DNA of 64,000 nucleotides from Eledone cirrhosa (lineage: Eukaryota): NCBI GenBank assembly GCA_964016885.1, contig OZ024744.1:21452001-21516000 (forward strand), read 5' to 3'. A program made the translations under genes and the position numbers. The notes below the pieces were generated by a model. That model did no database searches and was not told where the DNA came from. It worked only from the letters and a program-made list of their open reading frames with translations. How positions within the stretch are numbered: position 1 is the stretch's first letter; each line of letters starts with the position of its first letter. Below, piece by piece: positions 1 through 64,000 of this stretch.

Positions 1-3000
1 ACAAGACGTGACGGCGGGGGTTTTACATAAAAATAACTTTAACATTAATAAATAACAATAAACTATATATAATAAAATAAGAATTGAAATCCCCAATAGG
101 AGGGAATGTTACTGCAAGGTTGTTTTACACCCCGTGTATAGAACAACCCTTATCACCAGGAACACATTTTGTAGGTCTTCCCGTCTTCCCTCTGTTTATC
201 TTCCTCAACCTACAGAGAAGACCCAGTCACTCGGGCCATTTTCACCATATTCACCCACCTTTCAGCGAATTTACTGGGGTGTAGCACCTCTCTCTCCACG
301 CTTGGAAGTGGTACTTAAAGAAGGGGATCAGTTGTTGTCCAGAGAGAAGGGTGTTTGCCCTCAATCCTTTTAACCTTGTCCACTATATTACCTCTTTCAC
401 CATAGCCACCAACAGAGGTAAACCGCCTCTCCTTCATTCTTAAATGAAGGCGGCGGGGTGATCCTCACGATGGACTCGGCTGACAACTGGATACGTCTCA
501 CACGTGACAGTAGCTGTTGGACATAATTCTACAGGTCGGTCACCCTTGGGCACTGAACAATTGCATGCAGAACGGTTTCGATGTCCTGCTCGCATCTTGG
601 ACAGATCCTTTTGGCAGGATCTCTGCCAGGGCGTCCGTGCCTGTAGATTTTGTCTTGAACTAGTAGAGCTCCTCGGTAGCACTGCCAGGCCAGAGACCTC
701 TGGAAGTTATCCATAGACCCTGGACGGAAAGTCCTCCCGAACCAACTGCCTAGAGTTTCCCCGAGAACGTCGTCGCATTTATCCTCCACTAATCCCCTGT
801 AGAATGTCGAACTGGAGTCTCTGCTGATTGCCGTTTCCGCTTGGTAGAGGGCTGTGAGCGTCTGAAGGCACTCGAGGTGCCAGGCACGAATTTTCGGTCT
901 TCGCTTGACCCAGGACTGCAGCTCTGTTAGTGAGACGAGTTGTGGAAGAGCTTTCTCACTAACGACAGCCACACCGGTCCACCGGTCAGGAACACCTGGA
1001 GATGGCGTAGCCTCAGCGCGTGTTTGCGCATCATCAGCCACCGCAAGCCCAGCCCTCCATTAGAAGGGTGTTGACAGCAGGTGGATCTCCTCACCAATGG
1101 AGCCTGTTTCTTCCAGAGGAACTTGAAGAGTAGGCGTTCCATTTTGGTGAGGTATTCGCGGGGACAAGGCACGACTGTCAAGCGCTAGTAGATGACGGAC
1201 GCTATGTAAGTGTTCGCCACCTCCGCTCGACCTTTTAAGGAGAGTTTACACTCACCCCGCTTCTGGATAAGTGCAAACATCTTCGCCATGACCTCGTTCC
1301 AGTTCTTGTCCACCTGGAGGTCTGGACCAAACCAGATCCCGAGCAATTTCACCGGTCCTTCCGTCCAGCGTCCAACGTCACTGTCGGAATGCATGGGTTT
1401 GCCTCTCCATGTGCCGAGTTGCAAACCGACAGACTTGTTTGGGTTTAGTCTTGCTCCTCTCAACGTTTCGTATTACTGTAATAGGTTGCTGATTACCCCA
1501 ATTTCCGAGGTTTTCGACACCATTACACTTATGTCGTCGGCATAGGCCGACGCCGCTTTCCGCAGTCCTGGTTCGATCGGGATGCCCTGCAACAGCTCCA
1601 GCTTCCGCAGTAACGGCTCGAGAGTCAGTACATACAGAATGGAGGAGGGAGGGCACCCCTAACGGATGGAACGCATGACTTGGAATGGCTCCGATAGGTA
1701 GCCATTCACTTTGACTGCCGAGCAGATGTTGCTGTGCATGGCAGCGACCCAGCTTCTGAAGACGGGACCGAAACCGGCCGCCTGCCTTGAGAACCGCTTC
1801 CAAGTATTGATGGTCGACCCTATCAAAGGTTGTCGTGTATGGACCTGGTCGGGATTGCACACGTTTGTGCTTCCCCTACCAGGTTCTCAACAGCAAGCTC
1901 CAGCCTCGCTGCTAGCACCTAGGCCAAACTCTTTAACTCTGTGTTGAGCAGAGTTATGGACCTGAAATTGCTTATCTCAACCCCCCTTGTTCTCTCTTTC
2001 CTGATCAGCGTTACTACGCCTCTGCCTACAGAACTGAGAATCCTCCCGTTCTGCTGCCAGTTGCAGTAGACCGCTTCGAGGTCGCCAGAGAACAAGTCGG
2101 GCATGCTTATGTAAAACTCATAAGGTAGACCATCTAAACCGAGTGATTTGCGTTTCCTGCAGCGGCCTAGGGCATCTTCTATTTCGCCCGCTGTGATCGG
2201 CCTTTTGTAGCTCTCTGCATCCGTGCTCGAGAGTCGTGATACGCCGTCGAGGTAGGAACTGAAGTCCATCACCTCGCTCGACATACCGCTTTGCCCGAAT
2301 AGTTGTGCAAATTGGTGCTGGAACGCCGTGCACATCTGCTTGGATTCAAGTAGAATGCGCCCATCTTTGTCTTGCAAAGACCGAATTGTGGATCTGTTGC
2401 CACTTTTCGTCTCTGCCACTCGGGCCCAGCTAACAGTTTTGGCTCCCTCGTTTCTTAGAATATGTGTTCTACTTCTGACAATACAACCTTCGTGTTTTAC
2501 GTTGAAGAACTGGTCTAGTGCCGTTCTCGTCAGCTTTACTGCCATTCCTAAGGACCTCTTCTACTTTAGCTACCAGTTCCTTTTCGGTTTTGCTTTTTTC
2601 TAAAGCTACTTCCCTGCAAAATGCTATCGATTCTATTTAATTGCTCTCTTGAGAGAGCTCCACCCCCTGTTGTTGACGATCGCCCCCGTCAACTGGCGCT
2701 TAACTAAGGTGCTAATCCGTTTACTGTAGGCCTTACGCGCCGGGAGCGACTTGTTTAGCTTCCAGTATCCGGGTCCCTGTCTATGTATTCTATCAAGGTT
2801 GACTATGTAGGTGACTAATTTGTGGTCTGAATAGGCAACCATGTGCATTTGTGGACAACTTAATGTTTCCTTATCGTTCTGTCTAATTAAAAATCTATCT
2901 AAATATGACCTTGAATACCCAGTGTGGTTGCTGCACGTCCACAGTGGTTCACTTGAGAAGTGTAGTCGATATCTATCAGACAGTTGGAATTGGCTGATGA

Positions 3001-3295
3001 GATTTTTGAGGCTATTACACACCACTCTATTATCACAAGCTCCCAAATTGCGTCTAAAATGCCATTCCAGTCCTCCGCTAACACTAATGAGCGAGACGTT
3101 CCCAGGAATGTCTCCAGATGCTTGAAGAACTCTGGTCGCGATGTCCCAGTCGGGGCATACACGGCACCAGTCTGAAAGCTCCACCTTCACTACCATTCAC
3201 GTCCAGGACCACCAGTCTGCCCTTCGGGTGCAAGTGAATCGTCTCTACTTTGAATTCCAAGATTTTTCGAAACAGAACAGCAACTCCCCCTCCAC
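1..3295 (-). mobile_element. Decayed, 5'-truncated non-LTR retrotransposon (L1/Tx1 clade): ORF2 remnant plus probable 3' UTR
   Basis: Minus-strand ORF pieces are in canonical ORF2 order. APE endonuclease: GGVAVLF...GRLVVLDV...VYAP; SRSYLDRFLI; SDHKLV; GPGYWKLN. RT: KSLGLDGLPYEFY; NFRSITLLNTELK; FDRVDH; SIR*GCP; AYADDI at ~1531-1547. Thumb region: GARLNPNKS, LLGIWFG, GGLGL. C-terminal CCHC motif: ICPRCEQDIETVLHAIVQCP. The region ~1-210 is assumed to be 3' UTR, and the true 3' end may lie outside the window. Confidence 0.93.
210..3295 (-). pseudogene. LINE ORF2 (AP endonuclease-reverse transcriptase-zinc knuckle) pseudogene
   Basis: The reading frame is broken into at least 7 fragments (2633-3196, 2899-3162, 1919-2545, 1378-1862, 1185-1463, 927-1181, 529-1041) by frameshifts and stops, including a TAG at the Q of the RT QGCP motif. 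Confidence 0.9.
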
Positions 3296-4525
3296 CTATG
3301 GCAGTAATGGTGTCGATGATGGCGGCAGTAATGGCGATTGTGGTGATGGTTATGGTGTTGGTGGCGATGGTGGTGGTGTCGAAGGCGATGGTGTTGTTGG
3401 AGCTGATGTTGGTGTCGGTGGTGATGGCGATGGTGCTGCTGGTGAGGTGCTGGTGGCGATGGTGCTGGTGGTGATGGTGGTGGTGGCGATGGTGGTGCTA
3501 GTGTCGATGGTGATGGCGGTGGTGTCGGTGGTGATGGTGGTGATGGTGGTGGTGTTGGTGGTGATGGCGATGGTGTTGGTGGCGATGGTGGTGGCGTCGC
3601 TGGTGTCGGTGATGGTGGTGGTGATGTTGGTGGTGATGGCGATGGTGGTGATGGCGATTGTGGTGGCGTCGGTGGTGATGGTGGTGATGGTGGTGGTGGT
3701 GTTGGTGGCGATGGTGTTGGTGTTGGTGGCGATGGTGGTGGTGGCGATAGTGGTGGTGTTGGTGGTGATGGTGGTGGTGTCGGTGGTGCTGGTGGTGTTG
3801 GTGGCGATGGTGGTGGTGTTGGTAGCGATTGTGGTGGTCGGTGGTAATGGTGGTGATTGCGATGGTGATGGCGATGGTGTTGGTGGCGATGGTGGTGGTG
3901 TCGGTAGTGATGGCGATGGTGATGGTGGTGATGGTGGTGGTGTCGGTGGTGATGGTGGTGATGGTGGTGGTGTCGCTGGTGATGGTGGTGGTGTCGGTGG
4001 TAATGGTGGTGGTGTCGGTGGTGATGGTGGTGATGGTTGTGGTGTCGGTGGTGATGCTGGTGGTGTCGGTGGTGATAGCGATGGTGTCGGTGGTGATGGT
4101 GGTGGCGATGATGGTGGTGTCAGTGGCGATGGTGATGGTGATGGTGGTGATGGTGGTGGTGTCGGTGGTGATGGCGATGGTGATGGTGATGGTGGTGATG
4201 GTGGTGGTGTCGGTGTTGGTGGCGTTGGTGGTGTTGGTGGTGGTGGTGGTGGTGTCGGTGGTGATAGCGATGGTGTCGGTGGTGATGGTGGTGCCGATGA
4301 TGGTGGTGTCGGTGGCGATGGTGATGGTGATGGTGGTGATGGTGGTGGTGTCGGTGGTGATGGCGATGGTGATGGTGGTGATGGTGGTGGTGTCGGTGTT
4401 GGTGGCGTTGGTGGTGTTGGTGGTGATGGTGGTGATGGTGGTGGTGGTGGTGGTGTCGGTGTTGGTGGCGATGGTGGTGGTGCCGATGGTGTTGGTGGCG
4501 ATGGTGGTGGTGGTGATGGTTGTGT
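3296..4525. repeat. Degenerate (GGT/GAT/GGC)n trinucleotide low-complexity tract with internal block duplications
   Basis: About 1.2 kb of ggtggtgatggcgat-type triplets. It produces the spurious Gly/Val/Pro/Thr-rich ORFs 3141-4544, 3350-4621 and 3829-4560. Confidence 0.95.
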
Positions 4526-5472
4526 TTGTCGTCGTGGAGAATAAATCTTTTGTAAGGTGAAAATGTATAGTCGACTTTTCTGAGGCTTTAATCCAGCCAT
4601 AGAATGGTTGGATGGTGGCAACTTAATTAAAAATAGAATTCATTGCAAGCTTAATGTTGCTTCACTCTTCCCATATTTACTTATCGTCTACTGAGCAATC
4701 CATTGAAATGTTATCAGCTGTGTCGTTCATTAAATCGAACACTCCCTCATACTCTTTACTAAAACTCAATGATACAGTAAAAGTCAAAACCACCTGAAAT
4801 TCAGATAAAGAATATTTATTTTCCTAGAATTTTACACAACGGAAGCTTTCATCGAGCAACTTCCGGTATCCACTCAGTGTCTGGCTGGCTCAAGTATTGG
4901 AACGGAATGTTTTTAAATTGAATAAGTCCTCCTTGTCCTTTATTTGTTCGTCTGTTGTTGGTCTTCCAGTACTGTCGTAGTGATATGCCGTTTTTACGAC
5001 TATCTTCCTGAGTTTACGTCTATAATAGCTACACCAGCCACTCGTCGCTCTATGAATCATACTTAGAGCCTTTTGTTAAAAATATCAATCAAATCATACC
5101 TGTATTGATTATTGTATTATACATGAAAGAATACTTTTAGATTTCAGCCAGAACGGAGAGTGGTGAGTTTCCGATTGCACTCGTAAAATATATCAACACA
5201 AAAAATAAGAGAAAACAAAATAAGGAAGAAAATAAAAAGTAAGTGGACAAGACTGGCTGTAGTTTTGGTAGCCTGGGTTGACACTATTGTTAGTAACTAG
5301 ACTTTATGTTATCATGTCAATAACAATGTAACTACGTTCTTGGATTACTACAACTTACTGCAGGAGTTTGTCAGAAAAAGACCAACATATTAAGAATTGC
5401 TTACATACAAATACAATACACCAAATGGCATATGATAAAAATATTAAATACATAACATAATAAAAATCAAAA

Positions 5473-5476
5473 CTAT

Positions 5477-5509
<33 letters not shown>

Positions 5510-5604
5510 CATTACTACTACTACCACTACTACTACAGCCACTACTACTACTAGCACTACTACTACTAACACTACTACTACTTGTACTACTACTACCACT
5601 ACTG

Positions 5605-5642
<38 letters not shown>

Positions 5643-5674
5643 GCTGCTACTACTATTACTACTACCACCACCAA

Positions 5675-5716
<42 letters not shown>

Positions 5717-5753
5717 CACTACTACGACTACCACTGCTACTACTACTACTACA

Positions 5754-5812
<59 letters not shown>

Positions 5813-5818
5813 CACTAG

Positions 5819-5862
<44 letters not shown>

Positions 5863-5944
5863 ATACTACCACTACTACTACTACCACTACCGCTACCAAT
5901 ACTACTAGTATTACTACTACCACTACTACTATCACCACTACTAA

Positions 5945-5994
<50 letters not shown>

Positions 5995-6046
5995 GTACTA
6001 CGACTACTACTACTACTACTACCACTAGTACTACTAATACTACCGA

Positions 6047-6097
<51 letters not shown>
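5473..6097. repeat. (TAC/ACT)n microsatellite, ~620 bp
   Basis: Direct reading of the sequence; explains the poly-V and poly-Y ORFs. Confidence 0.97.
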
Positions 6098-6099
<2 letters not shown>

Positions 6100-6184
6100 T
6101 ATAACAGAAATTAACAATGTACAAGACATGTATTGAAGCTTACATCATAGGTGTGTGAAAAACTGTGATATTCCCTCTCCACTT

Positions 6185-6545
6185 AGTACACATTGGGAGG
6201 TATTAGAGAGACACGGGGGGGGGGGTGATATACCGGTACACCGTCGGTTACGACGACCACTCTTCCGGTTGATCCGATCATCGGACAGCCTGCTTGTGAA
6301 CTTAACCTGCAAGTGGCTGAGCATTCTATAGACACGTGTACCATTAACGTAATTCTCAGGGAGATTCCGTGTGACACCGAATGTGACAAGGCTGACCCTT
6401 CTAAATACAGGTACAATTCATTTTTTGACAGCTGAGTGGAGTGGAGCAAAGTGACTTGCTCAAGGACATAACGCGCCGTCGGGAATCGAACTAACGAACT
6501 TACGGTTGTGAGCCGAATACCTTAATCACAGTCGTCACGCACCTT
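6185..6545 (-). mobile_element. tRNA-derived SINE
   Basis: The minus strand begins with a tRNA-like head carrying A/B-box-like motifs (revcomp of gggaatcgaact = agttcgattccc), followed by ccttgagcaagtcacttt...tccactccactcagctg, a typical SINE central domain, and a unique tail. Confidence 0.7.
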
Positions 6546-6552
6546 TACGTGA

Positions 6553-6746
6553 AGGCGCGTGACTTAGTGGTTAAAGCATTTGGCTTACAATCAGGAGGTT
6601 GTAAGTTCGATTCCCGGTTGATGTGTTGTATCCTTCAGCAAGACACTTTATTTCATGTTGCTCCAGTTTACTCAGCTGTAGAAATGAGTTGTGACGTCAC
6701 TGGTTCCAAGTTGTATCAGACATTGCATTTTCCTTGGACAACATCA
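6553..6746 (+). mobile_element. tRNA-derived SINE, 5' part
   Basis: A-box-like gacttagtggttaa and B-box agttcgattccc, then tccttcagcaagacacttta...ctccagtttactcagctgtagaaatgagt, the same central domain as the adjacent minus-strand SINE. Confidence 0.75.
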
Positions 6747-6829
6747 TATATAGGGTATATATGGTGTATATATATATATAGTGTATATCTAGTGTATATA
6801 TATAGTGTATATATATATATATATATATA

Positions 6830-6860
<31 letters not shown>
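6747..6860. repeat. (TA)n / TATAGTG microsatellite
   Basis: Direct reading of the sequence. Confidence 0.9.
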
Positions 6861-6901
6861 CGATATTAAACAAATGGAAACTATATTTATAAAACCATAT
6901 T

Positions 6902-6967
6902 TATTTCATTATACATATTTCAGGGATACCATATTAAAAATATGGCATGCCTTCTTCAGATAAAATA
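6902..6967 (-). ncRNA. Minimal type I hammerhead ribozyme motif (mirror copy)
   Basis: Reverse complement of 7131-7196, within the left arm of the palindrome. Confidence 0.6.
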
Positions 6968-7130
6968 CAATATATAAGCAGCTTTATAAATAAATTTGAC
7001 GTACCATAGAATTTTGAACAACTTCCATTTAAAAAAGTTGGTTTGGTACTACCAAACCAACTTTTTTAAATGGAAGTTGTTCAAAATTCTATGGTACGTC
7101 AAATTTATTTATAAAACTGCTTATATATTG

Positions 7131-7196
7131 TATTTTATCTGAAGAAGGCATGCCATATTTTTAATATGGTATCCCTGAAATATGTATAATGAAATA
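7131..7196 (+). ncRNA. Minimal type I hammerhead ribozyme motif
   Basis: tattttat-CTGAAGA-aggcatgccata/tttttaa/tatggtatccct-GAAA-tatgta-TA-atgaaata: stem I, core, long stem II and a near-palindromic minimal stem III. Confidence 0.65.
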
Positions 7197-7323
7197 AATA
7201 TGGTTTTATAAATATAGTTTCCATTTGTTTAATATCGTATATCTACTCCAAAACTTGTTGAGTGCTTTATATCAGTTATAAAATATTTACTCGTTGTAAC
7301 CCAACAATTTTAAATAAAACTTT

Positions 7324-7326
<3 letters not shown>

Positions 7327-7421
<95 letters not shown>

Positions 7422-7428
7422 TATAGTG

Positions 7429-7461
<33 letters not shown>

Positions 7462-7566
7462 GTGTATATATAGTGTATATATAGTGTATATATGGTGTAT
7501 ATATATAATGTATATATAATGTATATAGAGTGTATATATATATATAGTGTATATATAGTGTATATT
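7327..7566. repeat. (TA)n / TATAGTG microsatellite
   Basis: Direct reading of the sequence. Confidence 0.92.
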
Positions 7567-7569
7567 AAT

Positions 7570-7772
7570 GTTGTGACGTGACTGATACCAAGCTGTATCA
7601 GCCATTACCTTTCTTTGGACAACATCAGTGACGTAGAGAGGAGAGGTTGGTATGTATGGGAGACTGCTGGTCTTCCACAAACAGCCTTGCACGGACTTGT
7701 ACTTCGGAGGGGAACTCTCTAGGTGCAAATTATACGGTCATTTATGACCGTAGAAGGTCTTTACAATTACCT
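7570..7772 (+). mobile_element. SINE 3' part (same family as 6553-6746)
   Basis: The first ~58 bp (ttgtgacgtgactgataccaagctgtatcagccattacctttctttggacaacatca) align with 6689-6746, then the sequence continues into a tail ending ttacaattac. Confidence 0.6.
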
Positions 7773-7781
7773 TTATATGTA

Positions 7782-8279
7782 CTAGCATGTGTATATTGAT
7801 ATATATGTACTATATTGATGTGTATATTGATGTGTAGTATATTGATGTGTATATTGATATATATACTAGTGTGTATATTGATATATTGTGTATTGTGTAT
7901 ATTAATATTATACGCAGGTATATATACATGTGGTTATGATACATCAAATAAAATCGTAATTGGCAATATACACAGAAATTGAACGAAGACTGCGTTACAC
8001 TGTCTTATGTAATCAGTAACGTAATCCATTGACGAAAATATATGACTGTTTATTTAAGCGATCGCTAACCGGAAGTGTTGACATTTGAAAATGTTAAAGA
8101 AGTGAATCTTAAAATAAGCGACAACATTATTTATATTTAATCAAGAATTACGAAATTTAGTAGAAAAATTATATAATATTCATTCGTTATTTATTCAATG
8201 TAATCCAACTTATTTTACAAACGGGGTAAACACATATTCTGGACGCAGACCCGCACCCTTCTCTTTATTATAGTGTAGA
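7782..8279 (-). mobile_element. Non-autonomous Helitron copy (family A)
   Basis: The minus strand starts A|TCTACACTATAATAAAG and ends ...acatgCTAG|T. It aligns in reverse over ~400 bp with 12758-13213. Confidence 0.75.
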
Positions 8280-8374
8280 TGTGTGTGTATATTAACAGCA
8301 CAAACCTCAGATGTGGTCTATTACCAACTCCACACTTTATTATCATAGACATTCCTCCCAGTGTTCATTTATTG

Positions 8375-9427
8375 CAGCGGTCAACAATCTTTCCGTCCTG
8401 ACGGACCACTAAATTCTAAATCTCGCGGACCAATAATATGAGTTTTTTTAAAAAGATAAATAAATTTGTGATCAAAGAACTCCATTTTATTAATATGAAA
8501 TGTACCTATTAAATATAACAAAATTATGGTCGAAACAATACTGAAGCGAACGTGTGTGATATTGTCGATAGATGATACATATGTGTAAAATTATTTCATG
8601 GATGTTAGTTCTTTACTGAAGAGAAACATTTTTAGGGAGTGTTATAAAATATATTTTAACTGAATATTATTTTTGTTTTATTATATTACTAAAACATAGA
8701 CTGTCTATTTCTCTGTCTGTTTGTCTGTCCAATCACTAAAACTCGAGAACCACCCAACCGAGTTTTTTCAAACTTTACATATGTAATACTTATGGTCCCG
8801 TGAGTGTTTTGAGCCCCAAAAATTCAAATGTTTAATGCCCTAGGCACTGCATTAACCGATTTAGTGATCTCTGTCTATAATTCTTAGTCTTTCTCTTTTT
8901 AGATAGTTCCATAGATATAACATCGCGCCCTTATAATATCTGTCTGCATGCCTAACTGTCTGCATTACGTCATTATTACGCGATCAGTGTGTGTGTGTAT
9001 ATATGTATATATAGTGTGTGTGTATATGTATATATATTCTTATGCCAGGGAACGTTTCCATGAACCAAAGTATCGTCTTCCTGTTTTCCTTCGGTTGCAA
9101 CGTTTTTTGAAATACTTACATCTGCGTTCACAGATTGATTTTTTTAATTTTAGATTCAGAAGATACCGTTAAGGGTGAAAGCAGCGAGTCTTTGCTTAAA
9201 CTTTAATATGTTATTTTAATATAGATATATATATATAATTATATATTCGTGTACAGATATTTTTGCATACACAATAACAATATAAACAAAAGTATTTATT
9301 TCGCGATAAAGTATTGATTTTCTTAGCACGGAAAAAAACCCCTGGTATTCTATGACGAATGTTTCTTATATTCACAAAATGTAGACACCATCCCGAGGCC
9401 GAGGTATTCTGTACTTCTCTGTACTGT

Positions 9428-9462
<35 letters not shown>

Positions 9463-9540
9463 CTATATATATTATTATATATTAATATATAATATATATT
9501 AATATATATTAATATATATTAATATATATTAATATATTAT

Positions 9541-9617
<77 letters not shown>

Positions 9618-9825
9618 TATATTCGTGTACAGATAGTTTTGCATTCACAATAACAAAATATGGACAAACGTATTTATTTCACGAGGCTCGATAAGGATAA
9701 ATATATATCAAATATATAAGAACCCTAGAGCAAATCCCGAGCAACGCCGGGCCATTCTGCTAGTTATTAAAATAAAACATACATTAAAATAAAACATACA
9801 TTTTCTCTCGGACCACCGGTTGTGT
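8375..9825. mobile_element. Possible hAT-type MITE remnant interrupted by a Helitron
   Basis: The left end cagcggtcaacaatcttt...cggaccac resembles hAT/Charlie CAGNGGTCNCCAAC termini. A matching subterminal motif, tcggaccaccggttg, occurs at ~9808-9822. The right TIR is not cleanly recognisable. Confidence 0.4.
8683..9763 (+). mobile_element. Non-autonomous Helitron (family B)
   Basis: 5' tatattactaaaa followed by a (CTGT)n tract. The 3' end has the GC hairpin cccgagcaacgccggg, then ccattctgCTAG|T (CTAG 9760-9763). It contains internal (TA)n and a ~70 bp duplication (9237-9306 / 9613-9684). Confidence 0.75.
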
Positions 9826-9983
9826 CTTGTTTTTATTGTCTCCGCGAGTCTAAATAACAAAATCAATCCTTCGTTATCCATTGTACGATTTCAATATTAA
9901 ACATTTATTTATTTATTTATTTATATTGTCCTTGCCATGTAATTTCATGTAAGTTATGTTTTATTGTTAATGTTTTGTTTACG

Positions 9984-10138
9984 TGGTGGATTGGCAGTAT
10001 CGGTAGAGGGTCGGACGCCATGCATTGATGCATAGAGTTACGGCCCTTGCCATTCAGAGTTCAAATCCCGCCGAGGTTAACTTTACCTTTCATCCTGGGG
10101 TAATTGATGGCCCTGTGCCAAAAGCAGAAACAATTATT
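9984..10138 (+). mobile_element. SINE (tRNA head plus Meta-SINE-like central domain), internally deleted
   Basis: tggcagtatcggtag...gagttcaaatcccgccgaggttaactttacctttcatcc; near-identical motifs occur at 10329-10525 and, inverted, at 10775-10965. Confidence 0.75.
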
Positions 10139-10154
10139 TTGTTTACAGTAAGAT

Positions 10155-10325
10155 AGGAGGATTAGAAATATCTGTAGAGCGTTATACAACACGAGTTGGC
10201 TTTATCTTTCATTATGACAGGGTCGATAAAATAACGTACCAGTAATACACTGGGCTAGATTTAATCGACTTCCACCCTTAATCCACTAAAATTGTTGGCC
10301 TTGTGTTTGATTCAAACACCATTAT
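10155..10325 (+). mobile_element. Degenerate SINE copy (same family)
   Basis: ctttatctttcat...gggtcgataaaataacgtaccagtaatacactggg...ggccttgtg. Confidence 0.6.
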
Positions 10326-10328
10326 TTT

Positions 10329-10525
10329 TGGCAGTATCGGTAGAGCGTCAGCATGGAGTTTATGGCCCTTTACATTCTGTGTTCAAATCCCACCGAGGTT
10401 AGCTTTACCTTTCATCTTTACGGTGTCGATAATAAAAATACCAGTAACACACTGGGTCGATTTAATTGACTTCTTCCCTTCATCCCCTAACATTGTTGGC
10501 GTGTGCCTGTTTCAGAAACCATGAT
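10329..10525 (+). mobile_element. SINE copy (same family)
   Basis: tggcagtatcggtagagcgtc...gttcaaatcccaccgaggttagctttacctttcatc...gtcgataa...taccagtaacacactgggtcgatttaattgac. Confidence 0.75.
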
Positions 10526-10774
10526 TTTCTTCATTTTATCGTTTACTGATTACGCTCTCTACTGTATTTTTCTTCGCTTCCCTCTTCCTTTGTTTAAGTA
10601 TTTTATTAGACGGTTTGACCCCGAACAGGCTAGCAGTTCCCTCAGTAGGGGCTAAGGGTATATCATTCTATTTCTACACTCGGTGATAAAAGAGTCATTT
10701 TGTGAACGGTTTTATATTGTCTAGGAGGTAATATCCGTAGTAGTAGAACACTCAGTCCATGGGACGAGTTCGAA

Positions 10775-10965
10775 ATAATTGTTTCTACTTTTGGCACAAG
10801 GCCATCAATTATCCCAGTGCATTACTGGTACTTTATTTTATCGACCTCGTAAGGATGAAAGGCAAAGTCAACCTCGGCGGGATTTGAACTCAGATCGTAA
10901 AGGGACATAACTATGCTGGAAAGCATGGTGTCTGACCCTCTACCGATACTGCCAATCCACCGCTT
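10775..10965 (-). mobile_element. SINE copy (same family, inverted)
   Basis: Reverse complement of 9984-10138: ggatgaaaggcaaagtcaacctcggcgggatttgaactc...taccgatactgccaatccaccg. Confidence 0.78.
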
Positions 10966-11282
10966 CGAAATAATATTCTGAAAACATTCTCAATGTTGAA
11001 CATTTTTGAATCCACAAATTATTCTAATCTCACAACTTGAAAATAAAATTTTCAACATCCTTCGTAACTGATATTTGTTTATATAAAAAATCAATGCATA
11101 TGCAACATATAGAGAGATATTTATATACATATGACATAACCTAATGTAATAAGATAAAAATACTTAAAACCATAATTCTTCATATCATTTTATAACTCAT
11201 AATATAGGTAACAAAAATATTTTCCCCAAAATTAACGTTATTCTTTTCTTTTTCTCTTCCTTCCTTATAAATATTTAAATTT

Positions 11283-11396
<114 letters not shown>

Positions 11397-11594
11397 CTTT
11401 ACCTGGGTCCTGTATTTTGGTTGCTCTAGTGATGCGGTCGGACTGCCGACTGCTATATCTAATTTGCTAAGCTGTCTGAACATAATGTTATACTCTGGGG
11501 TCTTACCTCATATGAGTGCTAAAGCTACAAACCGAATAAGCATACACGCTAGCTTGGCCGTATACTAGAGCTTCGTCTATGCTGTACTAACATT

Positions 11595-11598
11595 TATA

Positions 11599-11667
<69 letters not shown>
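11595..11667. repeat. (TA)n microsatellite
   Basis: Direct reading of the sequence. Confidence 0.95.
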
Positions 11668-11669
<2 letters not shown>

Positions 11670-11849
11670 CGTTTCTGAATTTGTTTAGCAAGATTCTATA
11701 TCTGAAATCGTGTGTTGAAACCGATATTGTTATACTTTGGGATATTGTTATACTTTGGGAAACCGATATTGTTATGTTTCTGTGACACAGAAACAAAATG
11801 ACGTAGGATAGAAGAAAGGAAAGGCACAGAAACGAAGAAAGGAATCCCC

Positions 11850-11894
11850 AGTCACTGAAGAGGTCACAGAGTGTGTGACGAAAGGACTATGACT
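11850..11894 (+). ncRNA. Degenerate minimal type I hammerhead motif
   Basis: agtca-CTGAAGA-g-gtcaca/gagtg/tgtgac-GAAA-ggac-TA-tgact. Stems I and II pair, but there is one extra G after the core and stem III is not palindromic. Confidence 0.5.
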
Positions 11895-12094
11895 ATATAT
11901 ATAAACAACTATCTGGTTGTGGAACCAACCAACCAACCAGAAATTTATAAGTTTGTAGATTTGTAAATTTGTAAACTTATAAATTTATAAATATATAATA
12001 AATTAAAGTGAAAGCAACTGGTGCGTGTGTTTCTTATTGGCAGCATGACCCTCCCAAAGTATAACAATATATATATATATATTTATATATATGA

Positions 12095-12130
<36 letters not shown>

Positions 12131-12208
12131 GAATATATGTATATATATATATATATATATTATGAAGAAAGGAGACAGTTTATGTGTACATCTTTTTATT
12201 GCATAATT

Positions 12209-12285
12209 CTATTATACGCATTTCGTCGAAGATGTCAGAGTGGTTCCATATTAACTTCTGACATGTTCTCTTAAGACAGTATAAG
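12209..12285 (-). ncRNA. Decayed hammerhead-like motif
   Basis: Minus strand: actgt-CTtAAGA-gaacatgtcaga...tctgacatcttc-gac-GAAA-tgcg-TA. The core G is mutated to T and stem I is weak. Confidence 0.3.
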
Positions 12286-12370
12286 ACATGTGGTGTTTTA
12301 CTTTTTGATATGCTACTGATTCATCATTCTGTTTACATTGGTTTACATGTCTACGGGGCCTTCGTGAATT

Positions 12371-12565
12371 TTAGAAACACGCCTGGACCATCTCGCACTT
12401 CAGGACTACAGCCTGGCCCATTCCGACTTCAGAATCACACCCTGGCCCTTCCCGTACTTCAGGATCAGAGTCTGGCCTCCACACACTTCAGAATCATACC
12501 CTGGCCCTTTCCAGACTTCAGAACCACAGCCTGGCCTTTCCCACACTTCACGACCTCCGCCGAGG
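12371..12565. repeat. Minisatellite, ~29-30 bp unit x ~6.5
   Basis: Recurring cttcagRAtcacaScctggccYtYcc.. units (cttcaggactacagcctggcccattccga; cttcagaatcacaccctggcccttcccgta; ...). Confidence 0.85.
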
Positions 12566-12757
12566 CCTTCACATATATCAAAGACTTCTGTTATTTAATT
12601 CTCTGATGTTGACGAACCTATAACTCTAAGTTTGTTCTATGTCACTTTTTTACAGGTTTTTTTTCATTTTTGATATTTTCGAAGTGGGAGCGGGGGTTAT
12701 TATTGTATTGTATAACACTGTTTTGTCTTTTTATAAACTGATTGTAAATTTTGTCTA

Positions 12758-13247
12758 TCTAAACTATAATAAAGTAAGGAGTGCGGGACTGCGTCCAGAA
12801 TATATATTTTTTTCATCCCGCTTGTAAAATAAGTTGGATTACTTTGAATAAATAATGAATGGATATTACATAATTTATCTACTAAATTTCGTAATTCTTG
12901 ATTAAATATAAATAATTTTGTTGCTTATTTTAAGATTCACTTCTTTAAAATTTTCAAATTTCAACATTTCCGGTTAGCGATCGCTTAAATAAAAATTAAT
13001 ATATTTCCGTCACTAATTTTATCCTAATGCAGTTTATATATAATATCGTCTTTTTTAATGTATCATGGATTACGTTACTGATTACATAAGACAGTGTAAC
13101 GACGTCTTTGTTCAATTTCTGTTTATATTGTCAATTACGATTTTATTTGTTGTATCATATCTACATGTATATATATTTGCTTATAATATGAATATACACA
13201 CTACACATGCTAGCAGAAAACCACTCGAAGGGTAGTTTTTCTGCTAG
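12758..13247 (+). mobile_element. Non-autonomous Helitron copy (family A), complete
   Basis: A|TCTAAACTATAATAAAG 5' end; 3' hairpin ctagcagaaaa-ccactcgaagggtag-tttttctgCTAG|T; inserted between A and T with no target-site duplication. Confidence 0.8.
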
Positions 13248-13711
13248 TTAAATTAATAAAATTAGAAATGAATCAACATGTCTTTCTAACATGATGTAAA
13301 CATGCTACTGTAAAGAAGAAAGTAAAACATTAAGAGAAACAAAGAGAAAAAGATGGCCGGGTAAGATGGTTACAGTAACGTTACACTCCTTACACGATAT
13401 AAACATGTTGATTTAGACTGTTGGATTTGGGGAAAACATTCAGGGAAGGATGTAAATACAAATATAAGGTTTGTGGCTAAATAGGTTTAAAAGAGTTAAA
13501 GAGAGTGTAATAGAATGTTTAATATGAGAAAACAATACATATTAAATAATATGATAGTGGGCGTTACAAGTAATCTCTTTACGCCCGCGTTCACGAACGC
13601 ATCTTCCCGTAAGAAGCGAACACATACACACACTATAAATATATATATATATGTATATATATATAGTGTGTGTGTGTGCGTGTTTGGGTCTGCTATGTGT
13701 GTGTGTGTATA

Positions 13712-13772
13712 CTAGCAGAAGTACCTGGTGTTGCTCGGGTATTAAATAGCAGTCATGCTTATGTATGTATAT

Positions 13773-13869
<97 letters not shown>

Positions 13870-14043
13870 TGTATGTATGTATGTATGTATGTATGTATGT
13901 ATGTATGTATGTATGTATGCCTGTATGTGTGTATCTATGTGTATGTGTGTTATATGTAGATATGCATATGTACGTATGTATGTACATACGTGTATTCATG
14001 CGTATGTATGTGAGTGCATATATATATATATAATGTATGTATG

Positions 14044-14117
<74 letters not shown>

Positions 14118-14331
14118 GGAAGTGAGTTTTATTGTAGTACAATAAAGCAATGCAGATATCGGATAACATATATGTTGATTTAAAACTGCACTATTCACAA
14201 GTGTGTTTTAACCTTCATATCATGTCTCCCTATTTTATCTGACGAAAACGCAAATGTTATTGCTTGATGATATTTGTTTTTGAAATGCGCATAATAAAAT
14301 ACATGAAACTCTTTTAACCATCTTTTGATCT

Positions 14332-14340
<9 letters not shown>
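13712..14340 (-). mobile_element. Helitron (family B-like 3' end) with expanded microsatellites
   Basis: The minus strand at 13712-13745 reads tacccgagcaacaccaggtacttctgCTAG|T, matching the 3' end at 9736-9763. The 5' limit is uncertain and is placed at the tatataatatataagatc-like sequence near 14340. Confidence 0.55.
13760..14115. repeat. (TA)n/(ATGT)n compound microsatellite
   Basis: Direct reading of the sequence; source of the YI/CMYV ORFs. Confidence 0.95.
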
Positions 14341-14362
<22 letters not shown>

Positions 14363-14363
<1 letters not shown>

Positions 14364-16334
14364 GAATATAGACATAGAATATTCGAAAATATTCTGTATG
14401 TTTATAATAAACATTTTGAAGACCTAATCGCTATAGAATAGAATACGTCACGTATTACAATTAGATTCTCGATAAAAGCAAGGGAAGTAATCTACGCGTT
14501 TCATTCTTGTTAGAATTCATCAGGACTACATATCCAGTGCTTTTATCGAGAATGACACAGCTAGAGACTTATAGAATACTTAGCTGTGTACAGGAACTGG
14601 TTTGAAAGAGCGGTTGCCGGTCCGGCAGAAATTAGAAATTGGAATAAATGCTCTGAAATAGCGATATATATGTGAATATAGACATAGAATATTCGAAAAT
14701 ATTCTGTATGTTTATAATAAACATTTTGAAGACCTAATCGCTATAGAATAGAATACGTCACGTATTACAATTAGATTCTCGATAAAAGCAAGGGAAGTAA
14801 TCTACGCGTTTCATTCTTGTTAGAATTCATCAGGACTACATATCCAGTGCTTTTATCGAGAATGACACAGCTAGAGACTTATAGAATACTTAGCTGTGTA
14901 CAGGAACTGGTTTGAAAGAGCGGTTGCCGGTCCGGCAGAAATTAGAAATTGGAATAAATGCTCTGAAATAGCGATATATATGTGAATATAGACATAGAAT
15001 ATTCGAAAATATTCTGTATGTTTATAATAAACATTTTGAAGACCTAATCGCTATAGAATAGAATACGTCACGTATTACAATTAGATTCTCGATAAAAGCA
15101 AGGGAAGTAATCTACGCGTTTCATTCTTGTTAGAATTCATCAGGACTACATATCCAGTGCTTTTATCGAGAATGACACAGCTAGAGACTTATAGAATACT
15201 TAGCTGTGTACAGGAACTGGTTTGAAAGAGCGGTTGCCGGTCCGGCAGAAATTAGAAATTGGAATAAATGCTCTGAAATAGCGATATATATGTGAATATA
15301 GACATAGAATATTCGAAAATATTCTGTATGTTTATAATAAACATTTTGAAGACCTAATCGCTATAGAATAGAATACGTCACGTATTACAATTAGATTCTC
15401 GATAAAAGCAAGGGAAGTAATCTACGCGTTTCATTCTTGTTAGAATTCATCAGGACTACATATCCAGTGCTTTTATCGAGAATGACACAGCTAGAGACTT
15501 ATAGAATACTTAGCTGTGTACAGGAACTGGTTTGAAAGAGCGGTTGCCGGTCCGGCAGAAATTAGAAATTGGAATAAATGCTCTGAAATAGCGATATATA
15601 TGTGAATATAGACATAGAATATTCGAAAATATTCTGTATGTTTATAATAAACATTTTGAAGACCTAATCGCTATAGAATAGAATACGTCACGTATTACAA
15701 TTAGATTCTCGATAAAAGCAAGGGAAGTAATCTACGCGTTTCATTCTTGTTAGAATTCATCAGGACTACATATCCAGTGCTTTTATCGAGAATGACACAG
15801 CTAGAGACTTATAGAATACTTAGCTGTGTACAGGAACTGGTTTGAAAGAGCGGTTGCCGGTCCGGCAGAAATTAGAAATTGGAATAAATGCTCTGAAATA
15901 GCGATATATATGTGAATATAGACATAGAATATTCGAAAATATTCTGTATGTTTATAATAAACATTTTGAAGACCTAATCGCTATAGAATAGAATACGTCA
16001 CGTATTACAATTAGATTCTCGATAAAAGCAAGGGAAGTAATCTACGCGTTTCATTCTTGTTAGAATTCATCAGGACTACATATCCAGTGCTTTTATCGAG
16101 AATGACACAGCTAGAGACTTATAGAATACTTAGCTGTGTACAGGAACTGGTTTGAAAGAGCGGTTGCCGGTCCGGCAGAAATTAGAAATTGGAATAAATG
16201 CTCTGAAATAGCGATATATATGTGAATATAGACATAGAATATTCGAAAATATTCTGTATGTTTATAATAAACATTTTGAAGACCTAATCGCTATAGAATA
16301 GAATACGTCACGTATTACAATTAGATTCTCGATA
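14363..16334 (-). repeat. Left arm: ~6.4 x 310-bp units, ribozyme on minus strand
   Basis: TCATCAG (revcomp of CTGATGA) at 14517, 14827, 15137, 15447, 15757 and 16067. Confidence 0.97.
14465..14553 (-). ncRNA. Type I hammerhead ribozyme (first of 6 minus-strand copies, repeated every 310 bp)
   Basis: Reverse complement of the motif described at 16411-16499. Confidence 0.9.
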
Positions 16335-18805
16335 TCTGCCGGACCGGCAACCGCTCTTTCAAACCAGTTCCTGTACACAGCTAAGTATTCTATAAGTCTC
16401 TAGCTGTGTCATTCTCGATAAAAGTACTGGATATGTAGTCCTGATGAATTCTAACAAGAATGAAACGCGTAGATTACTTCCCTTGCTTTTATCGAGAATC
16501 TAATTGTAATACGTGACGTATTCTATTCTATAGCGATTAGGTCTTCAAAATGTTTATTATAAACATACAGAATATTTTCGAATATTCTATGTCTATATTC
16601 ACATATATATCGCTATTTCAGAGCATTTATTCCAATTTCTAATTTCTGCCGGACCGGCAACCGCTCTTTCAAACCAGTTCCTGTACACAGCTAAGTATTC
16701 TATAAGTCTCTAGCTGTGTCATTCTCGATAAAAGCACTGGATATGTAGTCCTGATGAATTCTAACAAGAATGAAACGCGTAGATTACTTCCCTTGCTTTT
16801 ATCGAGAATCTAATTGTAATACGTGACGTATTCTATTCTATAGCGATTAGGTCTTCAAAATGTTTATTATAAACATACAGAATATTTTCGAATATTCTAT
16901 GTCTATATTCACATATATATCGCTATTTCAGAGCATTTATTCCAATTTCTAATTTCTGCCGGACCGGCAACCGCTCTTTCAAACCAGTTCCTGTACACAG
17001 CTAAGTATTCTATAAGTCTCTAGCTGTGTCATTCTCGATAAAAGCACTGGATATGTAGTCCTGATGAATTCTAACAAGAATGAAACGCGTAGATTACTTC
17101 CCTTGCTTTTATCGAGAATCTAATTGTAATACGTGACGTATTCTATTCTATAGCGATTAGGTCTTCAAAATGTTTATTATAAACATACAGAATATTTTCG
17201 AATATTCTATGTCTATATTCACATATATATCGCTATTTCAGAGCATTTATTCCAATTTCTAATTTCTGCCGGACCGGCAACCGCTCTTTCAAACCAGTTC
17301 CTGTACACAGCTAAGTATTCTATAAGTCTCTAGCTGTGTCATTCTCGATAAAAGCACTGGATATGTAGTCCTGATGAATTCTAACAAGAATGAAACGCGT
17401 AGATTACTTCCCTTGCTTTTATCGAGAATCTAATTGTAATACGTGACGTATTCTATTCTATAGCGATTAGGTCTTCAAAATGTTTATTATAAACATACAG
17501 AATATTTTCGAATATTCTATGTCTATATTCACATATATATCGCTATTTCAGAGCATTTATTCCAATTTCTAATTTCTGCCGGACCGGCAACCGCTCTTTC
17601 AAACCAGTTCCTGTACACAGCTAAGTATTCTATAAGTCTCTAGCTGTGTCATTCTCGATAAAAGCACTGGATATGTAGTCCTGATGAATTCTAACAAGAA
17701 TGAAACGCGTAGATTACTTCCCTTGCTTTTATCGAGAATCTAATTGTAATACGTGACGTATTCTATTCTATAGCGATTAGGTCTTCAAAATGTTTATTAT
17801 AAACATACAGAATATTTTCGAATATTCTATGTCTATATTCACATATATATCGCTATTTCAGAGCATTTATTCCAATTTCTAATTTCTGCCGGACCGGCAA
17901 CCGCTCTTTCAAACCAGTTCCTGTACACAGCTAAGTATTCTATAAGTCTCTAGCTGTGTCATTCTCGATAAAAGCACTGGATATGTAGTCCTGATGAATT
18001 CTAACAAGAATGAAACGCGTAGATTACTTCCCTTGCTTTTATCGAGAATCTAATTGTAATACGTGACGTATTCTATTCTATAGCGATTAGGTCTTCAAAA
18101 TGTTTATTATAAACATACAGAATATTTTCGAATATTCTATGTCTATATTCACATATATATCGCTATTTCAGAGCATTTATTCCAATTTCTAATTTCTGCC
18201 GGACCGGCAACCGCTCTTTCAAACCAGTTCCTGTACACAGCTAAGTATTCTATAAGTCTCTAGCTGTGTCATTCTCGATAAAAGCACTGGATATGTAGTC
18301 CTGATGAATTCTAACAAGAATGAAACGCGTAGATTACTTCCCTTGCTTTTATCGAGAATCTAATTGTAATACGTGACGTATTCTATTCTATAGCGATTAG
18401 GTCTTCAAAATGTTTATTATAAACATACAGAATATTTTCGAATATTCTATGTCTATATTCACATATATATCGCTATTTCAGAGCATTTATTCCAATTTCT
18501 AATTTCTGCCGGACCGGCAACCGCTCTTTCAAACCAGTTCCTGTACACAGCTAAGTATTCTATAAGTCTCTAGCTGTGTCATTCTCGATAAAAGCACTGG
18601 ATATGTAGTCCTGATGAATTCTAACAAGAATGAAACGCGTAGATTACTTCCCTTGCTTTTATCGAGAATCTAATTGTAATACGTGACGTATTCTATTCTA
18701 TAGCGATTAGGTCTTCAAAATGTTTATTATAAACATACAGAATATTTTCGAATATTCTATGTCTATATTCACATATATATCGCTATTTCAGAGCATTTAT
18801 TCCAA

Positions 18806-18813
<8 letters not shown>
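16335..18813 (+). repeat. Right arm: 8.0 x 310-bp units, ribozyme on plus strand
   Basis: CTGATGA at 16441, 16751, 17061, 17371, 17681, 17991, 18301 and 18611. Confidence 0.97.
16411..16499 (+). ncRNA. Type I hammerhead ribozyme (first of 8 plus-strand copies, repeated every 310 bp); predicted cleavage after A16471
   Basis: Stem I gtagtc(16435-40)/gattac(16472-77); core CTGATGA (16441-47); stem II attct-aaca-agaat; GAAA (16462-65); palindromic minimal stem III A-cgcg-T; GUA cleavage triplet. Stem I is extended past an internal loop by a 16-bp helix, attctcgataaaag(c/t)a / tgcttttatcgagaat. Confidence 0.92.

Positions 18814-18862
<49 letters not shown>
18814..18862. repeat. (TA)n flanking the ribozyme array (the counterpart tract is 14331-14362)
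   Basis: Direct reading of the sequence. Confidence 0.95.
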
Positions 18863-18863
<1 letters not shown>

Positions 18864-19140
18864 CTTGTAAGTGGCCGGACGTTGTATACGTAGTTGTAGT
18901 CGGATAAACGTCGAAACGGCTTGGTGGAATGCAGCGAAAATTTACACACTTATGCTGAATGACGCGAGGGGGGGGGGTCGAATTTCAAACTACAAGCTTC
19001 CAGGGTTACTGAGAAAATCGATGAAACAGGAATTTACCATGAAACAGCTAGCCAAAGGGAAGGCCGACTTTCAACGTCACGTCAGTAACGTGAACGCTCA
19101 ATTACGACATTTGATGTTTTACGCGTTCTAAGCAGACTTC

Positions 19141-19475
19141 TACTGCATAAACAACACATTCAAATTAATAAAGCTCCTCGATCGGCTTCCAGGGAATACA
19201 GTTTCATTTAAGTCTATTGACACCAACAAAAATACTGAGGATGCCACAATGTTTACCATTGAATTCCTCAACAGTCAAACACCTCTGGACTTCCGCCTCA
19301 CGACCTGCAGCTAAAATTTGGTTCACCGGTTATGATGCTGAGGAACTTGGACTCACCAACAATGTGCAACAGAACACGAATGGTCATCAAATCGTTAAAG
19401 TCCAAAATTCTGCTTGCGATAATCTTGAATGGACCAGCTGCTGGCACAGACGTTCTAATTCCTCCAGTACAACTC
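19141..19475 (+). pseudogene. Helitron RepHel PIF1-family helicase fragment (frameshifted)
   Basis: Joined translation: KLLDRLPGNTVSFKSIDTNKNTEDATMFTIEFLNSQTP/SGLPPHDLQLKFGSPVMMLRNLDSPTMCNRTRMVIKSLKSKILLAIILNGPAAGTDVLIPPVQL. This matches the Helitron PIF1 segment EFLNSL.PSGLPPH.L.LKVG.PIMLLRNL....LCNGTRL.......IP. There is a 1-nt frameshift at ~19284. Confidence 0.85.
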
Positions 19476-19654
19476 AGAACATGCACGGTTCGACTTCTTG
19501 TCGATCTCCGCTTCTGTGCCAGCCTCTTTTCGAAGCCATACATGGTTCGATTTCATGTCGTTCTTCGCTTCTGTGCCAGCCCCATTTTAATTGCAGGGCA
19601 AATAAGTGGAAACATTTCATAAGTTACTTCTTTTATTACCGTTATAAATATTTC

Positions 19655-22600
19655 AGTGATAGTCACAATTCAACAGCTATGACATCTTCAGAGAGTTAGA
19701 AGAGGTGACAGGCACAACAGCTATGACAGCTTCAGACAGTTAGAAGAGGTGACAGCCACAACAGCTATGACTTATTCAGACAGTTAGAAGAGGTGACATC
19801 CACAACAGCTATGACATCTTCAGACAGTTAAAAGAGGTGACAGGCACAACAGCTGTGACATCTTCAGACAGTTAGAAGAGGTGACAGGCACAACGGCTAT
19901 GCCATCTGAAGAGAGTTAGAAGAGGTGACAGCCACAACAGCTATGACATCTTCAGACAGTTAGAAGAGGTGACAGGCACAACAGCTATGACATCTTCAGA
20001 CAGAAGATGTGACAGCCACAACAGCTATGACATCTTCAGACAGTTAGAAGAGGTGACAGCAACAACAGCTATGACATCTTCAGACAGTTAGAAGAGGTGA
20101 CATCCACAACAGCTATGACATCTTCAGACAGTTAAAGAGGTGACAGGCACAACAGCTGTGACATCTTCAGACAGTTAGAAGAGGTGACAGCCACAACGGC
20201 TATGACATCTTCAGACAGTTAGAAGAGGTGACAGGCACAACAGCTATGACATGTTCAGAGAGAAGAGGTGATAGGCACAACAGATATGACATCTTCAGAC
20301 AGTTGGAAGAGGTGACAGGCACAACAGATATGACATCTTCAGACAATGAGAAGAGGTGACAGCCACAACAGCTATGACATCTTCAGACTGTTAGAAGAGG
20401 TGACAGCCACAACAGCTATGACATCTTCAGACAGAAGAGGTAACAGCCACAACAGCTATGACATCTTCAGAGAGAAGAGATGACAGGCACAACAGCTATG
20501 ACATCTTCAGACAGAAGAGGTGACAGACACAAGAGCTATAACATCTTCAGACAGTTAGAAGAGGTGACAGGAACAAAAGCTATGATATCTTCAGACAGTT
20601 AGAAGAGGTGACAGGCACAACAGCTATGACATCTTCAGACAGTTAGAAGAGGTGACAGGCACAACAGCTATGACATCTTCAGACAGTTAGAAGAGGTGAC
20701 AGCAACAACAGCTATGACATCTTCAGACAGAAGAGGTGACAGCCACAACAGCTATGACATCTTCAGACAGTTAGAAGAGGTGACAGGCACAACAGCTATG
20801 ACATCTTTAGACAGTTAGAAGAGGTGACAGCCACAACAGCTATGACATATTCAGACAGTTAGAAGAGGTGACAGGCACAACAGCTATGACATCTTCAGAC
20901 AGTTAGAAGAGGTGACAGCCACAACAGCTATGACATATTTAGACAGTTAGAAGAGGTGACAGGAACAACAGCTATGACATCTTCAGACAGTTAGAAGAGG
21001 TGACAGGCACAACAGCTATGACATCTTCAGACAGTTAGAAGAGGTGACAACAACAACAGCCATGACATCTTCAGACAGTTAGAAGAGGTGACAGGCACAG
21101 CAGCTATGACATCTTTAGACATTTAGAAGAGGTGACAGCCACAACAGCTATGATATCTTCAGAGAGAAGAGGTGACAGGCACAACAGCTATGACATCTTC
21201 AGACAGTTAGAAGAGGTGACAGGCACAACAGCTATGACATCTTCAGACAGTGAGAGGAGGTGACAGCCACAACAGCTATGACATCTTCAGACTGTTAGAA
21301 GAGGTGACAGCCACAACAGCTATGAAATCTTCAGACAGAAGAGGTGACAGCCACAACAGCTATGACATCTTCAGAGAGAAGAGGTGACAGATACAACAGC
21401 TATGACATCTTCAAACAGAAGAGGTGACAGACCAACGGCTAAAACATCTTCAGACAGTTCGAAGAGGTGACAGGCACAACAGCTCTGACATCTTCAGACA
21501 GTTAGAAGTGGTGACAGGCACAACAGCTATGACATCTTCAGACAGTTAGAAGAGGTGACAGCCACAACAGCTATGACTTCTTCAGACAGTTAGAAGAGGT
21601 GACAGCCACAACAGCTATGACATATTCAGACAAAAGAGGTGACAGGCACAACAGCTATGACATCTTCAGCCAGAAGAGGTGACAGCCAGAACAGCTATGA
21701 CATCTTCAGACAGTTAGAAGAGGTGACAGGCACAACAGCTATGACATCTTCAGACAGTTAGAAGAGGTGACAGCCACAACAGCTATGACTACTTCAGACA
21801 GTTAAAAGAGGTGACAGGCACAACAGCTGTGACATCTTCAGACAGTGAGAAGAGGTGACAGCCACAACAGCTATGACATCTTCAGACAGTTAGAAGAGGT
21901 GACAGCCACAACAGCTATGACATCTTCAGACAGTTATAAGATGTGACAGCCACAACAGCTATCACATCTTCAGACAAAAGAGGTGACAGCCACAACAGCT
22001 ATGACATCTTTACAGTTAGAAGAGGTGACAGCCACAACAGCTATGACATATTCAGACAGTTAGAAGAGGTGACAGCCACAACAGCTATGACATCTTCAGA
22101 CAGTGAGAAGAGGTGACAGCCACAACAGCTATGACATCTTCAGACTGTTAGAAGAGGTGACAGCCACAACAGCTATGACATCTTCAGACAGAAGAGGTGA
22201 CAGCCACAACAGCTATGACATCTTCAGAGAGAAGAGATGACAGGCACAACAGCTATGACATCTTCAGACAGAAGAGGTGACAGACACAAGAGCTATAACA
22301 TCTTCAGACAGTTAGAAGAGGTGACAGGAACAAAAGCTATGATATCTTCAGACAGTTAGAAGAGGTGACAGGCACAACAGCTATGACATCTTCAGACAGT
22401 TAGAAGAGGTGACAGGCACAACAGCTATGACATCTTCAAACAGAAGAGGTGACAGACACAGCGGCTAAAACATCTTCAGACAGTTCGAAGAGGTGACAGG
22501 CACAACAGCTCTGACATCTTCAGACAGTTAGAAGTGGTGACAGGCACAACAGCTATGACATCTTCAGACAGTTAGAAGAGGTGACAGCCACAACAGCTAT

Positions 22601-25600
22601 GACTTCTTCAGACAGTTAGAAGAGGTGACAGCCACAACAGCTATGACATATTCAGACAAAAGAGGTGACAGGCACAACAGCTATGACATCTTCAGACAGA
22701 AGAGGTGAAAGCCAGAACAGCTATGACATCTTCAGACAGTTAGAAGAGGTGACAGGCACAACAGCTATGACATCTTCAGACAGTTAGAAGAGGTGACAGC
22801 CACAACAGCTATGACTACTTCAGACAGTTAAAAGAGGTGACAGGCACAACAGCTGTGACATCTTCAGACAGTGAGAAGAGGTGACAGCCACAACAGCTAT
22901 GACATCTTTAGACAGTTAGAAGTGGTGACAGTATCAACAGCTATGACATCTTCAGACAGTTAGAAGAGGTGACAGGCACAACAGCTTTGACATCTTCATA
23001 CAGTTAGAAGAGGTAACAGCAACAACAGCTATGAGATCTTCAGACAGAAGAGGTGACAGACACAACAGCTATGACATCTTCAGACAGAAGAGGTGACAGG
23101 CCCAACAGCTATGAGATCTTCAGACAGAAGAGGTAACAGCCACAACAGCTATGACATATTCAGACAGAAGAGGTGACAGGCACAACAGCTATGATATCTT
23201 CAGACAGTTAGAAGAGGTGACAGCCACAACAGCTATGACATATTCAGACAGTTAGAAGAGGTGACAGCCACAACAGCTATGACATCTTCAGACAGTTAGA
23301 AGAGGTGACAACCACAACAGCTATGACATCTTCAGACAGTTATAAGATGTGACAGCCACAACAGCTATGACATCTTCAGACAAAAGAGGTGACAGCCACA
23401 ACAGCTATGACATCTTTACAGTTAGAAGAGGTGACAGCCACAACAGCTATGACATATTCAGACAGTTAGAAGAGGTGACAGCCACAACAGCTATGACATC
23501 TTCAGACAGTGAGAAGAGGTGACAGCCACAACAGCTATGACATCTTCAGACTGTTAGAAGAGGTGACAGCCACAACAGCTATGACATCTTCAGACAGAAG
23601 AGGTGACAGGCACAACAGCTATGACATCTTCAGAGAGAAGAGATGACAGGCACAACAGCTATGACATCTTCAGACAGAAGAGGTGACAGACACAAGAGCT
23701 ATAACATCTTCAGACAGTTAGAAGAGGTGACAGGAACAAAAGCTATGATATCTTCAGACAGTTAGAAGAGGTGACAGGCACAACAGCTATGACATCTTCA
23801 GACAGTTAGAAGAGGTGACAGGCACAACAGCTATGACATCTTCAGACAGTTAGAAGAGGTGACAGCAACAACAGCTATGACATCTTCAGACAGAAGAGGT
23901 GACAGCCACAACAGCTATGACATCTTCAGACAGTTAGAAGAGGTGACAGGCACAACAGCTATGACATCTTTAGACAGTTAGAAGAGGTGACAGCCACAAC
24001 AGCTATGACATATTCAGACAGTTAGAAGAGGTGACAGGCACAACAGCTATGACATCTTCAGACAGTTAGAAGAGGTGACAGCCACAACAGCTATGACATA
24101 TTTAGACAGTTAGAAGAGGTGACAGGAACAACAGCTATGACATCTTCAGACAGTTAGAAGAGGTGACAGGCACAACAGCTATGACATCTTCAGACAGTTA
24201 GAAGAGGTGACAACAACAACAGCCATGACATCTTCAGACAGTTAGAAGAGGTGACAGGCACAGCAGCTATGACATCTTTAGACATTTAGAAGAGGTGACA
24301 GCCACAACAGCTATGATATCTTCAGAGAGAAGAGGTGACAGGCACAACAGCTATGACATCTTCAGACAGTTAGAAGAGGTGACAGGCACAACAGCTATGA
24401 CATCTTCAGACAGTGAGAGGAGGTGACAGCCACAACAGCTATGACATCTTCAGACTGTTAGAAGAGGTGACAGCCACAACAGCTATGAAATCTTCAGACA
24501 GAAGAGGTGACAGCCACAACAGCTATGACATCTTCAGAGAGAAGAGGTGACAGATACAACAGCTATGACATCTTCAAACAGAAGAGGTGACAGACCAACG
24601 GCTAAAACATCTTCAGACAGTTCGAAGAGGTGACAGGCACAACAGCTCTGACATCTTCAGACAGTTAGAAGTGGTGACAGGCACAACAGCTATGACATCT
24701 TCAGACAGTTAGAAGAGGTGACAGCCACAACAGCTATGACTTCTTCAGACAGTTAGAAGAGGTGACAGCCACAACAGCTATGACATATTCAGACAAAAGA
24801 GGTGACAGGCACAACAGCTATGACATCTTCAGCCAGAAGAGGTGACAGCCAGAACAGCTATGACATCTTCAGACAGTTAGAAGAGGTGACAGGCACAACA
24901 GCTATGACATCTTCAGACAGTTAGAAGAGGTGACAGCCACAACAGCTATGACTACTTCAGACAGTTAAAAGAGGTGACAGGCACAACAGCTGTGACATCT
25001 TCAGACAGTGAGAAGAGGTGACAGCCACAACAGCTATGACATCTTCAGACAGTTAGAAGAGGTGACAGCCACAACAGCTATGACATCTTCAGACAGTTAT
25101 AAGATGTGACAGCCACAACAGCTATCATATCTTCAGACAAAAGAGGTGACAGCCACAACAGCTATGACATCTTTACAGTTAGAAGAGGTGACAGCCACAA
25201 CAGCTATGACATATTCAGACAGTTAGAAGAGGTGACAGCCACAACAGCTATGACATCTTCAGACAGTTAGAAGAGGTGACAGCCACAACAGCTATGACAT
25301 CTTCAGACAGTTAGAAGATGTGACAGCCACAACAGCTATCATATCTTCAGACAAAAGAGGTGACAGCCACAACAGCTATGACATCTTTACAGTTAGAAGA
25401 GGTGACAGCCACAACAGCTATGACATATTCAGACTGTTAGAAGAGGTGACAGCCACAACAGCTATGACATCTTCAGACAGAAGAGGTGACAGCCACAACA
25501 GCTATGACATCTTCAGAGAGAAGAGATGACAGGCACAACAGCTATGACATCTTCAGACAGAAGAGGTGACAGACAAAAGAGCTATAACATCTTCAGACAG

Positions 25601-28600
25601 TTAGAAGAGGTGACAGGAACAAAAGCTATGATATCTTCAGACAGTTAGAAGAGGTGACAGGCACAACAGCTATGACATCTTCAGACAGTTAGAAGAGGTG
25701 ACAGGCACAACAGCTATGACATCTTCAAACAGAAGAGGTGACAGACACAACGGCTAAAACATCTTCAGACAGTTCGAAGAGGTGACAGGCACAACAGCTC
25801 TGACATCTTCAGACAGTTAGAAGTGGTGACAGGCACAACAGCTATGACATCTTCAGACAGTTAGAAGAGGTGACAGCCACAACAGCTATGACTTCTTCAG
25901 ACAGTTAGAAGAGGTGACAGCCACAACAGCTATGACATATTCAGACAAAAGAGGTGACAGGCACAACAGCTATGACATCTTCAGACAGAAGAGGTGACAG
26001 CCAGAACAGCTATGACATCTTCAGACAGTTAGAAGAGGTGACAGGCACAACAGCTATGACATCTTCAGACAGTTAGAAGAGGTGACAGCCACAACAGCTA
26101 TGACTACTTCAGACAGTTAAAAGAGGTGACAGGCACAACAGCTGTGACATCTTCAGACAGTGAGAAGAGGTGACAGCCACAACAGCTATGACATCTTTAG
26201 ACAGTTAGAAGTGGTGACAGTATCAACAGCTATGACATCTTCAGACAGTTAGAAGAGGTGACAGGCACAACAGCTTTGACATCTTCATACAGTTAGAAGA
26301 GGTAACAGCAACAACAGCTATGAGATCTTCAGACAGAAGAGGTGACAGACACAACAGCTATGACATCTTCAGACAGAAGAGGTGACAGGCCCAACAGCTA
26401 TGAGATCTTCAGACAGAAGAGGTAACAGCCACAACAGCTATGACATATTCAGACAGAAGAGGTGACAGGCACAACAGCTATGATATCTTCAGACAGTTAG
26501 AAGAGGTGACAGCCACAACAGCTATGACATATTCAGACAGTTAGAAGAGGTGACAGCCACAACAGCTATGACATCTTCAGACAGTTAGAAGAGGTGACAA
26601 CCACAACAGCTATGACATCTTCAGACAGTTATAAGATGTGACAGCCACAACAGCTATGACATCTTCAGACAAAAGAGGTGACAGCCACAACAGCTATGAC
26701 ATCTTTACAGTTAGAAGAGGTGACAGCCACAACAGCTATGACATATTCAGACAGTTAGAAGAGGTGACAGCCACAACAGCTATGACATCTTCAGACAGTG
26801 AGAAGAGGTGACAGCCACAACAGCTATGACATCTTCAGACTGTTAGAAGAGGTGACAGCCACAACAGCTATGACATCTTCAGACAGAAGAGGTGACAGCC
26901 ACAACAGCTATGACATCTTCAGAGAGAAGAGATGACAGGCACAACAGCTATGACATCTTCAGACAGAAGAGGTGACAGACACAAGAGCTATAACATCTTC
27001 AGACAGTTAGAAGAGGTGACAGGAACAAAAGCTATGATATCTTCAGACAGTTAGAAGAGGTGACAGGCACAACAGCTATGACATCTTCAGACAGTTAGAA
27101 GAGGTGACAGGCACAACAGCTATGACATCTTCAAACAGAAGAGGTGACAGACACAACGGCTAAAACATCTTCAGACAGTTCGAAGAGGTGACAGGCACAA
27201 CAGCTCTGACATCTTCAGACAGTTAGAAGTGGTGACAGGCACAACAGCTATGACATCTTCAGACAGTTAGAAGAGGTGACAGCCACAACAGCTATGACTT
27301 CTTCAGACAGTTAGAAGAGGTGACAGCCACAACAGCTATGACATATTCAGACAAAAGAGGTGACAGGCACAACAGCTATGACATCTTCAGACAGAAGAGG
27401 TGAAAGCCAGAACAGCTATGACATCTTCAGACAGTTAGAAGAGGTGACAGGCACAACAGCTATGACATCTTCAGACAGTTAGAAGAGGTGACAGCCACAA
27501 CAGCTATGACTACTTCAGACAGTTAAAAGAGGTGACAGGCACAACAGCTGTGACATCTTCAGACAGTGAGAAGAGGTGACAGCCACAACAGCTATGACAT
27601 CTTTAGACAGTTAGAAGTGGTGACAGTATCAACAGCTATGACATCTTCAGACAGTTAGAAGAGGTGACAGGCACAACAGCTTTGACATCTTCATACAGTT
27701 AGAAGAGGTAACAGCAACAACAGCTATGAGATCTTCAGACAGAAGAGGTGACAGACACAACAGCTATGACATCTTCAGACAGAAGAGGTGACAGGCCCAA
27801 CAGCTATGAGATCTTCAGACAGAAGAGGTAACAGCCACAACAGCTATGACATATTCAGACAGAAGAGGTGACAGGCACAACAGCTATGATATCTTCAGAC
27901 AGTTAGAAGAGGTGACAGCCACAACAGCTATGACATATTCAGACAGTTAGAAGAGGTGACAGCCACAACAGCTATGACATCTTCAGACAGTTAGAAGAGG
28001 TGACAACCACAACAGCTATGACATCTTCAGACAGTTATAAGATGTGACAGCCACAACAGCTATGACATCTTCAGACAAAAGAGGTGACAGCCACAACAGC
28101 TATGACATCTTTACAGTTAGAAGAGGTGACAGCCACAACAGCTATGACATATTCAGACAGTTAGAAGAGGTGACAGCCACAACAGCTATGACATCTTCAG
28201 ACAGTGAGAAGAGGTGACAGCCACAACAGCTATGACATCTTCAGACTGTTAGAAGAGGTGACAGCCACAACAGCTATGACATCTTCAGACAGAAGAGGTG
28301 ACAGGCACAACAGCTATGACATCTTCAGAGAGAAGAGATGACAGGCACAACAGCTATGACATCTTCAGACAGAAGAGGTGACAGACACAAGAGCTATAAC
28401 ATCTTCAGACAGTTAGAAGAGGTGACAGGAACAAAAGCTATGATATCTTCAGACAGTTAGAAGAGGTGACAGGCACAACAGCTATGACATCTTCAGACAG
28501 TTAGAAGAGGTGACAGGCACAACAGCTATGACATCTTCAGACAGTTAGAAGAGGTGACAGCAACAACAGCTATGACATCTTCAGACAGAAGAGGTGACAG

Positions 28601-31600
28601 CCACAACAGCTATGACATCTTCAGACAGTTAGAAGAGGTGACAGGCACAACAGCTATGACATCTTTAGACAGTTAGAAGAGGTGACAGCCACAACAGCTA
28701 TGACATATTCAGACAGTTAGAAGAGGTGACAGGCACAACAGCTATGACATCTTCAGACAGTTAGAAGAGGTGACAACAACAACAGCCATGACATCTTCAG
28801 ACAGTTAGAAGAGGTGACAGGCACAACAGCTATGATATCTTCAGAGAGAAGAGGTGACAGGCACAACAGCTATGACATCTTCAGACAGTTAGAAGAGGTG
28901 ACATGCACAACAGCTATGACATCTTCAGACAGTGAGAGGAGGTGACAGCCACAACAGCTATGACATCTTCAGACTGTTAGAAGAGGTGACAGCCACAACA
29001 GCTATGAAATCTTCAGACAGAAGAGGTGACAGCCACAACAGCTATGACATCTTCAGAGAGAAGAGGTGACAGATACAACAGCTATGACATCTTCAAACAG
29101 AAGAGGTGACAGACACAACGGCTAAAACATCTTCAGACAGTTCGAAGAGGTGACAGGCACAACAGCTCTGACATCTTCAGACAGTTAGAAGTGGTGACAG
29201 GCACAACAGCTATGACATCTTCAGACAGTTAGAAGAGGTGACAGCCACAACAGCTATGACTTCTTCGGACAGTTAGAAGAGGTGACAGCCACAACAGCTA
29301 TGACATATTCAGACAAAAGAGGTGACAGGCACAACAGCTATGACATCTTCAGACAGAAGAGGTGACAGCCACAACAGCTATGACATCTTCAGACAGTTAG
29401 AAGAGGTGACAGGCACAACAGCTATGACATCTTCAGACAGTTAGAAGAGGTGACAGCCACAACAGCTATGACTACTTCAGACAGTTAAAAGAGGTGACAG
29501 GCACAACAGCTGTGACATCTTCAGACAGTGAGAAGAGGTGACAGCCACAACAGCTATGACATCTTTAGACAGTTAGAAGTGGTGACAGTATCAACAGCTA
29601 TGACATCTTCAGACAGTTAGAAGAGGTGACAGGCACAACAGCTTTGACATCTTCATACAGTTAGAAGAGGTAACAGCAACAACAGCTATGAGATCTTCAG
29701 ACAGAAGTGGTGACAGACACAACAGCTATGACATCTTCAGACAGAAGAGGTGACAGGCCCAACAGCTATGAGATCTTCAGACAGAAGAGGTAACAGCCAC
29801 AACAGCTATGACATATTCAGACAGAAGAGGTGACTGGCACAACAGCTATGATATCTTCAGACAGTTAGAAGAGGTGACAGCCACAACAGCTATGACATAT
29901 TCAGACAGTTAGAAGAGGTGACAGCCACAACAGCTATGACATCTTCAGACAGTTAGAAGAGGTGACAGCCACAACAGCTATGACATCTTCAGACAGTTAT
30001 AAGATGTGACAGCCACAACAGCTATGACATCTTCAGAGAGAAGAGGTGACAGGCACAACAGCTATGACATCTTCAGACAGTTAGAAGAGGTGACAGGCAC
30101 AACAGCTATGACATCTTCAGACAGTGAGAGGAGGTGACAGCCACAATAGCTATGACATCTTCAGACAGAAGAGGTGACAGACACAACAGCTATAACATCT
30201 TCAGACAGTTAGAAGAGGTGACCGCCACAACAGCTATGACATCTTCAGACAGAAGAGGTGACAGGCACAACAGCTATGAGATCTTCAGACAAAAGAGGTG
30301 ACAGCCACAACAGCTATGACATCTTTACAGTTAGAAGAGGTGACAGCCACAACAGCTATGACATATTCAGACAGTTAGAAGAGGTGACAGCCACAACAGC
30401 TATGACATCTTCAGACAGTGAGAAGAGGTGACAGCCACAACAGCTATGACATCTTCAGACTGTTAGAAGAGGTGACAGCCACAACAGCTATGACATCTTC
30501 AGACAGAAGAGGTGACAGCCACAACAGCTATGACATCTTCAGAGAGAAGAGGTGACAGGCACAACAGCTATGACATCTTCAGACAGAAGAGGTGACAGAC
30601 ACAACAGCTATAACATCTTCAGACAGTTAGAAGAGGTGACAGGCACAACAGCTATGACATCTTCAGACAGTTAGAAGAGGTGACAGCCACAACAGCTATG
30701 ACTTATTCAGACAGTTAGAAGAGGTGACATCCACAACAGCTATGACATCTTCAGACAGTTAAAAGAGGTGACAGGCACAACAGCTGTGACATCTTCAGAC
30801 AGTTAGAAGAGGTGACAGGCACAACAGCTATGACATGTTCAGAGAGAAGAGGTGATAGGCACAACAGATATGACATCTTCAGACAGTTAGAAGAGGTGAC
30901 AGGCACAACGGCTATGCCATCTGAAGAGAGTTAGAAGAGGTGACAGGCACAACAGCTATGACATCTTCAGACAGAAGAGGTGACAGCCACAACAGCTAGG
31001 ACATCTTCAGACAGTTAGAAGAGGTGACAGCAACAACAGCTATGACATCTTCAGACAGTTAGAAGAGGTGACATCCACAACAGCTATGACATCTTCAGAC
31101 AGTTAAAGAGGTGACAGGCACAACAGCTGTGACATCTTCAGACAGTTAGAAGAGGTGACAGCCACAACAGCTATGACATCTTCAGACAGTTAGAAGAGGT
31201 GACAGGCACAACAGCTATGACATGTTCAGAGAGAAGAGGTGATAGGCACAACAGATATGACATCTTCAGACAGTTAGAAGAGGTGACAGGCACAACAGCT
31301 ATGACATCTTCAGACAATGAGAAGAGGTGACAGCCACAACAGCTATGACATCTTCAGACTGTTAGAAGAGGTGACAGCCACAACAGCTATGACATCTTCA
31401 GACAGAAGAGGTAACAGCCACAACAGCTATGACATCTTCAGAGAGAAGAGGTGACAGGCACAACAGCTATGACATCTTCAGACAGAAGAGGTGACAGACA
31501 CAACAGCTATGGCATCTTCAGACAGTTAGAAGAGGTGACAGGAACAACAGCTATGATATCTTCAGACAGTTAGAAGAGGTGACAGGCACAACAGCTATGA

Positions 31601-34600
31601 CATCTTCAGACAGTTAGAAGAGGTGACAGGCACAACAGCTATGACATCTTCAGACAGTTAGAAGAGGTGACAGCAACAACAGCTATGAAATCTTCAGACA
31701 GAAGAGGTGACAGCCACAACAGCTATGACATCTTCAGACAGTTAGAAGAGGTGACAGGCACAACAGCTATGAGATCTTTAGACAGTTAGAAGAGGTGACA
31801 GCCACAACAGCTATGACATATTCAGACAGTTAGAAGAGGTGACAGGCACAACAGCTATGACATCTTCAGACAGTTAGAAGAGGTGACAGCCACAACAGCT
31901 ATGACATCTTCAGACAGTTAGAAGAGGTGACAGGCACAACAGCTATGACATCTTCAGACAGTTAGAAGAGGTGACAGCAACAAGAGCTATGACATCTTCA
32001 GACAGTTAGAAGAGGTGACAGGCACAGCAGCTATGACATCTTTAGACATTTAGAAGAGGTGACAGCCACAACAGCTATGACATCTTCAGACAGTTAGAAG
32101 AGGTGACTGGCACAACAGCTATGATATCTTCAGAGAGAAGAGGTGACAGGCACAACAGCTATGACATCTTCAGACAGTTAGAAGAGGCGACAGGCACAAC
32201 AGCTATGACATCTTTAGACAGTGAGAGGAGGTGACAGCCACAACAGCTATGACATCTTCAGACTGTTAGAAGAGGTGACAGCCACAACAGCTATGAAATC
32301 TTCAGACAGAAGAGGTGACAGCCACAACAGCTATGACATCTTCAGAGAGAAGAGGTGACAGACACAACAGCTATGACATCTTCAAACAGAAGAGATGACA
32401 GACACAACGGCTAAAACATCTTCAGACAGTTCGAAGAGGTGACAGGCACAACAGCTCTGACATCTTCAGACAGTTAGAAGTGGTGACAGGCACAACAGCT
32501 ATGACATCTTCAGACAGTTAGAAGAGGTGACAGCCACAACAGCTATGACTTCTTCAGACAGTTAGAAGAAGTGACAGCCACAACAGCTATGACATATTCA
32601 GACAAAAGAGGTGACAGGCACAACAGCTATGACATCTTCAGACAGAAGAGGTGACAGCCACAACAGCTATGACATCTTCAGACAGTTAGAAGAGGTGACA
32701 GGCACAACAGCTATGACATCTTCAGACAGTTAGAAGAGGTGACAGCCACAACAACTATGACATCTTCAGACAGTTAAAAGAGGTGACAGGCACAACAGCT
32801 GTAACATCTTCAGACAGTGAGAAGAGGTGACAGCCACAACAGCTATGACATCTTTAGACAGTTAGAAGTGGTGACAGTATCAACAGCTATGACATCTTCA
32901 GACAGTTAGAAGAGGTAACACCAACAACAGCTATGAGATCTTCAGACAGAAGAGGTGACAGACACAACAGCTATGACATCTTCAGACAGAAGAGGTGACA
33001 GACCCAACAGCTATGAGATCTTCAGACAGAAGAGGTGACAGCCACAACAGCTATGACATATTCAGACAGAAGAGGTGACAGGCACAACAGCTATGATATC
33101 TTTACACAGTTAGAAGAGGTGACAGCCACAACAGCTATGACATATTCAGACAGTTAGAAGAGGTGACAGCCACAACAGCTATGACATCTTCAGACAGTTA
33201 GAAGAGGTGACAGGCACAACAGCTATGACATCTTCAGACAGTGAGAAGAGGTGACAGCCACAACAGCTATGACATCTTCAGACAGTTATAAGATGTGACA
33301 GCCACAACAGCTATGACATCTTCAGAGAGAAGAGGTGACAGGCACAACAGCTATGACATCTTCAGTCTGTTAGAAGAGGTGACAGGCACAACAGCTATGA
33401 CATCTTCAGACAGTGAGAGGAGGTGACAGCCACAACAGCTATGACATCTTCAGAATGTTAGAAGAGGTGACAGCCACAACAGCTATGACATCTTTAGACA
33501 GTTAGAAGTGGTGACAGTATCAACAGCTATGACATCTTCAGACAGTTAGAAGAGGTGACAGGCACAACAGCTTTGACATCTTCATACAGTTAGAAGAGGT
33601 AACACCAACAACAGCTATGAGATCTTCAGACAGAAGAGGTGACAGACACAACAGCTATGACATCTTCAGACAGAAGAGGTGACAGCCACAACAGCTATGA
33701 CATCTTCAGAGAGAAGAGGTGACAGACACAACAGCTATGACATATTCAGACAGAAGAGGTGACAGACACAACAGCTATAACATCTTCAGACAGTTAGAAG
33801 AGGTGACAGGCACAACAGCTCTGACATCTTCAGACAGTTAGAAGTGGTGACAGGCACAACAGCTATGACATCTTTAGACATTTAGAAGAGGTGACAGCCA
33901 CAACAGCTATGACATCTTCAGACAGTTAGAAGAGGTGACAGGCACAACAGCTATGACATCTTCAGAGAGAAGAGGTGACAGGCACAACAGCTATGACATC
34001 TCCAGACAGTTAGAAGAGGTGTCAGGCACAACAGCTATGACATCTTCAGACAGTGAGAGGAGGTCACAGCCACAACAGCTATGACATCTTCAGACTGTTA
34101 GAAGAGGTGACAGCCACAACAGCTATGAAATCTTCAGACAGAAGAGGTGACAGCCACAACAGCTATGACATCTTCAGAGAGAAGAGGTGACAGACACAAC
34201 AGCTATGACATCTTCAGACAGAAGAGGTGACAGACACAACAGCTATAACATCTTCAGACAGTTAGAAGAGGTGACAGCCACAACAGCTATGCCATCTTCA
34301 GACAGAAGAGGTGACAGGCACAACAGCTATGAGATCTTCAGACAGAAGAGGTGACAGCCACAACAGCTATGACATTGTTACAGTTAGAAGAGGTGACAGC
34401 CACAACAGCTATGACATATTCAGACAGTTAGAAGAGGTGACAGCCACAACAGCTATGACATCTTCAGACAGTGAGAAGAGGTGACAGCCACAACAGCTAT
34501 GACATCTTCAGACTGTTAGAAGAGGTGACAGCCACAACAGCTATGACATCTTCAGACAGAAGAGGTGACAGCCACAACAGCTATGACATCTTCAGAGAGA

Positions 34601-37600
34601 AGAGGTGACAGGCACAACAGCTATGACATCTGCAGACAGAAGAGGTGGCAGACACAACAGCTATAACATCTTCAGACAGTTAGAAGAGGTGACAGGCACA
34701 ACAGCTATGACTTATTCAGACAGTTAAAAGAGGTGACATCCACAACAGCTATGACATCTTCAAACAGTTAAAAGAGGTGACAGGCACAACAGCTGTGACA
34801 TCTTCAGACAGTTAGAAGAGGTGACAGGCACAACGGCTATGCCATCTGAAGAGAGTTAGAAGAGGTGACAGGCACAACAGCTATGACATCTTCAGACAGA
34901 AGATGTGACAGCCACAACAGCTATGACATCTTCAGACAGTTAGAAGAGGTGACAGCAACAACAGCTATGACATCTTCAGACAGTTAGAAGAGGTGACATC
35001 CACAACAGCTATGACATCTTCAGACAGTTAAAGAGGTGACAGGCACAACAGCTGTGACATCTTCAGACAGTTAGAAGAGGTGACAGCCACAACAGCTATG
35101 ACATCTTCAGACAGTTAGAAGAGGTAACAGGCACAACAGCTATGACATGTTCAGAGAGAAGAGGTGATAGGCACAACAGATATGACATCTTCAGACAGTT
35201 AGAAGAGGTGACAGGCACAACAGCTATGACATCTTCAGACAATGAGAAGAGGTGACAGCCACAACAGCTATGACATCTTCAGACTGTTAGAAGAGGTGAC
35301 AGCCACAACAGCTATGACATCTTCAGACAGAAGAAGTAACAGCCACAACAGCTATGACATCTTCAGAGAGAAGAGGTGACAGGCACAACAGCTATGCCAT
35401 CTTCAGACAGAAGAGGTGACAGACACAAGAGCTATAACATCTTCAGACAGTTAGAAGAGGTGACAGGAACAACAGCTATGATATCTTCAGACAGTTAGAA
35501 GAGCTGACAGGCACAACAGCTATGACATCTTCAGACAGTTAGAAGAGGTGACAGCCACAACAGCTATGACATCTTCAGACAGTGAGAAGAGGTGACAGCC
35601 ACAACAGCTATGACATCTTCAGACTGTTAGAAGAGGTGACAGCCACAACAGCTATGACATCTTCAGAGAGAAGAGGTGACAGGCACAACAGCTATGACAT
35701 CTTCAGAGAGAAGAGGTGACAGGCACAACAGCTATGACATCTTCAGAGAGAAGAGGTGACAGGCACAACAGCTATGACATCTTCAGACAGAAGAGGTGAC
35801 AGACACAACAGCTATGACATCTTCAGAATGTTAGAAGAGGTGACAGCCACAACAGCTATGACATCTTTAGACAGTTAGAAGTGGTGACAGTATCAACAGC
35901 TATGACATCTTCATACAGTTAGAAGAGGTAACACCAACAACAGCTATGAGATCTTCAGACAGAAGAGGTGACAGACACAACAGCTATGACATCTTCAGAC
36001 AGAAGAGGTGACAGCCACGACAGCTATGACATCTTCAGAGAGAAGAGGTGACAGACACAACAGCTATGACATATTCAGACAGAAGAGGTGACAGACACAA
36101 CAGCTATAACATCTTCAGACAGTTAGAAGAGGTGACAGGCACAACAGCTCTGACAACTTCAGACAGTTAGAAGTGGTGACAGGCACAACAGCTATGAGAT
36201 CTTCAGACAGAAGAGGTGACAGCCACAACAGCTATGACATTGTTACAGTTAGAAGAGGTGACAGCCACAACAGCTATGACATATTCAGACAGTTAGAAGA
36301 GGTGACAGCCACAACAGCTATGACATCTTCAGACAGTGAGAAGAGGTGACAGCCACAACAGCTATGACATCTTCAGACTGTTAGAAGAGGTGACAGCCAC
36401 AACAGCTATGACATCTTCAGACAGAAGAGGTGACAGCCACAACAGCTATGACATCTTCAGAGAGAAGAGGTGACAGGCACAACAGCTATGACATCTGCAG
36501 ACAGAAGAGGTGGCAGACACAACAGCTATAACATCTTCAGACAGTTAGAAGAGGTGACATGCACAACAGCTATGACATCTTCAGACAGTTAGAAGAGGTG
36601 ACAGGCACAACAGCTATGACATCTTCAGACAGTTAGAAGAGGTGACAGCCACAACAGCTATGACTTATTCAGACAGTTAAAAGAGGTGACATCCACAACA
36701 GCTATGACATCTTCAAACAGTTAAAAGAGGTGACAGGCACAACAGCTGTGACATCTTCAGACAGTTAGAAGAGGTGACAGGCACAACGGCTATGCCATCT
36801 GAAGAGAGTTAGAAGAGGTGACAGGCAAAACATCTATGACATCTTCAGACAGAAGATGTGACAGCCACAACAGCTGTGACATCTTCAGACAGTTAGAAGA
36901 GGTGACAGCAACAACAGCTATGACATCTTCAGACAGTTAGAAGAGGTGACAGCCACAACAGCTATGACATCTTCAGACAGTTAGAAGAGGTGACAGGCAC
37001 AACAGCTATGACATGTTCAGAGAGAAGAGGTGATAGGCACAACAGATATGACATCTTCAGACAGTTAGAAGAGGTGACAGGCACAACAGCTATGACATCT
37101 TCAGACAATGAGAAGAGGTGACAGCCACAACAGCTATGACATCTTCAGACTGTTAGAAGAGGTGACAGCCACAACAGCTATGACATCTTCAGACAGAAGA
37201 GGTAACAGCCACAACAGCTATGACATCTTCAGAGAGAAGAGGTGACAGGCACAACAGCTATGACATCTTCAGACAGAAGAGGTGACAGACACAAGAGCTA
37301 TAACATCTTCAGACAGTTAGAAGAGGTGACAGGAACAACAGCTATGATATCTTCAGACAGTTAGAAGAGGTGACAGGCACAACAGCTATGACATCTTCAG
37401 ACAGTTAGAAGAGGTGACAGCCACAACAGCTATGACATCTTCAGACAGTGAGAAGAGGTGACAGCCACAACAGCTATGACATCTTCAGACTGTTAGAAGA
37501 GGTGACAGCCACAACAGCTATGACATCTTCAGACAGAAAAGGTGACAGCCACAACAGCTATGACATCTTCAGAGAGAAGAGGTGACAGGCACAACAGCTA

Positions 37601-40600
37601 TGACATCTTCAGACAGAAGAGGTGACAGACACAACAGCTATAACATCTTCAGACAGTTAGAAGAGGTGACAGGCACAACAGCTATGACATCTTCAGACAG
37701 TTAGAAGAGGTGACAGGCACAACAGCTATGACATCTTCAGACAGTTAGAAGAGGTGACATCCACAACAGCTATGACTTATTCAGACAGTTAAAAGAGGTG
37801 ACATCCACAAAAGCTATGACATCTTCAGACAGTTAAAAGAGGTGACAGGCACAACAGCTGTGACATCTTCAGACAGTTAGAAGAGGTGACAGGCACAACG
37901 GCTATGCCATCTGAAGAGAGTTAGAAGAGGTGACAGGCACAACAGCTATGATATCTTCAGAGAGAAGAGGTGACAGGCACAACAGCTATAACATCTTCAG
38001 ACAGTTAGAAGAGGTGACAGGCACAACAGCTATGACATCTTCAGACAGTGAGAGGAGGTGACAGCCACAACAGCTATGACATCTTCAGACTGTTAGAAGA
38101 GGTGACAGCCACAACAGCTATGAAATCTTCAGACAGAAGAGGTGACAGACACAACAGCTATGACATCTTCAAACAGAAGAGGTGACAGACACAACGGCTA
38201 AAACATCTTCAGACAGTTCGAAGAGGTGACAGGCACAACAGCTCTGACATCTTCAGACAGTTAGAAGTGGTGACAGGCACAACAGCTATGACATCTTCAG
38301 ACAGTTAGAAGAGGTGACAGCCACAACAGCTATGACATATTCAGACAAAAGAGGTGACAGGCACAACAGCTATGACATCTTCAGACAGTTAGAAGAGGTG
38401 ACAGGCACAACAGCTATGACATCTTCAGACAGTTAGAAGAGGTGACAGCCACAACAGCTATGACATCTTCAGACAGTTAAAAGAGGTGACAGGCACAACA
38501 GCTGTGACATCTTCAAACAGTGAGAAGAGGTGACAGCCACAACAGCTATGACATCTTTAGACAGTTAGAAGTGGTGACAGTATCAACAGCTATGACATCT
38601 TCAGACAGTTAGAAGAGGTGACAGGCACAACAGCTTTGACATCTTCATACAGTTAGATAAGGTAACAGCAACAACAGCTATGAGATCTTCAGACAGAAGT
38701 GGTGACAGCCACAACAGCTATGACATATTCAGACAGAAGAGGTGACAGGCACAACAGCTATGATATCTTTACACAGTTAGAAGAGGTGACAGCCACAACA
38801 GCTATGACATATTCAGACAGTTAGAAGAGGTGACAGCCACAACAGCTATGACATCTTCAGACAGTTAGAAGAGGTGACAGCCACAACAGCTATGACATCT
38901 TCAGAGAGAAGAGGTGACAGGCACAACAGCTATGAGATCTTCAGACAAAAGAGGTGACAGCCACAACAGCTATGACATCTTTACAGTTAGAAGAGGTGAC
39001 AGCCACAACAGCTATGACATATTCAGACAGTTAGAAGAGGTGACAGCCACAACACTATGACATCTTCAGACAGTGAGAAGAGGTGACAGCCACAACAGCT
39101 ATGACATCTTCAGACTGTTAGAAGAGGTGACAGCCACAACAGCTATGACATCTTCAAACAGAAGAGGTGACAGCCACAACAGCTATGACATCTTCAGAGA
39201 GAAGAGGTGACAGGCACAACAGCTATGACATCTTCAGACAGAAGAGGTGACAGACACAACAGCTATAACATCTTCAGACAGTTAGAAGAGGTGACAGGCA
39301 CAACAGCTATGGCATATTCAGACAGTTAGAAGAGGTGACAGGCACAACAGCTATGACATCTTCAGACAGTTAGAAGAGGTGACAGCCACAACAGCTATGA
39401 CTTATTCAGACAGTTAGAAGAGGTGACATCCACAACAGCTATGACATCTTCAGACAGTTAAAAGAGGTGACAGGCACAACAGCTGTGACATCTTCAGACA
39501 GTTAGAAGAGGTGACAGGCACAACAGCTATGACATGTTCAGAGAGAAGAGGTGATAGGCACAACAGATATGACATCTTCAGACAGTTAGAAGAGGTGACA
39601 GGCACAACGGCTATGCCATCTGAAGAGAGTTAGAAGAGGTGACAGGCACAACAGCTATGACATCTTCAGACAGAAGAGGTGACAGCCACAACAGCTATGA
39701 CATCTTCAGACAGTTAAAAGAGGTGACAGCAACAACAGCTATGACATCTTCAGACAGTTAGAAGAGGTGATATCCACAACAGCTATGACATCTTCAGACA
39801 GTTAAAGAGGTGACAGGCACAACAGCTGTGACATCTTCAGACAGTTAGAAGAGGTGACAGCCACAACAGCTATGACATCTTCAGACAGTTAGAAGAGGTG
39901 ACAGGCACAACAGCTATGACATGTTCAGAGAGAAGAGGTGATAGGCACAACAGATATGACATCTTCAGACAGTTAGAAGAGGTGACAGGCACAACAGCTA
40001 TGACATCTTCAGACAATGAGAAGAGGTGACAGCCACAACAGCTATGACATCTTCAGACTGTTAGAAGATGTGACAGCCACAACAGCTATGACATCTTCAG
40101 ACAGAAGAGGTAACAGCCACAACAGCTATGACATCTTCAGAGAGAAGAGGTGACAGGCACAACAGCTATGACATCTTCAGACAGAAGAGGTGACAGACAC
40201 AACAGCTATAACATCTTCAGACAGTTAGAAGAGGTGACAGGAACAACAGCTATGATATCTTCAGACAGTTAGAAGAGGTGACAGGCAGAACAGCTATGAC
40301 ATCTTCAGACAGTTAGAAGAGGTGACAGCAACAACAGCTATGACATCTTCAGACAGAAGAGGTGACAGCCACAACAGCTATGACATCTTCAGACAGTTAG
40401 AAGAGGTGACAGGCACAACAGCTATGACATCTTTAGACAGTTAGAAGAGCTGACAGCCACAACAGCTATGACATATTCAGACAGTTAGAAGAGGTGACAG
40501 GCACAACAGCTATGACATCTTCAGACAGTTAGAAGAGGTGACAGCCACAACAGCTATGACATCTTTAGACAGTTAGAAGAGGTGACAGGAACAACAGCTA

Positions 40601-43600
40601 TGACATCTTCAGACAGTTAGAAGAGGTGACAGGCACAACAGCTATGACATCTTCAGACAGTTAGAAGAGGTGACAGCAACAACAGCTATGACATCTTCAG
40701 ACAGTTAGAAGAGGTGACAGGCACAGCAGCTATGACATCTTTAGACATTTAGAAGAGGTGACAGCCACAACAGCTATGACATCTTCAGACAGTTAGAAGA
40801 GGTGACAGGCACAACAGCTATGATATCTTCAGAGAGAAGAGGTGATAGGCACAACAGCTAGGACATCTTCAGACAGTTAGAAGAGGTGACAGGCACAACA
40901 GCTATGACATCTTCAGACAGTTAGAAGAGGTGACAGGCACAACAGCTATGAGATCTTCAGACAAAAGAGGTGACAGCCACAACAGCTATGACATCTTTAC
41001 AGTTAGAAGAGGTGACAGCCACAACAGCTATGACATATTCAGACAGTTAGAAGAGGTGACAGCCACAACAGCTATGACATCTTCAGACTGTTAGAATAGG
41101 TGACAGCCACAACAGCTATGACATCTTCAGACAGAAGAGGTGACAGCCACAACAGCTATGACATCTTCAGAGAGAAGAGGTGACAGGCACAACAGCTATG
41201 ACATCTTCAGACAGAAGAGGTGACAGACACAACAGCTATAACATCTTCAGACAGTTAGAAGAGGTGACAGGCACAACAGCTATGACATCTTCAGACAGAA
41301 GAGGTGACAGACACAACAGCTATAACATCTTCAGACAGTTAGAAGAGGTGACAGGCACAACAGCTATGACATCTTCAGACAGAAGAGGTGACAGCCACAA
41401 CAGCTATAACATCTTCAGACAGTTAAAAGAGGTGACAGCAACAACAGCTATGACATCTTCAGACAGTTAGAAGAGGTGACATCCACAACAGCTATGACAT
41501 CTTCAGACAGTTAAAGAGGTGACAGGCACAACAGCTGTGACATCTTCAGACAGTTAGAAGAGGTGACAGCCACAACAGCTATGACATCTTCAGACAGTTA
41601 GAAGAGGTGACAGGCACAACAGCTATGACATGTTCAGAGAGAAGAGGTGATAGGCACAACAGATATGACATCTTCAGACAGTTAGAAGAGGTGACAGGCA
41701 CAACAGCTATGACATCTTCAGACAATGAAAAGAGGTGACAGCCACAACAGCTATGACATCTTCAGACTGTTAGAAGATGTGACAGCCACAACAGCTATGA
41801 CATCTTCAGACAGAAGAGGTAACAGCCACAACAGCTATGACATCTTCAGAGAGAAGAGGTGACAGGCACAACAGCTATGACATCTTCAGACAGAAGAGGT
41901 GACAGACACAACAGCTATAACATCTTCAGACAGTTAGAAGAGGTGACAGGAACAACAGCTATGATATCTTCAGACAGTTAGAAGAGGTGACAGGCACAAC
42001 AGCTATGACATCTTCAGACAGTTAGAAGAGGTGACAGCAACAACAGCTATGACATCTTCAGACAGAAGAGGTGACAGCCACAACAGCTATGACATCTTCA
42101 GACAGTTAGAAGAGGTGACAGGCACAACAGCTATGACATCTTTAGACAGTTAGAAGAGGTGACAGCCACAACAGCTATGACATATTCAGACAGTTAGAAG
42201 AGGTGACAGGCACAACAGCTATGACATCTTCAGACAGTTAGAAGAGGTGACAGCCACAACAGCTATGACATATTTAGACAGTTAGAAGAGGTGACAGGAA
42301 CAACAGCTATGACATCTTCAGACAGTTAGAAGAGGTGACAGGCACAACAGCTATGACATCTTCAGACAGTTAGAAGAGGTGACAGCAACAACAGCTATGA
42401 CATCTTCAGACAGTTAGAACAGGTGACAGGCACAGCAGCTATGACATCTTTAGACATTTAGAAGAGGTGACAGCCACAACAGCTATGACATCTTCAGACA
42501 GTTAGAAGAGGTGACAGGCACAACAGCTATGATATCTTCAGAGAGAAGAGGTGACAGGCACAACAGCTATGACATCTTCAGACAGTTACAAGAGGTGACA
42601 GGCACAACAGCTATGACATCTTCAGACAGTGAGAGGAGGTGACAGCCACAACAGCTATGACATCTTCAGACTGTTAGAAGAGGTGACAGCCACAACAGCT
42701 ATGAAATCTTCAGACAGAAGTGGTGACAGCCACAACAGCTATGACATCTTCAGAGAGAAGAGGTGACAGACACAACAGCTATGACATCTTCAAACAGAAG
42801 AGATGACAGACACAACGGCTAAAACATCTTCAGACAGTTCGAAGAGGTGACAGGCACAACAGCTCTGACATCTTCAGACAGTTAGAAGTGGTGACAGGCA
42901 CAACAGCTATGACATCTTCAGACAGAAGAGGTGACAGCCACAACAGCTATGACATCTTCAGACAGTTAGAAGAGGTGACAGGCACAACAGCTATGACATC
43001 TTCAGACAGTTAGAAGAGGTGACAGCCACAACAGCTATGACATCTTCAGACAGTTAAAAGAGGTGACAGGCACAACAGCTGTGACATCTTCAGACAGTGA
43101 GAAGAGGTGACAGCCACAACAGCTATGACATCTTTAGACAGTTAGAAGTTGTGACAGTATCAACAGCTATGACATCTTCAGACAGTTAGAAGAGGTGACA
43201 GGCACAACAGCTTTGACATCTTCATACAGTTAGAAGAGGTAACAGCAACAACAGCTATGAGATCTTCAGACAGAAGAGGTGACAGACACAACAGCTATGA
43301 CATCTTCAGACAGAAGAGGTGACAGCCACAACAGCTATGACATCTTCAGAGAGAAGAGGTGACAGGCACAACAGCTATGACATCTTCAGACAGAAGAGGT
43401 GACAGACACAACAGCTATAACATCTTCAGACAGTTAGAAGAGGTGACAGGCACAACAGCTATGGCATATTCAGACAGTTAGAAGAGGTGACAGGCACAAC
43501 AGCTATGACATCTTCAGACAGTTAGAAGAGGTGACAGCCACAACAGCTATGACTTATTCAGACAGTTAGAAGAGGTGACATCCACAACAGCTATGACATC

Positions 43601-46600
43601 TTCAGACAGTTAAAAGAGGTGACAGGCACAACAGCTGTGACATCTTCAGACAGTTAGAAGAGGTGACAGGCACAACAGCTATGACATGTTCAGAGAGAAG
43701 AGGTGATAGGCACAACAGATATGACATCTTCAGACAGTTAGAAGAGGTGACAGGCACAACGGCTATGCCATCTGAAGAGAGTTAGAAGAGGTGACAGGCA
43801 CAACAGCTATGACATCTTCAGACAGAAGAGGTGACAGCCACAACAGCTATGACATCTTCAGACAGTTAAAAGAGGTGACAGCAAAAACAGCTATGACATC
43901 TTCAGACAGTTAGAAGAGGTGACATCCACAACAGCTATGACATCTTCAGACAGTTAAAGAGGTGACAGGCACAACAGCTGTGACATCTTCAGACAGTTAG
44001 AAGAGGTGACAGCCACAACAGCAATGACATCTTCAGACAGTTAGAAGAGGTGACAGGCACAACAGCTATGACATGTTCAGAGAGAAGAGGTGATAGGCAC
44101 AACAGATATGACATCTTCAGACAGTTAGAAGAGGTGACAGGCACAACAGCTATGACATCTTCAGACAATGAGAAGAGGTGACAGCCACAACAGCTATGAC
44201 ATCTTCAGACTGTTAGAAGATGTGACAGCCACAACAGCTATGACATCTTCAGACAGAAGAGGTAACAGCCACAACAGCTATGACATCTTCAGAGAGAAGA
44301 GGTGACAGGCACAACAGCTATGACATCTTCAGACAGAAGAGGTGACAGACACAACAGCTATAACATCTTCAGACAGTTAGAAGAGGTGACAGGAACAACA
44401 GCTATGATATCTTCAGACAGTTAGAAGAGGTGACAGGCAGAACAGCTATGACATCTTCAGACAGTTAGAAGAGATGACAGCAACAACAGCTATGACATCT
44501 TCAGACAGAAGAGGTGACAGCCACAACAGCTATGACATCTTCAGAAAGTTAGAAGAGGTGACAGTCACAACAGCTATGACATCTTTAGACAGTTAGAAGA
44601 GGTGACAGCCACAACAGCTATGACATATTCAGACAGTTAGAAGAGGTGACAGGCACAACAGCTATGACATCTTCAGACAGTTAGAAGAGGTGACAGCCAC
44701 AACAGCTATGACATCTTTAGACAGTTAGAAGAGGTGACAGGAACAACAGCTATGACATCTTCAGACAGTTAGAAGAGGTGACAGGCACAACAGCTATGAC
44801 ATCTTCAGACAGTTAGAAGAGGTGACAGCAACAACAGCTATGACATCTTCAGACAGTTAGAAGAGGTGACAGGCACAGCAGCTATGACATCTTTAGACAT
44901 TTAGAAGAGGTGACAGCCACAACAGCTATGACATCTTCAGACAGTTAGAAGAGGTGACAGGCACAACAGCTATGATATCTTCAGAGAGAAGAGGTGATAG
45001 GCACAACAGCTATGACATCTTCAGACAGTTAGAAGAGGTGACAGGCACAACAGCTATGACATCTTCAGACAGTTAGAAGAGGTGACAGGCACAACAGCTA
45101 TGAGATCTTCAGACAAAAGAGGTGACAGCCACAACAGCTATGACATCTTTACAGTTAGAAGAGGTGACAGCCACAACAGCTATGACATATTCAGACAGTT
45201 AGAAGAGGTGACAGCCACAACAGCTATGACATCTTCAGACTGTTAGAAGAGGTGACAGCCACAACAGCTATGACATCTTCAGACAGAAGAGGTGACAGAC
45301 ACAACAGCTATAACATCTTCAGACAGTTAGAAGAGGTGACAGGCACAACAGCTATGACATCTTCAGACAGAAGAGGTGACAGACACAACAGCTATAACAT
45401 CTTCAGACAGTTAGAAGAGGTGACAGGCACAACAGCTATGGCATCTTCAGACAGTTAGAAGAGGTGACAGGCACAACAGCTATGACATCTTCAGACAGTT
45501 AGAAGAGGTGACAGCCACAACAGCTATGACTTATTCAGACAGTTAGAAGAGGTGACATCCACAACAGCTATGACATCTTCAGACAGTTAAAAGAGGTGAC
45601 AGGCACAACAGCTGTGACATCTTCAGACAGTTAGAAGAGGTGACAGGCACAACAGCTATGACATGTTCAGAGAGAAGAGGTGATAGGCACAACAGATATG
45701 ACATCTTCAGACAGTTAGAAGAGGTGACAGGCACAACGGCTATGCCATCTGAAGAGAGTTAGAAGAGGTGACAGGCACAACAGCTATGACATCTTCAGAC
45801 AGAAGAGGTGACAGCCACAACAGCTATGACATCTTCAGACAGTTAAAAGAGGTGACAGCAACAACAGCTATGACATCTTCAGACAGTTAGAAGAGGTGAC
45901 ATCCACAACAGCTATGACATCTTCAGACAGTTAAAGAGGTGACAGGCACAACAGCTGTGACATCTTCAGACAGTTAGAAGAGGTGACAGCCACAACAGCT
46001 ATGACATCTTCAGACAGTTAGAAGAGGTGACAGGCACAACAGCTATGACATGTTCAGAGAGAAGAGGTGATAGGCACAACAGATATGATATCTTCAGACA
46101 GTTAGAAGAGGTGACAGGCACAACAGCTATGACATCTTCAGACAATGAGAAGAGGTGACAGCCACAACAGCTATGACATCTTCAGACTGTTAGAAGATGT
46201 GACAGCCACAACAGCTATGACATCTTCAGACAGAAGAGGTAACAGCCACAACAGCTATGACATCTTCAGAGAGAAGAGGTGACAGGCACAACAGCTATGA
46301 CATCTTCAGACAGAAGAGGTGACAGACACAACAGCTATAACATCTTCAGACAGTTAGAAGAGGTGACAGGAACAACAGCTATGATATCTTCAGACAGTTA
46401 GAAGAGGTGACAGGCACAACAGCTATGACATCTTCAGACAGTTAGAAGAGGTGACAGCAACAACAGCTATGACATCTTCAGACAGAAGAGGTGACAGCCA
46501 CAACAGCTATGACATCTTCAGACAGTTAGAAGAGGTGACAGGCACAACAGCTATGACATCTTTAGACAGTTAGAAGAGGTGACAGCCACAACAGCTATGA

Positions 46601-49600
46601 CATATTCAGACAGTTAGAAGAGGTGACAGGCACAACAGCTATGACATCTTCAGACAGTTAGAAGAGGTGACAGCCACAACAGCTATGACATCTTTAGACA
46701 GTTAGAAGAGGTGACAGGAACAACAGCTATGACATCTTCAGACAGTTAGAAGAGGTGACAGGCACAACAGCTATGACATCTTCAGACAGTTAGAAGAGGT
46801 GACAGCAACAACAGCTATGACATCTTCAGACAGTTAGAACAGGTGACAGGCACAGCAGCTATGACATCTTTAGACATTTAGAAGAGGTGACAGCCACAAC
46901 AGCTATGACATCTTCAGACAGTTAGAAGAGGTGACAGGCACAACAGCTATGATATCTTCAGAGAGAAGAGGTGACAGGCACAACAGCTATGACATCTTCA
47001 GACAGTTAGAAGAGGTGACAGGCACAACAGCTATGACATCTTCAGACAGTGAGAGGAGGTGACAGCCACAACAGCTATGACATCTTCAGACTGTTAGAAG
47101 AGGTGACAGCCACAACAGCTATGAAATCTTCAGACAGAAGTGGTGACAGCCACAACAGCTATGACATCTTCAGAGAGAAGAGGTGACAGACACAACAGCT
47201 ATGACATCTTCAAACAGAAGAGATGACAGACACAACGGCTAAAACATCTTCAGACAGTTCGAAGAGGTGACAGGCACAACAGCTCTGACATCTTCAGACA
47301 GTTAGAAGTGGTGACAGGCACAACAGCTATGACATCTTCAGACAGAAGAGGTGACAGCCACAACAGCTATGACATCTTCAGACAGTTAGAAGAGGTGACA
47401 GGCACAACAGCTATGACATCTTCAGACAGTTAGAAGAGGTGACAGCCACAACAGCTATGACATCTTCAGACAGTTAAAAGAGGTGACAGGCACAACAGCT
47501 GTGACATCTTCAGACAGTGAGAAGAGGTGACAGCCACAACAGCTATGACATCTTTAGACAGTTAGAAGTTGTGACAGTATCAACAGCTATGACATCTTCA
47601 GACAGTTAGAAGAGGTGACAGGCACAACAGCTTTGACATCTTCATACAGTTAGAAGAGGTAACAGCAACAACAGCTATGAGATCTTCAGACAGAAGAGGT
47701 GACAGACACAACAGCTATGACATCTTCAGACAGAAGAGGTGACAGGCCCAACAGCTATGAGATCTTCAGACAGAAGAGGTGACAGCCACAACAGCTATGA
47801 CATATTCAGACAGAAGAGGTGACAGGCACAACAGCTATGATATCTTTACACAGTTAGAAGAGGTGACAGCCACAACAGCTATGACATATTCAGACAGTTA
47901 GAAGAGGTGACAGCCACAACAGCTATGACATCTTCAGACAGTTAGAAGAGGTGACAGCCACAACAGCTATGACATCTTCAGACAGTTATAAGATGTGACA
48001 GCCACAACAGCTATGACATCTTCAGAGAGAAGAGGTGACAGGCACAACAGCTATGACATCTTCAGACAGTTAGAAGAGGTGACAGGCACAACAGCTATGA
48101 GATCTTCAGACAAAAGAGGTGACAGCCACAACAGCTATGACATCTTTACAGTTAGAAGAGGTGACAGCCACAACAGCTATGACATATTCAGAGAGAAGAG
48201 GTGATAGGCACAACAGATATGACATCTTCAGACAGTTAGAAGAGGTGACAGGCACAACGGCTATGCCATCTGAAGAGAGTTAGAAGAGGTGACAGGCACA
48301 ACAGCTATGACATCTTCAGACAGAAGAGGTGACAGCCACAACAGCTATGACATCTTCAGACAGTTAAAAGAGGTGACAGCAACAACAGCTATGACATCTT
48401 CAGACAGTTAGAAGAGGTGACATCCACAACAGCTATGACATCTTCAGACAGTTAAAGAGGTGACAGGCACAACAGCTGTGACATCTTCAGACAGTTAGAA
48501 GAGGTGACAGCCACAACAGCTATGACATCTTCAGACAGTTAGAAGAGGTGACAGGCACAACAGCTATGACATGTTCAGAGAGAAGAGGTGATAGGCACAA
48601 CAGATATGACATCTTCAGACAGTTAGAAGAGGTGACAGGCACAACAGCTATGACATCTTCAGACAATGAGAAGAGGTGACAGCCACAACAGCTATGACAT
48701 CTTCAGACTGTTAGAAGATGTGACAGCCACAACAGCTATGACATCTTCAGACAGAAGAGGTAACAGCCACAACAGCTATGACATCTTCAGAGAGAAGAGG
48801 TGACAGGCACAACAGCTATGACATCTTCAGACAGAAGAGGTGACAGACACAACAGCTATAACATCTTCAGACAGTTAGAAGAGGTGACAGGAACAACAGC
48901 TATGATATCTTCAGACAGTTAGAAGAGGTGACAGGCACAACAGCTATGACATCTTCAGACAGTTAGAAGAGGTGACAGCAACAACAGCTATGACATCTTC
49001 AGACAGAAGAGGTGACAGCCACAACAGCTATGACATCTTCAGACAGTTAGAAGAGGTGACAGGCACAACAGCTATGACATCTTTAGACAGTTAGAAGAGG
49101 TGACAGCCACAACAGCTATGACATATTCAGACAGTTAGAAGAGGTGACAGGCACAACAGCTATGACATCTTCAGACAGTTAGAAGAGGTGACAGCCACAA
49201 CAGCTATGACATCTTTAGACAGTTAGAAGAGGTGACAGGAACAACAGCTATGACATCTTCAGACAGTTAGAAGAGGTGACAGGCACAACAGCTATGACAT
49301 CTTCAGACAGTTAGAAGAGGTGACAGCAACAACAGCTATGACATCTTCAGACAGTTAGAACAGGTGACAGGCACAGCAGCTATGACATCTTTAGACATTT
49401 AGAAGAGGTGACAGCCACAACAGCTATGACATCTTCAGACAGTTAGAAGAGGTGACAGGCACAACAGCTATGATATCTTCAGAGAGAAGAGGTGACAGGC
49501 ACAACAGCTATGACATCTTCAGACAGTTAGAAGAGGTGACAGGCACAACAGCTATGACATCTTCAGACAGTGAGAGGAGGTGACAGCCACAACAGCTATG

Positions 49601-52600
49601 ACATCTTCAGACTGTTAGAAGAGGTGACAGCCACAACAGCTATGAAATCTTCAGACAGAAGTGGTGACAGCCACAACAGCTATGACATCTTCAGAGAGAA
49701 GAGGTGACAGACACAACAGCTATGACATCTTCAAACAGAAGAGATGACAGACACAACGGCTAAAACATCTTCAGACAGTTCGAAGAGGTGACAGGCACAA
49801 CAGCTCTGACATCTTCAGACAGTTAGAAGTGGTGACAGGCACAACAGCTATGACATCTTCAGACAGAAGAGGTGACAGCCACAACAGCTATGACATCTTC
49901 AGACAGTTAGAAGAGGTGACAGGCACAACAGCTATGACATCTTCAGACAGTTAGAAGAGGTGACAGCCACAACAGCTATGACATCTTCAGACAGTTAAAA
50001 GAGGTGACAGGCACAACAGCTGTGACATCTTCAGACAGTGAGAAGAGGTGACAGCCACAACAGCTATGACATCTTTAGACAGTTAGAAGTTGTGACAGTA
50101 TCAACAGCTATGACATCTTCAGACAGTTAGAAGAGGTGACAGGCACAACAGCTTTGACATCTTCATACAGTTAGAAGAGGTAACAGCAACAACAGCTATG
50201 AGATCTTCAGACAGAAGAGGTGACAGACACAACAGCTATGACATCTTCAGACAGAAGAGGTGACAGGCCCAACAGCTATGAGATCTTCAGACAGAAGAGG
50301 TGACAGCCACAACAGCTATGACATATTCAGACAGAAGAGGTGACAGGCACAACAGCTATGATATCTTTACACAGTTAGAAGAGGTGACAGCCACAACAGC
50401 TATGACATATTCAGACAGTTAGAAGAGGTGACAGCCACAACAGCTATGACATCTTCAGACAGTTAGAAGAGGTGACAGCCACAACAGCTATGACATCTTC
50501 AGACAGTTATAAGATGTGACAGCCACAACAGCTATGACATCTTCAGAGAGAAGAGGTGACAGGCACAACAGCTATGACATCTTCAGACAGTTAGAAGAGG
50601 TGACAGGCACAACAGCTATGAGATCTTCAGACAAAAGAGGTGACAGCCACAACAGCTATGACATCTTTACAGTTAGAAGAGGTGACAGCCACAACAGCTA
50701 TGACATATTCAGACAGTTAGAAGAGGTGACAGCCACAACAGCTATGACATCTTCAGACTGTTAGAAGAGGTGACAGCCACAACAGCTATGACATCTTCAG
50801 ACAGAAGAGGTGACAGCCACAACAGCTATGACATCTTCAGAGAGAAGAGGTGACAGGCACAACAGCTATGACATCTTCAGACAGAAGAGGTGACAGACAC
50901 AACAGCTATAACGTCTTCAGACAGTTAGAAGAGGTGACAGGCACAACAGCTATGACATCTTCAAACAGTTAGAAGAGGTGACAGCCACAACAGCTATGAC
51001 TTATTCAGACAGTTAGAAGAGGTGACATCCACAACAGCTATGACATCTTCAGACAGTTAAAAGAGGTGACAGGCACAACAGCTGTGACATCTTCAGACAG
51101 TTAGAAGAGGTGACAGGCACAACAGCTATGACATGTTCAGAGAGAAGAGGTGATAGGCACAACAGATATGACATCTTCAGACAGTTAGAAGAGGTGACAG
51201 GCACAACGGCTATGCCATCTGAAGAGAGTTAGAAGAGGTGACAGGCACAACAGCTATGACATCTTCAGACAGAAGAGGTGACAGCCACAACAGCTATGAC
51301 ATCTTCAGACAGTTAGAAGAGGTGACAGCAACAACAGCTATGACATCTTCAGACAGTTAGAAGAGGTGACATCCACAACAGCTATGACATCTTCAGACAG
51401 TTAAAGAGGTGACAGGCACAACAGCTGTGACATCTTCAGACAGTTAGAAGAGGTGACAGCCACAACAGCTATGACATCTTCAGACAGTTAGAAGAGGTGA
51501 CAGGCACAACAGCTATGACATGTTCAGAGAGAAGAGGTGATAGGCACAACAGATATGACATCTTCAGACAGTTAGAAGAGGTGACAGGCACAACAGCTAT
51601 GACATCTTCAGACAATGAGAAGAGGTGACAGCCACAACAGCTATGACATCTTCAGACTGTTAGAAGATGTGACAGCCACAACAGCTATGACATCTTCAGA
51701 CAGAAGAGGTAACAGCCACAACAGCTATGACATCTTCAGAGAGAAGAGGTGACAGGCACAACAGCTATGACATCTTCAGACAGAAGAGGTGACAGACACA
51801 ACAGCTATAACATCTTCAGACAGTTAGAAGAGGTGACAGGAACAACAGCTATGATATCTTCAGACAGTTAGAAGAGGTGACAGGCACAACAGCTATGACA
51901 TCTTCAGACAGTTAGAAGAGGTGACAGGCACAACAGCTATGACATCTTCAGACAGTTAGAAGAGGTGACAGCAACAACAGCTATGACATCTTCAGACAGA
52001 AGAGGTGACAGCCACAACAGCTATGACATCTTCAGACAGTTAGAAGAGGTGACAGCCACAACAGCTATGACATCTTCAGACTGTTAGAAGAGGTGACAGC
52101 CACAACATCTATGACATCTTCAGACAGAAGAGGTGACAGCCACAACAGCTATGACATCTTCAGAGAGAAGAGGTGACAGGCACAACAGCTATGACATCTT
52201 CAGACAGAAGAGGTGACATACACAACAGCAATAACATCTTCAGACAGTTAGAAGAGGTGACAGGCACAACAGCTATGACATCTTCAGACAGTTAGAAGAG
52301 GTGACAGCCACAACAGCTATGACTTATTCAGACAGTTAGAAGTGGTGACATCCACAACAGCTATGACATCTTCAGACAGTTAAAAGAGGTGACAGGCACA
52401 ACAGCTGTGACATCTTCAGACAGTTAGAAGAGGTGACAGGCACAACAGCTATGACATGTTCAGAGAGAAGAGGTGATAGACACAACAGATATGACATCTT
52501 CAGACAGTTAGAAGAGGTGACAGGCACAACGGCTATGCCATCTGAAGAGAGTTAGAAGAGGTGACAGGCACAACAGCTATGACATCTTCAGACAGAAGAG

Positions 52601-55600
52601 GTGACAGCCACAACAGCTATGACATCTTCAGACAGTTAGAAGAGGTGACAGCAACAACAGCTATGACATCTTCAGACAGTTAGAAGAGGTGACATCCACA
52701 ACAGCTATGACATCTTCAGACAGTTAAAGAGGTGACAGGCACAACAGCTGTGACATCTTCAGACAGTTAGAAGAGGTGACAGCCACAACAGCTATGACAT
52801 CTTCAGACAGTTAGAAGAGGTGACAGGCACAACAGCTATGACATGTTCAGAGAGAAGAGGTGATAGGCACAACAGATATGACATCTTCAGACAGTTAGAA
52901 GAGGTGACAGGCACAACAGCTATGACATCTTCAGACAATGAGAAGAGGTGACAGCCACAACAGCTATGACATCTTCAGACTGTTAGAAGATGTGACAGCC
53001 ACAACAGCTATGACATCTTCAGACAGTTAGAAGAGGTGACAGCCACAACAGCTATGACATCTTTAGACAGTTAGAAGAGGTGACAGGAACAACAGCTATG
53101 ACATCTTCAGACAGTTAGAAGAGGTGACAGGCACAACAGCTATGACATCTTCAGACAGTTAGAAGAGGTGACAGCAACAACAGCTATGACATCTTCAGAC
53201 AGTTAGAAGAGGTGACAGGCACAGCAGCTATGACATCTTTAGACATTTAGAAGAGGTGACAGCCACAACAGCTATGACATCTTCAGACAGTTAGAAGAGG
53301 TGACAGGCACAACAGCTATGATATCTTCAGAGAGAAGAGGTGATAGGCACAACAGCTATGACATCTTCAGACAGTTAGAAGAGGTGACAGGCACAACAGC
53401 TATGACATCTTCAGACAGTGAGAGGAGGTGACAGCCACAACAGCTATGACATCTTCAGACTGTTAGAAGAGGTGACAGCCACAACAGCTATGAAATCTTC
53501 AGACAGAAGTGGTGACAGCCACAACAGCTATGACATCTTCAGAGAGAAGAGGTGACAGACACAACAGCTATGACATCTTCAAACAGAAGAGATGACAGAC
53601 ACAACGGCTAAAACATCTTCAGACAGTTCGAAGAGGTGACAGGCACAACAGCTCTGACATCTTCAGACAGTTAGAAGTGGTGACAGGCACAACAGCTATG
53701 ACATCTTCAGACAGAAGAGGTGACAACCACAACAGCTATGACATCTTCAGACAGTTAGAAGAGGTGACAGGCACAACAGCTATGACATCTTCAGACAGTT
53801 AGAAGAGGTGACAGGCACAACAACTGTGACATCTTCAGACAGTGAGAAGAGGTGACAGCCACAACAGCTATGACATCTTCAGACAGTTAAAAGAGGTGAC
53901 AGGCACAACAGCTGTGACATCTTCAGACAGTGAGAAGAGGTGACAGCCACAACAGCTATGACATCTTTAGACAGTTAGAAGTTGTGACAGTATCAACAGC
54001 TATGACATCTTCAGACAGTTAGAAGAGGTGACAGGCACAACAGCTTTGACATCTTCATACAGTTAGAAGAGGTAACAGCAACAACAGATATGAGATCTTC
54101 AGACAGAAGAGATGACAGACACAACAGCTATGACATCTTCAGACAGAAGAGGTGACAGGCCCAACAGCTATGAGATCTTCAGACAGAAGAGGTGACAGCC
54201 ACAACAGCTATGACATATTCAGACAGAAGAGGTGACAGGCACAACAGCTATGATATCTTTACACAGTTAGAAGAGGTGACAGCCACAACAGCTATGACAT
54301 ATTCAGACAGTTAGAAGAGGTGACAGCCACAACAGCTATGACATCTTCAGACAGTTAGAAGAGGTGACAGCCACAACAGCTATGACATCTTCAGACAGTT
54401 ATAAGATGTGACAGCCACAACAGCTATGACATCTTCAGAGAGAAGAGGTGACAGGCACAACAGCTATGACATCTTCAGACAGTTAGAAGAGGTGACAGGC
54501 ACAACAGCTATGAGATCTTCAGACAAAAGAGGTGACAGCCACAACAGCTATGACATCTTTACAGTTAGAAGAGGTGACAGCCACAACAGCTATGACATAT
54601 TCAGACAGTTAGAAGAGGTGACAGCCACAACAGCTATGACATCTTCAGACTGTTAGAAGAGGTGACAGCCACAACAGCTATGACATCTTCAGACAGAAGA
54701 GGTGACAGCCACAACAGCTATGACATCTTCAGAGAGAAGAGGTGACAGGCACAACAGCTATGACATCTTCAGACAGAAGAGGTGACAGACACAACAGCTA
54801 TAACATCTTCAGACAGTTAGAAGAGGTGACAGGCACAACAGCTATGACATCTTCAGACAGAAGAGGTGACAGACACAACAGCTATAACATCTTCAGACAG
54901 TTAGAAGAGGTGACAGGCACAACAGCTATGGCATCTTCAGACACTTAGAAGAGGTGACAGGCACAACAGCTATGACATCTTCAGACAGTTAGAAGAGGTG
55001 ACAGCCACAACAGCTATGACTTATTCAGACAGTTAGAAGAGGTGACATCCACAACAGCTATGACATCTTCAGACAGTTAAAAGAGGTGACAGGCACAACA
55101 GCTGTGACATCTTCAGACAGTTAGAAGAGGTGACAGGCACAACAGCTATGACATGTTCAGAGAGAAGAGGTGATAGGCACAACAGATATGACATCTTCAG
55201 ACAGTTAGAAGAGGTGACAGGCACAACGGCTATGCCATCTGAAGAGAGTTAGAAGAGGTGACAGGCACAACAGCTATGACATCTTCAGACAGAAGAGGTG
55301 ACAGCCACAACAGCTATGACATCTTCAGACAGTTAAAAGAGGTGACAGCAACAACAGCTATGACATCTTCAGACAGTTAGAAGAGGTGACATCCACAACA
55401 GCTATGACATCTTCAGACAGTTAAAGAGGTGACAGGCACAACAGCTGTGACATCTTCAGACAGTTAGAAGAGGTGACAGCCACAACAGCTATGACATCTT
55501 CAGACAGTTAGAAGAGGTGACAGGCACAACAGCTATGACATGTTCAGAGAGAAGAGGTGATAGGCACAACAGATATGACATCTTCAGACAGTTAGAAGAG

Positions 55601-58600
55601 GTGACAGGCACAACAGCTATGACATCTTCAGACAATGAGAAGAGGTGACAGCCACAACAGCTATGACATCTTCAGACTGTTAGAAGATGTGACAGCCACA
55701 ACAGCTATGACATCTTCAGACAGAAGAGGTAACAGCCACAACAGCTATGACATCTTCAGAGAGAAGAGGTGACAGGCACAACAGCTATGACATCTTCAGA
55801 CAGAAGAGGTGACAGACACAACAGCTATAACATCTTCAGACAGTTAGAAGAGGTGACAGGAACAACAGCTATGATATCTTCAGACAGTTAGAAGAGGTGA
55901 CAGGCACAACAGCTATGACATCTTCAGACAGTTAGAAGAGGTGACAGCAGCAACAGCTATGACATCTTCAGACAGAAGAGGTGACAGCCACAACAGCTAT
56001 GACATCTTCAGACAGTTAGAAGAGGTGACAGGCACAACAGCTATGACATCTTTAGACAGTTAGAAGAGGTGACAGCCACAACAGCTATGACATATTCAGC
56101 CAGTTAGAAGAGGTAACAGGCACAACAGCTATGACATCTTCAGACAGTTAGAAGAGGTGACAGCCACAACAGCTATGACATCTTTAGACAGTTAGAAGAG
56201 GTGACAGGAACAACAGCTATGACATCTTCAGACAGTTAGAAGAGGTGACAGGCACAACAGCTATGACATCTTCAGACAGTTAGAAGAGGTGACAGCAACA
56301 ACAGCTATGACATCTTCAGACAGTTAGAAGAGGTGACAGGCACAGCAGCTATGACATCTTTAGACATTTAGAAGAGGTGACAGCCACAACAGCTATGACA
56401 TCTTCAGACAGTTAGAAGAGGTGACAGGCACAACAGCTATGATATCTTCAGAGAGAAGAGGTGACAGGCACAACAGCTATGACATCTTCAGACAGTTATA
56501 AGAGGTGACAGGCACAACAGCTATGACATCTTCAGACAGTGAGAGGAGGTGACAGCCACAACAGCTATGACATCTTCAGACTGTTAGAAGAGGTGACAGC
56601 CACAACAGCTATGAAATCTTCAGACAGAAGTGGTGACAGCCGCAACAGCTATGACATCTTCAGAGAGAAGAGGTGACAGACACAACAGCTATGACATCTT
56701 CAAACAGAAGAGATGACAGACACAACGGCTAAAACATCTTCAGACAGTTCGAAGAGGTGACAGGCACAACAGCTCTGACATCTTCAGACAGTTAGAAGTG
56801 GTGACAGGCACAACAGCTATGACGTCTTCAGACAGAAGAGGTGACAGCCACAACAGCTATGACATCTTCAGACAGTTAGAAGAGGTGACAGGCACAACAG
56901 CTATGACATCTTCAGACAGTTAGAAGAGGTGACAGCCACAACAGCTATGACATCTTCAGACAGTTAAAAGAGGTGACAGGCACAACAGCTGTGACATCTT
57001 CAGACAGTGAGAAGAGGTGACAGCCACAACAGCTATGACATCTTCAGACAGTTAGAAGAGGTGACAGGCACAACGGCTATGCCATCTGAAGAGAGTTAGA
57101 AGAGGTGACAGGCACAACAGCTATGACATCTTCAGACAGAAGAGGTGACAGCCACAACAGCTATGACATCTTCAGACAGTTAAAAGAGGTGACAGCAACA
57201 ACAGCTATGACATCTTCAAACAGTTAGAAGAGGTGACATCCACAACAGCTATGACATCTTCAGACAGTTAAAGAGGTGACAGGCACAACAGCTGTGACAT
57301 CTTCAGACAGTTAGAAGAGGTGACAGCCACAACAGCTATGACATCTTCAGACAGTTAGAAGAGGTGACAGGCACAACAGCTATGACATGTTCAGAGAGAA
57401 GAGGTGATAGGCACAACAGATATGACATCTTCAGACAGTTAGAAGAGGTGACAGGCACAACAGCTATGACATCTTCAGACAATGAGAAGAGGTGACAGCC
57501 ACAACAGCTATGACATCTTCAGACTGTTAGAAGATGTGACAGCCACAACAGCTATGACATCTTCAGACAGAAGAGGTAACAGCCACAACAGCTATGACAT
57601 CTTCAGAGAGAAGAGGTGACAGGCACAACAGCTATGACATCTTCAGACAGAAGAGGTGACAGACACAACAGCTATAACATCTTCAGACAGTTAGAAGAGG
57701 TGACAGGAACAACAGCTATGATATCTTCAGACAGTTAGAAGAGGTGACAGGCACAACAGCTATGACATCTTCAGACAGTTAGAAGAGGTGACAGCAACAA
57801 CAGCTATGACATCTTCAGACAGAAGAGGTGACAGCCACAACAGCTATGACATCTTCAGACAGTTAGAAGAGGTGACAGGCACAACAGCTATGACATCTTT
57901 AGACAGTTAGAAGAGGTGACAGCCACAACAGCTATGACATATTCAGACAGTTAGAAGAGGTGACAGGCACAACAGCTATGACATCTTCAGACAGTTAGAA
58001 GAGGTGACAGCCACAACAGCTATGACATCTTTAGACAGTTAGAAGAGGTGACAGGAACAACAGCTATGACATCTTCAGACAGTTAGAATAGGTGACAGGC
58101 ACAACAGCTATGACATCTTCAGACAGTTAGAAGAGGTGACAGCAACAACAGCTATGACATCTTCAGACAGTTAGAAGAGGTGACAGGCACAGCAGCTATG
58201 ACATCTTTAGACATTTAGAAGAGGTGACAGCCACAACAGCTATGACATCTTCAGACAGTTAGAAGAGGTGACAGGCACAACAGCTATGATATCTTCAGAG
58301 AGAAGAGGTGACAGGCACAACAGCTATGACATCTTCAGACAGTTAGAAGAGGTGACATGCACAACAGCTATGACATCTTCAGACAGTGAGAGGAGGTGAC
58401 AGCCACAACAGCTATGACATCTTCAGACTGTTAGAAGAGGTGACAGCCACAACAGCTATGAAATCTTCAGACAGAAGTGGTGACAGCCACAACAGCTATG
58501 ACATCTTCAGAGAGAAGAGGTGACAGACACAACAGCTATGACATCTTCAAACAGAAGAGATGACAGACACAACGGCTAAAACATCTTCAGACAGTTCGAA

Positions 58601-61600
58601 GAGGTGACAGGCACAACAGCTCTGACATCTTCAGACAGTTAGAAGTGGTGACAGGCACAACAGCTATGACATCTTCAGACAGAAGAGGTGACAGCCACAA
58701 CAGCTATGACATCTTCAGACAGTTAGAAGAGGTGACAGGCACAACAGCTATGACATCTTCAGACAGTTAGAAGAGGTGACAGCCACAACAGCTATGACAT
58801 CTTCAGACAGTTAAAAGAGGTGACAGGCACAACAGCTGTGACATCTTCAGACAGTGAGAAGAGGTGACAGCCACAACAGCTATGACATCTTTAGACAGTT
58901 AGAAGTTGTGACAGTATCAACAGCTATGACATCTTCAGACAGTTAGAAGAGGTGACAGGCACAACAGCTTTGACATCTTCATACAGTTAGAAGAGGTAAC
59001 AGCAACAACAGCTATGAGATCTTCAGACAGAAGAGGTGACAGACACAACAGCTATGACATCTTCAGACAGAAGAGGTGACAGGCCCAACAGCTATGAGAT
59101 CTTCAGACAGAAGAGGTGACAGCCACAACAGCTATGACATATTCAGACAGAAGAGGTGACAGGCACAACAGCTATGATATCTTTACACAGTTAGAAGAGG
59201 TGACAGCCACAACAGCTATGACATATTCAGACAGTTAGAAGAGGTGACAGCCACAACAGCTATGACATCTTCAGACAGTTAGAAGAGGTGACAGCCACAA
59301 CAACTATGACATCTTCAGACAGTTATAAGATGTGACAGCCACAACAGCTATGACATCTTCAGAGAGAAGAGGTGACAGGCACAACAGCTATGACATCTTC
59401 AGACAGTTAGAAGAGGTGACAGGCACAACAGCTATGAGATCTTCAGACAAAAGAGGTGACAGCCACAACAGCTATGACATCTTTACAGTTAGAAGAGGTG
59501 ACAGCCACAACAGCTATGACATATTCAGACAGTTAGAAGAGGTGACAGCCACAACAGCTATGACATCTTCAGACTGTTAGAAGAGGTGACAGCCACAACA
59601 GCTATGACATCTTCAGACAGAAGAGGTGACAGACACAACAGCTATAACATCTTCAGACAGTTAGAAGAGGTGACAGGCACAACAGCTATGACATCTTCAG
59701 ACAGAAGAGGTGACAGACACAACAGCTATAACATCTTCAGACAGTTAGAAGAGGTGACAGGCACAACAGCTATGGCATCTTCAGACAGTTAGAAGAGGTG
59801 ACAGGCACAACAGCTATGACATCTTCAGACAGTTAGAAGAGGTGACAGCCACAACAGCTATGACTTATTCAGACAGTTAGAAGAGGTGACATCCACAACA
59901 GCTATGACATCTTCAGACAGTTAAAAGAGGTGACAGGCACAACAGCTGTGACATCTTCAGACAGTTAGAAGAGGTGACAGGCACAACAGCTATGACATGT
60001 TCAGAGAGAAGAGGTGATAGGCACAACAGATATGACATCTTCAGACAGTTAGAAGAGATGACAGGCACAACGGCTATGCCATCTGAAGAGAGTTAGAAGA
60101 GGTGACAGGCACAACAGCTATGACATCTTCAGACAGAAGAGGTGACAGCCACAACAGCTATGACATCTTCAGACAGTTAAAAGAGGTGACAGCAACAACA
60201 GCTATGACATCTTCAGACAGTTAGAAGAGGTGACATCCACAACAGCTATGACATCTTCAGACAGTTAAAGAGGTGACAGGCACAACAGCTGTGACATCTT
60301 CAGACAGTTAGAAGAGGTGACAGCCACAACAGCTATGACATCTTCAGACAGTTAGAAGAGGTGACAGGTACAACAGCTATGACATGTTCAGAGAGAAGAG
60401 GTGATAGGCACAACAGATATGACATCTTCAGACAGTTAGAAGAGGTGACAGGCACAACAGCTATGACATCTTCAGACAATGAGAAGAGGTGACAGCCACA
60501 ACAGCTATGACATCTTCAGACTGTTAGAAGATGTGACAGCCACAACAGCTATGACATCTTCAGACAGAAGAGGTAACAGCCACAACAGCTATGACATCTT
60601 CAGAGAGAAGAGGTGACAGGCACAACAGCTATGACATCTTCAGACAGAAGAGGTGACAGACACAACAGCTATAACATCTTCAGACAGTTAGAAGAGGTGA
60701 CAGGAACAACAGCTATGATATCTTCAGACAGTTAGAAGAGGTGACAGGCACAACAGCTATGACATCTTCAGACAGTTAGAAGAGGTGACAGCAACAACAG
60801 CTATGACATCTTCAGACAGAAGAGGTGACAGCCACAACAGCTATGACATCTTCAGACAGTTAGAAGAGGTGACAGGCACAACAGCTATGACATCTTTAGA
60901 CAGTTAGAAGAGGTGACAGCCACAACAGCTATGACATATTCAGACAGTTAGAAGAGGTGACAGGCACAACAGCTATGACATCTTCAGACAGTTAGAAGAG
61001 GTGACAGCCACAACAGCTATGACATCTTTAGACAGTTAGAAGAGGTGACAGGAACAACAGCTATGACATCTTCAGACAGTTAGAAGAGGTGACAGGCACA
61101 ACAGCTATGACATCTTCAGACAGTTAGAAGAGGTGACAGCAAAAACAGCTATGACATCTTCAGACAGTTAGAAGAGGTGACAGGCACAGCAGCTATGACA
61201 TCTTTAGACATTTAGAAGAGGTGACAGCCACAACAGCTATGACATCTTCAGACAGTTAGAAGAGGTGACAGGCACAACAGCTATGATATCTTCAGAGAGA
61301 AGAGGTGACAGGCACAACAGCTATGACATCTTCAGACAGTTAGAAGAGGTGACAGGCACAACAGCTATGACATCTTCAGACAGTGAGAGGAGGTGACAGC
61401 CACAACAGCTATGACATCTTCAGACTGTTAGAAGAGGTGACAGCCACAACAGCTATGAAATCTTCAGACAGAAGTGGTGATAGCCACAACAGCTATGACA
61501 TCTTCAGAGAGAAGAGGTGACAGACACAACAGCTATGACATCTTCAAACAGAAGAGATGACAGACACAACGGCTAAAACATCTTCAGACAGTTCGAAGAG

Positions 61601-64000
61601 GTGACAGGCACAACAGCTCTGACATCTTCAGACAGTTAGAAGTGGTGACAGGCACAACAGCTATGACATCTTCAGACAGAAGAGGTGACAGCCACAACAG
61701 CTATGACATCTTCAGACAGTTAGAAGAGGTGACAGGCACAACAGCTATGACATCTTCAGACAGTTAGAAGAGGTGACAGCCACAACAGCTATGACATCTT
61801 CAGACAGTTAAAAGAGGTGACAGGCACAACAGCTGTGACATCTTCAGACAGTGAGAAGAGGTGACAGCCACAACAGCTATGACATCTTTAGACAGTTAGA
61901 AGTTGTGACAGTATCAACAGCTATGACATCTTCAGACAGTTAGAAGAGGTGACAGGCACAACAGCTTTGACATCTTCATACAGTTAGAAGAGGTAACAGC
62001 AACAACAGCTATGAGATCTTCAGACAGAAGAGGTGACAGACACAACAGCTATGACATCTTCAGACAGAAGAGGTGACAGGCCCAACAGCTATGAAATCTT
62101 CAGACAGAAGAGGTGACTGCCACAACAGCTATGACATATTCAGACAGTTAGAAGAGGTGACAGGCACAACAGCTATGATATCTTTACACAGTTAGAAGAG
62201 GTGACAGCCACAACAGCTATGACATATTCAGACAGTTAGAAGAGGTGACAGCCACAACAGCTATGACATCTTCAGACAGTTAGAAGAGGTGACAGCCACA
62301 ACAGCTATGACATCTTCAGACAGTTATAAGATGTGACAGCCACAACAGCTATGACATCTTCAGAGAGAAGAGGTGACAGGCACAACAGCTATGACATCTT
62401 CAGACAGTTAGAAGAGGTGACAGGCACAACAGCTATGAGATCTTCAGACAAAAGAGGTGACAGCCACAACAGCTATGACATCTTTACAGTTAGAAGAGGT
62501 GACAGCCACAACAGCTATGACATATTCAGACAGTTAGAAGAGGTGACAGCCACAACAGCTATGACATCTTCAGACTGTTAGAAGAGGTGACAGCCACAAC
62601 AGCTATGACATCTTCAGACAGAAGAGGTGACAGCCACAACAGCTATGACATCTTCAGAGAGAAGAGGTGACAGGCACAACAGCTATGACATCTTCAGACA
62701 GAAGAGGTGACAGACACAACAGCTATAACATCTTCAGACAGTTAGAAGAGGTGACAGGCACAACAGCTATGACATCTTCAGACAGTTAGAAGAGGTGACA
62801 GGCACAACAGCTATGACATCTTCAGACAGTTAGAAGAGGTGACAGCCACAACAGCTATGACTTATTCAGACAGTTAGAAGAGGTGACATCCACAACAGCT
62901 ATGACATCTTCAGACAGTTAAAAGAGGTGACAGGCACAACAGCTGTGACATCTTCAGACAGTTAGAAGAGGTGACAGGCACAACAGCTATGACATGTTCA
63001 GAGAGAAGAGGTGATAGGCACAACAGATATGACATCCTCAGACAGTTAGAAGAGGTGACAGGCACAACGGCTATGCCATCTGAAGAGAGTTAGAAGAGGT
63101 GACAGGCACAACAGCTATGACATCTTCAGACAGAAGAGGTGACAGCCACAACAGCTATGACATCTTCAGACAGTTAGAAGAGGTGACAGCAACAACAGCT
63201 ATGACATCTTCAGACAGTTAGAAGAGGTGACATCCACAACAGCTATGACATCTTCAGACAGTTAAAGAGGTGACAGGCACAACAGCTGTGACATCTTCAG
63301 ACAGTTAGAAGAGGTGACAGCCACAACAGCTATGACATCTTCAGACAGTTAGAAGAGGTGACAGGCACAACAGCTATGACATGTTCAGAGAGAAGAGGTG
63401 ATAGGCACAACAGATATGACATCTTCAGACAGTTAGAAGAGGTGACAGGCACAACAGCTATGACATCTTCAGACAATGAGAAGAGGTGACAGCCACAACA
63501 GCTATCACATCTTCAGACTGTTAGAAGATGTGACAGCCACAACAGCTATGACATCTTCAGACAGAAGAGGTAACAGCCACAACAGCTATGACATCTTCAG
63601 AGAGAAGAGGTGACAGGCACAACAGCTATGACATCTTCAGACAGAAGAGGTGACAGACACAACAGCTATAACATCTTCAGACAGTTAGAAGTGGTGACAG
63701 GAACAACAGCTATGATATCTTCAGACAGTTAGAAGAGGTGACAGGCACAACAGCTATGACATCTTCAGACAGTTAGAAGAGGTGACAGGCACAACAGCTA
63801 TGACATCTTCAGACAGTTAGAAGAGGTGACAGCAACAACAGCTATGACATCTTCAGACAGAAGAGGTGACAGCCACAACAGCTATGACATCTTCAGACAG
63901 TTAGACGAGGTGACAGCCACAACAGCTATGACATCTTCAGACTGTTAGAAGAGGTGACAGCCACAACAGCTATGACATCTTCAGACAGAAGAAGTGACAG
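19655..64000. repeat. Satellite DNA array, monomer AGAGGTGACAG(G/C)CACAACAGCTATGACATCTTCAGACA(GTTA)GA (44 bp; 40-bp variant lacks GTTA; rarer 42/43-bp variants), with higher-order repeats
   Basis: Uninterrupted head-to-tail monomers in a single orientation for >44 kb (roughly a thousand monomers by length). Variant monomers recur in conserved order, and the array continues past the window end. Confidence 0.98.

Follow-up and report, generated by a model that had tools for sequence, protein, structure and literature searches.

A very young head-to-head hammerhead retrozyme insertion in Eledone cirrhosa and the paired ends of its genome-wide family

The window analysed here is a 64,000-nucleotide stretch of Eledone cirrhosa DNA (contig OZ024744.1, positions 21,452,001 to 21,516,000), and positions 14363..18813 within it are one very young copy of a genome-wide family of hammerhead repeats. 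We consider this family a new member of the known animal retrozymes in which the mechanistic footprints are unusually sharp, the most informative features being its fixed, strictly paired outer ends and a Penelope-type footprint. The locus is probably a very young, non-coding retrozyme insertion, for which a protein of a Penelope-like element (PLE) likely cleaved a (TA)n tract on both strands and copied one likely circular 310-nt RNA from both ends.

Two head-to-head arms lie between (TA)n tracts, 6.4 units on the minus strand and 8.0 on the plus strand, and both read outward in the hammerhead sense. TRF reported them as two 310-bp arrays (14354-16334 and 16335-18813). The left arm (14363..16334, 6.36 units of 310 bp, hammerhead sense on minus) abuts the left target tract (14332..14363, from TRF and direct reading), and the right arm (16335..18813, hammerhead sense on plus) abuts the right one (18812..18862, from TRF). 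Thus, the 310-bp tandem units of the preliminary description stand, but its single array is in fact these two arms. With window position 16335 taken as unit position 1, the inversion junction (16334..16335) sets unit position 156, the inner 5′ end of the left arm, against unit position 1; it is asymmetric and, on direct reading, blunt. The outer 3′ end of the left arm falls at site A, the internal TA stretch of the unit (unit position about 266-276), and that of the right arm at site B (unit position 309). Since both flanks are (TA)n, no target-site duplication can be discerned. Inside the array, the one substitution noted before, T for C at 16425 on the plus strand, is indeed the sole difference among units; besides this, the TA stretch of the unit is 2 nt short at the left outer junction. 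By genome-wide count, the substitution is an ordinary singleton and marks no hot spot. A modified RNA base had been considered for a recurrent C-to-T at unit position 91 (8 of 9 best-match loci), and it was rejected on a genome-wide count of 8 versus 16,545; the recurrence was apparent because the query itself carried that T. A Pif1 fragment lies 450 bp to the right of the array.

All 14 complete units carry a type I hammerhead, as first described. The 43-nt motif occurs eight times on the plus strand (16435+310n, the first at 16435..16477 and then every 310 bp up to 18605-18647) and six times on the minus strand (14487+310n, the outermost at 14487..14529 and then every 310 bp up to 16037-16079), with cleavage predicted after GUA at 16471+310n on plus and after 14493+310n on minus. 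To call this hammerhead perfect was an overstatement. In the plus-strand copies, helix I has 6 bp, helix II has 5 bp with A-U rather than G-C as the pair at its base, and helix III is the palindromic ACGCGU, 1 bp closed by CGCG, a palindromic loop (for 2 bp, the loop would have to be 2 nt). At the gathering threshold of Rfam no hammerhead was matched; the best match, to Hammerhead_HH9 rather than Hammerhead_1, reached 23 bits (cut-off, 52; E = 0.003). Plus polarity alone matched in the Rfam search of the unit, with no minus-polarity ribozyme at E up to 10; the ribozymes in both polarities expected of a viroid-like replicon of the Avsunviroidae type were thus not found. The motif belongs to the class with a weak helix III, the dimer type: energy calculation indicated that closing helix III costs energy in the monomer, versus -7.5 kcal/mol for an intermolecular ACGCGU duplex, and self-cleavage of multimeric RNA is predicted to need a hammerhead dimer. 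Across 10 sequences with a mean column identity of 46%, the letters of the catalytic core do not vary, and one sister family shows a compensatory U3-A8 core. None of the 25 fixed variants lies in the catalytic core where about one would be expected, which is too weak an observation on its own.

The unit of 310 nt (GC 0.34) is non-coding, in agreement with the preliminary description: with the unit circularised, the longest stretch free of stops in any of the six frames is 59 codons, and the six-frame reading revealed no reverse transcriptase (RT) and GIY-YIG open reading frame (ORF). Its fold is stable (z = -4.4; 0 of 100 shuffles fold equally well). The 16-bp helix said to extend stem I is present in the predicted fold, where it closes an internal loop below helix I (in unit 2, 16721-16736 with 16794-16809, spanning 16721..16809 on plus), and one of its pairs is C91:G151 in a young subfamily versus T91:A151 in an older one. 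Cut site to cut site, the predicted 310-nt monomer, the presumed circle, would correspond to 16782..17091 on the plus strand. From the layout of the sequence, a read-through transcript from either flank would meet the antisense arm first and could fold back on itself as a duplex over as much as about 2 kb, so that monomers may more likely stem from transcripts starting inside an arm.

The whole genome contains 14,218 exact matches to the core pattern versus none for the reversed control, and the motif is therefore not a chance occurrence. Dispersed arrays, which had been sought as support for a retrozyme, amount to about 1,700 near-identical loci by extrapolation, with 16,545 exact 22-mer matches and 1,205 A-end junctions (control, 7). 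They are without LTR structure, and their outer ends sit at (TA)n; arms of 8-27 units are common. The two-armed layout was found in 56 of 65 unselected loci, one duplicated locus having been excluded from this set. Singleton differences within loci have a median of 0.024%, and 22 of 54 loci lack any. This genome-wide anatomy bears out three proposals of the preliminary description, namely retrozyme identity, recent insertion, and a rolling-circle-like product of reverse transcription. A Helitron-derived tandem was ruled out, as the flanks of the other loci are unrelated and their A/B ends fixed. Searches of the retrozyme, hammerhead, Penelope and cephalopod literature retrieved no description of the family or of its paired-end rule, although Repbase, Dfam and paper supplements may list the family; the words "ribozyme" and "retrozyme" are absent from the main text of the Octopus vulgaris repeat paper.

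Outer ends obey a strict rule. Site A lies at unit position 276 and site B at 300-309, 26-33 nt further 3′. In C1:1-112.7 Mb, all 36 outward-facing end pairs are A+B (36/36; p = 1.5e-11 versus independent choice). Among 56 two-arm loci that were fetched, a set overlapping the former, 54 are A+B, two have one unclassifiable end, and neither A+A nor B+B occurs. The same pair of end sites serves a sister family of about 75% identity. The A+B pairing is the Penelope "tail" signature, and site A, being itself TA-rich, offers microhomology to the target.

Both arms share one haplotype in 37 of 38 loci, versus a chance of 0.10 for two random loci. Sixty-two loci fall into 30 haplotypes, and the 25 distinct fixed variants are each present in all units of the loci that carry them, a pattern that needs a monomer bottleneck between generations. 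Units are seamless across the predicted cut site: in 620 passes over it, there was no singleton at positions 134-141 and no single-unit scar. Inner ends fall at random unit positions, and a single one of 70 is 5 nt or less from the cut site (one locus being counted twice). Taken together, the paired ends, the single haplotype per locus and the scarless cut site point to a single RNA template for each insertion, of monomer size and likely circular. Within loci, 100 of 120 variants are singletons and 20 are common to at least two units, mainly in the longest arms (L194, with 9 of 49 units, L172 and L203), indicating that DNA-level expansion also occurs after insertion. A-to-I editing of the template was considered (fixed A>G 7 versus T>C 2, p = 0.05) and is not claimed, since several of the variants are tolerated G-U wobbles in helices.

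Based on these features, we propose that a PLE protein would cleave a (TA)n tract on both strands and bind, as a dimer, to a single RNA at its A-B region; copying would begin at A in one subunit and at B in the other, and both would run several rounds of the circle, after which the two cDNA ends may be joined by short microhomology or by a captured piece of another RNA. Multimeric transcripts are predicted to self-cleave as paired (dimeric) hammerheads, and a host ligase would close the monomers into circles. Some inner junctions contain foreign retroelement pieces, as expected of template switching: L010 has an AP-endonuclease fragment (below the Pfam cut-off) and L067 a piece of a third hammerhead repeat, while the other arm of L066 consists wholly of a second hammerhead repeat. 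Fold-back copying of the first cDNA is not favoured, since either arm can be the longer and the arms of L066 come from two different families. Several observations run against copying of a circle from both ends. Both ends of the L066 chimera appear to be tail-type, and a strictly coupled enzyme pair might have given correlated arm lengths, whereas none was seen (Spearman 0.19, p = 0.17, n = 56). For the PLE protein of PAc Poseidon, the start site is the same for both strands, and hammerhead mutants are reported to have no effect on in vitro insertion, unprocessed RNA being the main substrate (PMC11167929). Furthermore, in vitro cleavage was recorded for only one of nine Xenopus retrozyme dimers in 10.64898/2026.07.22.740005.

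Candidate proteins are available in the genome, where three abundant TA-targeting PLE families have open frames and share with the retrozyme the TA target, inverted copies and short or tailed ends. No Pfam domain was found in their ORFs, and their PLE class was assigned from motifs and atlas neighbours. A search for the mobiliser by end homology and tail length gave no match among the three, which also counts against the proposed copying: blastn and profile comparison over the scanned PLE loci detected no homology of the unit or the sister family to their ends, and tails measure about 58 and 54 nt in two of the families versus 26-33 nt in the retrozyme. The same result bears on the idea that the unit is the terminal repeat (pLTR) of a coding PLE, with the arrays as its truncated by-products. 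For a known coding Penelope, the preliminary description had named this as an outcome that would overturn its reading, and none of the three families examined matched. With an unsampled PLE as parent, we rate it as improbable: none of about 100 fetched family loci runs into a matching ORF at the tail. In its favour, the genome has many PLE families besides the three, and among 57 Xenopus retrozyme families 24 have a counterpart in known repeats, with PLEs making up 21 of the 22 (10.64898/2026.07.22.740005). Descent of the unit from a pLTR is nevertheless likely, though the arrays propagate as units.

A further alternative is that the template was linear, a long transcript of some earlier array that had escaped cleavage, copied by the same PLE enzyme from the same start sites, with hammerhead and circle irrelevant to copying. 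Fixed ends alone are no proof of circularity, a homogeneous donor arm would also yield two arms of one haplotype, and unprocessed RNA is the dominant PLE substrate in vitro (PMC11167929); yet a linear template would confine any new mutation to one unit, against the locus-wide fixation and haplotype diversity described above, and arrays should shrink each generation, against the common long arms. We therefore regard a linear template as unlikely. Still less credit is due to retrotransposition or DNA excision of a single unit followed by array growth through extrachromosomal circles, unequal crossing-over and gene conversion. Unequal crossover has been invoked for array growth (10.64898/2026.07.22.740005), and the variants common to two or more units agree with it, but singletons make up most of the within-locus variation, from which many loci are free, the inverted arms are both multi-unit and identical, and recombination leaves the A+B rule and the TA target unexplained. 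An assembly artefact from fold-back chimeric reads or collapsed repeats is hardly credible. Although inverted repeats next to microsatellites assemble poorly (PMC8557442) and some loci adjoin gaps (L062, L178), the junctions are asymmetric and different at every locus, the end pairs follow the A+B rule throughout, and contigs of run X1, which may be the source sample, have TA loose ends at unit positions 276, 304 and 307.

Copies were also found under other organism labels. In six public runs (X3, X5, X8, X11, X14 and X15; six studies, six organism labels), the unit forms one 331-340-nt wrap-around contig with 0-2 differences; these contigs represent four different haplotypes. The runs were ranked by likeness to the query, which favours the haplotype of the window. 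Wrap-around contigs also arise from tandem DNA, and contamination is a possible source of the six copies. In a Hi-C run (X23) with the organism label of X11, 0 of 12.8 million reads match, the presence of that organism in X23 not being established. No RNA dataset with the unit is listed among the public runs, and no metagenome or viral contig matched it. It seems very doubtful that the unit is a viroid-like circular RNA crossing animal species and endogenised en masse through a Penelope-type enzyme that makes two cDNA strands at once, but if the copies under other labels are not contamination, they would represent a horizontally moving ribozyme circle in animals. Returning to insertion by a PLE protein, the family is young and abundant enough for the copying mechanism to be read from the genome, and two start sites used once each, one template and a scarless cut site lead to a direct in vitro test with a 310-nt circle, a (TA)n target and the three PLE proteins. 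About 5 Mb of near-perfect inverted repeats may, in addition, generate double-stranded RNA and genome instability on a large scale.

The insertions can be compared with several known systems. In L1 twin priming, two target ends prime on one RNA to give a head-to-head inversion, whose arms derive from non-overlapping segments of a linear, poly(A)-terminated RNA; in the present family, by contrast, the arms are overlapping multimers that start 26-33 nt apart. Animal non-LTR retrozymes, whose copying into genomes has been called open, likewise have non-coding tandem units (170-400 nt), a type I hammerhead, low GC (34% in the present unit) and thousands of dispersed copies; a weak palindromic helix III occurs in the amphibian repeats as well, and PLEs have been proposed as the mobiliser, as here (PMC7229834; 10.64898/2026.07.22.740005). 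They form head-to-tail tandems, and head-to-head arms, fixed paired ends and one haplotype per insertion are unreported in the consulted passages of these two sources. Circles and cleavage were demonstrated for coral, mussel and axolotl retrozymes (same sources), whereas they are predicted for the E. cirrhosa family, and a pLTR parent was not found here among the three PLE families. Minimal, dimeric PLE hammerheads share the helix III of 1-2 bp, the palindromic loop and the expected dimer, and they differ from the present one, in which A-U or U-U replaces the conserved G10.1-C11.1 and helix I has a long extension (PMC4209133). For PLEs, the mechanism of tandem and inverted insertions has been called unresolved (PMC8557442). 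Neptune, Hydra and Naiad insertions resemble those described here in the inverted 5′-truncated copy, the 30-40-bp tail at one end only, the (TA)n target and the lack of a discernible target duplication, and multicopy head-to-tail insertions are mentioned for non-autonomous derivatives of Chlamys (PMC8557442). In contrast to the elements of that report, our unit lacks an RT or GIY-YIG ORF, both arms are multi-unit, and the tail rule is strict, with A+B in every scorable single-family locus. A biochemical counterpart is PAc Poseidon: the purified protein, a predicted dimer, cleaves AT-rich DNA on both strands and extends them, and reverse transcription begins inside the RNA, at a pair of adjacent sites that lie downstream of the hammerhead and bound the genomic "tail" much as A and B do (PMC11167929). 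Whereas those start sites are not strand-specific and the hammerhead is dispensable in vitro (PMC11167929), each site is used exactly once per insertion in the E. cirrhosa family.

The hammerhead repeats at this locus form two arms in head-to-head orientation, each reading outward, as judged from the motif strand in each: the left arm (14363-16334) carries six hammerhead motifs on the minus strand and the right arm (16335-18813) eight on the plus strand. (TA)n tracts border the two 310-bp arrays on their outer sides. The preliminary description had placed 14 hammerheads in one tandem array; the 14 motifs were recovered, but the single array gives way to two arms. It had rightly called the units non-coding with one substitution among them, since no coding capacity was found in the unit (position 1 = 16335) and only 16425 differs at this locus. 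Coding for nothing, the unit was rejected as an autonomous Penelope-like element (PLE). The monomer fold beats 100 of 100 shuffles (z = -4.4), and the predicted cut falls after unit position 137. Comparison with the Rfam hammerheads, proposed earlier as a check, yielded no gathering-level match for the unit; the best score was that of Hammerhead_HH9 (23 bits, E = 0.003, plus polarity only), and family membership was rejected at threshold. Helix III consists of one pair and a palindromic CGCG loop, with computed energies of +0.7 (closed) versus -4.7 kcal/mol (open) in the monomer and -7.5 kcal/mol for two ACGCGU strands pairing with each other. Since hammerheads with such a helix III act as dimers in tandem transcripts, according to PMC4209133, the earlier wording "perfect type I hammerhead" stands for the complete core but not for helix III, and is replaced here by "complete core, predicted dimer type".

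The left (TA)n tract is the TA end of a repeated element (14117-14331; 942 candidates, often with an inverted partner), where the array was inserted. To the right lie a broken, frameshifted Pif1 helicase fragment (19263-19619, within 18871-19622; Pfam PF21530, E = 1.4e-12), probably derived from a Helitron, and a 44-bp satellite of more than 1,000 copies with higher-order structure that fills the remainder of the window (19671-64000). Neither the Pif1 fragment nor the satellite is part of the element.

The unit family is genome-wide and very young. Our search for dispersed arrays, as suggested earlier, found 14,218 exact matches of the core pattern (control, 0) in the 3.0-Gb genome, where the window lies on contig C28, and 16,545 exact matches, about 5 Mb, of a 22-mer of the young subfamily. 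Extrapolation from 63 end pairs or single ends in C1:1-112.7 Mb gives about 1,700 loci; A-end junctions (see below) counted directly genome-wide numbered 1,205 (control, 7). An older subfamily of 312 bp is 94% identical to the unit and retains the 16-bp helix through a compensatory change, and sister repeats are about 75% identical (5,482 exact motif matches). When 10 hammerhead regions from this family, its sisters, and two further repeat families were aligned, mean column identity was 46%, core letters made up 9 of the 12 invariant columns, and a compensatory U3-A8 replaced the C3-G8 pair in one sister family. This core invariance and the pair swap suggest selection on ribozyme function, cleavage itself being a prediction from sequence.

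Other hammerhead repeats were also seen. Sister families of 313-322 bp (L064:7530-8116, L080-L109) keep the region between the two end sites and differ in their hammerheads. A second family (424-430 bp, palindrome ACTAGT; L066:4090-5588, L040, L056, L030) uses two end sites of its own, separated by about 55 nt, and at L066 is the arm opposite the 310-bp unit; a third, with a 469-bp period, is likewise head to head (L050, L083, L105). A 555-bp non-coding hammerhead repeat (L120-L144; 2,431 candidates) has a tail of 85-90 nt, and short TA-flanked elements in inverted pairs carry a CTGAWGA hammerhead with a palindromic AGTACT loop (L248, G000:C1:30796000-30802000; L090).

An arm has its outer (3') end at one of two places: site A, a TA stretch at unit 266-276, or site B, at unit about 300-309. 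Among the first A and B junctions listed on contig C1 (45 and 54 ends), all 36 outward-facing pairs joined A to B (p = 1.5e-11), 18 each way round. We then considered 65 loci picked by position, comprising most of the C1 pairs plus unpaired ends; they overlap the 36 and are not independent of them, and L178, a duplicated locus adjoining a gap, was excluded. Two arms were scored at 56 of the 65, of which 54 were A+B, two had one unclassifiable end, and none was A+A or B+B. Inner ends are spread across the unit, 1 of 70 being no more than 5 nt from the cut site; 54 clean inner junctions examined by BLAST comprised 32 with overlaps of 1-16 nt, 7 blunt, and 15 with extra bases. A sister family shares both end sites. 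As described in PMC8557442, the PLE footprint is an inverted 5'-truncated copy with a 30- to 40-bp tail at one end in a (TA)n target, and the ends of the unit family are such a footprint.

Beside arrays lie coding PLEs of three abundant families, all with GIY-YIG motifs at the C-terminus. PLE-a (26,598 first-look candidates, which are not copy numbers) has open frames of 1,167-1,257 codons, a CX4CxxC linker, and atlas neighbours that are RT/GIY-YIG clusters at 0.95-0.98. PLE-b (80,390 candidates, again not copy numbers) has frames of up to 713 codons and a CxCX5C linker like that of the Hydra clade; the top copies of PLE-c (70,509 candidates, likewise not copy numbers) are 97-99% identical. 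Pfam gave no match in the PLE ORFs. All three end in (TA)n, PLE-a with one short end and one end with a 58-nt tail. Its own hammerhead is upstream of the short end, at a distance of about 150 nt that resembles the 139 nt in the unit. In full-length copies (L111, L113, L117) the ORF directly follows the tail, which places both ends close to the 5' terminus of the hammerhead-to-hammerhead unit, the same arrangement as in the retrozyme. The unit and its sisters did not match PLE-a, PLE-b, or PLE-c ends by blastn or profile, so the unit is not the terminal repeat of these three families, an alternative raised in the preliminary description. A small head-to-head PLE-a insertion in (TA)n (11667-12067, hammerhead at 11855, short and tailed ends) bears this footprint too, 2.3 kb away from the array.

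Of 38 testable loci, 37 had one majority haplotype common to both arms (two loci taken at random would agree with a chance of 0.10), and 30 haplotypes were seen among 62 loci. Variation within loci, over 191,680 letters, amounted to 100 singletons and 20 variants present in more than one unit, and 22 of 54 loci had no singleton. Twenty-five distinct variants were fixed across all units of the loci that carry them, which in a new array means that lineages must go through a single monomer. Had the enzyme jumped end to end between linear monomers, scars or mixed haplotypes would be expected; 620 passes over the cut site (positions 134-141) held no singleton and one two-unit variant, at position 138. 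We infer that each insertion has one template, probably a circle: a reverse transcriptase would read one 310-nt RNA circle several times round, which would explain the shared haplotypes, the fixed variants, and the scarless cut site. Three observations argue against a pure version of circle copying. The longest arm, a single arm of 45 units and 14 kb (L194+L195; G000:C1:97461300-97476700), has variants common to 5-9 units, so that assembly error or expansion at the DNA level after insertion plays a part; the haplotype changes inside one arm at L207; and the arm lengths of a locus are uncorrelated.

Foreign pieces also occur. L066 pairs a left arm made of the 310-bp unit with a right arm that consists of 3.5 copies of another hammerhead repeat, 430 bp long, and the right arm of L067 passes from the 555-bp repeat into the 310-bp unit. 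The inner junction of L010 contains an AP-endonuclease fragment (Pfam E = 0.001, under the cut-off), and those of L049, L034, and L037 contain pieces that, by eye, we take to resemble an integrase, a PLE linker, and a LINE RT, respectively. Such pieces fit a reverse transcriptase changing RNA template and leave the enzyme unnamed. The inversion junction of L203 (1999-2270) holds a 272-bp GC-rich insert without a match among the loci fetched.

At least half of the unit's words were present in 20 public runs (17 studies, 18 organism codes), 7 of which we examined in detail. In X1, which may be the source sample, 657 pieces were found, with loose ends in TA at unit positions 276, 304, and 307. 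X3, X5, X8, X11, X14, and X15 each gave one contig of 331-340 nt wrapping the full unit (depth, 10-365), with four haplotypes among them. These contigs are the basis, and nothing beyond that, for a viroid-like 310-nt circular RNA moving between animal species and endogenised by a Penelope-type enzyme, which we regard as very improbable. The haplotype that predominates in X11 (114T, 122G; depth, 365) accounts for a minority of X1, about 14% at position 122; X11 is therefore no simple subsample of X1-like DNA, and it also contains a piece resembling a sister family. Library carry-over or diet offers the plain account of the unit under other organism labels; contigs lose rare variants, and wrap-around contigs arise from tandem DNA as well. 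In sample S12, run X14 holds the unit (0.73) and X21 and X22 next to none of its words, which library type or carry-over could explain.

Taken together, the window element, proposed earlier as a candidate, is on every testable feature a retrozyme of the animal non-LTR kind, and its insertion bears a PLE footprint. Our literature searches yielded no description of the family or of its paired-end, single-template pattern, although supplements or Repbase may list the family. By the account of its main text, bioRxiv 10.64898/2026.07.22.740005 sampled no mollusc. How retrozymes are mobilised, still an open question, can be tested directly in this family. PMC11167929 describes a purified PLE protein that both cuts and extends the two strands, starting from a pair of neighbouring internal sites that bound the tail; its start sites are alike on both strands, whereas the unit family is stricter, with one of each. 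As far as PMC7229834 and the main text of the bioRxiv study describe animal non-LTR retrozymes, the window element works like them.
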